Assembly: GCA_030605345.1 (NCBI GenBank)
Contig: JAUWIN010000003.1
Coordinates: forward strand, 1 to 55,053
Source: Candidatus Brocadiia bacterium
GTDB lineage: Bacteria > Planctomycetota > PUPC01
Direction of reading: 5' to 3'
Length of the DNA: 55,053 nucleotides
The notes beneath the pieces are model-generated. The model did not search any database and had not been told where the DNA came from. It saw only the letters and a list, made by a program, of their open reading frames with translations. Positions 1-55,053 of this stretch are shown one piece after another (positions within the stretch are counted from its first letter, which is position 1; each line of letters begins with the position of its first letter). A program made the position numbers and the translations under genes.

Positions 1-600
1 ATCGAAAACATCGAAAACAAAATCCTCGAATCAGCGAGGGCCGAGTCCGAGTCCGTCGTAAGCAAGGCCAAGTAGCAGGCACGAAAGCTCGTCCAGGCAG
101 CGGCAGCCGAAAACAAGGCACGCTACCAGAAGGCTCTCGACGAAGCCCGCGCCGTACTCGAGCAGGAGCACGGCCAGAAGACCACCTCAGCCAGAGCCGC
201 CAGCAACCTGGAGCTGCTCACACACAAAACCGAAATCCTCGACCAGGTCTTCAAAGCGGCGGTTGAACGCTTCATCGGCGACCGGGGCAAAGAATACCGC
301 AAGTGGCTCGCAGCGCGACTCGAGTCCGTCGCCACAGAAAAAGGCACCGTCCTTCCCGCGGAGGCCGACCGGGAAATCATCGGCGAGCTGCTCTCGAACC
401 TCGCGGCCAACGAAGGACTGTCGCTCGCCGAGGACTCCGCACCCCTTCGCGGCGGCTTCCTGGTCAGTGGCGAGAAGGCGGATTTCGACCTCTCGCTCGA
501 TACCGAACTGGAACAAGTGAAAACACAACTGCTGCCAGAGTTAGCCCGGAGGGCATTTGACGGGCGCACCGCCGATGAACACTACCAGAAGCAAACGTAG
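1..600 (+). pseudogene. atpE: V/A-type ATP synthase subunit E, 5'-partial at window edge, interrupted by one in-frame TAG (73-75)
   Basis: Frame +1 is open from base 1 to TAG 598-600 except for TAG at 73-75. The translation IENIENKILESARAESESVVSKAK*QARKLVQAAAAENKARYQKALDEARAVLEQE...GGFLVSGEKADFDLSLDTELEQVK shows the charged coiled-coil N-terminus plus globular C-terminus of subunit E. No ATG/GTG/TTG occurs in frame between 76 and 516, so the part after the TAG cannot start on its own. It lies directly upstream of the C-F-A-B-D genes. Confidence 0.7.
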
Positions 601-633
601 AGGTCTATCCACACCAGGTTTGGAGAGTGCAAA

Positions 634-1626
634 GTGACGCGTCCGACGGACTGGTGCTATCCGAGCGGAGTGGTGGCGGTGCTGGAGACGTCCCTGTTCG
701 GTTCTGGGACGCTCGGTGAACTGGCCGGTTCTGCACCGTCGCCGGACGAAATCTTCTCCCGCGTGCGGCGCAGCCGGGTCTACGGCGCCGTTGAGGCATC
801 GGAGGCCGACGACGCGATGCGGGCGGCTGCGTCGCTTGAGTCGGCGGTGGTCGGCTTCGCAAGGTCGTTGGCCGCACAATGCCCCGACGAGCGGGTTGCG
901 GACGTGTTTCTGGTTGAGTATGACCTGCGGGACCTGTCGAACTATCTGAAGTGGAAGTATTGTGGAGCGGAACGTCGCCCGGTCGAACTTTCCACTCTCC
1001 CCGAGGAACGGACCGACCAGTTCATTGTTGAGCAGCCGCGCCTCGCGCGGCTCGCAGAAGCCACGGCTGAGGTTGCGGAGGCGGCTGAGGGACAGATGCC
1101 TTCATACATCATCGACCTGATGATCGACGGCGCGTTTATCGGAATGCTGCCCGAACTGACTGAACCGCTCAGTTCAGAGATTGTGGACGAATGGGCAGCA
1201 GAGCGCCGCCGCACCGCGGCGGTCGAGGCGGTTGTCCGCGCCAAAATGGCTGGGGTGAGCAGTTCCGACATACACCATTACGTTCTCGCCCGACTGCCGT
1301 CCGAATCGGCGATGGCTACGCTTGCCGACGCCGCGCCGGACAACTTGTCCAAGGCTCTGGCGGACGCGGTGTCTCCGGAAATCGCCGAGGGGTTCACTCT
1401 GGCGGCTGGGCCAAGCGGATTGCTGGATTTGACCGCTCAGTTTGACGCGGCGCTGGAGCGGATTCTCGAGCCAGCGCGATACGTAGCATCCGGGCCGGAG
1501 CGGGTGTTTAGTTTTCTGTGGCACTTGTTCCGGGAGAACCGCAACCTGCGGGCGCTGCTCGGGGGCTCGGCCGGAGGAATCGAGCCGGAAGTGGTCGCAC
1601 GAAGCATGCGAGGCGTCAATGTTTAG
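634..1626 (+). CDS. atpC: V/A-type ATP synthase subunit C (eukaryotic d-like)
   Basis: 330-aa ORF with GTG start, between the E and F genes. The length and the helical motifs (YDLRDLSNYLKWKY, LFRENRNLRALLGG) are typical of subunit C. It overlaps atpF by 8 nt. Confidence 0.7.
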   Translation: MTRPTDWCYPSGVVAVLETSLFGSGTLGELAGSAPSPDEIFSRVRRSRVYGAVEASEADDAMRAAASLESAVVGFARSLAAQCPDERVADVFLVEYDLRDLSNYLKWKYCGAERRPVELSTLPEERTDQFIVEQPRLARLAEATAEVAEAAEGQMPSYIIDLMIDGAFIGMLPELTEPLSSEIVDEWAAERRRTAAVEAVVRAKMAGVSSSDIHHYVLARLPSESAMATLADAAPDNLSKALADAVSPEIAEGFTLAAGPSGLLDLTAQFDAALERILEPARYVASGPERVFSFLWHLFRENRNLRALLGGSAGGIEPEVVARSMRGVNV

Positions 1627-1978
1627 GATGGTCGCCATAGGCCCTGAGCGCTTCACGCTGCCGCTCGGAGCAATCGGTTTCGAGATGGCGGAAACGAGGC
1701 CTGATAACTTCGTTGAGGAGCTTCGGCGCCTCCTCGCAGACCGGGCCGTGGCGCTGGTTGTCTGCGGTGAATCGTTCGTAACGCAGGCCGTCATGGAGGA
1801 GTTCAAGGAGACGACTGCGGCGGCCAGCGCGACGGTGTTGGTGGTGCCGGACGGTCCCGAAAAGCGCGGAATTGGGTATGAAGTCGTCCGCACCGCCATC
1901 GAGCGAGCCGCGGGGGTTGACCTGCTCAGTTCCGCCGAGGCGGAGGATACTGCCGAAACCAGGTCAAGCACTGGCTAG
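1619..1978 (+). CDS. atpF: V/A-type ATP synthase subunit F
   Basis: 119-aa ORF starting MFRMVAIGPERFTLPLGAIGFEM, followed by ALVVCGESF. The size and its position immediately before the catalytic A subunit fit subunit F. Confidence 0.65.
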   Translation: MFRMVAIGPERFTLPLGAIGFEMAETRPDNFVEELRRLLADRAVALVVCGESFVTQAVMEEFKETTAAASATVLVVPDGPEKRGIGYEVVRTAIERAAGVDLLSSAEAEDTAETRSSTG

Positions 1979-1994
1979 AGGAAACAAACAGAAC

Positions 1995-3800
1995 ATGTCG
2001 GACAAAGCCGAAGGAAAAATAATCAAGGTTTCGGGCCCGCTGGTGGTCGCGGTTGACCTGGAAGGCACCAAGATGCACGAGGTGGTACGGCTCGGCAGGC
2101 AGCGCCTGTTCGGCGAGGTTATCGAAATCCGCAGCGACAAATATTCGATCCAGGTGTATGAACAAACAGAAGGACTTGGCCCCGGCGACCCGGTAGTCCG
2201 CACCGAAATGCCCCTTACCGTCGAACTTGGCCCGGGCATGATAGGCACTATCTTCGACGGCATCCAGCGCCCGCTGGAAAAAATCATGGGCCGGGCCGGG
2301 AACTTCATCAGCCGGGGGGTTGACATTCCCGCTCTCGACCGGGACAAGAAGTGGCACTTCGTCCCCGACGCCGCAGAGGGCGATGTGGTCAGCGCGGGCG
2401 AAATCGTCGGCCACGTAGATGAGACCCAGGCCATCACCCACAAGATAATGGTGCCAAGCGGCATCGAAGGCAGGATTACCTCCATAGAAGAGAAGAACGC
2501 CACGATTGAAGAAACCGTGGCGGTGATTGAGGGCGAATCCGGGGCGCACCATCTCAAGATGCTTCAGCGCTGGCCCGTGCGTGAGGCCCGGCCTGTGGCC
2601 GAACGGATTCCGCCGACTGAGCCGCTGGTGACGGGCCAGCGGGTCCTCGCCACACTCTTCCCCATTGCCAAGGGCGGCACCGCCTGCGTGCCGGGGCCGT
2701 TTGGCTCGGGCAAAACCGTCGTCCAGCACCAACTCGCAAAGTGGGCCAACGCAGAGTTCATTGTGTATGTCGGATGCGGGGAACGCGGCAACGAGATGAC
2801 CGATGTCCTGCTGGAGTTCCCTCAACTCAAGGACCCCCGCACCGGCCGCCCGCTGTTCGAGCGGACTGTGCTCGTCGCCAACACCAGCAACATGCCCGTG
2901 GCCGCCCGCGAGGCGAGCATTTTCACAGGCATAGCGATGGCCGAGTATTTCCGCGACATGGGCTACAACGTCGCCGTGATGGCCGACTCCACCTCGCGCT
3001 GGGCTGAGGCGCTCCGCGAAATCTCCGGCCGGCTGGAGGAAATGCCGGGCGAAGAGGGATACCCCGCTTACCTCGGCAGCAGCATCGCCGGGTTCTACGA
3101 ACGCGCAGGCAAGGTCACCTGCCTCGGCTCAGACCGGCGGCAGGGCAGCATCAGCCTCATCGGCGCCGTCCGCCCACCGGGCGGCGACATGTCCGACCCC
3201 GTAGTCCAGGCCACACTCCGAGTGGTCCGGGCATTCTGGGGACTCGACGACCGCCTGGCATCCGAGCGCCACTTCCCAGCCATCAGCTGGCTGACCAGTT
3301 ATTCGCTATACACCAGAGAAATCGACAAGCACGTCAGCCAGACCATCGGCCCCGAATGGCAGAGGAACCGCACCGAGGCCAGCGCACTCCTACAGCGCGA
3401 GGACGAACTCCAGGAGATGGTCCGCCTGGTCGGCATGGAAGCGCTGTCGGACTCCGACCGGCTCACCCTCCAGACCGCGAAGATGATCCGCGAGGACTTC
3501 CTCCAGCAGAACGCGTTCATGGACGAGGATACGTACACTTCGCTGGAAAAGCAGTTCAAGATGCTGAACCTCATCATCCATTACCACCACAAGAGCCGTG
3601 AGGCGCTGGAGGCTGGCGCCGACATCGACAGCCTTACCAGCCTCCCAGTGCTCGAGCGCATCGCCCGGGCGAAACTTCTGCCGGAGGACAAACTGGAAGA
3701 GTTCGACAGCATACTGAAGGAAATCCAAGAACAAACGGCCGAAACCCACATCTCGAAAAAAGAATATCCGAACTCGACAAGAAATCCCAAATCGAAATGA
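1995..3800 (+). CDS. atpA: V/A-type ATP synthase catalytic subunit A
   Basis: Starts MSDKAEGKIIKVSGPLVVA. It has the Walker A motif GPFGSGKTVVQ, plus ANTSNMPVAAREASIFTGIAMAEYFRDMGY and ADSTSRWAEALREISGRLEEMPGEEGYPAYL. I chose ATG 1995 rather than the ORF-track start 1872, whose extra 41 residues overlap atpF and look non-native. The last ~20 codons are AT-rich (see findings). Confidence 0.95.
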   Translation: MSDKAEGKIIKVSGPLVVAVDLEGTKMHEVVRLGRQRLFGEVIEIRSDKYSIQVYEQTEGLGPGDPVVRTEMPLTVELGPGMIGTIFDGIQRPLEKIMGRAGNFISRGVDIPALDRDKKWHFVPDAAEGDVVSAGEIVGHVDETQAITHKIMVPSGIEGRITSIEEKNATIEETVAVIEGESGAHHLKMLQRWPVREARPVAERIPPTEPLVTGQRVLATLFPIAKGGTACVPGPFGSGKTVVQHQLAKWANAEFIVYVGCGERGNEMTDVLLEFPQLKDPRTGRPLFERTVLVANTSNMPVAAREASIFTGIAMAEYFRDMGYNVAVMADSTSRWAEALREISGRLEEMPGEEGYPAYLGSSIAGFYERAGKVTCLGSDRRQGSISLIGAVRPPGGDMSDPVVQATLRVVRAFWGLDDRLASERHFPAISWLTSYSLYTREIDKHVSQTIGPEWQRNRTEASALLQREDELQEMVRLVGMEALSDSDRLTLQTAKMIREDFLQQNAFMDEDTYTSLEKQFKMLNLIIHYHHKSREALEAGADIDSLTSLPVLERIARAKLLPEDKLEEFDSILKEIQEQTAETHISKKEYPNSTRNPKSK

Positions 3801-4975
3801 GAAAATAGTAACAACACATAATCAGAAAATGGGACGCACTAAAACCAAACCGTTCGGGTGTCCCCCGACAGCCTGGCGTGCTTCTCCTTTTCACGGCAAC
3901 ATGTCTTACTGAGAGCGACTTGATGTACCCTGCAGCCTCGCCACCATAGGAAAATTCGTGAACATGAGCCATTCAATAATCTGCAAAAGTGGAAAGACAC
4001 ACATACGTGAGGGGAAACCAACTAATGGAAACGTTCCAGAGTGAAGTTGGATTTAGCTACAAGACAGTTAAGGTAACCCAAAGTCGAATCGACAAAGGTT
4101 TATTGTCGATCCCGGTGTCTTTAATCGAATATTTCCCCAAAAACAAAAGGAAGATTTACGTAACTCTTGAAGGCAGCAAGAACCCAATTCCAAGAACCTT
4201 CATCCCATATTCTAGCAGCAGCAAAGAAGCCAGGATTGGCGGCATGACCCAATTTTACAACAAATTTGGAATTAACGACGGGGATGAGCTCGTAATCCAG
4301 ATTCTCGCCGACGACAAATACAGGATTCTCAGAGAGGACACGTTTAAACATAGCGTCAGAAACACTCAGAATGAACTAGACAATTCGAAAGATGAGGAAA
4401 ATGCAATTTCAAAACTGAGGCAAATCCGCGATATCGCAAATTGCGATTTCAGGACGACCTTGTTAAATGAGTATTTTAGACTTTCCAAAAGAGCAGTTGT
4501 AAAGAGGAAATATAATAAATCCAGCCTACGTAAAGCAAAGGAAGGTGTTCCCCCCTCCATCAGAAGGATAATAACGGAGATCTATGACGGGAAATGCCAG
4601 ATTTCCGGATTCAGCTTCCTGATGAAAAACGGTAAACGGTATATTGAAATACATCATATAAAACCCGAACTGGGGAATCACCTGAAAAACCTTTTACTGG
4701 TGAGCCCCAATGTCCACGCGCAATTTACCCATGCACACGTGCGGCGGTTCTTTGACGATGAAGGTTGGTTGAGGCGAGTGAGATTTAATGATCGCCAATA
4801 TACCGTGTACCAGATGCTTGATAATATACAGAAGCCATTTGAAAAGGAAGTTCATTATCTGGATCTGTAGAACTGAACGACGAAATTGCCTACCACAATC
4901 AGGGAATTTCAGTTATCTTCTACCCGTGGGCTGTTCGAGTCTTCAGAAAACCCGGATTGACGCACTCGTGCCTTT
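3745..4975. mobile_element. AT-rich insertion (~1.2 kb) between atpA and atpB carrying one HNH nuclease gene; boundaries approximate
   Basis: There is an abrupt compositional drop: hand counts give ~40% GC on lines 4021-4080 and 4381-4440, against 60-80% on flanking lines. It interrupts an A-B gene junction that is otherwise tight. No integrase, transposase or clear terminal repeats were seen. Confidence 0.45.
4025..4870 (+). CDS. HNH (beta-beta-alpha-Me) nuclease with N-terminal B3/AbrB-like DNA-binding barrel-like region
   Basis: The C-terminal region reads DGKCQISGFSF...RYIEIHHIKPELGNHLKNLLLVSPNVHAQFTH, which is an HNH signature (HH-I-x-P ... N ... P-N-x-H). The N-terminal region GLLSIPVSLIEYFPKNKRKIYVTLEGSKNPIPRTFIPYSSSSKEARIGGMTQFYNKFGINDGDELVIQI follows the B3/EcoRII-N-like pattern. 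ATG 4025 is preceded by GAGGGGAAA; an alternative start lies at 3989. AT-rich codon usage differs from the neighbours. Confidence 0.7.
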   Translation: METFQSEVGFSYKTVKVTQSRIDKGLLSIPVSLIEYFPKNKRKIYVTLEGSKNPIPRTFIPYSSSSKEARIGGMTQFYNKFGINDGDELVIQILADDKYRILREDTFKHSVRNTQNELDNSKDEENAISKLRQIRDIANCDFRTTLLNEYFRLSKRAVVKRKYNKSSLRKAKEGVPPSIRRIITEIYDGKCQISGFSFLMKNGKRYIEIHHIKPELGNHLKNLLLVSPNVHAQFTHAHVRRFFDDEGWLRRVRFNDRQYTVYQMLDNIQKPFEKEVHYLDL

Positions 4976-4993
4976 CTAAACGAGGGAGGAGTT

Positions 4994-6397
4994 TTGGTCA
5001 GAGAATATAAGACGGTTCGCGACATCGTCGGCCCGCTGATGCTGGTCGAGGGGGTCGAGGGAATCACGTTTGGAGAGTTGGCCGAAGTCCACCTCCGGGA
5101 CGGCAGCAGGCGTCTCGCGCAGGTGCTCGAAGTGACCACCGACTCCGCCCTGGTCCAGCTGTTCGAGGGCACCCGCGACATCGCACCGGGCAGGGTCAAA
5201 CTGCGCTTCCTCGGGCGGGCGCTGCGGATGGACGTCTCGCCCGACATGCTCGGGCGGACCTTCGACGGGATGGGCCGGCCCATCGACGGCGGGCCGCCCG
5301 TCATACCCGCAAAGACCGTCGACATCAATGGCAGCCCTATCAACCCCTGCGCCAGGGACTACCCCAACGAGTTCATCCAGACGGGCATTTCGACCATCGA
5401 CGTGATGAATACCCTCGTCCGCGGCCAGAAATTGCCCCTGTTCAGCGGCTCCGGCCTGCCACACGCAATGCTCGGAGCGCAAATCGCCCGCCAGGCAAAA
5501 GTCCTCTCCACCCAAGAAGGCTTCTGCGTCGTGTTCTGCGCCATGGGCATCACCTTCGAGGAGTCTGATTACTTCATACAGGACTTCAAACGGACCGGCG
5601 CCATCGAGCGGGCGGTGCTGTTCATCAACCTGGCCGACGGCCCTGTCATCGAGCGGATTGCGGCGCCACGCGCCGCACTGACCGCCGCCGAATACCTCGC
5701 TTTCGAACTGGACATGCACGTCCTCGTGATACTGACCGATATGACCAACTACTGCGACGCGCTCCGCGAGATCTCCGCGGCGCGGAAGGAAGTCCCCGCC
5801 CGACGCGGCTATCCGGGCTATATGTACACCGATCTCTCGCAGATTTACGAACGGGCCGGGCGCATCCGCGGGCTCAAAGGCTCCATCACGCAAATCCCCA
5901 TCCTGTCCATGCCCGACGATGATAAGACCAACCCGGTCCCAGACCTGACCGGATACATCACCGAGGGCCAAATCCTGCTCGACCGGCCCATGCACGGCGA
6001 GGGCATCTATCCGCCGGTCAATGTGCTCCCCTCGCTCTCGCGGCTGAAGGACAAAGGCATCGGCGAGGGCAAGACGCGCCGGGACCACTCCGAACTGATG
6101 AACCAACTATATGCGGCGTATGCCCGAGGCAAGAGCGCCAAGGAGTTGGCCGTGGTGCTGGGCGAATCGTCACTCTCGCAGACCGACCTGCTGTTCGTAA
6201 AGTTCTCAGACGAGTTCGAGCAAAGGTTCGTCGCCCAAGGGCCCGACGAAAACAGGCCCATCGGGGAAGCGTTAGACCTTGGGTGGGAGTTGCTCGGAAT
6301 CCTCCCCCGTGCGGAACTCAAGCGCTGTAAGCCCGAAACGCTCGACAAATACCACAAACCACGGAAAGAAAAAAAGGAAGTAAAGACACAAGCGTAG
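4994..6397 (+). CDS. atpB: V/A-type ATP synthase subunit B
   Basis: TTG start after GAGGGAGGA. It begins [23 protein letters not shown] and contains [42 protein letters not shown] and [21 protein letters not shown]. It has a Lys-rich C-terminal tail. Confidence 0.95.
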
Positions 6398-6400
6398 AAA

Positions 6401-6425
6401 GGGAAGTGCCGCTTCCCGTGGCACT
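6401..6425 (+). promoter_or_regulatory. Intercistronic RNA element with two mutually exclusive hairpins (atpB-atpD spacer)
   Basis: GGGAAG(6401-6406)/CTTCCC(6412-6417) can pair, or AGTGCC(6405-6410)/GGCACT(6420-6425) can pair. The two stems share bases, so only one can form at a time. Confidence 0.2.
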
Positions 6426-6450
6426 CCCGGCTGTTGCCTGAGTTCGACAA

Positions 6451-7074
6451 ATGAGAAAGAAGCTCAATCCCAACCGCATGGAGTTGTTCCGGCTGCGCAA
6501 GCGGCTGGTCCTGGCGCAGCGGGGGCACAAACTGCTGAAAGACAAACTCGAAGGGCTGGTCCAGGAGGTGACCGACCTGCTGGGAAGATACAAGACGCTT
6601 CGCCGGCGCTTCGACCAGAAGTTCACCGATGTGCTCGCCCGCTTCACCCTCGCAACGGCCATCGCCCCACAGGGCGCCGTCGCCGAGGCCGTAAGCCAGA
6701 ACGCTTCGACCGCCGAACTCGAAGTGGAGACCCGTCGTGTGATGGGAGTCGCCCTTCCCCGGTTCTATCCGCCAGCCCAGCCCGAGGCATATCGATACAG
6801 CCTCACCCAGACCCCGCCCGAACTCGATGTCGCCTTCGAGGAATTGCGGAAACTGCCCGATGCGCTGTTCGAGCTGGCGGAGGTCGAAAAGACCTTGCAA
6901 CTGCTGGCGCACGAACTCGAGCGCACCCGCCGCCGCACCAACGCCCTCGAACACGTCCTCATCCCCGAACTCCAGGAGCAGCGCAGGGACATCGAGCAGA
7001 AAATCAGCGAACGGGAACGCAGCAACGTCAGCCGCCTGATGAAAATCAAAGACATGCTGATGGCTCAGCAGTAG
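6451..7074 (+). CDS. atpD: V/A-type ATP synthase subunit D
   Basis: The sequence MRKKLNPNRMELFRLRKRLVLAQRGHKLLKDKLEGL ... RRRTNALEHVLIPEL is the canonical subunit D coiled coil. It is the last gene of the operon. Confidence 0.9.
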   Translation: MRKKLNPNRMELFRLRKRLVLAQRGHKLLKDKLEGLVQEVTDLLGRYKTLRRRFDQKFTDVLARFTLATAIAPQGAVAEAVSQNASTAELEVETRRVMGVALPRFYPPAQPEAYRYSLTQTPPELDVAFEELRKLPDALFELAEVEKTLQLLAHELERTRRRTNALEHVLIPELQEQRRDIEQKISERERSNVSRLMKIKDMLMAQQ

Positions 7075-7116
7075 TCGAACTCCTCTCTGTTCTCGACTGG
7101 GAATAGGAGCATCATT

Positions 7117-8610
7117 GTGAGATTCAGAAAGGCCGGCGGTTGTGTGACAATCAGCTCAATCGAAAAGGTCAACAGAGTCAAGTGTTGCGCAATCCTGTTT
7201 ATGGCTGCCAGTACGTTCGCCAACGCGGGCTGCACGACCCTGTTCAGCATAGGCGAATCGGCAGAAAAGCAGGCCAGGCCGTCGCCGGAGGCACTGAGAA
7301 GCATAATTGAAAAGAACGCATCATTCGATCTCAAAAAGTTCCCTGTCGGTTTCTGGAACTATCTCCACATGAGCAGCCATGCTGAACACATCAACGAGGC
7401 GGAAGTGCAGGACTGGGCCGATGCCGGATTCACCCTGACGAAAAGTCCGTCATACAACCCGAAAGACCCGGAGCAACTTCAACTCATGAAAGACCTGCTG
7501 AAGTGGGCGAACGAACGCGGCATGAAGCTCATTGTTCGCGATTGGCGGGTGTACGGAGATGAGCTGCCGCAGCTAATCTCAGATTTTCGCGATAACCCGG
7601 CGGTGTTCGGCTTTCACGTCTGTGACGAGCCACACGGAGAGTCCTGTGAATCGATATTTGAACTTTGCCGGCGGCTCAAGAAAGCCGCACCTGAACGCCA
7701 CGCGTTCATCAACCTCGGCCCCTACGGCCCCGGCGTAGCGGAGTGGCTGGGATTCGACACCTATGCGGACTACATTAATTGTGCCGCGGGCAAGGGCAAT
7801 CTCGATTTTCTCTGCTTCGATAACTATGTCCAGATGAACCCGGGAACCAGCGGATGGGACGATTATTTCGCCAATCTCCGCCTCATCCGAGAAGGCGCCT
7901 GGCGATACGGGATCCCGTTCTGGACTACCTTGGTCTCGGTGGGCCATTACCATTATCGCTGCCCCAACTACGACGACCTGCGGTGGCAATTCAATTCCGC
8001 CATTTGCTCCGGAGCGACCGGGGTCCTCTGGTTCTTTTACTATATGCGCGACCCCCACAGCAATTACCGCTTCCCACCGGTGGACGAATATTGGGAGAAA
8101 ACCCACACATACTACGACCTCCAGCGCATCCAGACCGCCTTCCATAAACGTTATGGAGACCTTTTCCTCAAACTGGCCCCCACGCGGGTTACTTTCTATC
8201 CGGAGGCGTTCGGCGACGGAGAAGTGTTCACACCGAACGAACTTCTCTTGGATGTGTGGACATATAAAAAAGACCGGCGTATCCTTGTTGGCGAGTTCGT
8301 TGATATTGAAGGCCGGCGATACATGATGGTGGTCAACAACAGTACCACCAACAACGCGCACGTCGTGTTGACCTTCCCCAAGCATGCGAAAAGCTACTCC
8401 TGGAACTGGCAGGGAAAAGAATACGAGGGAACGGCGTATTCGCACTTTGGAACCGAACACAGACAAGCAGGTTACGTAGCGGGATACTGGCTTGCCCCCG
8501 GCCAGGAACTTGTCCAGCGCGTCGAGGCCGAGGGAATCCGAAAAACGGAGATTGCAACTCCGACAGATAGTAAAAACGAGAACGACCAGCAAAAAAAGGA
8601 AACACCATGA
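7117..8610 (+). CDS. Putative lipoprotein, glycoside-hydrolase-like TIM-barrel protein (function tentative)
   Basis: GTG start after AGGAG. The signal region ends in the lipobox-like ANAGC. NPAVFGFHVCDEPHGE resembles the acid/base strand of clan GH-A enzymes. The ORF is 497 aa and coupled (ATGA) to the next gene. Confidence 0.4.
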   Translation: MRFRKAGGCVTISSIEKVNRVKCCAILFMAASTFANAGCTTLFSIGESAEKQARPSPEALRSIIEKNASFDLKKFPVGFWNYLHMSSHAEHINEAEVQDWADAGFTLTKSPSYNPKDPEQLQLMKDLLKWANERGMKLIVRDWRVYGDELPQLISDFRDNPAVFGFHVCDEPHGESCESIFELCRRLKKAAPERHAFINLGPYGPGVAEWLGFDTYADYINCAAGKGNLDFLCFDNYVQMNPGTSGWDDYFANLRLIREGAWRYGIPFWTTLVSVGHYHYRCPNYDDLRWQFNSAICSGATGVLWFFYYMRDPHSNYRFPPVDEYWEKTHTYYDLQRIQTAFHKRYGDLFLKLAPTRVTFYPEAFGDGEVFTPNELLLDVWTYKKDRRILVGEFVDIEGRRYMMVVNNSTTNNAHVVLTFPKHAKSYSWNWQGKEYEGTAYSHFGTEHRQAGYVAGYWLAPGQELVQRVEAEGIRKTEIATPTDSKNENDQQKKETP

Positions 8611-9929
8611 GCAAAAAGCGGTTCGTTAACGTCGGCACCGGAGGCCGGTGTGAAATGTTCATCGATGCCATCACCGGGGCCTACAAGGATTCTGCGGAGC
8701 TGGTCGGCCTCTGCGACATTAACATGGGCCGTGCCGAACTGCGACAAAGACAACTCAAAGAAAAGGGGATCGAGGTCCCAATCTATCATTCTGACAAGTT
8801 CGACCAGATGGTGGACGAACAGAAACCAGACAGCGTAATAGTCACCACGAAGGACTGTTTCCACCACAAATACATCTGCCGTGCCATGGAGCTCGGCTGC
8901 GACGCCATCACCGAAAAACCCATGACAATAGACCAAGACAAGTGCCAGCAGATTGTTGACACCATCAACAAAACCGGCAAAGACCTTCGCGTCACCTTCA
9001 ACTATCGCTATTCACCCTCGCACACACAGGTAAAGCGATTGCTTCGGGACGGTGTCATCGGAAAGATCCTTTCGGTCGATTTCGCATGGAACCTGGACGT
9101 ACACCACGGCGCCGACTATTACCGCAGGTGGCATCGCCACAAGGCGAACAGCGGCGGGTTGCTTGTCCACAAAGCAACACACCACTTCGATTTGCTCAAC
9201 TGGTGGATTTGTTCCTCGCCCGAAACCGTCGTCGCCCTTGGCCGTCGCGCGTTTTATATTCCTGAAACCGCCGACAGACTCGGCCTCAACAAACGCACCG
9301 AACGCTGCCGCACCTGCCCGCACAGGCAAGACGGTTCGTGCAACTTCGCGCTCGACCTCTCCAGCAGCAAAGATCTCAAGGAACTATATCTCGACCAGGA
9401 GCACCATGACGGATACTTCCGTGACCGCTGTGTATTCAGCCCGGACATCGACATCGAAGATTCCATGAACTTGGTTGTCCGGTACGTCAGCGGTGTCCAC
9501 ATGTCTTACTGCCTCAATTCCTTCCTCCCGTGGGAGGGGTTCCGCGTCATGTTCAACGGCACCAGCGGGCGGCTCGAATATCAGGGACTCGAGTCCCCCT
9601 ATATCAGCGGCGACGGCACCGTCCCCGGCGAGAGAATCGAAGAAAAAAGCCATATCCATGTCTATCCGCAGTTCGCAGATCCATATAACATCGAACTTGA
9701 AACCGGCAGCGGCGGCCACGGCGGGGGCGACACACGTCTGCTCGACGACGTCCTCGGCGAGAGGCGCGAGGACCCTCTCAACCACGCCGCCGGCGTAGCC
9801 GAAGGATGCTGGTCAATCCTCACCGGCGTCTCGGCAAATATCTCAATGGCAGGCGGCGGACAGCCGGTCTATACCCCCGGCCTCGTCTCCGGAATACCGG
9901 AAGCGAACTTCGGCGAGGTGCCCCAATAG
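8607..9929 (+). CDS. Gfo/Idh/MocA-family NAD(P)-dependent oxidoreductase
   Basis: The N-terminal Rossmann region reads KRFVNVGTGGRCEMFIDAI...LVGLCDIN, followed by DSVIVTTKDCFHHKYICRAMELGCDAITEKPM and the typical EKP motif. Confidence 0.8.
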   Translation: MSKKRFVNVGTGGRCEMFIDAITGAYKDSAELVGLCDINMGRAELRQRQLKEKGIEVPIYHSDKFDQMVDEQKPDSVIVTTKDCFHHKYICRAMELGCDAITEKPMTIDQDKCQQIVDTINKTGKDLRVTFNYRYSPSHTQVKRLLRDGVIGKILSVDFAWNLDVHHGADYYRRWHRHKANSGGLLVHKATHHFDLLNWWICSSPETVVALGRRAFYIPETADRLGLNKRTERCRTCPHRQDGSCNFALDLSSSKDLKELYLDQEHHDGYFRDRCVFSPDIDIEDSMNLVVRYVSGVHMSYCLNSFLPWEGFRVMFNGTSGRLEYQGLESPYISGDGTVPGERIEEKSHIHVYPQFADPYNIELETGSGGHGGGDTRLLDDVLGERREDPLNHAAGVAEGCWSILTGVSANISMAGGGQPVYTPGLVSGIPEANFGEVPQ

Positions 9930-9975
9930 CACAAAGGCCAACAATAGCTGCGGCAGCGCAAAGGAGGACCAACAC

Positions 9976-10746
9976 GTGGCCGACCAATCTGATAACTCAC
10001 TCGACCTGACGTCGTTGCGACTGGTCGTTGCCGACCACGTCGCACCATTCTTCGAACGCGTATTGGAATCACGGCGTGACCTTGTGCTGGCGCTGCACGT
10101 CATCGGCAGCGCGGTCACCGACGACTTCGACCCTCAGCGGTCGGATATCAACTCGGTGGTTGTGGTCCGAGAAATGGACCTGGAGCTCCTCGACTTGCTG
10201 GGGTCGCTTTGCCACGAGTTCGAAGACAGCCGTATCGGCCCGCCCATGCTGATAACTCCGAAATACATCGAGCGATGGCGCGACGCCTCACCCATCGAAC
10301 TGCTTGACGTGAAGCTGGTCAACACGCTGGTCTATGGCGTTGACCTGCTCTCACCGGTCGAAATCGGCCGCGCCCCCGTCCGGCTGCAATGCAAGCGCGA
10401 GCTCCGGAGCCGGCTCATCACGTTGAGCCGCGGGTATGTCAGCGCCGCGGGCAACAAGCGCCGCCTGACCGCCCTGCTGCACGATTCTGTGTTCGGCATT
10501 GCCCCGCTTATGCGGGGGATACTTTACGCCCGAGGCGAAGAACCACCGACCACCACCGGGCCGCTCTTCGACGCGCTCGCCTCCTTCGTCGGCACCACCG
10601 CGCTCTCATTCAAGGAAGTTTACTGGATGAAATTGCGCCAGACCAAAATGTCGGTGTCGCGCGTCAGGGCGATACTGGAGGACTACTACAGGGCCATAGA
10701 AACCCTCATCGATGTGGTGGACGAAATTGAAGCCCCGGACACGTAG
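9976..10746 (+). CDS. Nucleotidyltransferase-fold protein fused to a HEPN-like helical domain (KNTase-like architecture)
   Basis: GTG start after AAGGAGGA. It has the NTase motif HVIGSAVTDDFDPQRSDINSVVVV, where the usual D-x-D is D-I-N here. A later RRLTALLH matches the HEPN R-x4-6-H motif. Confidence 0.5.
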   Translation: MADQSDNSLDLTSLRLVVADHVAPFFERVLESRRDLVLALHVIGSAVTDDFDPQRSDINSVVVVREMDLELLDLLGSLCHEFEDSRIGPPMLITPKYIERWRDASPIELLDVKLVNTLVYGVDLLSPVEIGRAPVRLQCKRELRSRLITLSRGYVSAAGNKRRLTALLHDSVFGIAPLMRGILYARGEEPPTTTGPLFDALASFVGTTALSFKEVYWMKLRQTKMSVSRVRAILEDYYRAIETLIDVVDEIEAPDT

Positions 10747-13700
10747 GAACAGTTTCTTCTTCGTCTGCGTGTTCACGGCCCTTTCCGCACATCCTGCGGC
10801 CGCGGAATTACCAGTCAAGTCCGTCCGGCTCGTCCTCTCGCCACAAGCCGACAAGCCCGTGGCCCGCGGGCTGATGCAGACGAAGCCCGGCTCGCCATAC
10901 AGCGCTGACAGGCTGGCAGGCGACCTCCGCAGGCTCCGGATGGTCGGCTGTGTTCCTGCCACGCTCGAACTGAACTTCGGCGCCGATGGCGCGGCGATAT
11001 CGTTGTCCGCGTCGCACACCGAAGACCTCTCCCGGCCGTATGTCCAACGGATAAAATTTACCGGCGGCGTGACGGCGATAAATGATGCCTGTCGGCAGGC
11101 GCTCAGCCAGCAGGTCTCAACCCTGTTCCGAAAACGCATTCTGAATTACCGCGCCGTCCTGCGAGACAAGCGCACCATCGAGCAGGAATACGCCGCCCGC
11201 GGCTACCTGGACGCCCGGGTGAGCAGAATCGCCGTGAAGGCCTCCCAGAACGCTCGCTCGGCAACCGTGCGTTTCGAGGTCGGACCAGGGGTGCTCTTCA
11301 CGCTCGGCAAGGTCAGCATCCGCCACAACCGGCAAATCAAGGCCGATGAACTAATCAAAGCGCTGGGGCTCGGCGCCAAAACCACGTGGACGAAGAACGT
11401 CCGCGCCCGGATTGTTGACCGCGCCACGCGCTTCTGCCGCGAACGCGGATACCTGGACGCAAGCGTGGAGGCCGTCGCAGAAAAACACCCACGCGGCACC
11501 GTCGATCTCCGGCTCGAACTGACCGAAGGGAATCAATACGTCCTCCGCAACGCGATCGTGCGCGGGGCGGGCAACTACAAGCACCAAGTCGCCGAACTTA
11601 TCACGCTCCGCAAGGACCAGCCGGTCAAGCAGCCGGAAGTCGATGCGCTCAGGCAAGCCATCGAGGACATCGGGGTGTTCACCAACATTGAGATACTCTT
11701 CGTCCCGCTTCGCGGCAAGCCGCCCGGCCACTGCGACATGGTCATACGCCTGACCCCGGTCGACCTCGGCCGCGCAATCGGCGAGGCAGAGAAACTTTAC
11801 TACCAAACGGCAAAGAAGATCATCAGGCTCTACAACCGTGACACGAAAGTCCGGTCTGTTTCTGTCTCTGGATTCTTCACCCACAACGCCAAGCGGTTCG
11901 ACGTCGATGCCACCGTCAGCCGGCCGCACTACGCACACGTCGAAGTTTCCCTCCCTCCCCACGCCTCCGGGTCGAAATCAGCCCGGCCACGCATCCTGTT
12001 ACACTGGGACGGGGACTCTGCCGTCCTCTCCCTTCCGGGATTCGGTTTGTTAACCTTGCCGGCCTTCCCGGCGCTCAAGTTCGCCATTCTTCCGCCGGAC
12101 CCCGATCGCGGCCTGCCGGCTGAGGTGCGTATCGCGCCCGGACTGGTAGGGAAGCGGGCCGACGCTGAATGCATCGTGCTTGGCGAACGCTGTCCACCTG
12201 TCGCCGCCTACTTCACCGAGCTGGCTGCACGATTCGAAAAGACCCCGCCAAAGATTGACCAGAACGGCGCGCTGCTGCTCACGGGCGAATCCGGCAACGT
12301 CCGAGCACGGATTACGGTTGGCCCTGACAAGCTCCCCCGCCATATCACACTCTACGATAACCAGGGCAAGGAGACCGCGCAGCTTGCTCTCAGGATTGGC
12401 CCCGAGCAGGCCGAGAAAACCGAACTTGACTTCCAGGGTGAAAAAGACGCCTCTGCGGGGTCTGCGTTGATGGCCGTCCTCTTCTGCGCGCTGGGCCGGC
12501 CAGACACCGCAGCCGAACTCGCCAGCGCCGCTCTGGCCGAAGACCCTGAAATCCCCGAATCCCTCGCCGCGCGTGGCCTAGCCCGGATTGCGTCCGGCCC
12601 GCCCGAAGCCGGGCTCGCAGACCTCCGCAGGGCCGCAGGATTGTCCGAACACCCTGCATATAAACTGCTGCTGGCAGAGACGCTGATCCGGGGACAACGC
12701 TTCGCCCCGGCCGGAGCAATTTGCGAAAAGTTGCTCAACTCGCAAATTACCCCGGCCACCAAAACCGGACCCGCCGACGTTCTGCTGGGCGCGAGCATCA
12801 GCCTGTGGGCGGCGCTCAACACACTTCTCGCCGGGCCGCCCGACTACCAGCAGCGCGCGGCCATCGATGGAGCCCTAGCCCACATCGGGCTTCGCCAATA
12901 CAGCGAGGCGGCAGCTCTGACCAGCAAGATGGCGCGGAACGACGAGACGCAGGCAATTGAACTCCTGGCGCGGTGCCAGCTCAGCCTGGGCAATCCCAGG
13001 GCCGCCCTGAAGACACTCGCCCGGCTGAACCCCCCCAACAGAAAGCCACAGGTCGATATCTACGCTGCCCTCGCACATCACATCCTGGGCGAAGAGCAAC
13101 AGGCTGCACGCGCGCTCGGCAAGGCAATAAAAAGAAAAAGAACCCTCCGAAATCTCCTGTTCCTCCAAAACCAGGCCGCCGAAATCCATCCGCGATACAA
13201 TGAGCCGCGAGCCAAGGCCGGGCTGGCGAAAATCTTCAGCCAAGCCACAATGGACCCCCACCAGCCCGAACAAAACGCGGAATTTGCTGCGATTGTGAAC
13301 GACGCTTACGTGCGCAAGACCGACGCCGACGAATTGGCCGAACGACTGGCCGCACGTGACACCCTGGGCGACGTGCCACGCGCAACGCTGCGCTCGACCG
13401 CTCTGAAGCAAATCATCGAGGACATGCTCATCATCCGCTGGGCGACTTGGCGCGGCCTAACTGTCTCCGACGACGAATTATACCAAGCGATAGGGGACGA
13501 AATGGAACGCCTGGGCATGGACAACTTCGACCAGTACAAAACGCTGCTCGAAGAGCGCGGCAGCAGCATTGCCGAACGCTCGGCGGAGATTCGCGACAGC
13601 ATCCTGAAGCGCAAGGCGTTCTGGACGGTCCTCTCGGACAAGGTGCTGGTGCGCCCGGCAGATGTCCGCAGTTACTACGAACAGAACCCCGAGCGCTTCG

Positions 13701-14149
13701 AGCTGCCGCCCACGGCGCGGATGCGAATGATCACGCTGGAGTTCAACAGGTTCCGCGAAAAGAACCAGGCTTCCCGCCTTGCCCGGGCTTTGCTCGAGCG
13801 ATTGAAAGCAGAGCCGGGCACGTTCGAAAAACTGGCAAAAGAATACTCCCAAGACGCCAATGCAGAGCGCGGCGGGCTGTGGGAGGATGTGACCAAAGCG
13901 TCGCTTATCGAGCCGCTCGATGAGGTCGTCTTCGGGCTTGAGCCGGGGCAGATGAGCGAAGTGGTTCAAACCGAGCGGGGCTGCCACATCGTTCGCCTGG
14001 AACATATCCTGCCCCGGCGCAAAATACAGTTCGAACAGGCTGTCCCCGACATCGTCCGCAAAATACATGAGCGCCGCGCCCGCGCGGAGATTGCTGCCTG
14101 GCTCGAACGGCTCAAGGCGAAGTCGTACATCAAAATCTTCCCGAAATAA
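10712..14149 (+). CDS. Secreted multidomain protein: POTRA-like repeats + TPR-like region + SurA-like/parvulin PPIase
   Basis: The signal peptide reads RRNSFFFVCVFTALSAHPAAA-E. BamA-type POTRA patterns are present: IEQEYAARGYLDARVSRIAV...VRFEVGPGVLFTLGKVSIRHN and FCRERGYLDASVEAV...LRLELTEGNQYVLRNAIVRGAG. Ala/Leu-rich TPR-like repeats lie at about 12480-13110. The C-terminal parvulin region, at about 13700-14010, reads ARMRMITLEF...AERGGLWEDVTKASLIEPLDEVVFGLEPGQMSEVVQTERGCHIVRLEHI. Confidence 0.7.
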   Translation: MWWTKLKPRTRRNSFFFVCVFTALSAHPAAAELPVKSVRLVLSPQADKPVARGLMQTKPGSPYSADRLAGDLRRLRMVGCVPATLELNFGADGAAISLSASHTEDLSRPYVQRIKFTGGVTAINDACRQALSQQVSTLFRKRILNYRAVLRDKRTIEQEYAARGYLDARVSRIAVKASQNARSATVRFEVGPGVLFTLGKVSIRHNRQIKADELIKALGLGAKTTWTKNVRARIVDRATRFCRERGYLDASVEAVAEKHPRGTVDLRLELTEGNQYVLRNAIVRGAGNYKHQVAELITLRKDQPVKQPEVDALRQAIEDIGVFTNIEILFVPLRGKPPGHCDMVIRLTPVDLGRAIGEAEKLYYQTAKKIIRLYNRDTKVRSVSVSGFFTHNAKRFDVDATVSRPHYAHVEVSLPPHASGSKSARPRILLHWDGDSAVLSLPGFGLLTLPAFPALKFAILPPDPDRGLPAEVRIAPGLVGKRADAECIVLGERCPPVAAYFTELAARFEKTPPKIDQNGALLLTGESGNVRARITVGPDKLPRHITLYDNQGKETAQLALRIGPEQAEKTELDFQGEKDASAGSALMAVLFCALGRPDTAAELASAALAEDPEIPESLAARGLARIASGPPEAGLADLRRAAGLSEHPAYKLLLAETLIRGQRFAPAGAICEKLLNSQITPATKTGPADVLLGASISLWAALNTLLAGPPDYQQRAAIDGALAHIGLRQYSEAAALTSKMARNDETQAIELLARCQLSLGNPRAALKTLARLNPPNRKPQVDIYAALAHHILGEEQQAARALGKAIKRKRTLRNLLFLQNQAAEIHPRYNEPRAKAGLAKIFSQATMDPHQPEQNAEFAAIVNDAYVRKTDADELAERLAARDTLGDVPRATLRSTALKQIIEDMLIIRWATWRGLTVSDDELYQAIGDEMERLGMDNFDQYKTLLEERGSSIAERSAEIRDSILKRKAFWTVLSDKVLVRPADVRSYYEQNPERFELPPTARMRMITLEFNRFREKNQASRLARALLERLKAEPGTFEKLAKEYSQDANAERGGLWEDVTKASLIEPLDEVVFGLEPGQMSEVVQTERGCHIVRLEHILPRRKIQFEQAVPDIVRKIHERRARAEIAAWLERLKAKSYIKIFPK

Positions 14150-14191
14150 CCACTCGCTCGAGCGTTGAGAAAGCTTGCATCGGCCCTGATG

Positions 14192-14938
14192 CTACTTCTG
14201 ACCCATGAGCTTGTGGACCTGCGGGATGACGCGGACGTCGTCCAACACATCAAGCGCGGCGGCTTGAAGTTCGAGCAGTCGTGTCGGGCCGGGCGGCTGT
14301 ATTTTGTGGCCGCCCGGAGTAACCGGCTGAACCACGAGCGGGATGTCTTTCCCGACCGACGCAATGACCTCGCAGGCCTGCGTCAACTCGCCGCTGGATG
14401 TTTTGTCTGCCACTACTACCTTGGCGAACACCTCTGCGGCGGTAGCCACCGACCGAAACTCCCGCCAGATGTCTGCGGCGGTTGCATACCCCGCCGACGA
14501 CGCGATTTTGATGTCCATCGCTACCGTGTGCACCAGGCCGATGACCTTCTCGAGTTCGCCGGGGAGCGTGCCGTTTGTTTCCAGGTAGAACCTCCGCCCT
14601 TCGCACAGCGGAGCGAATTCACTGATGAAATCCGCCGCCAGCAACGGCTCGCCGCCGGTCAGGCAAACCGAGTCGTGCCAATGATTCTTGTCAAGGCGTT
14701 CGAGCGCCGCAGCGAGTTCCGGCGCGGGCATTGGGTTCGCCGACCGGCCGAACTCGCGCCCGCCGGGCGTTTGCTCCACCTGTGCGAAGCGCGTTGCCTT
14801 GCGCGCCTCGGGCGTGTCGCAATACAGACACGACAGGTTGCAGCCGGCGAAGCGCACAAAAACCTGCCGCACGCCGACGTGCACACCCTCACCCTGGATG
14901 CCACTGAAGACCTCGCAGAGACTTGCCGTTGCACTCAC
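14192..14938 (-). CDS. queE: 7-carboxy-7-deazaguanine synthase (radical SAM)
   Basis: CEVFSGIQGEGVHVGVRQVFVRFAGCNLSCLYCDTPEA is the QueE signature with a CxxxCxxC cluster, and the C-terminal end has RVIPQVHKLMG. The GTG start overlaps the addA stop (GTGA). Confidence 0.85.
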   Translation of the reverse strand: MSATASLCEVFSGIQGEGVHVGVRQVFVRFAGCNLSCLYCDTPEARKATRFAQVEQTPGGREFGRSANPMPAPELAAALERLDKNHWHDSVCLTGGEPLLAADFISEFAPLCEGRRFYLETNGTLPGELEKVIGLVHTVAMDIKIASSAGYATAADIWREFRSVATAAEVFAKVVVADKTSSGELTQACEVIASVGKDIPLVVQPVTPGGHKIQPPGPTRLLELQAAALDVLDDVRVIPQVHKLMGQK

Positions 14939-17900
14939 AGTTCGGCTTTCACCCTTTCGATTAATGCGCTGTTTATCTCAACGGGAATTTCGCTCCCGCT
15001 TCGGAGAAACAGCAGAGAAGCCGACACGGGCAGTTCACCGAACACCTCGGCCGCCGCCAGCGCATAAGCACCTATCTGGAGACGATACTGCGTCGCATGT
15101 TCAGAGAGTTGTTCCTCTGGCACGTCGTCGGTCTTGTAGTCGGCGATGGTGAGGCCGTGCCCATCGTCGAAGGCGAGGTCGATAACCCCCTCGAGAACCG
15201 CCCCGCTGGCGCTGACCGCGAAGGGCACTTCGCGATACAATTTTGACGCCTCGGCTGCCCGCCTGACCAGAGGCATGTCCAGCGCGTTCTTCGCCAGCCG
15301 CTCGATGACGCGGCACTGCTCCGGCATACCGCTGCGCAGGGCCTCCACTTGCGCAACCGCGGCCAGGTCCGCTCCAGTGGCCAGATCAAGCTGCTCCAGC
15401 ACGGCGTGGGTTGCGTCGCCTATTGACCTGGCCGGCTCACCGCCGCCGGCCGCAAGGCCGAAATCTTCGTGCTCGCCGGTCCTCAGCGAGGACGCAGCCC
15501 TCAGCCGCTTCCCGGCCGAGGCGGACCGTATCAGCTGTTTCCGCTCATCCTCCCAGTCTTCCCGCTGGCGGTGCAGAGCAGCGCAGCCAGCCGGTGGCTT
15601 GCCGGACAGGTCGACGCGGAACGCCGCGCTCTCTGTCACCTTCAGGTCCTCGGGACGCGTGATAACTTCGGCCTGGTATTCGCGCACGGCCCCGGTTGCA
15701 TCATCAATGATTTCGGCAAGATATTTCAGGTAGCCCTCCGGCTTGCCCTTGCTGGGAAAATACGGCACAATCAGCCGATCGCGGGCGCGGGTGGCGGCGA
15801 CATACAACAGGCGGAGCCGTTCGGCCTCCTGCGCACGCTTCTCCCGTTCCTCCGCCTTCGCAAAACCGATAGTCTGTATCCCTTCATCCTTAGAACCGAG
15901 CCGAGCGTCGAACGTGCCTTCTGTGGGGTTGACCACGAATTTATTGTTCGGGTGGGACGACCATGAGATATCTGGGAGAGCGACGACGTGGAACTCGAGT
16001 CCCTTGGCCTGGTGGATAGTCATCAGTTTGACGAAATCCCCGGCCTCTTCCGTCAGCGGTGAATCGGCCTCCTTGGCCACGTGTGTGCGTTCTTCGAGCC
16101 AGCGCACGAATCCGCCGAACGTGGCGCCGGGTTTCTGTTCATAGGCGCGGGCGGCATCGACCACTTTTGTGAGGTTCGCCGCGCGCTGCTCCCCGTTGGG
16201 CTTCAGGTAAAACAACTGCAGCGCTTTGGTATCGGACAAAATGTCCTGCACCAGGCCGGAGATGCTCTGCGAACTTCGCGCCCGGTGCCAGCCAGCAAGT
16301 CGATCGAAGACCGAACACAGGTACGCACTACCGGGCTGTTCACGCTTGAGATAGTCAAAGTCCCCGGCCACGGCGGCCAGCTCGTCGTCCGAGACCCCGA
16401 GCAGTGAGGTCCGTAGTGCGGCAACGACGGCGGCAGCATCATAGGGCCGTTCGACCGCCGCCAGAAGCACCCGCAGTTCGACGACCTCCTGCCTGGCGAA
16501 GAAATCTTTGCCGCTCACTGTGCGAAACGGCACGCCGAGACCGCTCAGCGCCGCTTCGTAGGCGCCGAGGGCGAGGCGCTTGTGGAAGAGCAGCGCAAAA
16601 TCGCCGAACCGCACGGGCCGCATAGTGTGCGTGTCCTTGTCGAACACCTCGTCGGCGTCTCCGACCATCTGGTTTATGTGGGCGGCCACAGCTGCCGCTT
16701 CGGCGGTCCGGGCGTCATCGATCTTACTGAACTCCTCGCCCGCTGGCGGCCTCAGCACCGTCGTGGCCGCCGCCGCATCCTTCCGCCACGCTGCCAGCGG
16801 GACATAGTCCGGCTGGTAAGCCCCGTTCTCAGGCCTTCCGATTAATTCGCCGAACACCGCGTTGACCCAGCCGACGCACGACGCGGAGCTTCGGAAGTTC
16901 TCGCTGATGTTGACCAGTTCGCCCGAGCGCCGCACGACCTGCTTGGCTTCCTCATACGCCTCAACGTCGGCGTGGCGGAAGCGGTAGATGGATTGCTTCG
17001 GGTCGCCCACGAAGAGCAGTTTGCCCGGAACGATGCTAACGTCGCGCCAGGTGTCGGCCGTGGCGCCATCCTCGGCAAGGAAAAAGACAATCTCCGTTTG
17101 CAGTGGGTCTGTGTCCTGGCACTCATCGACAAGGATCATCTTGAATCGGCGCTGGAAATACGCTCGAACTCTCCGGTTGTCGCGGAGCAAGTTGCGGGCC
17201 TTCAGCAGCAGATCATCGAAGTCCAGGACTGCCCTGTCGCGTTTCGCCGCCGCGTATTCATCCAGCATTCCGCGGACCAGGCCGGCAAGTCGGTGGACCA
17301 GCATGTGGCTGGCCGGGTCGCGCAGGTCAGCCACCAGATCCTCTAACTCGTTCAGCCCGGCCTTACAGGCGTCCTTGGTGTTCTTATCCTTGCAAGCGTT
17401 TCTGCACTGTTTTGCGCCCAAGGGCGGAATCGAGGATATACGTGCCAGCATGTCGTCATGGTCGGCCTCCTTGATTTCGTCGGCGGCACGGACGGCTGCG
17501 AGGATTCTGGAGACGCAAGAGCAACTCGGCGAGGCACATTTCTGCTGCATCCGGACGTAAAGTTGGCGTGCCTTCGGCACAAAGTCGCTCCGAAAATCCT
17601 CCAATCTGTTGGTCAGGTGCACCTCTTCGCCCGGCAGCTCCAGATCACGATACTCCCGCAGATTAAACGCCAGATCCCTGACGTTCCCCACGGTGAGGCC
17701 AGCCAGGAATGCCTCGCTGAGCGCACCGTCTTCGTTATTTAGTTCCCGGTCGAGCCAGTTGGCCCAGACCTGTTCAAAAAGCAGCGACGTCTCCATCTCG
17801 TCGCCGATTTCGAAGCCAGGGTCCACGCCCGCTTCGACTGGTCGCTCGCGCAGTATCTCGGAGGCGAAAGAGTGGATTGTGGAGGTGTGGGCTGTATCGA

Positions 17901-18195
17901 GCGCAGCCAGGGCGTCCGAAATCCGCTGGGCAGCCTGGCCTTCGGTCTCAACTTGGAGGCCTTCGAGTTCGTCGCGGAGCCGCACCTTGAGTTCACTTGC
18001 GGCGCGCTCGGTGAACGTAATCGCCACGACTTCGTCCATCCGTGCGCGGCCGGTCCGGATGGCTTCGACGATGCGCCCGGTCAGCACGGTGGTCTTGCCT
18101 GTGCCGGCGCCGGCCTCCACGGCGAACGAGGTGTTCAGGTCGCGCTCGATCCTGTCACGAGCCTGCTGGTCGATGGGCGCGTTGTCACCGCTCAT
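14935..18195 (-). CDS. addA: UvrD/Rep-type helicase fused to a C-terminal PD-(D/E)XK nuclease (AddA/RecB-like)
   Basis: It has the Walker A motif VEAGAGTGKTTVL, plus ILVDECQDTDPLQ, VGDPKQSIYRFR, TIHQAKGLEFHVV and YVAATRARDRL. The nuclease motif reads VIDLAFDDGHGLTIADYKTD...QLQIGAYALA. Confidence 0.8.
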   Translation of the reverse strand: MSGDNAPIDQQARDRIERDLNTSFAVEAGAGTGKTTVLTGRIVEAIRTGRARMDEVVAITFTERAASELKVRLRDELEGLQVETEGQAAQRISDALAALDTAHTSTIHSFASEILRERPVEAGVDPGFEIGDEMETSLLFEQVWANWLDRELNNEDGALSEAFLAGLTVGNVRDLAFNLREYRDLELPGEEVHLTNRLEDFRSDFVPKARQLYVRMQQKCASPSCSCVSRILAAVRAADEIKEADHDDMLARISSIPPLGAKQCRNACKDKNTKDACKAGLNELEDLVADLRDPASHMLVHRLAGLVRGMLDEYAAAKRDRAVLDFDDLLLKARNLLRDNRRVRAYFQRRFKMILVDECQDTDPLQTEIVFFLAEDGATADTWRDVSIVPGKLLFVGDPKQSIYRFRHADVEAYEEAKQVVRRSGELVNISENFRSSASCVGWVNAVFGELIGRPENGAYQPDYVPLAAWRKDAAAATTVLRPPAGEEFSKIDDARTAEAAAVAAHINQMVGDADEVFDKDTHTMRPVRFGDFALLFHKRLALGAYEAALSGLGVPFRTVSGKDFFARQEVVELRVLLAAVERPYDAAAVVAALRTSLLGVSDDELAAVAGDFDYLKREQPGSAYLCSVFDRLAGWHRARSSQSISGLVQDILSDTKALQLFYLKPNGEQRAANLTKVVDAARAYEQKPGATFGGFVRWLEERTHVAKEADSPLTEEAGDFVKLMTIHQAKGLEFHVVALPDISWSSHPNNKFVVNPTEGTFDARLGSKDEGIQTIGFAKAEEREKRAQEAERLRLLYVAATRARDRLIVPYFPSKGKPEGYLKYLAEIIDDATGAVREYQAEVITRPEDLKVTESAAFRVDLSGKPPAGCAALHRQREDWEDERKQLIRSASAGKRLRAASSLRTGEHEDFGLAAGGGEPARSIGDATHAVLEQLDLATGADLAAVAQVEALRSGMPEQCRVIERLAKNALDMPLVRRAAEASKLYREVPFAVSASGAVLEGVIDLAFDDGHGLTIADYKTDDVPEEQLSEHATQYRLQIGAYALAAAEVFGELPVSASLLFLRSGSEIPVEINSALIERVKAEL

Positions 18196-21100
18196 TTGAT
18201 TTCCGCCAATTTGAGCAGGTCGGCGATGGCCGGGTCATCCTTCTTGCGCTCGAATATAACCTCGCGGTTGACGCCGCAGATGTCCTTGAACTCGCAGTTC
18301 CGGCAAACTTTTTCCTCAGGTTTAGCGATAAAGAGGCCCCCTCCGATGCCGCTTTCCACGGTCGCTATAACCTGCTCCAAGTCCTCCATTCGCTTGTCAA
18401 GCGCCGCACAGCCGAACGAAACCGGGGCGTCGTCGTGGCGGGTAACAAACCAATATGCCGCGCTGACGACCTGCCGCTCGGGTCGCAACATCCGGGCGGC
18501 AAGGAGATAAATGGGGAGCTGAAGCGCCCGGCCCTGTTGAAAGGAGTCCTTCCTCCCGACCTTTTTGCCGGTTTTGTAGTCGATAACGCGAGCCCGGTCA
18601 GTGCCGAGGTCATCAATCCGGTCGATTTTGCCTTTGAACCTGTAGGTTTTGCCCCGTATGGACAGTTCCAGCGGTTCCTCTGCCGATGCTTCGCCTTCAT
18701 CGCTGCCGGGTGTCGGCATTCCGAACCGGGTTTCGAACAGCGCCGGCCTTGCGCCTGCGGCCTCGCATTCGGCCATGTCGAACCGAGCGAAGCGGATGAG
18801 GTCCGCGACAATTTTCTCCCGTTCAATCTTCTTGACTAACAGCGGCACCGCGATGGCAAGTTTCTTGAACTCGGCCTGGGCCGCGCGCCGAAGCTCGGCG
18901 AAAAGCCGCTCGGCGGAGACCGGCTCGTTCTGGAAGAAGCACCTGTGGTAAGCAGTACGGAGTATTCGGTGGATGAGCGCCCCGCGGTCGCGCGGGGGAA
19001 GCCCGTGGATGTTCTCTGGCTCGTCCAGCACCTCGATGCCGAGAACATACTTCACGAAATAAGTAAAGGGACAGGTAGCGTAAGTTTCAATCCGGGTCGG
19101 TGACATTACCTCGCCGGCAATGTTCGTGTGCGGCGAGTCAACGACGATGCCGTCGAATTTTGTGAATCGCTTCTCCTGCCAACGCGCTGTCTCCGCCTCG
19201 ATGCCCCGCCTGAACTGCTCCGACAGGTCGCCGAGATAAAGCACTTCCCTGGGCTTGCCGGTGTCGAACAGCCGGGCAATAGTACTGAGCTCATATTCGT
19301 CGAGGTCCAACTCTTGTCCTGCGCCTGCGGCGCTCGGGAACATTGCAGTCCGCACAAAGCACTCGGCGGATTCGAGACTGGAGTAGTCGCAGCGATTGCC
19401 CGTCAGTGCTTCGACCAGCCGCGTCAGGAAATGCGAAGTGATGCGCTCGCGGGCGGTGATAACATCCAGCCGCGAGAACGTCAGGGTGACATGCTTGGCC
19501 GCAGATGCTGCGGCGAGCGCGAAAAGCATGCGTTCTTCATCCGTCCGGGCTGATTTTTGCGGCAGATGTGCGTCTGCTCCGGCATGTTCTGATATCGCCG
19601 CCCGCTCCGGGTCGAGCAGTATTGGGTCCTGCCGCCCGACAGCCGGAAACCCCTTCTCGACAACCCGGGGGATTACGACGGCTTCGAAGCGGAGCCCGCG
19701 CAACTCGAACAGGCTCCCGATGCAGACCTTGCCGCGCTGAAATCCTTCCGGCTGGATCCGCTGGCGCTCCAACAGCTCGGCGATGCTCCTTCGGACCTCG
19801 TCGAACGTAGCGCCGATGCCAAACTTGTCGAGGTCAGATAACTTCCGCAACTCGGCACAAACCCGGTCGCGACCAGCTGACGGCTTGATGAACTGCTCAC
19901 AGACTCGGACAAACGCTCCAATTATCTCGGCCCAGGAGCCTGAGGACGGGACAGATTCCTTGGCCTCAATCAGTTTTTTAATAAAGGCGGCCAGGTGCGG
20001 CAGCTCCCGCCGGGGCGAGTCGGTTCGCTCTTCTCCCCGCCGCGTTTCGAGCCGTGCGAGCCGCCGGACCCACTCGGCGGCGCCGGAGACCACCCCCGCC
20101 TTGATGCTCAGAAAGGCCCAGTCCGAGGTGCTCGGTGTGTGCCCGAGCAGCTCTTCAAACCGGATTGGCGCGAAATGCACGAATTGCACAACGTCCACTC
20201 GCGGCAGGTCACTTGCGAGCAGGGCGGCGAGCATTTCGATGCTCCGCGCCTCTCGTGTTTCGCCGAGCGGCATGCCACCGCAGACGAAGCAGGGGATTCC
20301 GCGGCGGTCGAAGGCGTCGCGCAGCAGGCGTGAGTATGTGTCGGGGTTTCGAAGCAGTACGCCAATCTGATGAAATGCGATGCCCCCCGCGGCGAACTCC
20401 AGCACTTGGCGGAGAACCTCACGTACTTCCCGGGTTTCACCTGGCGCCGACACGATTCTGAACCGGCCATCATCTATGGACTTGCCCTGGGGCGGAGCGA
20501 ACAGCCGAGCCGTCAGCGCGTCATTATCGGACGGCGCAGCGTCCGGAGTGAAATCGTTGTCCTTGAACCAGTTGACGAGCGGTCTTGCGTATTCGTGTGC
20601 GGGAACCTCGAGGGCCGGCACCATAGCAGCGGCAGATTTGGCCCCGGCCGCGAGAGCGAGCACCAGCCTGCGCTGGAGTCCGTTCAGGTCGTAGAAGCCA
20701 TAAACGACCAAGTCGGCGGAAGTAACGAACGGCGAGGTCGGCGCCGTCTCGGCGGCAGCGGCCATCAGGTCCGCCTCGTCGTAGCGCGCCAGCCTCTCGA
20801 GCGTCGCCTCGTAGCCCTGGAAGATTTTTTTGAACGAGGCAATCTTTCTGCCCTTCTCCCGGCCCAGGGCGTCGGGGCCGAGCCCGGCTTCCTTCATGTC
20901 CTTTACGGATGCGGCTGCTGTTCGGACGAAGCCGGGCAGGTCCGTAACTGGCTCGAAGTAGCCTGCTCCGTGGTCCTCGATGGTCTCGCGGATGATAAAT
21001 CTTTCGGCGGGCTGCGGCAGGAGCGCCCGGCCGAGTGAGCGGAGCTTTTCCGTGCCCAGTTTCCGGGCGATTTTGGCGAACGTGAGGAACCGCACATTCC

Positions 21101-21284
21101 ACAGCGGCATCTGTTCGGCGAGGAGCCGGCAGAGATAAAGCCCGAGCATGTTCGAGCCGACCAGCACGACCACCGGCGCACCGCCATCCTCCGCCTTGGC
21201 GGCCCGGACCTTCTCCGCCAGCGCCGTTTCCAGGTCCGGTTGAAACGGCCCAAGCATCAACTCTCGATGGTCGCGGGCATTCAT
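18192..21284 (-). CDS. addB: AddB-like nuclease subunit with C-terminal PD-(D/E)XK domain and Fe-S cysteine cluster
   Basis: It has GKIDRIDDLGTDRARVIDYKTGK, followed by LQLPIYLLAA and a terminal CRNCEFKDIC (C-x2-C-x5-C). ATGA overlap with addA. Confidence 0.7.
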   Translation of the reverse strand: MNARDHRELMLGPFQPDLETALAEKVRAAKAEDGGAPVVVLVGSNMLGLYLCRLLAEQMPLWNVRFLTFAKIARKLGTEKLRSLGRALLPQPAERFIIRETIEDHGAGYFEPVTDLPGFVRTAAASVKDMKEAGLGPDALGREKGRKIASFKKIFQGYEATLERLARYDEADLMAAAAETAPTSPFVTSADLVVYGFYDLNGLQRRLVLALAAGAKSAAAMVPALEVPAHEYARPLVNWFKDNDFTPDAAPSDNDALTARLFAPPQGKSIDDGRFRIVSAPGETREVREVLRQVLEFAAGGIAFHQIGVLLRNPDTYSRLLRDAFDRRGIPCFVCGGMPLGETREARSIEMLAALLASDLPRVDVVQFVHFAPIRFEELLGHTPSTSDWAFLSIKAGVVSGAAEWVRRLARLETRRGEERTDSPRRELPHLAAFIKKLIEAKESVPSSGSWAEIIGAFVRVCEQFIKPSAGRDRVCAELRKLSDLDKFGIGATFDEVRRSIAELLERQRIQPEGFQRGKVCIGSLFELRGLRFEAVVIPRVVEKGFPAVGRQDPILLDPERAAISEHAGADAHLPQKSARTDEERMLFALAAASAAKHVTLTFSRLDVITARERITSHFLTRLVEALTGNRCDYSSLESAECFVRTAMFPSAAGAGQELDLDEYELSTIARLFDTGKPREVLYLGDLSEQFRRGIEAETARWQEKRFTKFDGIVVDSPHTNIAGEVMSPTRIETYATCPFTYFVKYVLGIEVLDEPENIHGLPPRDRGALIHRILRTAYHRCFFQNEPVSAERLFAELRRAAQAEFKKLAIAVPLLVKKIEREKIVADLIRFARFDMAECEAAGARPALFETRFGMPTPGSDEGEASAEEPLELSIRGKTYRFKGKIDRIDDLGTDRARVIDYKTGKKVGRKDSFQQGRALQLPIYLLAARMLRPERQVVSAAYWFVTRHDDAPVSFGCAALDKRMEDLEQVIATVESGIGGGLFIAKPEEKVCRNCEFKDICGVNREVIFERKKDDPAIADLLKLAEIK

Positions 21285-21292
21285 ACACGGTG

Positions 21293-21321
21293 AGTTTACT
21301 TTTCAGGTGTAACCGAGTCAA
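21293..21321 (-). promoter_or_regulatory. Sigma70-like promoter for addB-addA-queE (TTGACT-17-TAAACT), implying a near-leaderless mRNA
   Basis: The minus strand reads TTGACTcggttacacctgaaaagTAAACTcaccgtgtATG. Only 8 nt separate the -10 element from the addB ATG (21284), and there is no Shine-Dalgarno sequence. Confidence 0.3.
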
Positions 21322-21387
21322 CGACAGGTGTAGTGTGAATGGTTTTGAGGAAGAAGAACGTCGGAAGTGGTGGTCGAACAGGCGCGT

Positions 21388-22521
21388 TCAGGCGGGTTCG
21401 ATGTCCAGCGCGGCGTCCAGGATATCGAAGGCGGCACGCGGTCGCGCAGCCTCGAGGGCGGCTTCTCTCATCCGCGCGAGGCGTCCAGGTTCGGCGAAGA
21501 GCTCGCCGACGACCCGCCGCAGTTCCGCGGGGCTGGTGGCCGGCAGGGCGGCTCCGCACCCGATGAGAAAGGCGGAGTTTTTCTCCTCCTGTCCCGGTAT
21601 GGGCACGGTAAGCAGCATGGGTAGTCCCACGGCCAGACATTCGGAGCTCGACATCCCGCCGGGTTTTGTGACCACCACATCCGCCGCCGCCATTAGTTTT
21701 TCGATGTTGTTCACGAAGCCATACGTGACCAGTTTTGCTCGGGCCGGAAGGCTGATCCGGTCGAGTTTCCGTTTGAGTTTCTGGTTGCGTCCTGCGACAG
21801 CGAGTATCTGGATTTCGCCGTATTCGGCCACGGCGACGACATTTTTTCTCATTCCGCCCACTCCGCTGCCGCCACCGACGCTGCGCACGGTCGGCATGCG
21901 GGGGTCAAGTCCGAGTTCTGCCCGCGCTTCGGAGGGGTCGATTCGCTCCGAGAAGACAGGAGCGATGGGGATGCCGCAAGTGGTGACCTGCTCGGGGGGG
22001 GCACCCTTGCTGATGAGCAGGCCACGAAGGTAGTCGGACGCTACAAAATAGTGGTCGGTTCCGTTGTTGACCCATATTCTGTGGGCGTCGTAGTCGGTGA
22101 CCACGACGCCGACCCAGGCGTTGAGCCTGTCGGTGCGGCGCATCCAGGCGAGCACCTCCGCAGGGAGGAAGTGGGTACAGATGATGTGGGTGGGCTTTTG
22201 TTCCTGTACCAACCTGATAAACTTCCCCGCGCTGAACCGGTCGAAGGCGCACATCGCCCGCCGTTCCAGCCCTCCTACCGGCTTTTTGTCCCAGCGGTGA
22301 TATAAGAAGCGCCAATACCACGGAAGAGCACTGATGACGGAGAAATAGGAGCGGAGATAAAGGTGGCGGAACAGCGCGCTGGTATACTGGAGAATATCGA
22401 CGGCCTGCGCGGTGCCCTCGTAGGCAGTAAGGTCGAAGGCCTCCTTGAGCGCGGATGCAGCGCGGACGTGTCCGGCTCCGGCGGACGCAGAAGCGATGAG
22501 CAACCTGTATGTCATTTGCAC
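21388..22521 (-). CDS. GT28-type glycosyltransferase (MGDG synthase / UgtP-like diacylglycerol glycosyltransferase)
   Basis: LIASASAGAGHVRAASALKEAF matches the N-terminal MGDG-synthase motif. The C-terminal region has the VVTKPGGMSSSECLAVGLPML nucleotide-sugar binding pattern. Confidence 0.65.
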   Translation of the reverse strand: MQMTYRLLIASASAGAGHVRAASALKEAFDLTAYEGTAQAVDILQYTSALFRHLYLRSYFSVISALPWYWRFLYHRWDKKPVGGLERRAMCAFDRFSAGKFIRLVQEQKPTHIICTHFLPAEVLAWMRRTDRLNAWVGVVVTDYDAHRIWVNNGTDHYFVASDYLRGLLISKGAPPEQVTTCGIPIAPVFSERIDPSEARAELGLDPRMPTVRSVGGGSGVGGMRKNVVAVAEYGEIQILAVAGRNQKLKRKLDRISLPARAKLVTYGFVNNIEKLMAAADVVVTKPGGMSSSECLAVGLPMLLTVPIPGQEEKNSAFLIGCGAALPATSPAELRRVVGELFAEPGRLARMREAALEAARPRAAFDILDAALDIEPA

Positions 22522-22608
22522 TCCGGCCCTGGGGATGGAAGATTATACCCCCGCGGCCCGGGCGCCGCAACTGCTGGGGTTCGGCGCAGCGGGTTCGGCG
22601 GTTTTTGC

Positions 22609-22636
22609 TTGAAATTCGGCCGCCGTAATTTATAAT
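22609..22636 (+). promoter_or_regulatory. Sigma70-like promoter upstream of rpmE (TTGAAA-16-TATAAT)
   Basis: TTGAAA at 22609-22614, a 16-nt spacer, then TATAAT at 22631-22636. It lies in the divergent intergenic region, and a GAGGT RBS precedes ATG 22685. Confidence 0.45.
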
Positions 22637-22684
22637 GATTTATAAGAGGCATCAATCAACCGCGTAAATAGAGGTATAAACTCG

Positions 22685-22993
22685 ATGAAGAAGGGCATCC
22701 ACCCTGACTACAAGCCTGCCAAGATAAGTTGCGCCTGTGGAAACGTTATCCAGACTAGATCGACCAAGGGCGACTACGAGGTGCAGATCTGCTCAAAATG
22801 CCACCCGTTTTTCACTGGCAAGCAGAAATTTGTGGACACCGCTGGCCGAGTGGAGCGGTTCAAGCGGCGCTACGGCGACTTCAGCGCCAAGAGGCAGGCG
22901 AGAGCGGCGGCAAGCAGCGCACAAGAGCCGGAAGCAGACTCCGCCAAACCGCCCACAGGCGCACCCACGACCCCAGACAAACCCGAAACATAG
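22685..22993 (+). CDS. rpmE: 50S ribosomal protein L31 (Zn-ribbon C+ form) with ~35-aa low-complexity C-terminal extension
   Basis: [64 protein letters not shown]. Confidence 0.95.
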
Positions 22994-23008
22994 CCCGCGG
23001 AGGCCGCC

Positions 23009-24112
23009 ATGCTTAACGGCCCCCTTCTTGAGCGGCTCGGCCAACTGGCGGCCCGGGCCGCCGAACTCGAGAAACTACTGGCAGACCCGAAAATCATCGC
23101 CGCCCAGGCCGCCTACCGCAGATGTGCAAAGGAGTACGGCCTCGCGTCCCGCGCCGCCGCCAAACACCGGCACCTGATGTCGCTGGAAAAACAACGCTCC
23201 GAAGCCAACGCCATACTGAGCGAAAAGGCAGATGAAGAACTCGTGGAGCTGGCGCGCCAGCAAGTGAGCCAGGTCGAGGCCGACGAAGCCGAACTGGAAC
23301 GCGAAATCGAAGACTTGCTCATACACGAAGACGAAGATGCCCGGCGTGACGTGATTATCGAAATCCGCGCCGGCACCGGCGGCGACGAAGCCGCACTCTT
23401 CGCCGCCGACCTGTTCCGGATGTATGAGAAATATGCCGAGAACAAGGGCTGGAAGACCGACATCGCCTCCGCCAGCCCCACGGAACTCGGCGGCTTCAAG
23501 GAGGTTATCTTCGAGGTAAAGGGCCAGAACGTTTACAGCGAACTCCGCCACGAGAGCGGCGGACACCGCGTCCAGCGCGTCCCCACCACAGAGGCCAGCG
23601 GCCGAATCCACACCTCGGCAGTCACCCTCGCTGTGCTCCCACAAGCCGAAAAGGTGGACGTTGACATCGACGAAAAAAGCGAACTCCACATCGACACGTT
23701 CCGCTCCTCCGGCCCGGGCGGACAGCACGTCAACAAGACCGCCTCCGCCGTCAGGATAACCCACCTCCCAACCGGCCTGGTGGTGTCCTGCCAGGATGAG
23801 AAGAGCCAGCACAAGAACAAGGCGAAGGGCATGCGGGTACTGCGCAGCCGGCTATACGAACTGGAGCGCTCGGCGAAGAAACAGGCCCGCGACGCAGACA
23901 GGAAATCACAGATAGGGTCCGGAGACCGCAGCAGCCGTGTACGAACCTATAACTTCCCGCAAAACCGCGTCACCGATCACAGGCTGAACAAGAACTACCC
24001 GCTGGAACCGATCGTGGCCGGCGGCCTGCACAAACTTATTGCCGACCTACAGGAGATGTATCGGGAACAACAACTCGCCGAACTGGGCGAAAAGAGCCCG
24101 GACAATGACTGA
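23009..24112 (+). CDS. prfA: Peptide chain release factor 1
   Basis: [26 protein letters not shown] carries the P-x-T tripeptide region, and [26 protein letters not shown] carries the GGQ motif. Confidence 0.95.
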
Positions 24113-25007
24113 CCAATGGCAGGTCCTGGACCTGATCAACGTTACAAAGTCGTTCTTTGAGAAAAAAGGCATCCGTGACCAGGGCACCCAGAGGCTCGAC
24201 GCCGAGCTTTTGCTCGCCAAGGTGCTGGGCTGCAGACGGATCGACTTGTACCTGCGATTTGAGGAAACTGTGGACGAGCCGGAACTGTCCGAATTCCGCC
24301 ACCTGGTCAGGCAGCGGGGCGAGCGGCGCCCGGTAAAACAAATACTGGGGCGCTGCGAGTTCATGGCACACGAATTCCAGGTCACGCCCGATGTCCTGAT
24401 ACCGCGCCCGGAAACGGAAACGGTGGTCGAATGTGCCCTGGCCGAGATAGACGACTCGACGCGGGTGGTCATCGACGTCGGCACCGGCTGCGGCAACATC
24501 GCCATATCCATAGCCCTGGCGAAGCCGAGGGCGACGGTGTACGCCACGGATATTTCCGGGGCCGCGGTCGAAGTGGCCGGGCAGAACACCGAGAACCTCG
24601 GCGTCTCCGAACGCGTCACCATCCGCGCCGGTGACTTGTTCGAGCCACTGGCCGGCGATGGCCTCGTAGGGGCGGCTGATTGCGTGGTCTCGAACCCGCC
24701 ATACGTGGCGGAGTCCGAGTTCGCCAGCCTCATGCCGGAGGTCGCTCAGCACGAGCCCACGGTCGCCTTGGTTTCCGGGCAAGATGGAATGAGCCACACC
24801 CTCCGTCTGCTCGCGGAAGCACCTGACTATCTCCGCCCCGCCGGAGTGCTGGTGATCGAGACAAGCCCCAACACCGCCGGACGGGACGTCGCCGCGGCGC
24901 ATGCAAATGACGCCTATGAAGACATACGCATCCGGCGCGACCTGGGCAGGGCCGAGCGGGTGCTGATGGCAAGGAAGAAAAAACAAGGTTCGGGAAGAAA
25001 CCTCTAA
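24105..25007 (+). CDS. prmC: Release-factor glutamine N5-methyltransferase
   Basis: ATG 24105 overlaps the prfA stop (ATGA). It has the SAM motif [16 protein letters not shown] and the catalytic VVSNPPYV. Confidence 0.9.
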
Positions 25008-26276
25008 ATGGACCGATTCCAGGTACAGGGCGGTACGAGGCTCGAAGGCGAGATCACGGTGAACGGTGCCAAGAACGCCGCCCTGCCCATTATGGCCGCA
25101 GCGCTGATGGGCACGAGTACCTCCCGGATCAAGGGCGTGCCGGAGTTGCGCGACATCAGGACGATGTCCGCAATCCTCGAGGAACTCGGCGTCCGGGTGG
25201 AGCGCACCGCCGACCGGGCGCTGGAGATAACACCGGAGGACGAGTCGCGGTGCGAGGCGCCTTACAAGCTGGTCAGCCAGATGCGCGGCAGCATCTGCGT
25301 GCTTGGCCCTCTGGTGGCGAGGCGTCGGCGGGCGCGGGTGTCGCTGCCCGGCGGCTGCGTCATAGGCGTCCGCCCCATCGACCTGCACCTGAAGGGCGTC
25401 CGAGCACTGGGCGCGGCGCTGGCGCTCAACGATGGTTATGTCGAGGCGAAGGCTAAGAGGCTGGCCGGGGCCGAGGTGTATCTGGGCGGTCCGTTCGGCT
25501 CCACGGCGCTGGGGACGTGCAACCTGATGATGGCCGCGTGCCTGGCCGAGGGGCAGACCGTAATCGAATGCGCCGCGTGCGAGCCGGAAATCGTCGATCT
25601 CGCTACGTTCCTCAACAAGATGGGCGCCAACATCAAAGGCGCCGGCAGCCACAGAATCGTCATCCACGGGGTGGACGAACTTCGCGGAGCCGAACACCAG
25701 GTCATCCCCGACCGCATCGAGGCAGGCACGTTCATGGCCGCCGCCGCCATAACCCGCGGCCGGATGACCCTCCGCGGCCTGCGGACGGAACACCTTTCTG
25801 CGGTGGCCGACACCCTTCGCAACATCGGCGTCTCGGTTGAACCCGAAGGCCGCGCCTGCCGTGTGAGCGCGGAGGACGATTTGCGTGCGACCGACGTGGT
25901 TGCTCTACCATACCCCGGCGTGCCCACAGACCTCCAAGCGCAACTTTCGGCGCTTCTCGCCACTGTGGACGGCATAAGTGTGGTGACCGACAAGGTGTTT
26001 CCCGACCGCTTCATGCACGTGGCGGAACTCAACAGGATGGGGGCGCAAATCCGCAAAGAAGGCCCCAGCGTCATCATCGCCGGCAGGAGCAATCTGCTGG
26101 GGGCCGAGGTGATGGCGTCGGACCTCCGCGCCAGCGCCGCACTGCTCCTCGCCGCAATCGCAGCTCAGGGAACCACGACAATCCACCGGGTCTATCACAT
26201 CGACCGGGGCTACGAGCGCATCGAAGGGCGGCTCAACCAACTTGGAGCGAAAATCGAGCGAACCGAAGAGGATTGA
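25008..26276 (+). CDS. murA: UDP-N-acetylglucosamine 1-carboxyvinyltransferase
   Basis: MDRFQVQGGTRLEGEITVNGAKNAALPIMAAAL, with later matches LPGGCVIGVRPIDLHL and HIDRGYERIEGRL. Confidence 0.95.
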   Translation: MDRFQVQGGTRLEGEITVNGAKNAALPIMAAALMGTSTSRIKGVPELRDIRTMSAILEELGVRVERTADRALEITPEDESRCEAPYKLVSQMRGSICVLGPLVARRRRARVSLPGGCVIGVRPIDLHLKGVRALGAALALNDGYVEAKAKRLAGAEVYLGGPFGSTALGTCNLMMAACLAEGQTVIECAACEPEIVDLATFLNKMGANIKGAGSHRIVIHGVDELRGAEHQVIPDRIEAGTFMAAAAITRGRMTLRGLRTEHLSAVADTLRNIGVSVEPEGRACRVSAEDDLRATDVVALPYPGVPTDLQAQLSALLATVDGISVVTDKVFPDRFMHVAELNRMGAQIRKEGPSVIIAGRSNLLGAEVMASDLRASAALLLAAIAAQGTTTIHRVYHIDRGYERIEGRLNQLGAKIERTEED

Positions 26277-26322
26277 GCAGTGCCCGACCGTTACACTATG
26301 GTGCCGCCACAGTCTGACGGAA

Positions 26323-27666
26323 ATGAGCCAACAGGCAGGAATCTCTGTGTTTGAATCAATAACCAGTGCTCTCGACGGCGTTTTCAAGAGCTTTCGTAAA
26401 AAAGGGAAGCTGACGGAGGCAAACATCAAGCAGGGCATGCACCAGATACGCATGGCCCTGCTGGAGGCCGACGTCAGTTACAAAGTCGCCAAGGACTTCG
26501 TCGCCGCATGCAGCGAACAGGCCGTCGGCCAAGAGGTCATCAAGAGCGTCAAGCCGGCGCAGCAGATCGTCAAGATTGTGCACGATGAACTGGTCAGGCT
26601 AATGGGCGAGGCCGACACGTCGCTCCCCCCTGCGGACGACGGCCCGGGGGTGGTGATGATGCTCGGGCTGCAGGGGAGCGGGAAGACGACCACGTGCGCC
26701 AAACTGGCGCGGTTCGCCGCCAAGAAAGGCCGGTCACCGCTGCTTGTCGGCGCAGACGTCCAGCGCCCGGCGGGGGTAAAACAGCTGCAGTTACTGGGCG
26801 AACAACTCGACATCCCGGTCTTCACCGAAGAGTTCAGCCCGCAGCGGATCTGCGTGATGGCGCTCAAATATGCCCTCGCCAACAACCACGACCTGGTAAT
26901 ACTGGACACGGCAGGACGGCTCCATATTGATGAAGCGTTGATGAAGGAACTGAAAAAGATCGATGCAAAGGTGAAGCCCGGCCAAAAACTGCTCGTCGCC
27001 AACGCTATGACCGGCCAGGACGCCGTCAACAGCGCCGACCAATTCAACAAGCAGATCGGAATCGAGGGCGTCATCCTGACCATGCTCGACGGGGACGAGC
27101 GCGGCGGCGCGGCACTGTCCATTCGCGCCGTGACCGGTCGTCCTATCAAGTTCGCCGGCGTGGGCGAAAAACTCGACGGCCTGGAAGAATTTCACCCCGA
27201 CAGGATGGCCGGCCGCATCCTCGGGATGGGTGACGTGGTCTCGCTTGTGGAAAAAGCAGAAGAGACCATGGACCGGGAGAGGGCCGCCAAGCTGCAAAAG
27301 AAACTCCAAAAGGCGACGTTCACCCTCGACGACATGCTATACCAGTTCCAGCAACTCAAACGGATGGGGCCAATCAGCGACCTTCTGGGCAAAATCCCCG
27401 GACTGGGCGCCATGATGGGCGACCAGGAACTGGACGAATCGGAGTTCACACGCGTCGAAGCAATCATACAGTCCATGACCCCCGGAGAGCGCGCCCACCC
27501 TGAAATCATTGACGGGAGGCGGCGCCTTCGTATATCATCTGGGAGCGGGACAAGGGTGCAGGAGGTAAATTCGCTGCTAAAGGAATTCAGGCAGATGAAA
27601 AAAATGATGAAGAAGGGAATGCAGGGACGAGGAGCCGGCTTCCCCGACTTCAACTTCCCACGCTGA
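26323..27666 (+). CDS. ffh: Signal recognition particle protein Ffh
   Basis: It has VFESITSALDGVFKSFRKKGKLTE, the GTPase motifs MMLGLQGSGKTTTCAKLA, DTAGRL and LTMLDGDERGG, and a Met-rich M domain. The start is ATG 26323 or GTG 26347. Confidence 0.95.
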   Translation: MSQQAGISVFESITSALDGVFKSFRKKGKLTEANIKQGMHQIRMALLEADVSYKVAKDFVAACSEQAVGQEVIKSVKPAQQIVKIVHDELVRLMGEADTSLPPADDGPGVVMMLGLQGSGKTTTCAKLARFAAKKGRSPLLVGADVQRPAGVKQLQLLGEQLDIPVFTEEFSPQRICVMALKYALANNHDLVILDTAGRLHIDEALMKELKKIDAKVKPGQKLLVANAMTGQDAVNSADQFNKQIGIEGVILTMLDGDERGGAALSIRAVTGRPIKFAGVGEKLDGLEEFHPDRMAGRILGMGDVVSLVEKAEETMDRERAAKLQKKLQKATFTLDDMLYQFQQLKRMGPISDLLGKIPGLGAMMGDQELDESEFTRVEAIIQSMTPGERAHPEIIDGRRRLRISSGSGTRVQEVNSLLKEFRQMKKMMKKGMQGRGAGFPDFNFPR

Positions 27667-27681
27667 CAAGGAGAACTTAAC

Positions 27682-27933
27682 TTGGCTACGCGTATCAGAC
27701 TCAAAAGAATGGGCTCGAAGAAAAAACCATCTTACCGGATCGATGTCTTCGACAGTCACTCCGCACGTGACGGCAAGAGCCTCGAAACCATCGGCACCTA
27801 TAACCCCCTGCGTGAAAAAAAAGAAGACCAGGCCACCGTCAAGCGCGACAGGGTCATCTTCTGGCTGGACAGGGGCGCTAAGCCGACGGAAACGGTCAGG
27901 AATATCCTGAAAGCCAACGGTATTCACACCTGA
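27682..27933 (+). CDS. rpsP: 30S ribosomal protein S16
   Basis: TTG start after AAGGAG. It begins [42 protein letters not shown]. Confidence 0.95.
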
Positions 27934-27966
27934 ACCGCGTCAGCCGGATTAGGAAGGGAACGCACG

Positions 27967-28656
27967 GTGCTTCGCTTCGACGTCATTACCATATTCCCCG
28001 ATTTACTCGGGCCATACCTGGCCGAAAGCATCCTGGCCAGGGCGCAGGAGAAGGGGCTGCTCGAGGTCCACGTCCACGACCTCCGGGATTACACCACCGA
28101 CCGCCACAAGAGCGTGGACGACAGGCCCTACGGCGGCGGACCGGGAATGGTGATGATGCCCGGGCCCATCTTCACCGCGGTGGAGGACATCGAGGCAAAA
28201 GCCGACGTAAAGCCGCGGATCGTCCTGCTGACGCCACAGGGCCGCACCTTCACCCAGAGCCTGGCCGCGGAGTTCTCGAACCAGCCCCGGCTGATGCTCG
28301 TCTGCGGCCGCTACGAAGGTTTCGACGAACGCGTCCGAACAGGCTTGGCCGCGGACGAAATATCTATCGGCGACTACGTGCTCACCGGCGGAGAACTGCC
28401 GGCGGCTGTCATCATCGCCGCTACCGCGCGGCTGCTGCCCGGAGTGCTGGGCCACGAGGACTCCGCCAGGGACGACTCCTTCTCCCTTGACGGCCGCCTG
28501 GACCACCCCCAGTACACCCGTCCGGCCGACTTCCGGGGGATGAAAGTCCCACAGGTGCTCCTGAGCGGCCACCACCAGGCCATAGAAGACTGGCGCCGCC
28601 AGCACAGGCTTGCCAGGACAAGAGAGCGCAGGCCCGACATACTGTGTCGTGATTGA
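27967..28656 (+). CDS. trmD: tRNA (guanine37-N1)-methyltransferase
   Basis: It begins [14 protein letters not shown] and contains [45 protein letters not shown] and [13 protein letters not shown]. Confidence 0.95.
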
Positions 28657-28678
28657 CCGCTAACCGAAGGAGCCAACA

Positions 28679-29047
28679 ATGGCAAAGCTGATTACTGATA
28701 TCGAAAACGAACAAATGAAGCAGGAAATTCCCCAGTTCAATGTTGGCGATACGGTTCAGGTGCACGTCAACATCAGCGAGCGCGAGCGCCAACGGGTCCA
28801 CGTCTTCACCGGCATTGTCATTTCCCGAAAGGGCAGCGGGCTGCGCGAAACATTCACCGTCCGACGCATCGTCGCCGGCGAGGGGGTCGAGCGAACTTTC
28901 CCCATCCACTCCCCGGCCATTACCGCGATCAAGGTCACACGCTCCGGCTCCGTCCGCCGCGCCAAACTCTACTACCTCCGAGAACGCGTCGGAAAGGCAA
29001 CCCACGTCAAGGCAAAGCAATCCGGCAAAACCAAATCGGCGAAGTGA
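28679..29047 (+). CDS. rplS: 50S ribosomal protein L19
   Basis: [48 protein letters not shown]...[11 protein letters not shown]. Confidence 0.95.
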
Positions 29048-29068
29048 GCACTTGGCCGGGCTAACTCC

Positions 29069-29440
29069 GTGAGACCAGTGCGACCGCGAAAAAAACTGGG
29101 CGATGCCGCCGAACGCGCCGCCGAAAGGTTCCTGAAAGCCCACAACTACACCATCCTGGCGCGAAACTTCTCGACACCGATGGGCGAGATTGATATCATA
29201 GCCGCCGATGGCGATACGCTTTGCTTCGTCGAGGTTAAGTCCCGCACCAGCGATGAGTTCGCATCACCGTACGCCTCGGTGGGCCCGGCAAAGCAGACCC
29301 GAATACGGGCCGCCGCTTCGGCCTACCTCGGCCGCAAGCGGCTTCCTAACAAGTTGTGCCGGTTCGACGTCGTGTCACTCGTGCCCGACCAGGCGCAAAA
29401 ACCTGGTTGGAATATCGAGCTGCTGCAGGACGCTTTTTGA
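29069..29440 (+). CDS. yraN: YraN-family (UPF0102) endonuclease-like protein
   Basis: GDAAERAAERFLKAHNYTILARNFSTPMGEIDIIAADGDTLCFVEVKSR. Its position after rplS is conserved. Confidence 0.8.
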   Translation: MRPVRPRKKLGDAAERAAERFLKAHNYTILARNFSTPMGEIDIIAADGDTLCFVEVKSRTSDEFASPYASVGPAKQTRIRAAASAYLGRKRLPNKLCRFDVVSLVPDQAQKPGWNIELLQDAF

Positions 29441-29458
29441 GGGAGACCAGCGCGCCTG

Positions 29459-30331
29459 ATGAACGGTGAAACAGTCATTCAAACGTTTGACCTGACCAAG
29501 GTGTATTCGGGGTTCATGAAGCCAGAGGTGCTCGCTGTGGACCGGCTGAACATGCAGGTGCGCTGCGGCGAGGTGTTCGGCCTCTTGGGCCCGAACGGGT
29601 CCGGCAAAACCACCACCACCAAACTTCTGCGGGGTCTGATCTTTCCCACTCGCGGCCGGGCGGAGGTACTTGGAAGTCCCGCCGGCGACATCGCTGCCAA
29701 GGAAAAAATCGGGTTCCTCCCCGAAGAATCATATCTCTATCGCTTCCTCAACGCCGAGGAGACACTCGATTTCTACGGGAAAATATTCGGCATTCCGCGC
29801 CGGGTACGCCGCCGAAGAACAGACGAGTTGATTGAACTCGTCGGCTTGCAGAGCGCAAGAAAGCGGGCACTTCGCGGCTACTCGAAGGGGATGTCGCGCC
29901 GCATCGGCATCGCACAAGCCCTCATCAACGACCCCGAACTCATCTTCCTGGACGAACCTACCTCCGGCCTCGACCCCATCGGCCGCCGGGAAGTCAAGGA
30001 ACTCATCCTCAGGCTCAAGGGCTTGGGCAAGACCGTGATGCTCTGCACCCACCTGCTGCCCGACGTGCAGGACGTCTGCGACAGAGTAGCCATCTTGCAC
30101 AATGGCAGACTCTGCGAAGAGGGAGCGCTGGACGACCTCCTCGTGCTCAAAAACAAAACGCAACTAACCGTGGACGACCTGACGGAGAAAGAGCAGGAGC
30201 AACTGAAAAAGTTCCTGGCAGGCATGGGACACGACAAGGTCACCATGACACACCCATACGACACCCTGAGTTCGCTTTTTATGCGCATAATTGAGACCGA
30301 GCGACAAGGGGAACATGTCCGGGAACAGTAA
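29459..30331 (+). CDS. ABC transporter ATP-binding protein (ABC-2 exporter type)
   Basis: It has Walker A GLLGPNGSGKTTT, the signature YSKGMSRRIGIAQAL and Walker B LIFLDEPTSGLDP. Confidence 0.9.
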   Translation: MNGETVIQTFDLTKVYSGFMKPEVLAVDRLNMQVRCGEVFGLLGPNGSGKTTTTKLLRGLIFPTRGRAEVLGSPAGDIAAKEKIGFLPEESYLYRFLNAEETLDFYGKIFGIPRRVRRRRTDELIELVGLQSARKRALRGYSKGMSRRIGIAQALINDPELIFLDEPTSGLDPIGRREVKELILRLKGLGKTVMLCTHLLPDVQDVCDRVAILHNGRLCEEGALDDLLVLKNKTQLTVDDLTEKEQEQLKKFLAGMGHDKVTMTHPYDTLSSLFMRIIETERQGEHVREQ

Positions 30332-32258
30332 ATCCGCCCCGCCGGGCCGGTCGAAGTCGGTCTTCATTATGCTCCTGCGGCACACTTGCTCGACCGGAGA
30401 GGTGCGACGGCTTGCGGCGCTCGTCACACTCACGCTCAGGGAAGCCATCCGCAGCCGCGTGCTGCTGGGGATGGTCGGGTTGGTGGGCCTGTTTGCGGCC
30501 GGGTCGCTGCTCTGGCCCGGTGACGTTGACCGCGAGCGGGTCATACTTGTCCAGCGCTTCTGCCTGGGAGCGCTGACATTGTTCGGCCTCATCGCCGCTG
30601 CCTTCCTCGGCGGTTCCACACTACCCGGCGACATCGACAGCAAGCGGATATATTCCGTAATCACCAAGCCCGTCACCCGACTTGAGCTGCTCCTGGGCAA
30701 GGCGCTCGGTCTGATCGCAGTGATGTTTGTTTTTCTCCTCCTCGGCGGGTTGGTTACCGTGGCAGTCACCCACGTCGCCAGCGCCCGCAAGTCATACGCT
30801 GGCGGGTCCTACACCCTGGAGGTAACAGCCCCCGACGCGGAAATCCAGACCGAAACCGGCCCGGTTCCCGCCAGGCTGGGGCAGGAGCTGGTGGCCGACG
30901 GAAAAACGGGCACCCGCTACGCGGTGACCATCGCCCGGCGCGACACCAGCATTTCGGGCACCATTCCGAAAAGTTCGGTCGAGCTGCACGAGCGGTCGCT
31001 CGACGTGCTGCGGGTGGCCGAGCCTGCCAGCCTCAGTGTGCTGTGCAAGGGCCGGGCTGACTTTTCGCACACCGAACTGCTCCTGCGCGCTGGGCGCCTG
31101 GCGCAGGGCGACACGTGGCGCTTTGACCTGTCCGGCCTGCGCCTGCCGACAGAAGACCGGGACATCGACGTGAGATTCCGCTTCACCGGCCACCGGTATG
31201 AGCCGCTCCGCGGCCGCGAGGCACACCCAAGACCGCAGGCGAGGTTCATCTTCCGGAATCCAGCCACCCGGAAGAAAGTGACCAAGGAAGTGGAGTTTGT
31301 GTTCCGGGAGGGCAGCGATGGGGCCGGTGCCCCAAGGGGCCGCTCGATCAAATACTACGAAGAGGTATTCGCCCTCCCTCGCAGCGTCACAGCTGGCGGG
31401 ACGCTGGACGTGGAGATAACGGACTACGCCCCGGCATACCCGGAATCTGGCAGGACATACTACGGCTCGACAGAGCAGCCCACCTGGCTCATCCGCGGCT
31501 TCGACCCCGGCAAACTGCCCCAAGGCCAGCAGACCATCCGCGCACGGTTTCTGGTCCACTACACCCGTGGACTCGACCTCGTTGACCACACCGGCCTGAC
31601 CGTCGAGGTCCGGAACCCTGCCACCGGCGAGTCCAAAGACCTCCCGGTGGATCTCCGCAGTAAGACCACTTCGTATATACATTTTCCGCGCCGCCTTATC
31701 GACGGGGAGGCGGGAGTTGAAGTAACGCTCAAAGACCTCCGCCCATCCCACCGCATCGGCTACAAAAGCAAGGAATGCCCCCTGTATCTTCTGCTCACCC
31801 CCGACAGTTTTCTGGCGAGCACGGCGCGGTCCATACTCCTCATCTTTTTTCAGCTCAGCCTGTTCACCGTCCTTGCCGCCGCGGCATCAACCCTGCTGTC
31901 CGCACCTGTGGCTATCCTGTTCACCATGGTTGTCGCTCTCTCCGGCGGGGTGAAGGACCTTATCGTCCAGGGGCTCAGCCAGGCGCAGTTGGCCGCGCCG
32001 GGCAACCCGTTCGTGCTGGCTGCTCACGGCGAGGCGACGTTGCAGGAAGGCGCTTGGACGTGGCTGAAGTATATCTTTACCAAATTGTTGATTGCGGTTG
32101 CCCCAAGTTTCGATAGATTTAGTTCGACATACTTTGTCAACCGCGGATGGACGGTTCCGTGGTCGGCGGTGTTTCACGGCGCCTGTTACGCGCTCATATA
32201 CATAGCAGTATGCTTCTGCCTCGGCTGCGCTTTTTTGAAAACGAGGGAATTCGAGTGA
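30315..32258 (+). CDS. ABC-2-type permease with a ~330-aa extracytoplasmic insertion
   Basis: The N-terminal region has LREAIRSRVLLGMVGLVGLF and DIDSKRIYSVITKPVTRLELLLGKALGLIAVMF, which are ABC-2 permease patterns. A long soluble segment follows, then C-terminal TM helices (SILLIFFQLSLFTVLAAAAS..., ACYALIYIAVCFCLGCAF). I preferred start ATG 30315 (RBS AAGGGGA); an alternative is 30291. Confidence 0.55.
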   Translation: MSGNSKSAPPGRSKSVFIMLLRHTCSTGEVRRLAALVTLTLREAIRSRVLLGMVGLVGLFAAGSLLWPGDVDRERVILVQRFCLGALTLFGLIAAAFLGGSTLPGDIDSKRIYSVITKPVTRLELLLGKALGLIAVMFVFLLLGGLVTVAVTHVASARKSYAGGSYTLEVTAPDAEIQTETGPVPARLGQELVADGKTGTRYAVTIARRDTSISGTIPKSSVELHERSLDVLRVAEPASLSVLCKGRADFSHTELLLRAGRLAQGDTWRFDLSGLRLPTEDRDIDVRFRFTGHRYEPLRGREAHPRPQARFIFRNPATRKKVTKEVEFVFREGSDGAGAPRGRSIKYYEEVFALPRSVTAGGTLDVEITDYAPAYPESGRTYYGSTEQPTWLIRGFDPGKLPQGQQTIRARFLVHYTRGLDLVDHTGLTVEVRNPATGESKDLPVDLRSKTTSYIHFPRRLIDGEAGVEVTLKDLRPSHRIGYKSKECPLYLLLTPDSFLASTARSILLIFFQLSLFTVLAAAASTLLSAPVAILFTMVVALSGGVKDLIVQGLSQAQLAAPGNPFVLAAHGEATLQEGAWTWLKYIFTKLLIAVAPSFDRFSSTYFVNRGWTVPWSAVFHGACYALIYIAVCFCLGCAFLKTREFE

Positions 32259-34129
32259 AAAAGCACAGCCGGGTCCGCTTCATAGCATTATTCCTGGTTG
32301 GCCTTGTTCTCACCTGCGGCCTCCTCCAGCTCGCTCAGCGGGGAGTTGACCGTTCCCGCCAGGGCCTGTTAGCCACCCCCGACATCAGCGCCCGCGACCG
32401 ACTGATCGAGTTGGGGGCCACGGTGATGCTGGGAAGTTTCCGCACTATCGTCGTGGACTGGCTGTGGTATCGGGCGGCGATTCTGAAGGAGCAGCGCCAG
32501 TGGGTCGAACTCGACGGTGTGATCCGGCTGATAGCCAAGTTCCAGCCGACCGACATCGCGGCATACAACTTCCAGGTATGGAACATGGCCTACAACATAC
32601 AATACGATGCGCCGACTGCGGCGGAGGCCTGGAAATGGGTCAGCAAGGCCATCGAGTTGGGGGAACGCGGGGCCGAGCGGAACCGTAATCACCCCAACAT
32701 ATGGCGGCTCTACTGCCAGATAGCACGCGTTTACTGGCACCGCTGCGCCTTCTTGAAGGACGCCCGCGCCCGATACTTCGAGAAACGAGTCAAGGAAAAA
32801 CTGGGCAAGAACCCATACCTGCTGGCGGCCGAATGGTTCGAGAAAGCCTGGAACGCCGCCCCGAAAACCGGGGCCAACAAAGCCAACGTCCATCACCTTT
32901 CCATGTGGGCATACACCTACGACAACCTCGCCAGGGAGCTCGAAAAACAAGGCAAAATTGAGGAAATGATACGCTGGCGCGAAGAAGCCATCGAGAAGCA
33001 CCGCACCATCATGCGAGAGTTCCCCGAATACGTGGAAACCGGACAGGAAGCCATTGCCGACCTCCGCAGGTTAATCCACCTCCACCAAGACGCCCAGCGC
33101 GCCGACCGGCTCAGGGAGAAACATAACCTCGCCGAAGAAACCAAACTGCGGCTCGAAATCACAAGACGATGGTCCGACGTGCTTCGCAAAAACCGATTCT
33201 CAGAAGAGGCGCGGCGTAACGTCAATCGCTCAGCAGATGACCTCGAATCTGTGCTCAGCCGCCTCACCGACCCGGAACAAACAAAAAAAGTAAGGAGCAC
33301 AATCCTCCGGACGCGCTACCTTGCCGCCGACCCGAAGTTCAGCTCCGCCGAGGCCACCAAGAAACTTGAAGCCGCCGTCCTCCCCTACGACCGCCAACTC
33401 GGCGAGGCGCCGAGCAGCCCTCAGCTGCTCCGAAACAAGGATATTGTCCGGCGCATCTCCAGAATCTGGCACCGCATCATTGCTAACTCACCCGGCAACG
33501 AAAAGCGCGCCCGAAAAGCCGAAACCGCCATCAAAAGATACGATTCGCTCCTCCAACTCCTCCCTGAGGCGGAGAGGAAAGAGCAACTCGATGAACTCGC
33601 TGACCACTGGCTGACGCTGCTCACCTCCAGCGACATCGACACGGCCCTCGGGAGACGGCGGGTGAAACAAGCGGCACTGCGATACGAAAAACGACTGCTG
33701 CCGTTGTGCCCACACCTGGCCGCGTTCCTGGTGGTGCTCGCGCAGCGTAGTAAAGCCGGCGCCTCCGCCGCCATTCAAAAGCAAATGGCCGGCGAAATCT
33801 CCGCCCTGACCATGCAGATACACCATCTCGCCGACAAGGCCCGCGACTACTGGTCGGCGCTGTTACAGAAAGACGAGCCATACGCCGACGTCGCAGGGGT
33901 AGCGGAAAGGCACCTCCGGACGGTCGCAGAGTCGCTCGAAAAAGTCATTGAAGCTGCCGAAGCCACCCTGGGCAGCACCACCGACGTCCGGAACCAGCGC
34001 GACCCGCGCAGCCTAGTGTACTGGACCCGCAGAATCTGGCGAACGCTCCACGAATTTGACCCGCGCAACGTTACATACTTGCAAAAAGCTCACCAAAGCG
34101 CTAAAAGGGCACCTCGTCGAACACCATAA
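32255..34129 (+). CDS. Membrane-anchored alpha-helical repeat protein (hypothetical)
   Basis: GTG 32255 overlaps the upstream stop (GTGA). It has an N-terminal TM helix (FIALFLVGLVLTCGLLQL), then a ~590-aa Arg/Glu/Leu-rich helical sequence with TPR-like character. No motif was recognised. Confidence 0.45.
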   Translation: MKKHSRVRFIALFLVGLVLTCGLLQLAQRGVDRSRQGLLATPDISARDRLIELGATVMLGSFRTIVVDWLWYRAAILKEQRQWVELDGVIRLIAKFQPTDIAAYNFQVWNMAYNIQYDAPTAAEAWKWVSKAIELGERGAERNRNHPNIWRLYCQIARVYWHRCAFLKDARARYFEKRVKEKLGKNPYLLAAEWFEKAWNAAPKTGANKANVHHLSMWAYTYDNLARELEKQGKIEEMIRWREEAIEKHRTIMREFPEYVETGQEAIADLRRLIHLHQDAQRADRLREKHNLAEETKLRLEITRRWSDVLRKNRFSEEARRNVNRSADDLESVLSRLTDPEQTKKVRSTILRTRYLAADPKFSSAEATKKLEAAVLPYDRQLGEAPSSPQLLRNKDIVRRISRIWHRIIANSPGNEKRARKAETAIKRYDSLLQLLPEAERKEQLDELADHWLTLLTSSDIDTALGRRRVKQAALRYEKRLLPLCPHLAAFLVVLAQRSKAGASAAIQKQMAGEISALTMQIHHLADKARDYWSALLQKDEPYADVAGVAERHLRTVAESLEKVIEAAEATLGSTTDVRNQRDPRSLVYWTRRIWRTLHEFDPRNVTYLQKAHQSAKRAPRRTP

Positions 34130-34165
34130 GTCGATGCATAAGCCCGGTAAAGGAGGTCTGTATAG

Positions 34166-36505
34166 ATGCTGACGTTGGAGCATCTGATGATTGCTGGAGC
34201 CGCTCAGCCGCCGACCACCGTGTGGTTATTGTGGGCGCTGGCCCCGGCTGGGGCACTACTGGCGCTGCTGTTCGCATATATCTTCTACAAACAAATAATG
34301 AAGCACGACGAAGGCACGGACACCATGCGTCAGATTGCGTCATACGTCCGCCAGGGCGCCAACGCGTACCTCTGGCAGCAATACAAACTCGTTGGCATCG
34401 TGGTCATCATCCTGTTCGCAATCTTCCTTTTCATGGCGTTTGGGCCAGCCGTGGTCAGGACGCAAAATCCCTGGATGCCCTTCGCCTTCGTGGCGGGAGC
34501 CTTCTTTTCGGGCCGGTGCGGATTCCTGGGGATGCGGACGGCCACCCACGCCAGCGCCCGAACGGCCAACGCGGCGCGGAGCAGTCTCAACGGCGCGCTC
34601 CAGGTCTCTTTCCGAGCCGGTTCTGTGATGGGGCTGACCGTAGTCGGGTTCGCCCTGCTCAACATCACCGTCTGGTTCCTCCTGATTTACTTCCTCGGCG
34701 TCAGGGCGAGCGAAGAGATGACTCTGAGCGTGATGGCGATGGCACTGCTCTCGTCCGGCATGGGCGCAAGTACGCAGGCCCTGTTTGCTCGCGTGGGGGG
34801 CGGAATCTTCACCAAGGGCGCCGACGTCGGCGCCGACTTAGTTGGGAAAATCGAGGCGGGCATCCCAGAGGATGACCCGCGGAACCCCGCCACCATCGCA
34901 GATAACGTGGGCGACAACGTCGGCGATGTCGCAGGCATGGGCGCCGACCTGTTCGAGTCCTACGCCAACTCCATCTTAGCGGCGAGCATGCTCGGCGTTT
35001 CCGCGGCAATCGTCATAGGAACCAGCGGGCTCCAATTCAGGCTGCTTGTGCTGCCGATGGTATTGGCCGGCATCGGCTGCATTGCGTCCGTCATCGGGAT
35101 TCACGCCGTCAGGACTCGCGAGGACGCCACTCAAAAGAGCCTGCTGAAAGCCCTGATGCGGGGAGAAATGGTGACCGCGGTGCTGTTCACCGCTGGCTCA
35201 GGGCTGGCCGCCTGGGCGATGTTCAGAGGTGTCGAGGACTTCAACCACGCCCTCGGCATCTGGCTGGCCGTCCTCACCGGCCTGGTGGCCGGGGTTATCA
35301 TCGGAAAGGGGACAGAATATTACACCTCTGCCGACCACGCGCCAACCCGGCATCTGGCGGAAGAGGCAAAGACCGGCCCTGCCACCGTCATCATCGGCGG
35401 ACTGGCATGCGGGATGCTCTCGACCTGGCTGCCCGTGGTGACCGTGGTCGTGGCCATCATCGCCAGTTTCGGGTTCGCCGGCGGGTTCGAACAGGTCACC
35501 CTGGGGCTTTACGGCGTCGGTATCGCCGCGGTCGGAATGCTCTCGACACTGGGCATGATGCTCTCGACCGATGCCTACGGCCCGATAGCCGACAACGCAG
35601 GCGGGAATGCCGAGATGTCGGGACTGGGGCCGGAAGTGCGAGAACGGACCGACGCGCTTGACTCCCTGGGCAATACGACCGCCGCGACGGGCAAAGGCTT
35701 CGCCATCGGTTCGGCGGCGCTGACCGCGCTGGCCCTCATTGTCGCACTGGTCCAGAGCGTCCAACTTGCCATCGAACACGCCATAAACACCGGCGGTGAA
35801 ATCCTCATCGAGGGCGGCTGGACAGGCAAAATCGTCGAAGGGCTCCCCTGCCTGGTGCGGGGAAATGAGGCAGAAGCTCTGAAGAGTATCTCTCTGGCCA
35901 AGTTCGTCGAGATATACCGGATCGACCTGATGAACCCAAGGCTGCTCGCGGGCATGTTCATCGGCTCCCTGCTGGTGTTCCTGTTCTGTTCGTTCACCAT
36001 GAAGGCGGTCGGCCGCGCCGCCGGAGCAATAGTTGACGAAGTCCGCAGGCAGTTCCGCGAACTCGGGATACTCGAAGGCAAGGGCAAACCTGACTACGCG
36101 TTATGCGTGGCAATCAGCACCAAAGGCTCACAGAAGGCGATGCTGCTCCCGTCGCTGCTCGCCATCGCCGCACCGATCCTGACCGGGCTGGTTCTCGGCG
36201 TGGCCGGCCTGATGGGAATGCTGACCGCGGCGCTGGCCACAGGCTTTGTGCTCGCCGTGATGATGGCCAACGCGGGCGGTTCATGGGACAACGCCAAGAA
36301 ATACATAGAGACTGGCCAACTCGGCGGCAAAGGCTCAGATGCCCACAAGGCGGCCGGGGTGGGCGACACCGTGGGCGATCCGTTCAAGGATACCTCCGGG
36401 CCCTCGCTCAACATCCTGCTCAAACTGATGTCGATGGTTGCGCTGGTGTTCGCCGGCGTCGTCGTCAGGTATGCCCCCGTCATCGCCCAATCGCTGGGTA
36501 TGTAG
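34166..36505 (+). CDS. hppA: Membrane-bound H+/Na+-translocating pyrophosphatase
   Basis: It has GGGIFTKGADVGADLVGKIEAGIPEDDPRNPATIADNVGDNVGDVAGMGADLFESY, DAYGPIADNAGG, GNTTAATGKGFAIGSAAL and VGDTVGDPFKDTSGPSLNIL. RBS AAGGAGG. Confidence 0.95.
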   Translation: MLTLEHLMIAGAAQPPTTVWLLWALAPAGALLALLFAYIFYKQIMKHDEGTDTMRQIASYVRQGANAYLWQQYKLVGIVVIILFAIFLFMAFGPAVVRTQNPWMPFAFVAGAFFSGRCGFLGMRTATHASARTANAARSSLNGALQVSFRAGSVMGLTVVGFALLNITVWFLLIYFLGVRASEEMTLSVMAMALLSSGMGASTQALFARVGGGIFTKGADVGADLVGKIEAGIPEDDPRNPATIADNVGDNVGDVAGMGADLFESYANSILAASMLGVSAAIVIGTSGLQFRLLVLPMVLAGIGCIASVIGIHAVRTREDATQKSLLKALMRGEMVTAVLFTAGSGLAAWAMFRGVEDFNHALGIWLAVLTGLVAGVIIGKGTEYYTSADHAPTRHLAEEAKTGPATVIIGGLACGMLSTWLPVVTVVVAIIASFGFAGGFEQVTLGLYGVGIAAVGMLSTLGMMLSTDAYGPIADNAGGNAEMSGLGPEVRERTDALDSLGNTTAATGKGFAIGSAALTALALIVALVQSVQLAIEHAINTGGEILIEGGWTGKIVEGLPCLVRGNEAEALKSISLAKFVEIYRIDLMNPRLLAGMFIGSLLVFLFCSFTMKAVGRAAGAIVDEVRRQFRELGILEGKGKPDYALCVAISTKGSQKAMLLPSLLAIAAPILTGLVLGVAGLMGMLTAALATGFVLAVMMANAGGSWDNAKKYIETGQLGGKGSDAHKAAGVGDTVGDPFKDTSGPSLNILLKLMSMVALVFAGVVVRYAPVIAQSLGM

Positions 36506-36520
36506 TCCTTGCAACGCAAA

Positions 36521-36536
36521 GGCGCGGAGGCGCGCC
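36521..36536 (+). terminator. Weak stem-loop after hppA (GGCGCG-gagg-CGCGCC), no U tract
   Basis: Perfect 6-bp GC stem starting 16 nt after the hppA stop. An AT-rich 190-nt spacer follows. Confidence 0.2.
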
Positions 36537-36724
36537 CACACCTTCCGACGTTCCGCCCGCCGAACATCCATTAGATTGCTCCGGCATTTTGGCAAATCTG
36601 AAATTTTTGGCTAAAGTCCAACCGCCTTTCATGACGATATATAAATAGTGTAGGTGACAGCCTTCATAGAGGTTGTTGCCGTTCTATCCTTCCGTTTCAC
36701 TTGCCGAGCGAGGAGGTTGCTGAC

Positions 36725-37726
36725 ATGGCTCGCAGACGACTATACGTTTTTGGCGCAATCATTGTAGTGGGCGTTCTCATAGGAATCTTCTGCCTGCCAG
36801 ACAGCAGCGACAGAGAGGAAATCGAAGCCCATAATCTCCATCAAGGCGGTGAGACGACCACCGTGGGACCCGGCGGCACGCTCCCGCCCGCCAACATCGC
36901 CAAAACGCCGGGGGTGCGCGCTGAGATACTGGTGAAGAAGGCCCGGTCGATGACGAATACCAAGGACAGGATAGATTGCTTCGTGGAAGCCTACCGCACC
37001 GATCCCACCGGGCGCTGGGGCGGCGAGGCTGCCGCAGAAATCGGCCACGTCTGGAAGAAGGCCGGTGACACCGACAAGGCACGCCGCTGGTACGCTGTTG
37101 CCAGGCGGGCGCCAGTCTCACCCGAAACACTCGCCAGCATTAATGACGAGCTCGAAGCAGCGCGAGAACGCGAAACTGCCCCCGCAACTGCCCGCATCAA
37201 AACCCTCTCATACAAGGTCCAGCCCCGTGATTCGCTGTGGAAAATCGCCAAACGCTACGCCGTCACCATCGGCGCCATAAAAAAAACCAACAACCTCACC
37301 CGCGACATGATCCGGGTAGACAAGGTGCTCAAGGTGCCCAAGGGGCCGTTTGACGTCCGCGTGACAAAAAGCAACCACACACTCCAACTGCTCCAGAACG
37401 GCAAGCCGGTCAAGACCTACTTGGTAGGGCTTGGCGCCGACAATTCCACCCCCGATGGGACCTTTACCGTAACCAGCAAACTGGTTGACCCGGTGTGGTA
37501 CAGCGATCAGGGCCGGCTCCTCCCCGACGACCCCCGCAACATACTTGGCTCACGATGGATCGGCTTCAACGGGAGAATCGGCATCCACGGAACCAGAGAG
37601 AGCGACGAACATACCATCGGCAAGGATGCCTCGAAGGGCTGCATAAGAATGCGCGACGGCGACGTGAAGGAACTCTATGACTTCCTCGTCCAAGGGCAAA
37701 GCAAGGTTACAATCGTCAGCCAGTGA
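36725..37726 (+). CDS. LysM-domain L,D-transpeptidase (YkuD family)
   Basis: It has a TM anchor, the LysM domain YKVQPRDSLWKIAKRYAVTIGAIKKTNNLTRDMIRVDKVLKVP, and YkuD catalytic motifs GIHGT...SKGCIRM. Confidence 0.85.
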   Translation: MARRRLYVFGAIIVVGVLIGIFCLPDSSDREEIEAHNLHQGGETTTVGPGGTLPPANIAKTPGVRAEILVKKARSMTNTKDRIDCFVEAYRTDPTGRWGGEAAAEIGHVWKKAGDTDKARRWYAVARRAPVSPETLASINDELEAARERETAPATARIKTLSYKVQPRDSLWKIAKRYAVTIGAIKKTNNLTRDMIRVDKVLKVPKGPFDVRVTKSNHTLQLLQNGKPVKTYLVGLGADNSTPDGTFTVTSKLVDPVWYSDQGRLLPDDPRNILGSRWIGFNGRIGIHGTRESDEHTIGKDASKGCIRMRDGDVKELYDFLVQGQSKVTIVSQ

Positions 37727-38487
37727 GCGGGTTACTTGCTGTAAACATCGGCAACTCACGTGTGACGCTGGCAGAGTTTGAACTGCCCGCTGCCGCAGGC
37801 ACGCCGCAGCTTGCGCTCGCCGCCTCGTTTCCTTCGCCTGGAACCGCGGATTTCTCGCCGCAGTTTGAGCCAGAGCACCCCGTTGAAGCCGTCGTCGTTT
37901 GCTCGGTCAACCCACCGTGCGACGCCGCCGTTATCCGATGGTTGAGACAAACCTTCAGCGTGGAACCGCTCCATTTCCCCAGCGATGTGCCGCCGCCCAT
38001 CGAGAACCGCTCCGACGCCCCCGAAGCAGTTGGAGCAGACCGTCTCGCCAACGCCACAGCGGCATACGACGAGTTTCACCGAGCCTGCGTCATCGTTGAC
38101 GCCGGCACCGCCGTCACCGTGGACGCTGTCTCCGCCGACGGCGCCTTCCTCGGCGGCGCCATACTCCCCGGCATCGCCCTGTGGGCACGGGCTCTCGCCC
38201 GCGGCCCTGCGCTGCTCCCTGAACTCAGTGTGAAAGGCCCCGGCCCGGCGATCGGGCGGTCAACCCCCTCTGCTATTTCTTCCGGCACACTCCGCGGCTT
38301 AGCCGGCGCGGTGGACCGCCTGACAGCGGACATCGCCGAAGAACTCGGCGGCAGCGAACACATCGTTCTCACCGGTGGCGACGCGCCGCACCTTGCAGGG
38401 CTTTGCCGAACCCGGATGCACGTCCGCCCCAACCTCACGCTGGCAGGGCTGGCACTTGCTTACGCCCGGCATTCCGAGTCTCTCTGA
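37723..38487 (+). CDS. coaX: Type III pantothenate kinase
   Basis: LLAVNIGNSRVTLA, GADRLANATAAY, VIVDAGTAVTVDAVS, LGGAILPG and VLTGGDA. The GTG start overlaps the upstream stop. Confidence 0.85.
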   Translation: MSGLLAVNIGNSRVTLAEFELPAAAGTPQLALAASFPSPGTADFSPQFEPEHPVEAVVVCSVNPPCDAAVIRWLRQTFSVEPLHFPSDVPPPIENRSDAPEAVGADRLANATAAYDEFHRACVIVDAGTAVTVDAVSADGAFLGGAILPGIALWARALARGPALLPELSVKGPGPAIGRSTPSAISSGTLRGLAGAVDRLTADIAEELGGSEHIVLTGGDAPHLAGLCRTRMHVRPNLTLAGLALAYARHSESL

Positions 38488-38576
38488 GGCGGGAGACTGC
38501 TTGACAAGGCGCAGATGCCGCGGTATAAGGTGTTAGTGGTGTTATGTGCCCCGAACGCTCCAGCGGGATTCTATTT

Positions 38577-40115
38577 ATGCGTCGATGCTGGTTAACTGGT
38601 ATGGCGCTTGGTCTGTTGTTGCTCTCGGGAGCTGCCTCAAACTCCTACGCGTCCAAATCACTCGAAATAACCGCAGGCGCAAAACGTGCCCGCGTCCTCA
38701 TCGTCCCCATCGAGGGCCCGATTGACCGCATTCAAGGCGCCTTTCTGCACCGCATCCTGGCCGGAGCAAAACACAAGTATGACGCGGTCATCTTCGACAT
38801 CAATACCCCCGGCGGCCGCATTGACATCATGGCGAAGATGTCTGATGACATCGTCGGCCTCGCACCGACTCCCACCATCGCCTTTGTCTCCGGGCGGGCG
38901 CTGTCGGCCGGCTCGTTCATTGCCATGTCCGCAGACCGCATCTACATGGCGCCGCGGGCACTAATCGGCGCGGCTAAAGCCTATGTGGCGGGCCCCAAGG
39001 GCCTGCCCGTGGAGCTGCCAAAATCGATCGACGAGAAACTGACCTCGGCCAACAGAGCACAGTTCCGCGCCCTTGCCGACGCCAAGGGCTATCCGCCCGC
39101 AATCGCTCAGGCAATGGTGGACGAACCCCTTGAAGTAAAGAAGGTTGTCTTCGACGGTAAAGAGATGTATCTTAGCAGCAAGGGTCTCGAAGAACTGGAG
39201 GCGGACCCGCTAAAAAAGGATAAGCTGAAGGTTTTAGAGACCGTCTCGCGGAAGGGCAGACTGATTACATTCACCGCAAAGGAAGCAGTCAAATACGACA
39301 TCGCACGCGGGGTGGTCAGCGACCTCGACGCTCTCCTTCAACTGGAAGAGGTGAATCTGGCGGATGCCGAGCGCGTGCGGCAGGCCCAGAACTGGTCGGA
39401 CAAGCTCATTGCAGTCCTGACCACTCCCCAACTCGTCGGGCTCCTGGTCCTGGTTGGCTTCGGCGGGGTGTGGTTGGAGATGAAAATGCCGGGGTTCGGG
39501 ATTCCCGGAACAGTCGGCGTGATTGCGTTCCTGCTGGTGCTTGGTTCGCAGTTCCTCGTCGGCAACGCCAACGCCCTGGAGATACTTCTTTTCGTCATCG
39601 GGATTGCGCTTCTGGCGATCGAGATTTTCGTTACCCCCGGCTTCGGTTTCATCGGCGGGGGGGGGGTTATTTGCGTGCTGGTCTCGCTGCTGCTGGCGAT
39701 GCAGTCGTTTGCACTGCCCCAGGCGCCGTGGGAGTTCCGCACCCTCAAGTTCAACCTGGCGGCGACCCTCTGCGGAGTGGCCGGTTCGTTCCTCGTGCTC
39801 CTGCTCGCCACCTGGGTCATCCCCGGCACCCCGATATTCAACAGGCTGACACTCCAGAAACAACTCAAAAGCGACGAGGGCTACGGGAGCGGCGTGCAGG
39901 AGGGCCCCGCGCTGGTGGGCAAGGTCGGCACGGTAGTCTCGGCGCTCCGGCCGGCGGGAAAGCTAGAGATCGGCGACAGAACGTTCAGTGTCGTCTCCGA
40001 CGCAGCGTTCGTTGGCACCGGGGGCAAGGCCCGGGTGGTGCGAGTGGACGGGCCGAAGATAGTGGTCGAGCCGCTGGAGCCGGAAAAACCAAGGGAACCT
40101 GATTTCCAGGCCTGA
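38577..40115 (+). CDS. NfeD-family membrane protein, long form (ClpP-class serine protease domain + TM block + C-terminal OB fold)
   Basis: The signal peptide reads MRRCWLTGMALGLLLLSGAASNSYA. It has the protease-like FDINTPGGRID and GRALSAGSFIAMSADRIYMAP, four or five TM helices, and an OB-like GKVGTVVSALRPAGKLEIGDRTFSVVSD. An alternative start is at 38544. Confidence 0.8.
   Translation: MRRCWLTGMALGLLLLSGAASNSYASKSLEITAGAKRARVLIVPIEGPIDRIQGAFLHRILAGAKHKYDAVIFDINTPGGRIDIMAKMSDDIVGLAPTPTIAFVSGRALSAGSFIAMSADRIYMAPRALIGAAKAYVAGPKGLPVELPKSIDEKLTSANRAQFRALADAKGYPPAIAQAMVDEPLEVKKVVFDGKEMYLSSKGLEELEADPLKKDKLKVLETVSRKGRLITFTAKEAVKYDIARGVVSDLDALLQLEEVNLADAERVRQAQNWSDKLIAVLTTPQLVGLLVLVGFGGVWLEMKMPGFGIPGTVGVIAFLLVLGSQFLVGNANALEILLFVIGIALLAIEIFVTPGFGFIGGGGVICVLVSLLLAMQSFALPQAPWEFRTLKFNLAATLCGVAGSFLVLLLATWVIPGTPIFNRLTLQKQLKSDEGYGSGVQEGPALVGKVGTVVSALRPAGKLEIGDRTFSVVSDAAFVGTGGKARVVRVDGPKIVVEPLEPEKPREPDFQA
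39657..39666 (+). repeat. G10 homopolymer inside the NfeD long-form coding sequence
   Basis: Bases 39657-39666 are ten consecutive G, encoding GGG in FIGGGGVIC. It is the longest homopolymer I noticed in the window. Confidence 0.9.
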
Positions 40116-40131
40116 AACAGAGACCCCGCCT

Positions 40132-40638
40132 ATGGAAGGGATTGTGTTGCCCCTGGAGCTGCTCGGACTGGGGGGGCTCACTTTGTTCCTGGAGGTGTTC
40201 GTGCCGTCTGGCGGGGTGATAACCGTTATGGCGCTCGGTTGCTTCGGGGCTGCCGTGGCGCTTGCGTTCGTCAGAGGGGGAACTCACACCGGGCTGGCAT
40301 TTCTGGCGGCGGTGATACTCCTGGTGCCCGCCTGCATAGTCATCGGGTTCATCGTGTTCCCCAAAACCCCCATTGGAAAGCGGCTGATGCTCCGAAGCTC
40401 CCAGTCTCCCGAGACCGGTTACGTGGCGCAGGATTCGAAGGAAAAAGAGCTTGTCGGGCAGACAGGTGTGGCCCTGTCGCACCTCCGGCCGTCCGGCGAG
40501 GCAAAAATCAACGACCGCAGATACGACGTGATAACCGAAGGCGAAATGATTGAAAAGGGGACTAAAATTGTCGTCCGGAGCGTCGGCGGGAACCGCATCG
40601 TAGTGCGCAGGGCACAGCCAGAGCGGGAAACATCGTAA
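40132..40638 (+). CDS. NfeD-family protein, short form (TM + OB fold)
   Basis: Three TM helices, then GQTGVALSHLRPSGEAKINDRRYDVITEGEMIEKGTKIVVRSVGGNRIVV (NfeD C-terminal OB pattern). Confidence 0.7.
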   Translation: MEGIVLPLELLGLGGLTLFLEVFVPSGGVITVMALGCFGAAVALAFVRGGTHTGLAFLAAVILLVPACIVIGFIVFPKTPIGKRLMLRSSQSPETGYVAQDSKEKELVGQTGVALSHLRPSGEAKINDRRYDVITEGEMIEKGTKIVVRSVGGNRIVVRRAQPERETS

Positions 40639-40668
40639 CCGCTTGAACTACTTTTGGAGGAATGAGCC

Positions 40669-41709
40669 ATGTCAGATTTATTGTATCTGATGCAGGGAGG
40701 CAAGGAAGGCATCGGGGCCGGATGGGTGATACTGTTCTTTGTGCTCGGTCTCGCCGTCCTGGTGTTTATTGGGCTGGCCATCTCATTTTTCAACCTGTGG
40801 TTGCAGGCCCTGCTGTCGGGCGCCCATGTCAGTTTCCTTAACCTGGTCGCCATGAGGTTGAGGAACGTGAGTGCCAGGGTGATTGTTTCCGCGCGAATCA
40901 GGGCGGCGAAGGCCGGCATCGAGCTCGACACTGACCAGCTCGAGGCCCACTACCTGGCCCGCGGCAACGTGCTCCGCGTGGTGGAGGCGCTCATCGTAGC
41001 CAATAACCCAAACATCGACCTGCACTTCCAGCAGGCGGCCGCAATCGACCTTGCAGGCAGAGACGTCCTCGAAGCAGTCAGGACGTGCGTCAACCCCAAG
41101 GTCATCGACTGCCCCGACCCCGCCAAGGGCAAGACAACCGTTGACGCCGTGGCCAAGGACGGCATCCAGGTCAAGGCGAAGGCCCGTGTCACCGTCCGCA
41201 CAAACATCGCCCGCCTGGTCGGCGGCGCCACCGAAGAGACCATCATTGCGCGTGTCGGCGAAGGCATTGTGACCACCATCGGATCGGCGGAGACCTATGC
41301 CCGCGTGCTGGAAAACCCCGACAGCATCTCGAAACGAGTGCTTGAAAAGGGCCTCGACGCAGGAACCGCGTTCGAAATCCTTTCCATCGACATCGGAGAT
41401 GTGGACGTCGGCGAGAACATCAAGGCCAAGCTCGACGCCGACCGAGCCGACGCGGACAAGCGCATCGCCCAAGCGAGAGCCGAAACTCGAAGAGCACTGG
41501 CCGTTGCACGCGACCAGGAAATGTCCGCTCAGGTCACCGAAAACCGCTCCAAGGTCGTCCTGGCGGAGGCCGAAGTACCCAAAGCCATCGCACAGGCATT
41601 CCGAGAGGGCAACCTCGGCCTGATGGATTACTACAACCTCAAGAACGTCCAGGCCGACACCAAGATGCGAGACAGCATCGCCGGCGAAGGCGGCCAAAAG
41701 GGCCAGTAA
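40669..41709 (+). CDS. floA: Flotillin-like SPFH protein FloA (UPF0365/YqfA family)
   Basis: [63 protein letters not shown] and a C-terminal EA-repeat-like helix. It is adjacent to the NfeD genes. Confidence 0.85.
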
Positions 41710-41754
41710 CTACCCAGGCAACGGCAACAAGCGGCCACCGACAGGAGTTGATAC

Positions 41755-42393
41755 ATGCCCGAACTCCGTATTTTCGCCATCGCCACAATAGATACCGGCG
41801 AAATCATAGGAGTGCTCGTCTTCTTCCTCTACGGCCTGTTCTGGCTGTTCAGGAGGCTGGCAAACGCAAAAGAACAACAGAAGCGCCGCGCTGTAGGAGA
41901 AAGCGCCGGGCCAGAACAGGAAAAAGCGGAAAAAGAAGACGTCTATGTGGCAAACGAAGAAAAGGTGCTGCAGTTCCTCGAGACCCTCGGCGCCAAGCCG
42001 AGCCCCGAGCGCAAGCCGGAGCCCAGGCCGGCGCAATACCCGGGCCGCCAGCCCCAAAGGCCTGAACGGCCCGAGCCAGCACGCCGCATGCCCCAACCGG
42101 TCGAGAGGCGCGTTCGCCCCCCCCAGGAGCCGCCACCCATCGCCCGGCGCGTGCTGGCGTCAAACGGCAGGGAACCATATGAGTTTGGAGCCGAAACGTC
42201 CGCAATGCAGCCGGCACCCGCCCGGCGGCGGGAAGAGGCGCTCAAGGCCGCGCCTGAAGCAGAGGTCGCCCCGCCGCCAACTGTGGGGGAGCGCCTCGCA
42301 CTTCCGCGGCTTTCACAGCTCAAGAGGGCCGTCGTCCTGAGCGAAATCCTCCAGCGCAAACGCGGCCCTCACAGGTTGGTCAAGCCGCAATAG
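41755..42393 (+). CDS. Membrane-anchored Pro/Arg/Glu-rich low-complexity protein (hypothetical)
   Basis: One TM helix (IIGVLVFFLYGLFWLF), then PERKPEPRPAQYPGRQPQRPERPEPARRMPQP... It is co-directional with floA and 45 nt downstream of it. Confidence 0.45.
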   Translation: MPELRIFAIATIDTGEIIGVLVFFLYGLFWLFRRLANAKEQQKRRAVGESAGPEQEKAEKEDVYVANEEKVLQFLETLGAKPSPERKPEPRPAQYPGRQPQRPERPEPARRMPQPVERRVRPPQEPPPIARRVLASNGREPYEFGAETSAMQPAPARRREEALKAAPEAEVAPPPTVGERLALPRLSQLKRAVVLSEILQRKRGPHRLVKPQ

Positions 42394-42426
42394 TTACCGA
42401 CAAGCGCCGCTCGCCGTTCAGCTGCC

Positions 42427-42732
42427 CTAGTTTGCTTTCCGCAGTTTCCGGTGCCAGATGGTCAGGAAAATCGCACCGAAGATACAACCGAACAGGAGCA
42501 GCTTGAACGCCCCGAAAAAGACCCACACAAGTTGCTTAGCGTCAGCGAGCTTGACACCGCCCCAGAGGGTCTCCACGAACCCAGCGAGCGCCGGTGTGGC
42601 GCCGATAAACAACCACAAAAGCCACGCTGCCACAAGCCACACGGCACCAACGAAGACCGTCCACCATGCGGCACAGGCCGCACGTCCCAACCGCCTTTCG
42701 AACTGAGATTCTTCCATCACACTGTCCTCCAA
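42427..42732 (-). CDS. Small three-TM membrane protein (hypothetical)
   Basis: 101-aa ORF with hydrophobic segments WWTVFVGAVWLVAAWLLWLFIG and LVWVFFGAFKLLLFGCIFGAIFLTIW. No recognisable motif. Confidence 0.4.
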   Translation of the reverse strand: MEDSVMEESQFERRLGRAACAAWWTVFVGAVWLVAAWLLWLFIGATPALAGFVETLWGGVKLADAKQLVWVFFGAFKLLLFGCIFGAIFLTIWHRKLRKAN

Positions 42733-42884
42733 AGATTACTGCGACAGCCTACTCAGTCGCAGCGCTGCGGTCAAGAAAAATATGCCTGCCTGCCACTTGC
42801 ACCTTGCGGCTGGGTGAATTTGCGCTTGACCCCGGCGCCATATCGTGGCATAAAAATAATCGTCTGGTTATAGGAGGGAAAGCT

Positions 42885-43163
42885 ATGAACTGCGACCGCT
42901 CCATCGGCAGAAGTCAGGACGACCAGGCGCCGGTGGAACAACCTCTGCCCGGAAACGACGACGCAGCGGAGGAGAACGAGGGACCGATGCTCGAAGAGCT
43001 CAACTTCTGCGAGCTCTGCGGCGCCAGCGAAAACGACGACGAAGAGGGTGAACTTCTGCGCTGCGAGGAATGCGGCCGGCTGCACTGCGCCAATTGCCGC
43101 AAGTACGACGAAGAAGGAACCCCCTACTGCACCGACTGCTACGATGACCTGACAGACCAATAG
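42885..43163 (+). CDS. Small acidic 8-Cys double zinc-ribbon protein (hypothetical)
   Basis: ATG after GGAGGG. It has the cysteine pattern C-x2-C-x14-C-x2-C-x4-C-x2-C-x10-C-x2-C (CELC...CEEC..CANC...CTDC) and is very acidic. Confidence 0.5.
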   Translation: MNCDRSIGRSQDDQAPVEQPLPGNDDAAEENEGPMLEELNFCELCGASENDDEEGELLRCEECGRLHCANCRKYDEEGTPYCTDCYDDLTDQ

Positions 43164-43264
43164 GGGCGACTGCACCATAGCGCGCGTCGTCGATGGTCGT
43201 CCGCTCGCCATCGCCGCCTCTGTCCGGTGAACTGTGCCTCCTGTCAAATGCCGGCTGCACCCTG

Positions 43265-45073
43265 CTACTTCTGCTCCGCCTTCAGCACGGCGACGAATGC
43301 TTCCTGCGGCACCGGGACGTTGCCGACCATCTTCATCTTTTTCTTGCCGGCCTTCTGTTTTTCAAGGAGTTTGCGCTTGCGGGTAATGTCCCCGCCGTAA
43401 CACTTCGAGGTGACGTCTTTCCGAAGGGCGTTAATTGTCCTGCGCGCAATAATCTCGCCGCCGATCGCCGCCTGTATGGGAACCTTGAACTGCTGCCTGG
43501 GGATGGTCTCTTCCAGCCGTTTGCAGGCGTGCAGGCCGTACTCACGCGCCTTCGAGCGGTGCACCAGTTGCGAGAGCGGTTCCAGCCGCTCTCCGTTCAC
43601 CAGTATATCCATCTTCACCAAGTCGGTCTGGCGGTAGTTGGTGATGGTATAGTCCAGTGAACCGTAGCCCTGCGTAATCCGCTTGAGGTTGTCGTAGAAG
43701 TGAAATATGATTTCGGCGAGCGGGATATGGAACGACATTTCGACGCGCTTGCCGCCGAGGTAGTTGGTCTCAGGATTTTCGCCGCGCGCTGCGAGGCAAA
43801 GTTCCATTACCGGGCCGATGTAACACGCCGGAGCAATGATAGAAGCCCGGACGTAGGGTTCCTCGGCTTTGACAATCTGTGCGGGGCCGGGATAGCGGCT
43901 GGGGTTGTCCACCTCGAGGACTTCGCCGTCGCGCATGGTGATTTTGTACACTACGGTCGGCATGGTCAGGACAAGTGACACGCCGTATTCGCGTTCGAGC
44001 CGCTGCTGAATCACGTCGAGGTGCAGAAGGCCGAGGAAGCCGCAGCGGAATCCGAAGCCGAGCGCGGAGGAGGTCTGCCTTTCGTAAGTCAGCGCGGCGT
44101 CGTTCAGCGAGAGTTTTTCCATGGCGGCGGACAAGGCCTCGTGGTCGCTGCTCGCTACGGGATAGATGGATGAGAACACCATCGGCTTGGCCGGCTTGAA
44201 CCCCGGCAGCGGGTCCGATGCCGGTGTTTTTTCCAGCGTGATGGTATCGCCGACGCGGGCGTCGGCTATGCTCCTGATGCCTGCGAGCAAATAACCAACG
44301 TCGCCGGCGCGGAGTTCTTCTCAAGGAACCAGTTTCACCTGCATCAGGCCGAGTTCTTCGACTGTGTGAACCTTGCCCGTGTGCATCAGCCTGATAACGT
44401 CGCCCTTGCGGAGGGTGCCATCAACGATGCGGAAGTTCATAACCGCTCCGCGGTACCGTGTGTACTGAGCGTCGAAGATAATTGCCCGCAGCGGCGCCGA
44501 CACATTACCGCGAGGAGGAGGGATCAGCCGGACGATTGCCTCGAGGAGGTCCTCGACCCCTTCACCCGTTTTGGCCGAACAAAGCACGCGGTTGTCCGTG
44601 GACAGGCTGAGTTCGTTCTCGATTTCTTCCAGTGTGCCATCTATGTCGGCGGAGGCCAGGTCGATCTTGTTGATGACGGGCACGATGGGCAGATCGCGTT
44701 CCATGGCCTTATAGGCGTTGGCAATCGTCTGCGCCTCGACGCCCTGCGAAGCATCGACCAGCAGCAGCACCCCGTCGCACGAGGCCAGCGACCGTGAGAC
44801 TTCGTATGAGAAATCCACGTGACCGGGCGTGTCGATCAGGTTGATCTGGTATTCGGCCCCGTCGTTCGCTTTGTATGGGATGGTGACTGTGTTGCTTTTG
44901 ATGGTTATGCCGCGCTCGCGTTCGATGTCCATGGTGTCCAGAATTTGGTCGCGGAAGTCGCGATCACTCACCAGGTGCGCGTGCTGGATCATCCGGTCGG
45001 CGAGGGTGGATTTCCCGTGGTCGATGTGCGCGATGATGCTGATATTGCGGACGAACTCCCGGCCTATGTTCAA
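43265..45073 (-). pseudogene. lepA: Elongation factor 4 (LepA) interrupted by a single in-frame TGA (44321-44323)
   Basis: The N-terminal 250 codons (NISIIAHIDHGKSTLADR, DTPGHVDF, NKIDL) and the C-terminal 341 codons (ALGFGFRCGFLGLLHLDVIQQRLEREY...KCYGGDITRKRKLLEKQKAGKKKMK) are in the same frame. They are joined as ...LMQVKLVP*EELRAGDVGYLLAGIRS. Confidence 0.85.
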
Positions 45074-45232
45074 ATGCTCGACGCTCCTTGTTCGGGCGGC
45101 GGCAGTTAGAAAACGCCAAAAATGATTTTACTCCCCACCCGCAAAATAGTCAAACCGGCGAACTTGTGACGTTACGGGACAAGGCACAACCGAGCGAAGC
45201 TCTACCCACTCAAAAAATCCGGGCTGCGCCTG

Positions 45233-45262
45233 TTGCCTGGACTGACCGCGAACACCTATAAT
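45233..45262 (+). promoter_or_regulatory. Possible sigma70-like promoter for the pseudopilin cluster (TTGCCT-18-TATAAT)
   Basis: TTGCCT at 45233-45238 and TATAAT at 45257-45262, in the divergent lepA/pilin spacer. Confidence 0.3.
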
Positions 45263-45325
45263 TAACCCGGAGGGATAGGAGGAAAGGTCCTGTTTCTCCA
45301 TATAACTGACCGAGGTATTCGACAA

Positions 45326-46621
45326 ATGAAAAGGCGGGCGAAACGAAACCGTGCCGGGTTCACCCTGGCCGAACTTCTGGTCGCGCTGAGCATTATCGCG
45401 CTCCTGACCGTGCTTAGCATACCCGTAATCGGGCCCATGCTCACCACCACCAGCGTGGACAGCGCGGCGAACATGATTAAAGGCGCCCTAATGCACGCCC
45501 GAAACACCGCAGTGGCACGGGCCCGGGAGGCCAGTTGCTGGGTCGCCGCCGGCTCGGTGTATGACATGGGAACTCTGACAGCCAACACGGGCGGAGGTGC
45601 TTCCGTAGAACTGACCGTGGACGATGCGGACCCCGATTTCAGCTGCGACCACGGGGGCGTCTACTACACGGAATGGCAGGTGAATAGCGACCCCGAGGCG
45701 AACGGGGGGCAGGAACACGTGGCAGGCGTTTCCGGTTCGGCCGACCAGTACGCCAAATGGAATTTCACAATCCAAGGAATAGAAGGGTCAACCGGAGACC
45801 TCGATGTGTCCGCATGGTGGACGACGGATGGCATCTCGCTGCCTGGTTACCCTACCGAGGCCAGCCCTTACGGCAGTGTGCATTACGAAATTACATACGA
45901 GGGCGGGACCGCCACTTGCCAGGCTAATCAGGCCCAGAATGGCGCACAATGGAACCACTTAGGCACGTACGAGTTTAGGACAAATAAGGAATACACGATA
46001 AAGGTAACCGGTGAAGCTGGCGGACAGCAGCTTGGTAAGGGCTTCATAGCGGACGCCGTCAAAATATCCGGCAACGTGAAAGCAGAAGGCGGATTTGACC
46101 CTAGCGACTCGTTCCTCGTCGGCGGCAAGGAATGGGTAATAGATAAATGGAAAGACATGCACGTCGTTGTCCAAAACAGAGATGACGAAGACCCTACAGA
46201 TATAAGTTCGATTGTTACCGCCCAGATTGAGACGAATGCGGAAAACACGGTAACCGCAACGGAGAACTGGTCGGAGACGCTGGTGAACGGCTCTACATAC
46301 TTAATCACGGGGTCAGACCCCAGCCAACCGACCTCCAAGCGAATGTGCGTCGGCAGCGGGGCTGCTGACAATATGCGCTGGTCTGCCCTGCCGAAGGGGG
46401 CCGTAGTTTACCCCCAGCGGGCGGTAGATGATACTTCCAAGCTGTCACTCCCCATCTCGTTCCTGCCAACGGGGCGTGGGAACTTCTCTGCCGACCGGAT
46501 TACAATAAAGATTTGCGACGCGAAAGACCCGAACAACGAACAGTGGTGGCGCTTCGTCCGCGTCTACCGCAACACCGGCCGGGTTGTCGTCGCCCGGACC
46601 GTTGCCGAGCTTGATGATTAA
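45326..46621 (+). CDS. Prepilin-type (type II secretion/type IV pilin-like) protein with a CBM-like golvesin-type module
   Basis: It has the N-terminal cleavage/methylation motif RAG-FTLAELLVALSIIALL with Glu at +5. The internal module AKWNFTIQG...VSAWWTT...VHYEITYEGGTATCQANQAQNGAQWNHLGTYEFRTNKEYTIKVTG...FIADAVKI lies at about 45578-46091. Confidence 0.8.
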   Translation: MKRRAKRNRAGFTLAELLVALSIIALLTVLSIPVIGPMLTTTSVDSAANMIKGALMHARNTAVARAREASCWVAAGSVYDMGTLTANTGGGASVELTVDDADPDFSCDHGGVYYTEWQVNSDPEANGGQEHVAGVSGSADQYAKWNFTIQGIEGSTGDLDVSAWWTTDGISLPGYPTEASPYGSVHYEITYEGGTATCQANQAQNGAQWNHLGTYEFRTNKEYTIKVTGEAGGQQLGKGFIADAVKISGNVKAEGGFDPSDSFLVGGKEWVIDKWKDMHVVVQNRDDEDPTDISSIVTAQIETNAENTVTATENWSETLVNGSTYLITGSDPSQPTSKRMCVGSGAADNMRWSALPKGAVVYPQRAVDDTSKLSLPISFLPTGRGNFSADRITIKICDAKDPNNEQWWRFVRVYRNTGRVVVARTVAELDD

Positions 46622-46646
46622 CAACAGATTTCCCGGAGGCACCAAC

Positions 46647-49600
46647 ATGCGTTTCCATCGTCAGTCCAAAGAGCGGTCTGTGGCGCTCATAATGGCCGTT
46701 GCCATCATGGCGGTGCTCGCCGTGGTCGGCTTTGGGTTCGCATCGGCCATGAAACTGGAATACGCTGCGACCACTGCAATCAAGAACCTGGCCCAGGCCA
46801 GAATGGCCGCACAAGGGGCACTCCAAGTGTTCGCAGTTAATCTCGCCCAAGACGCCTCTGCTGAGCCCAGCGGGACGGCCGGCCCTGTGTCAGACGTCCC
46901 CGGGGACGTGCCCACCACGGAGACCACATCGAAATGGGGCAACCAGCGGGTCGAATCGGGGCAATCCGGCGTGCGCGGTGAAGCCAGTAAGATGAACCTG
47001 AACGCCTTCGGCAACATATCCAAATGGGACGGGTCTGATATGCTGAAGGACGACGACACGCTACCCGGAGGTGACGCATCAGAGCAATTATACCACGGCG
47101 CCAACGACCGATTCAGTTCCTTCGAGATCAGTTTCGAGGAGTTCTTCTATCAACAGCGTAACACACTGTGGAGCGGCGTCTCGGACGAGACCGCCCGCAT
47201 CCGCGCCGCCAACATGGCGCGGGCCATCTGCCTCTACCGATACGGTGACGACGGGCGGCCAGGCAAGGCCGGAATAGATGACGACAACGACTCAGTTAGC
47301 CTCTACGAAGATGGGCTCGATAACGACGGCGACGGCATGGTTGACGAAGCAGGAGAAGGCACCGACGAGCCGGACGAGTTCAACCCCTTCGACCCGGACG
47401 GAGACGGAGACACCCTCACGACCACCGGCTCCAAGGACGACCGCCGATTCGACAAAATAGAAGAATTCAAGGACGCCATCAGCCAGACCTACTCCGTCGG
47501 TGGGACAAGTGTCCCTGCGGCGGTCGCTTACATCGGCAGCTCACCGGACCAGGACGATCTCGACACCGAGGCGCAACGCATCTACGACCTGGTCAAAGAC
47601 GACCTCACCGTCCATTCCTACTCGCTCGATATCCGCTCGGTCTCCATCGACGACCCAGGCCACGACGGATACGATAACGATGGTGACGGAAAGATTGACC
47701 AAGATGATACAACCGGACAGTCAACTGTCACCGGGATAGTGGCTCAACTCAACAGCGACACAACCATCTACGACGTGGATATCGATGAAGCACACATTAC
47801 GAAAGCAGCACAGGCGGCATACATCTATCTGAAACTATCCCACCAGGTGACCTACACGAAGTCGGATGACACCACGGTGACCCAAGCACTCGTCGAGGGA
47901 TTCAGTGTTCAGAATGCTGTGGACATAGTCGATTATCGTGACATCGACTGTGTCCCCACCCTTATTTCCGCCGGCGAGCTGGGCACCCATGGGCCGGCTT
48001 CGGACACATACGGCTTCGAGGGGCTGCACATCACCGAGGTCGGAAGACACGTGTGTGAGACAAGTCTGTCAACGGAGGCAGGAAGTAACTGGTCGGGCAA
48101 CAGCATCACCGTCACCGCGGACATGGACGAGAAGGAGGAGCGGACAGGCACGCTCCATGGCGCCGTATCGGCTAATGACGGCGCCTATCTGCTGAAGAAG
48201 GTCTCGATCACTGCACTTCCCACTGGTGGCTCGATCACAGTAGGCACCGTCACCAAAACCGAGGTGGGAGAATTCTTCGTCGGCCCACTGAACGTCTCGG
48301 GCGGGACCGGCACCATCAGTGTCACCGCATCGGAGACAGAAGGCACATACACTATCGCCGGTTCCCCGGTCCAGGTCCTGTCGCCATACATCGAAATAAT
48401 GAACATGAGCAAGCGGGAACGCGACATGACACAGTTCTCCGTGAAAATCGGAGGCGGCAGCAAAACTGCTATCGCGAGCGGCACCATCCCCGGCCATGAA
48501 AAAGTGGTCGACGGATTTGATGAAACCGATGGACACGGCCCCTACTACGGCTACTTCCTGATAGTGTATGACGAGGCCGCGTTCGACAACAACTTCAGCG
48601 GCGGCGCCGCAAACGGCACGTGGGGCGACGCCGGTGAGGACTTCCCCATCTGCGCGATGCCCGAGCTCTTCGCCAATGGCTTCGACGGCACGCAAAATGT
48701 CGAGCTATCGCTCGGAAGCGATATTGTTGCCGGCGGCGCGGTTGACCGCTTGACCTCCGGGACCGGTGCTGCGTTCTCGGGGGGTACCGGCGGCGATCCC
48801 GTTGTTCTGGCCATGGGCCGCACATCCTGCGGCGGCAACCGTAACTATGACGCCTTCTCCATCGAAACCGTGCCAACGACCGACGGCACAGGAGCTCCCT
48901 CGACCTCTCCCGGCCGGTGGAACCACAACAACCACTACAACGACGAGGATGCTTACTATGATTGCTACGACAGGCTCTGGCCCAAACTGGCCTCCCATTT
49001 CTCGACGGATGCCGAGGGCAAAGTAATCGACAACATCGACGTCATAACCATCGCCGACCGCGGGTATTACCGGTCGCCTGCGGAGGTCACCAAACTCCAA
49101 GTCGCTGACAGATACTCGACGACCATGTCGCTGTGTGGCCTCACCACCGGGGATGACTCTGACCCGACGTGGGAAGGTGCACAGCCGGACATTCAACAGC
49201 TGCCCGGCTGGGTGGTAGCGGCCCGCGCCCCGGCACGCATCAACATCAATACGGCCAGTGATGCCGTCATGGCGGCCGCCTTCTGCAACTGCGATGAGCT
49301 CCTGGATCGCCTGCCTCCCCCGGAAGCACCACCAGGGGGCGGCGAAGCCCCTGAGCCCCCTTCGTCGTTCGCAGAATATCTTACGAACGGACGCCCATAC
49401 TGCTTGTGGGCATGTGCAGAACAACAGGATCAAGAAGAGATTCGACGCTCCATATCCAACTGCTTCTTTGACCTTGAAGCTGAAAAAGTCGGCGACGACC
49501 GGCTTGATGACGACGGGGACAACGTCGTAGATGACGCTGGCGAAAAACTCGAGTGGGCCATCCGGTTCAGCAACATTTTCACGCTTCGAGCCAACTGTTT

Positions 49601-49751
49601 CACAGTGGGGGCCGATGGGTCCGTCAAAACACAGGGTGGAAACACGCTCGCCAGTTACGCTCGGCCGGTCATCTGCGACCGCGGGCATCGACTCGATAGC
49701 GACGGGAACCCAGCAACGGAGGTCGTGGCAACTAGACCAGGCAGCAACTAA
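46647..49751 (+). CDS. Giant GspK-like minor pseudopilin with Asp-rich Ca-binding loops
   Basis: The N-terminus KERSVALIMAVAIMAVLAVVG resembles GspK and lacks Glu5. The late RININTASDAVMAAAF matches the GspK helix-hairpin-helix-like ININTA motif. Asp-rich loops are DNDGDGMVDEAGE, DPDGDGD, DNDGDGKIDQDD and DDDGDNVVDDAGE. Confidence 0.6.
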   Translation: MRFHRQSKERSVALIMAVAIMAVLAVVGFGFASAMKLEYAATTAIKNLAQARMAAQGALQVFAVNLAQDASAEPSGTAGPVSDVPGDVPTTETTSKWGNQRVESGQSGVRGEASKMNLNAFGNISKWDGSDMLKDDDTLPGGDASEQLYHGANDRFSSFEISFEEFFYQQRNTLWSGVSDETARIRAANMARAICLYRYGDDGRPGKAGIDDDNDSVSLYEDGLDNDGDGMVDEAGEGTDEPDEFNPFDPDGDGDTLTTTGSKDDRRFDKIEEFKDAISQTYSVGGTSVPAAVAYIGSSPDQDDLDTEAQRIYDLVKDDLTVHSYSLDIRSVSIDDPGHDGYDNDGDGKIDQDDTTGQSTVTGIVAQLNSDTTIYDVDIDEAHITKAAQAAYIYLKLSHQVTYTKSDDTTVTQALVEGFSVQNAVDIVDYRDIDCVPTLISAGELGTHGPASDTYGFEGLHITEVGRHVCETSLSTEAGSNWSGNSITVTADMDEKEERTGTLHGAVSANDGAYLLKKVSITALPTGGSITVGTVTKTEVGEFFVGPLNVSGGTGTISVTASETEGTYTIAGSPVQVLSPYIEIMNMSKRERDMTQFSVKIGGGSKTAIASGTIPGHEKVVDGFDETDGHGPYYGYFLIVYDEAAFDNNFSGGAANGTWGDAGEDFPICAMPELFANGFDGTQNVELSLGSDIVAGGAVDRLTSGTGAAFSGGTGGDPVVLAMGRTSCGGNRNYDAFSIETVPTTDGTGAPSTSPGRWNHNNHYNDEDAYYDCYDRLWPKLASHFSTDAEGKVIDNIDVITIADRGYYRSPAEVTKLQVADRYSTTMSLCGLTTGDDSDPTWEGAQPDIQQLPGWVVAARAPARININTASDAVMAAAFCNCDELLDRLPPPEAPPGGGEAPEPPSSFAEYLTNGRPYCLWACAEQQDQEEIRRSISNCFFDLEAEKVGDDRLDDDGDNVVDDAGEKLEWAIRFSNIFTLRANCFTVGADGSVKTQGGNTLASYARPVICDRGHRLDSDGNPATEVVATRPGSN

Positions 49752-49820
49752 CTCGCGGCCGTTGTAGCGCGAGAAAGGGGCGATAAAGTGAGAAAGGGCA
49801 GTATACAAGAGGTCACAACA

Positions 49821-51887
49821 ATGTGCGGAATCAAGAAACCCCGGGCCTTCACTGTAATTGAACTGCTTGTCGTAATCGCTATCATCGCGATTTTACTCTC
49901 ACTGCTCATTCCGGCGCTCATCGCTGCGAAAGGCGCCGCCAAAAAAGCCGAGTGCGCTGCAAACATGGCAACGTGGGGAAGGTTTTTGCACACTTACGCC
50001 TCTTCCCATGACGGAGCACTGCCTCAGTTGGCCGGGAATGATGACCTCTACTACGACAGAAGTATCCACATGGTGGAGTTCTTCGCCGAAAATGACATAC
50101 CGCCGAAGGTAGCGTATTCACCCTCAAATGCCCTTATGGCTCAAGCCTACAATTCCGATTCCTGGATCAGCTACGATTGGAAGCAGACCTGGCTGGAACC
50201 GGTGCAATCCTCGTTCGAGCCCGGCGCCATATTCATCGACAACTCAGGCGACACCGGACCAGCCGGCGCGGAAGAGACTTTCATCTGCGACGACGACACG
50301 CCTACACCGTTCGCGCTAGTTACGGGGAATTGGTGTGAGGACGAGACAGACGTATATCCCAATGGAAACAATACGGCACATTACTCGGACTCCGAAGGAG
50401 CCAAGGCAAGGTGGACTTTCAACCTCGGCGGCGTGCGTGGCTGGGGCAACATGCAACTTGAAGCATACGTGAAAAAAGGGCCTGAGGGGCACCCGGCAGT
50501 CACATACGAGGTCGATGGCACCGGCGACCCGGAAACCGCAACCGAAATCTGCCTGTACAACCAGAACGAAAGCCACTCATGGATTACTATCGGGGCCTTT
50601 CGGATTGATGGCAGTGGCACACGAACGGTTTCTGTTGAGGGCGTTGGGACAGGTGGAAGCGGGGTTACCGGCGGCGACATCATCTGGGCCGAGGACACTG
50701 AAGACCCCGGCCTCGTAGATGACGAAACTCCCGGCAAGTTCGAGGTTAGATATCCTATGAGGTGGAGTGAAGTGCCGGGGCAATTCATATCGCCCGGTTC
50801 TATTGGCGACGAAGCCCACATGCTCAAGCCAGATTCCGATAACGACGAGGCAACGTGGACAGTGGACATCCCGGATGGATACGAAGGCAGACTCCAACTC
50901 GATGTCCACGTCCCCTCTACCGGCCAATGTGACGACGTGCTCTACAAGGTCGCGGGCCAGGGGGGTGGCACTCAAACGGCGACTCTGGACCAAACTACTC
51001 ATGTCGGCTGGAACACCATTGGATGGTTCCAGTTCAGCCAAGGAGAGCGAACCATCACTGTGACGCGGAACGAGGGCGCTACTGGCAGTTTGTGGGCCGA
51101 CGCCATCCGCCTGCGCGGCACCCTGCACCTCGAAGATGCCGGCGGGTCTCGCGTGTGGGCAGATGCGGTCCGCCTCACCGGGAACTGGTACGGAGGCGGG
51201 GACGAACCGACAAGCGGGTTCCAGGTCCTCGAAGGAGCCTGGACCGCGGCCAGCGGCGGCTACGGTGGCAATCATCAATATCCCAAGACCGACGAAGACG
51301 GAACGGCAAGAGCCGCGTGGTATTTCACCGTGCCGGAAACTGGTGAATATTGGGTGTACGGCCAGTGGCCCGCTGGCGAAGACTGTGCTTCCAGTGCCAA
51401 GTTCACCGTCGTAGGCGGCGAAGGTGCCAAAGGGGCCTCCGCCAACCAGCAGGACACCGAGAACAACGGGAAGTGGCGGCGGCTGTGCTCAACGACCTTC
51501 ACGGGTGGAATAACAGGCCGAGTGGAAATAACCACTGCCGCCAGCAGCAATCGTCATGTGATAGCCGACGGCATCGCAGTAGTTCTGCCCAAGGAAGAAG
51601 AATTCGAAGGCGAAGTCATAGGTTACCTGTACCTCGGCTACCGAGCCGAACCGCAAGGGGAAATGGCGGAGGGCAAGGAATTCCAGCTGCTGTACAGCAT
51701 TCAGCAGGCAGACGACCTCGGCTCTGTCGCAATCCTTGTTGACCTGTTCGCGCCCGAGTTAGAAGCCTGGACCACCCACGACGACGGCGTCCACATCTTA
51801 TACGCCGACGGACATGTAGACTGGAAATCTGCGCACGACACAGAACTACGCTGGACCGACACCAACTACACCGAGTTCTACTGGTAA
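49821..51887 (+). CDS. DUF1559/H-X9-DG prepilin-like protein with three inserted CBM-like modules
   Basis: The N-terminus reads KKPRA-FTVIELLVVIAIIAILLSLLIPAL. The C-terminal HDDGVHILYADGHV fits H-x9-DG. Three internal modules each end in an ADA/ADG-type strand (see findings). Confidence 0.8.
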   Translation: MCGIKKPRAFTVIELLVVIAIIAILLSLLIPALIAAKGAAKKAECAANMATWGRFLHTYASSHDGALPQLAGNDDLYYDRSIHMVEFFAENDIPPKVAYSPSNALMAQAYNSDSWISYDWKQTWLEPVQSSFEPGAIFIDNSGDTGPAGAEETFICDDDTPTPFALVTGNWCEDETDVYPNGNNTAHYSDSEGAKARWTFNLGGVRGWGNMQLEAYVKKGPEGHPAVTYEVDGTGDPETATEICLYNQNESHSWITIGAFRIDGSGTRTVSVEGVGTGGSGVTGGDIIWAEDTEDPGLVDDETPGKFEVRYPMRWSEVPGQFISPGSIGDEAHMLKPDSDNDEATWTVDIPDGYEGRLQLDVHVPSTGQCDDVLYKVAGQGGGTQTATLDQTTHVGWNTIGWFQFSQGERTITVTRNEGATGSLWADAIRLRGTLHLEDAGGSRVWADAVRLTGNWYGGGDEPTSGFQVLEGAWTAASGGYGGNHQYPKTDEDGTARAAWYFTVPETGEYWVYGQWPAGEDCASSAKFTVVGGEGAKGASANQQDTENNGKWRRLCSTTFTGGITGRVEITTAASSNRHVIADGIAVVLPKEEEFEGEVIGYLYLGYRAEPQGEMAEGKEFQLLYSIQQADDLGSVAILVDLFAPELEAWTTHDDGVHILYADGHVDWKSAHDTELRWTDTNYTEFYW
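50295..51590 (+). repeat. Three tandem copies of a ~130-aa protein module (coding repeat) inside the DUF1559 gene
   Basis: The three copies read as follows:
- AKARWTFNL...LEAYV...VTYEV...NQNESHSWITIGAFRI...
- EATWTVDIP...LQLDVHV...VLYKV...DQTTHVGWNTIGWFQF...LWADAIRL
- ARAAWYFTVPETGEYWVYGQW...AKFTV...NQQDTENNGKWRRLCSTTF...VIADGIAV. Confidence 0.55.
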
Positions 51888-51922
51888 CATCAAGCCCGGC
51901 CGCGTCGTCACGCAGCCGTTGC

Positions 51923-51941
51923 AGACGCGTGTCCCGCGTCT
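51923..51941. terminator. Stem-loop in convergent spacer (AGACGCG-tgtcc-CGCGTCT)
   Basis: Perfect 7-bp stem between the stop of the DUF1559 gene (51887) and the stop of the SGNH gene (51945). There is no U tract. Confidence 0.25.
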
Positions 51942-51944
51942 CCG

Positions 51945-53030
51945 TCAGCGTAGCATCAGGATTTCGGTTGTCAGCGCCTTGGCCACGATTTCGGCGCCGC
52001 GGTCGGTGAAATGTGCGAAGTTCTCCGGCTTGCTCGGCACCGCCGTGGCGACGTCAACCACAGGAACGCCGAGCCGCTCCCCAAGTTCGACCACAACACG
52101 GTTCGTCTCATGCTCCATATCGAGCAGGCATTTTCCCGTGGCGCGTGGAACGAACCTCCGCCACCCGGCCATCATCATCTCGTCCGTCTCCGACCACGCC
52201 TTGCGGTCCGCCGGGAATCGGTTGGCATGGGTTGCCAGCACAAACCGCGCCCCCGAGGCCCGGACCTCCTTGATTAACGCCGTCAGATGTTCTTTGAACA
52301 ATCCCACCCGTTCGGCCGGTGCATGCTGCCACATCCATCCCGACTTGTATCTGCGCTCGTGTCCGGCGAGCACCCAGGCGATGCGCCGCTGGCGCAGCCA
52401 TTTCATAATGCTGGCCGGGATGAAGCGCTGCAGCACGGTTTTTGTCTTTCGCACCAGCCGAATGGTCTCCGGCAACTTCTTTGGCGGGCCCGTCCGGGTG
52501 ACGGTTTTCCTCTCCGGGGCCTCGCGGTGTAAGTAGCTGGCCGGCGTGGGATAATACACCACGATGTCGGGGTCAAACCTCCAGAGCCAGACGTGGAAAT
52601 AATGGATGAATCGCGGCAGGGTCATGCCGACGAGTGCAGCGTTGAGCACTTGGTAGCGGCCCGGTCTCGCCACGTCGAGCATGTGCTGCATCTGCGCCGG
52701 GAACCCCTTGCCCGGGCTCTCGTAAAGCCCGAACGTCTCCGACGCGCCGATGACCAGCACGCGCACGACGCCAGCGGGCTTCTCCATGGTGATTTCGGGG
52801 CCGCGGAATCCATACGAGTTGATACACCAGTTCTCGAAAGAAGCACCAAAGCGGCTGTGTGGCCCGAGCACGTCCGTCGTGCTCAGTAAGGCGTATGAGT
52901 AATGCCCCCAAAACGGGGCTCCCCACGTGAGCGAATCGTCGATGCGGGCGCACAGCTCAAGCATGACAACAAAGAGGATAATGAGCCCGATGCCCCGTGC
53001 AACTACCCGCATGATCCCACGGATCTTCAA
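51945..53030 (-). CDS. SGNH/GDSL-like hydrolase/acyltransferase partner of the MBOAT protein (AlgJ/AlgX/DltD-like)
   Basis: It has an N-terminal TM anchor and a block-I-like VRVLVIGASETFG. It lies 9 nt downstream of the MBOAT gene on the same strand. Confidence 0.55.
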   Translation of the reverse strand: MKIRGIMRVVARGIGLIILFVVMLELCARIDDSLTWGAPFWGHYSYALLSTTDVLGPHSRFGASFENWCINSYGFRGPEITMEKPAGVVRVLVIGASETFGLYESPGKGFPAQMQHMLDVARPGRYQVLNAALVGMTLPRFIHYFHVWLWRFDPDIVVYYPTPASYLHREAPERKTVTRTGPPKKLPETIRLVRKTKTVLQRFIPASIMKWLRQRRIAWVLAGHERRYKSGWMWQHAPAERVGLFKEHLTALIKEVRASGARFVLATHANRFPADRKAWSETDEMMMAGWRRFVPRATGKCLLDMEHETNRVVVELGERLGVPVVDVATAVPSKPENFAHFTDRGAEIVAKALTTEILMLR

Positions 53031-53039
53031 CGCCGTTCC

Positions 53040-54476
53040 TCAGAACTGGAAGTAAATGAAACTCGACGCGCTCGCCCCGTAATAGACGAGGAGATAAGCC
53101 AGCAATGCATAGCCAATACACTTGAGCCAGACAAAACTGCCCCAGGTGCCGAGAGCGCCGTCCCGCCCGAAGAGCCGCTGCATGGTCTCGGCGAGCACAA
53201 GCGGCAACGCATACAGCGCGAGCGGCTGCAGAAGGCTGAGGTCCACCGCGCCGCGAAGTTTCAGAACATTCCCGAGCATCAGGTAGATCTGGTCCATGCT
53301 CCGCGCTCGGAAAAACACCCAGCCCAAGCACACGAGGTGAAACATTATGATGATTCTTGCAACGCGCCACACAGCAGCCAACACCCGCGACCGACCCAGA
53401 TTTATGCACTTTAATACCGGCTCAAACAGGCGGTGGATAATCAGCAAGGCGCCGTGATAAACACCCCAGAGAACGAAGTTCCACGCCGCTCCGTGCCATA
53501 ACCCTCCGAGGAACATGGTCAGTGCGAGGTTGCGATAGGTCTTGACTTTCCCCTTGCGGTTCCCGCCGAGCGAGATGTACAGGTAGTCGCGCAGCCACGT
53601 CGAGAGGCTTATGTGCCACCGCGCCCAAAATTCGCGCGGGTTCGCCGCGATGTAGGGCATGTTGAAGTTCAGCCGCAGTTCGAAGCCCATGCACTTGGCA
53701 CAGCCGCGCGCAATGTGCGAATAGCCGGCGAAATCGCAATAAATCTGAAACGCAAACGCCCACACCCCGCACAGCACGGCGAACGCCGACGGGTCCGGCG
53801 AATCAAACACCTGGTTGACGAACCGCGCGAGGTTATCCGCGACAAACACCTTCTCGAATAAGCCCCAGAACATGAGGTGGAGCCCGTCACAGAACTGCGC
53901 ACGTCGGAACCGCCGTTTCCCGAGAATCTGCGGCAACAGCGCCGACGCACGCTCGATCGGCCCTGCAACCAACTGCGGAAAGAAACTGACGAAAAGCGCG
54001 AAGTCAAAGAACCGCCGCGTCGGCTTCATCACGCCCCGGTAGATGTCGATGGTGTAGCTCATTGTCTGGAACGTGTAAAACGAAATGCCGACCGGCAAGA
54101 CGATGTCAAGATGAAGAAGGGACGCGTCGATGCCGAACGGGGCGAGGGCATCGCTGAGCGGGCCGGTGAAGAAGTTATAGTACTTGAAGAACCCCAGCAG
54201 GCCCAAGCTCTTGACCATGCTAACGACGAGCCAGAATCTCTTGCGGCGTGCCTCTTGGGGCCCGCCCTCCTCGATAGCACGCTGCATTCGGAGTCCGGCG
54301 ATGTAATCAACAACCGTCGAGAAGAAAATCAGGGAGAGAAATCGCCAATCCCAGTAGCCATAGAAGAAATAACTCGCCGCCAGCAGCATCAGGTTCTGCC
54401 AGCGGTGCGAGAGCACCCAGTACAGCGCGAGAACAATGCAGAAGAAGACCGCGAAATCAAAGGAGTTGAACCACAA
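53040..54476 (-). CDS. MBOAT-family membrane O-acyltransferase (AlgI/DltB-like)
   Basis: FWARWHISLSTWLRDYLYISLGGNRKG contains the conserved His. It also has FLGGLWHGAAWNFVLWG and is multi-TM. TTG start. Confidence 0.9.
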   Translation of the reverse strand: MWFNSFDFAVFFCIVLALYWVLSHRWQNLMLLAASYFFYGYWDWRFLSLIFFSTVVDYIAGLRMQRAIEEGGPQEARRKRFWLVVSMVKSLGLLGFFKYYNFFTGPLSDALAPFGIDASLLHLDIVLPVGISFYTFQTMSYTIDIYRGVMKPTRRFFDFALFVSFFPQLVAGPIERASALLPQILGKRRFRRAQFCDGLHLMFWGLFEKVFVADNLARFVNQVFDSPDPSAFAVLCGVWAFAFQIYCDFAGYSHIARGCAKCMGFELRLNFNMPYIAANPREFWARWHISLSTWLRDYLYISLGGNRKGKVKTYRNLALTMFLGGLWHGAAWNFVLWGVYHGALLIIHRLFEPVLKCINLGRSRVLAAVWRVARIIIMFHLVCLGWVFFRARSMDQIYLMLGNVLKLRGAVDLSLLQPLALYALPLVLAETMQRLFGRDGALGTWGSFVWLKCIGYALLAYLLVYYGASASSFIYFQF

Positions 54477-54649
54477 AGGCGGGTACCTCGCGAAACTAGC
54501 GCGCCGACAACCAGCGATGGGGCATTTTATCGGCCACCGACCGGAACATCAAGCGGCGCGGCGCGGACCTGATGCACAACTTAGGTAAATATCGGCATGA
54601 ATACGACAAAAGAAACCCGGAATTGCAGCGTTCCCACAGATGAGAGGAC

Positions 54650-55053
54650 TCACCGCCCTGCCATTCGCCGGCGCAGGTCGAGAAGGTTCTTGACGTACTC
54701 GGCGGCCACCCTCGCCGAGGCCTTGCTTTTGCCGGCCTGACGCCTCCGAAACCTGTAGCCCACCTCGGCGAAAGGTTCCGGGCGCGCAATACAGAATATC
54801 TCCAGCATGATTTTGAAGCCGCTGGGCGAGAGTTTTGGCCTGGCCCGCTCGAAGGTTTCACGCCGGAGTGCAAAGTAACCCGACGTCGGGTCGCTCAGCT
54901 TCACGCCAAGAATAGCGCGGGCCACGACAGCAGCCCCACGACTAATGAGCCGCCTGAGCGCCGAGCAGTCGCCGTAACTGCCACCTTCGGCCAGCCGCGA
55001 GCCGATGACGAATTCGTTCCTCTCCAGCGCATCTATCATTTGCGGCAGGATAG
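54650..55053 (-). CDS. GT2 glycosyltransferase (polyprenol-phosphate sugar transferase, Dpm1/ArnC-like), N-terminus outside window
   Basis: The frame is open to the window edge (...ILPQMIDALERNEFVIGSRLAEGGSY...KLSDPTSGYFALRRETF...GFKIMLEI...EVGYRFRRRQAGKSK). Confidence 0.8.
   Translation of the reverse strand, partial: ILPQMIDALERNEFVIGSRLAEGGSYGDCSALRRLISRGAAVVARAILGVKLSDPTSGYFALRRETFERARPKLSPSGFKIMLEIFCIARPEPFAEVGYRFRRRQAGKSKASARVAAEYVKNLLDLRRRMAGR

Follow-up and report, generated by a model that had tools for sequence, protein, structure and literature searches.

How does a gene for a predicted nuclease come to stand between atpA and atpB, in an operon whose genes otherwise lie tightly together? 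The operon encodes a V/A-type ATPase and belongs to a Planctomycetota MAG; the window that we analysed is the whole stretch of 55,053 nucleotides. Pfam and NCBIfam matches back the identities of subunits C, F, A, B and D and with them the gene order E-C-F-A-B-D read in a first-pass annotation of the sequence, the E gene being truncated by the window start and carrying an in-frame TAG at 73-75.

634-1626: atp C (Pfam/NCBIfam).
1619-1978: atp F (Pfam/NCBIfam).
1995-3800, + strand: atpA, V/A-type ATPase subunit A, 601 aa (Pfam/NCBIfam; the TIGR01043 match ends 21 residues short of the C-terminus).
4982-4991, + strand: atpB ribosome-binding site GAGGGAGGAG, where homology with relatives resumes.
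4994-6397, + strand: atpB, starting with TTG, 467 aa, intact (Pfam/NCBIfam).
6451-7074: atp D (Pfam/NCBIfam).

Neighbouring atp genes overlap or are separated by less than 60 nt, the sole exception being A and B, which stand 1193 nt apart, so the A-B junction is indeed the only widened one. The start of AtpB lies 1250 nt beyond the conserved end of AtpA, a distance whose median across 78 other genomes is 28 nt. The conserved part of atpA ends at about 3745 in a DNA alignment with L014-L017, and the last ~19 codons (3744-3800) have 38.6% GC and are unrelated to the tails of relatives, confirming the earlier proposal that the left junction falls within the 3' end of atpA, which is variable. An intein of the VMA1 type in atpA was considered and rejected because the 601-aa AtpA aligns colinearly with relatives of 592-601 aa and the nuclease is encoded by a separate downstream ORF.

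3745-4978, no strand: foreign AT-rich segment filling the atpA-atpB spacer (GC, tetranucleotides, homology edges).
4871-4978, no strand: tail of the insert, 108 nt, 47% GC, in which no methyltransferase remnant was detected.

The 1.2-kb spacer segment is foreign DNA. Positions 3745-4975 have a GC content of 43.1% versus 60.6 +/- 2.4% across windows of the same length in the rest of the 55-kb contig, the lowest of which has 53% (z = -7.4), and a tetranucleotide distance of z = +10.5, which upholds a composition shift that had previously been estimated by hand, and the segment is the lowest-GC 1-kb bin of the contig. Its right edge, at about 4978, lies immediately 5' of the atpB ribosome-binding site. 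We found no target duplication and no terminal inverted repeats at the segment, no tRNA genes on the contig, no integrase or transposase next to the nuclease gene and no Rfam match across 3400-5300, and promoter-like and terminator-like sites do not exceed the frequency seen in shuffled sequence. In the three nearest relatives the same spacer is expanded by unrelated genes of native GC, which match no Pfam family and have no copy in the window.

The nuclease ORF spans 3989-4870 and would give 293 aa from a GTG, the likelier start being the ATG at 4025 behind GAGGGG, which gives 281 aa.

4009-4014, + strand: GAGGGG, likely ribosome-binding site, 10 nt 5' of ATG 4025 (read from the sequence).
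4025-4870, + strand: B3-HNH nuclease gene, intact, 281 aa plus stop (ORF; 282 homologues).
4025-4333, + strand: B3-type DNA-binding pseudobarrel domain, aa 1-103 (Foldseek).
4334-4582, + strand: helical linker of three long helices (aa 104-154) and a low-confidence loop (aa 160-176) (secondary structure of the model).
4583-4867, + strand: HNH (beta-beta-alpha-metal) domain plus a small C-terminal sheet (C191, H210-H211, N222, N229, H231).

Direct library searches with this ORF gave weak matches (Pfam/NCBIfam below cut-off; PHROGs HNH families at E about 1e-3), and neither a single-sequence PDB search nor the PADLOC defence models matched it; the B3 and HNH domain calls therefore draw on the family profile and on the fold instead. 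The family comprises 282 full-length homologues of 46-60% identity, the nearest at only 60%, and the AlphaFold model has a pLDDT of 90.8. Foldseek places its N-terminal domain in the seven-stranded pseudobarrel fold that plant B3, EcoRII-N and BfiI-C have in common, with matches of probability 1.0, E 1e-4 to 1e-3 and target TM 0.5-0.68 to FUS3 (6j9b; E 1e-4, TM 0.65), NGA1, TEM1, VAL1 and the N-domain of LlaJI.R1 (6c5d; E 3e-4), and weaker ones to BfiI-C and the UbaLAI B3 domain, in agreement with the B3/EcoRII-N-type pattern noted at first pass. Pfam B3 is matched by 15 of 36 family members, below its cut-off (best E 2e-6, 27.9 bits versus 30.1). In plants this domain is part of transcription factors; in EcoRII and BfiI it serves recognition.

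The C-terminal domain bears out the earlier call of a single free-standing ORF with an HNH core. The family profile aligns to the HNH domain of E. coli McrA (6ghc, E 0.0014), with CQISG and SPNVH here in place of CENCG and CPNCH, so that only one of the four zinc cysteines is left (CxxS ... SxxV), in keeping with what had been remarked from the sequence. EIHH (210-211), N222 and N229-x-H231 are invariant across 36 members; Pfam HNH_2, which scores 17.8 bits, under its cut-off of 21, is hit by 15 of the 36, and the model places strands at 208-211 and 223-226 followed by a helix at 228-236, the core layout of the HNH superfamily (two strands and a helix with a His base, an Asn and a His/Asn metal ligand). 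In the modelled protein, recognition of a specific DNA sequence would thus fall to the B3 pseudobarrel and cleavage to the McrA-like HNH domain, with the helical linker between them. The window copy keeps all 42 invariant family residues and departs at 8 of 86 near-invariant columns, always conservatively, the most in the sample (median 3). Its GC3 of 49% lies between the 14-30% of family members in low-GC hosts and the ~80% of host genes, which, with the open frame, fits partial amelioration of an intact reading frame.

The location of the gene had suggested a selfish free-standing homing endonuclease aimed at the atpA-atpB junction and spreading among ATPase operons like phage mob/seg genes. 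The gene does have a highly conserved neighbour on either side, both in its own orientation, a DNA-binding domain joined to HNH resembles free-standing homing enzymes, and the left junction extends into the atpA tail. Nevertheless, the gene is absent from this place in all 78 other genomes where atpA and atpB are adjacent (median spacer 28 nt), none of 93 family loci adjoins atp genes, and the nearest relatives carry other cargo in the spacer. The closest related protein shares only 60% identity and so gives no hint of recent spread. Homing into atpA-atpB is thus close to refuted, and we consider it very improbable; the broader notion of a selfish free-standing nuclease does receive indirect support, though at a different target.

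That target emerges from the usual home of the family, a ~1.04-kb module consisting of a 63-aa ORF and the B3-HNH gene. This module occupies a single fixed position, between R (about 286 aa) and M (about 306 aa) of a very common, unannotated two-gene operon resembling a restriction-modification (R-M) system, in the gene order R, small ORF, HNH, M. There it takes the place of R's final few codons and of the initial ~55-62 codons in M, with ~180 bp of target lost; M residues 1-62 are missing from all 93 family loci, and the right edge of the module is flush with the HNH stop codon. In most loci a methyltransferase gene or remnant follows the nuclease gene directly, with a gap of 0-20 nt. In empty operons, R is followed directly by M. 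Two clades contain both filled and empty operons, and the filled L136, L147, L139, L108 and L106 share an identical junction when compared with the empty L174-L186 (L136, L147 and L139 with L179; L108 and L106 with L183), including one closely related filled and empty pair (L108 and L183, 89% DNA identity in R). From this presence and absence at a fixed site we infer homing-type behaviour at the R/M junction, although a single old insertion, later lost by recombination with empty alleles, would look similar.

Several further features of the family bear on its mobility. Its genes are always AT-richer than their hosts (32% versus 44% GC, n=70). The module tree may differ from the trees of the flanking genes, in that L108 and L012 are 90% identical in HNH but 66% in R, and in L125 and L001 the R and M genes are nearest to one clade and HNH to the other; this incongruence is suggestive and not decisive, since several of the R fragments compared are pseudogenes. 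No nuclease homologue was found in a plasmid collection or among 50,697 phage records, which therefore provide no independent sign of mobility, and R286 likewise has no homologue among plasmids. The methyltransferase family and its R286 partner occur together in thousands of two-gene operons, R286 being represented by more than 2,600 loci. R286 is a putative restriction enzyme, called so from its operon partner and an invariant D97...E118-x-K120 motif; its model gave no significant match among solved structures. The 63-aa ORF matches no family.

R and M erode from the module edges, and the end point of this erosion is a solitary nuclease gene. M shows more than 20 different 5' break points, each beginning about -7 to +20 nt from the HNH stop, and R remnants stop 10-110 nt 5' of the small ORF. 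In many independent loci the adjacent methyltransferase lacks the catalytic SPPY region and the nuclease keeps every catalytic residue, an apparent integrity that is partly an ascertainment effect because the loci were gathered by similarity to the nuclease. More than 20 intact nuclease copies are solitary, in unrelated housekeeping neighbourhoods, and some 'solitary' loci still hold the last traces of M. A trace of this kind, although from the small ORF, is present in the window.

3942-4010, + strand: decayed C-terminal third of the family's 63-aa ORF, reading HRKIREHEPFNNLQKWKDTHT and then a stop (HMM).

The remnant has lost its N-terminal part, is preceded by an in-frame stop and ends 15 nt before the nuclease ATG, in the place and on the strand expected relative to the nuclease gene. 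An HMM of 35 small-ORF sequences matches it over positions 34-54 of 56, a weak match of 7-11 bits whose E of 0.0016-0.0019 applies to small search spaces. HMMs run over 3700-5100 detected nothing else, neither R286 nor M, and by tblastn the partner methyltransferase, R286 and a complete small ORF are absent from the whole window, in line with the initial observation that no methyltransferase, integrase or transposase accompanies the gene.

Because family members are normally found as a small insert in restriction-modification operons, the window copy looks like a stranded leftover, and the retained remnant of the 63-aa ORF makes it look like an end-stage cassette. We therefore favour, with a probability of roughly one half, the reading that it is an end-stage or stranded piece of the R-M module which was not aimed at the ATPase genes and landed in a spacer that, in this lineage, accepts insertions unusually readily. 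A fragment holding only the nuclease may instead have been inserted, since the window contains no detected remnant of R or M. Natively, the protein would most likely be a free-standing homing-type endonuclease that cuts module-less R-M operons near the R/M junction, the module being copied in during repair of the cut empty operon; if the cut ends were degraded, this would account for the varying extent to which R and M are lost. In the present genome the gene is probably immobile and, given its strand, its own ribosome-binding site and terminator-like sites no more numerous than by chance, probably transcribed together with the atp genes. It would still experience some constraint, which may reflect a use, such as defence against incoming DNA, or decay that has yet to set in. 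More widely, the 63-aa ORF and B3-HNH would form a selfish homing-type module that parasitises an addiction module, entering a widespread type II restriction-modification operon at its R/M junction and removing the conserved N-terminal 62 residues of M; the R-M system would then collapse and leave behind solitary intact nucleases such as the ATPase-operon copy. We put this wider claim forward tentatively and with some doubt.

Other functions for the window copy have to be weighed against its origin in an R-M module. A solitary modification-dependent (type IV-like) defence nuclease, with B3 sensing modified or foreign sequence, HNH cutting and a methyltransferase unneeded, had been the alternative offered at first pass. 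Its argument from the window stands, in that the 55-kb contig is without a methyltransferase, and it agrees with the numerous solitary intact copies, with McrA as the closest solved HNH by sequence, with LlaJI.R1, which starts with a B3-fold domain, and with the N-terminal sensor and C-terminal HNH that are the usual modification-dependent layout (PMC6765204). The argument fails for the family: most loci show tight linkage to a methyltransferase, which speaks against this reading, and such linkage was counted in a screen as an argument against modification dependence (PMC6765204). The lack of a match to the PADLOC models adds to this. Moreover, the B3-like domains of EcoRII, BfiI and UbaLAI recognise unmodified sequence, and a type IV-like role therefore seems unlikely to us.

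Another reading is a classical type II restriction enzyme left as an orphan: in the family it would be the genuine partner of the adjacent methyltransferase, and here a methyltransferase encoded outside the contig would give protection. HNH type II enzymes are well known (PMC4081073), one source labels a family member 'predicted restriction endonuclease', and there are HNH-M pairs without R or the small ORF whose methyltransferase is complete from Met63 (L152-L157). Against this, no intact cognate methyltransferase stands beside the nuclease gene in the window; the one often present in the family frequently lacks the SPPY region while the nuclease catalytic residues are all kept, its family is already partnered by R286 in thousands of operons, and solitary copies are numerous, and we hold this role to be quite unlikely. 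The window copy might instead be a functionless relic, the last ORF of a decayed cassette, unexpressed or inactive and awaiting loss, as its degraded small-ORF partner, the loss of R and M and its record number of near-invariant departures could suggest. The 281-codon frame is open, though, the invariant residues are kept with conservative changes elsewhere, GC3 has shifted well towards the host value, and the gene has a ribosome-binding site and the orientation of a transcribed operon, without terminator-like sites beyond chance, all of which makes a relic improbable.

Among known systems, phage free-standing HNH homing genes (T4 MobE between nrdA and nrdB, I-HmuI-type) are likewise single nuclease genes between conserved genes, combine an HNH catalytic domain with a separate DNA-binding module and resemble the family in fixed-site presence/absence and compact ends. 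Unlike them, the family has a B3 pseudobarrel, is absent from the phage records and occupies an R-M-like operon junction, not a phage gene pair, with the ~180 bp of target lost, and its homing is predicted from sequence comparison. The ShiLan domain (HNH homing into phage DNA methylase genes, PMC11855218) also has a recurrent site involving a DNA methyltransferase gene; by its description, it is an in-frame insert within the phage methylase, whereas here a two-gene module replaces a bacterial R/M junction and removes the 5' end of M. Mobile R-M complexes entering operons (Furuta et al. 2010, PMC2853133) likewise place AT-rich restriction-type genes between housekeeping genes with no integrase or transposase, but the window has just the nuclease gene and a scrap of its neighbour, with no methyltransferase and no long target duplication.

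The B3/pseudobarrel recognition module is shared with EcoRII and UbaLAI (PD-(D/E)XK), BfiI and R.NgoAVII/CglI (PLD) and LlaJI.R1 (GTPase) (PMC3973309, PMC5766183, PMC4267654), from which the family differs in its HNH catalytic partner and with which B3 identity is just 12-15%. With McrA (type IV) and KpnI, MnlI, Hpy99I and PacI (type II) it shares the beta-beta-alpha-metal core, and it differs from them in the replaced zinc cysteines, another N-terminal domain and, for the window copy, the missing methyltransferase. Taken alone, the window gives a modest result, a horizontally acquired nuclease gene in an unusually open ATPase-operon spacer; at family level the behaviour is that of a mobile insert, in an R-M-like operon that is very common yet unannotated. 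Should empty R/M junctions prove to be cut by the enzyme, this would be a case of a homing-type element preying on restriction-modification systems, and would offer a mechanism for their rapid decay and a new sequence-specific nuclease scaffold. Literature searches found neither homing genes in R-M operons nor the combination of B3 with HNH, a B3 domain joined to a different cutting domain, described, so the architecture may still be called undescribed as far as papers go, but the family itself is not new, since its 282 proteins are already in databases under the label 'HNH endonuclease'.

The window opens with about 7 kb of V/A-type ATPase operon, whose genes are arranged as follows.

Within 1-600, + strand: atp subunit E, 3' part, cut by the window start
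634-1626, + strand: atp subunit C
1619-1978, + strand: atp subunit F
1995-3800, + strand: atp subunit A
4994-6397, + strand: atp subunit B
6451-7074, + strand: atp subunit D

Neighbouring genes overlap or are separated by less than 60 nt, the exception being the 1193-nt gap between A and B. The first-pass annotation, relying on hand counts, had described foreign-looking DNA with one long ORF in this gap, and that description was right. The GC content of 3745-4975 is 43.1%, compared to 60.6 +/- 2.4% for same-size windows elsewhere on the 55-kb contig (z = -7.4), where no equal-size window outside the segment falls below 53%, and its tetranucleotide distance to the remaining contig gives z = +10.5; the composition shift holds under windowed statistics. 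The single long ORF spans 3989-4870, and the gene likely starts at ATG 4025, with GAGGGG 10 nt upstream, to encode a protein of 281 aa. A second, milder GC dip (52.7-54.6%) is present at 7000-9000, immediately after atpD; it contains a 497-aa ORF (7117-8610) that lacks a Pfam match and after which comes a Gfo/Idh/MocA oxidoreductase gene (8607-9929). The subunit E gene carries an in-frame TAG at 73-75 (...VSKAK*QARKLV...) through which the homologue in the related atp locus L017 reads; an assembly error, a pseudogene or a restart could account for it. Were the TAG genuine, the operon might lack full function, weakening the earlier idea of a nuclease parked in an essential operon.

Library searches with the single nuclease sequence gave weak matches. 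MAGs of Planctomycetota, Deltaproteobacteria, Bacteroidales, Chloroherpetonaceae and other groups supplied 282 homologues of the protein, each 277-282 aa long and 46-60% identical from end to end; public annotation calls them just 'HNH endonuclease' or 'predicted restriction endonuclease'. In an AlphaFold model based on an alignment of 36 homologues (pLDDT 90.8, pTM 0.85), structure searches identified residues 1-103 as a B3 pseudobarrel, the best fold matches being the plant B3 domains of FUS3, NGA1, TEM1 and VAL1 together with the LlaJI.R1 N-domain (E 1e-4 to 1e-3, target TM 0.5-0.68); BfiI-C and UbaLAI-B3 matched more weakly. Three long helices lead from the B3 domain to an HNH domain at the C terminus. 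Pfam B3 and HNH_2, in line with the first-pass B3 and HNH assignments, each match 15 of 36 members, both below the curated cut-offs. The sole match of the family profile among solved structures is E. coli McrA (6ghc, E 0.0014), whose CENCG...EVHHV...N...CPNCH aligns with CQISG...EIHHI...N...SPNVH of the nuclease. The nuclease keeps the catalytic His, Asn and His and has three of the four zinc cysteines replaced, as had been remarked for most of these ligands from the sequence.

B3-like domains are known from EcoRII, UbaLAI, BfiI, NgoAVII/CglI and LlaJI.R1, where they are fused to PD-(D/E)XK, PLD or GTPase modules, and HNH restriction and homing enzymes are both well known. Within our incomplete coverage of the literature, we found no published description of a B3-HNH enzyme.

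To place the segment among related operons, we used an AtpA scan of species-representative genomes, in which the nearest relatives are uncultured Planctomycetota (atp loci L014, 82%; L015, 80%; L016, 78%; L017, 73%). Across 78 genomes, the spacer from the conserved AtpA end to the AtpB start has a median of 28 nt and is expanded only in the window (1250 nt) and its three closest relatives, L016 (1354 nt; 5795-7102), L014 (441 nt; 5792-6189) and L015 (282 nt; 4197-4447). The contents of the three relatives' spacers are unrelated and of native GC (58-61%); L014 holds a lipoprotein-like ORF and L016 two ORFs, none of which has a Pfam family or a copy in the window. The nuclease is found at this junction in none of the relatives, and at no locus of its family does it lie beside atp genes. 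Given this other cargo in the relatives and the absence of the nuclease there and of atp genes from its family's surroundings, we conclude the spacer is a lineage-specific soft spot, of which the nuclease segment is the unique foreign occupant. The same absences make the first-pass proposal, a selfish nuclease homing to the atpA-atpB junction, highly improbable. Homology of the window's atpA with its relatives stops near 3745, the AtpA tails being variable in all of them, and the 19-codon tail in the window has an insert-like composition of 38.6% GC; homology restarts only at ~4982, at the atpB ribosome-binding site. Neither target duplication, terminal repeats nor a tRNA was found, and the segment has no Rfam match and no excess of promoter- or terminator-like sites. 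An additional ORF between atpE and atpC (L015, 429-839; L016, upstream of atpC at 2542) and low-complexity repeat-coding stretches in these spacers indicate other spacers of the operon are likewise open to insertions in this clade.

Analysis of 93 loci containing nuclease homologues revealed a recurrent one-strand cassette consisting of a ~290-aa ORF (R), a 62-67-aa ORF that overlaps the 5' end of the nuclease gene, the B3-HNH gene itself and, 0-20 nt further 3', a beta-class N6/N4 methyltransferase gene (M; PF01555, E 3e-47, SPPY motif); locus L136, on a 2.25-Mb contig, is a complete example. R has more than 2,600 homologues, all annotated 'hypothetical', including one in cultured Raineya orbicola (WP_101359915.1). 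In the readable contexts among them (L174-L186), a methyltransferase of 295-313 aa comes immediately after R of 286-288 aa (R286; e.g., L179, 4001-5783). Behind a long helix, consecutive strands of R carry the invariant D97...E118-x-K120, the PD-(D/E)XK pattern. Because no solved structure significantly matches the R286 model, we only infer from this pattern that R286 is a restriction enzyme; together with its methyltransferase it resembles a type II R-M system, one that would be very common yet uncharacterised.

Comparison at the DNA level of operons with and without the module (~1,040 bp, made up of the small ORF and the nuclease gene) indicates it stands in for ~177 bp, of which ~11-20 nt belong to the 3' end of R and ~150-200 nt to the 5' end of M. 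On the left the module begins ~45 nt 5' of the small ORF; on the right it ends with the nuclease stop codon, and M codon ~56 comes directly next. In the module-free operons L174, L177, L179 and L183, M opens with a conserved 62-residue extension (GTETSAFGT.GRINHDS.KFY), after which comes an internal Met63 that is also conserved. All 93 nuclease loci lack M residues 1-62; because the module removes exactly this extension, M could still start at Met63. Filled and empty operons both occur in two R-M clades (R identity between clades ~51-54%), and filled L108 and empty L183 share 89% DNA identity. Judged from these sequences, the module is distributed in the way expected of a mobile insert with one fixed site; in the literature we covered, which was incomplete, we likewise found no description of a nuclease module at R/M junctions.

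In most filled loci R is shortened from its 3' end, the remnants covering residues 1 to 82-220 and ending 10-110 nt 5' of the small ORF. In M the loss is from the 5' side, with more than 20 distinct break points and remnants almost always starting -7 to +20 nt from the nuclease stop codon, and only one locus has an internal M deletion instead. The loci were selected for resembling the nuclease, so ascertainment accounts in part for its being intact throughout, but not for the deletions being anchored at the module edges. At ~20 loci the nuclease gene stands alone beside housekeeping genes, for instance after ffh-rpsP-rimM (L111), after gcvH-gcvP (L145) or before a ThiF-family gene (L007), and some such 'solitary' loci retain the last ~27 codons of M. 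The GC content of the nuclease gene is below that of the host everywhere (mean 32% vs 44%, n = 70), with partial amelioration in high-GC hosts; GC3 of the window copy is 49% vs ~80% for host genes.

The observations are the arrangement of domains, the conservation of catalytic residues, the presence or absence of the module at a fixed site and the series of eroded loci. From these we propose that the B3 domain would recognise a particular sequence, with the HNH domain cutting close by. In its native setting, the nuclease would cut module-less operons near the R/M junction, in the strongly conserved 5' part of M, and the module would be copied in during repair; degradation of the cut ends to varying extent would explain why R and M are lost to different degrees. 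If the target is long or rare, solitary copies could be tolerated in the absence of a methyltransferase.

In the window, the small-ORF HMM matches 3942-4007 on the + strand (HRKIREHEPFNNLQKWKDTHT, then stop; 7-11 bits, E 0.0016-0.0019 in small search spaces), a remnant that lacks the N-terminal two thirds and ends 15 nt 5' of the nuclease ATG; no traces of R or M are detectable. The most economical reading is that the open atpA-atpB spacer took in such a cassette or part of one, and that the nuclease gene is its sole intact survivor, probably co-transcribed with the atp genes. The window protein keeps 42 of 42 invariant family residues and differs at 8 of 86 near-invariant columns (median 3), all 8 changes being conservative; the nuclease may still be useful, or its decay may be yet to come, and we consider a dead relic unlikely. 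A type IV-like defence nuclease would fit the solitary copies and the sensor-plus-HNH layout (PMC6765204), but the family is tightly linked to a methyltransferase, and this explanation is about as unlikely. An orphan classical type II enzyme, suggested by HNH-M pairs such as those at L152-L157, is quite unlikely, as intact nuclease genes adjoin methyltransferases without the SPPY region and the methyltransferase has a separate partner in R286. The window finding alone is of moderate interest; the family-level pattern merits experiment.

Some loci of the nuclease family have other small neighbours. One family branch has a conserved 86-91-aa zinc-ribbon ORF just 3' of the nuclease (L145, 4856-5131; L141, 3243-3503) that weakly matches the Lar restriction-alleviation family (PF14354, E 8e-4). 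In L144, from a host of 67% GC, the upstream partner differs from the usual 63-aa ORF; it is a 155-aa ORF with an excisionase-type HTH_17 domain (3322-3789, E 6e-13) that precedes and overlaps the nuclease gene.
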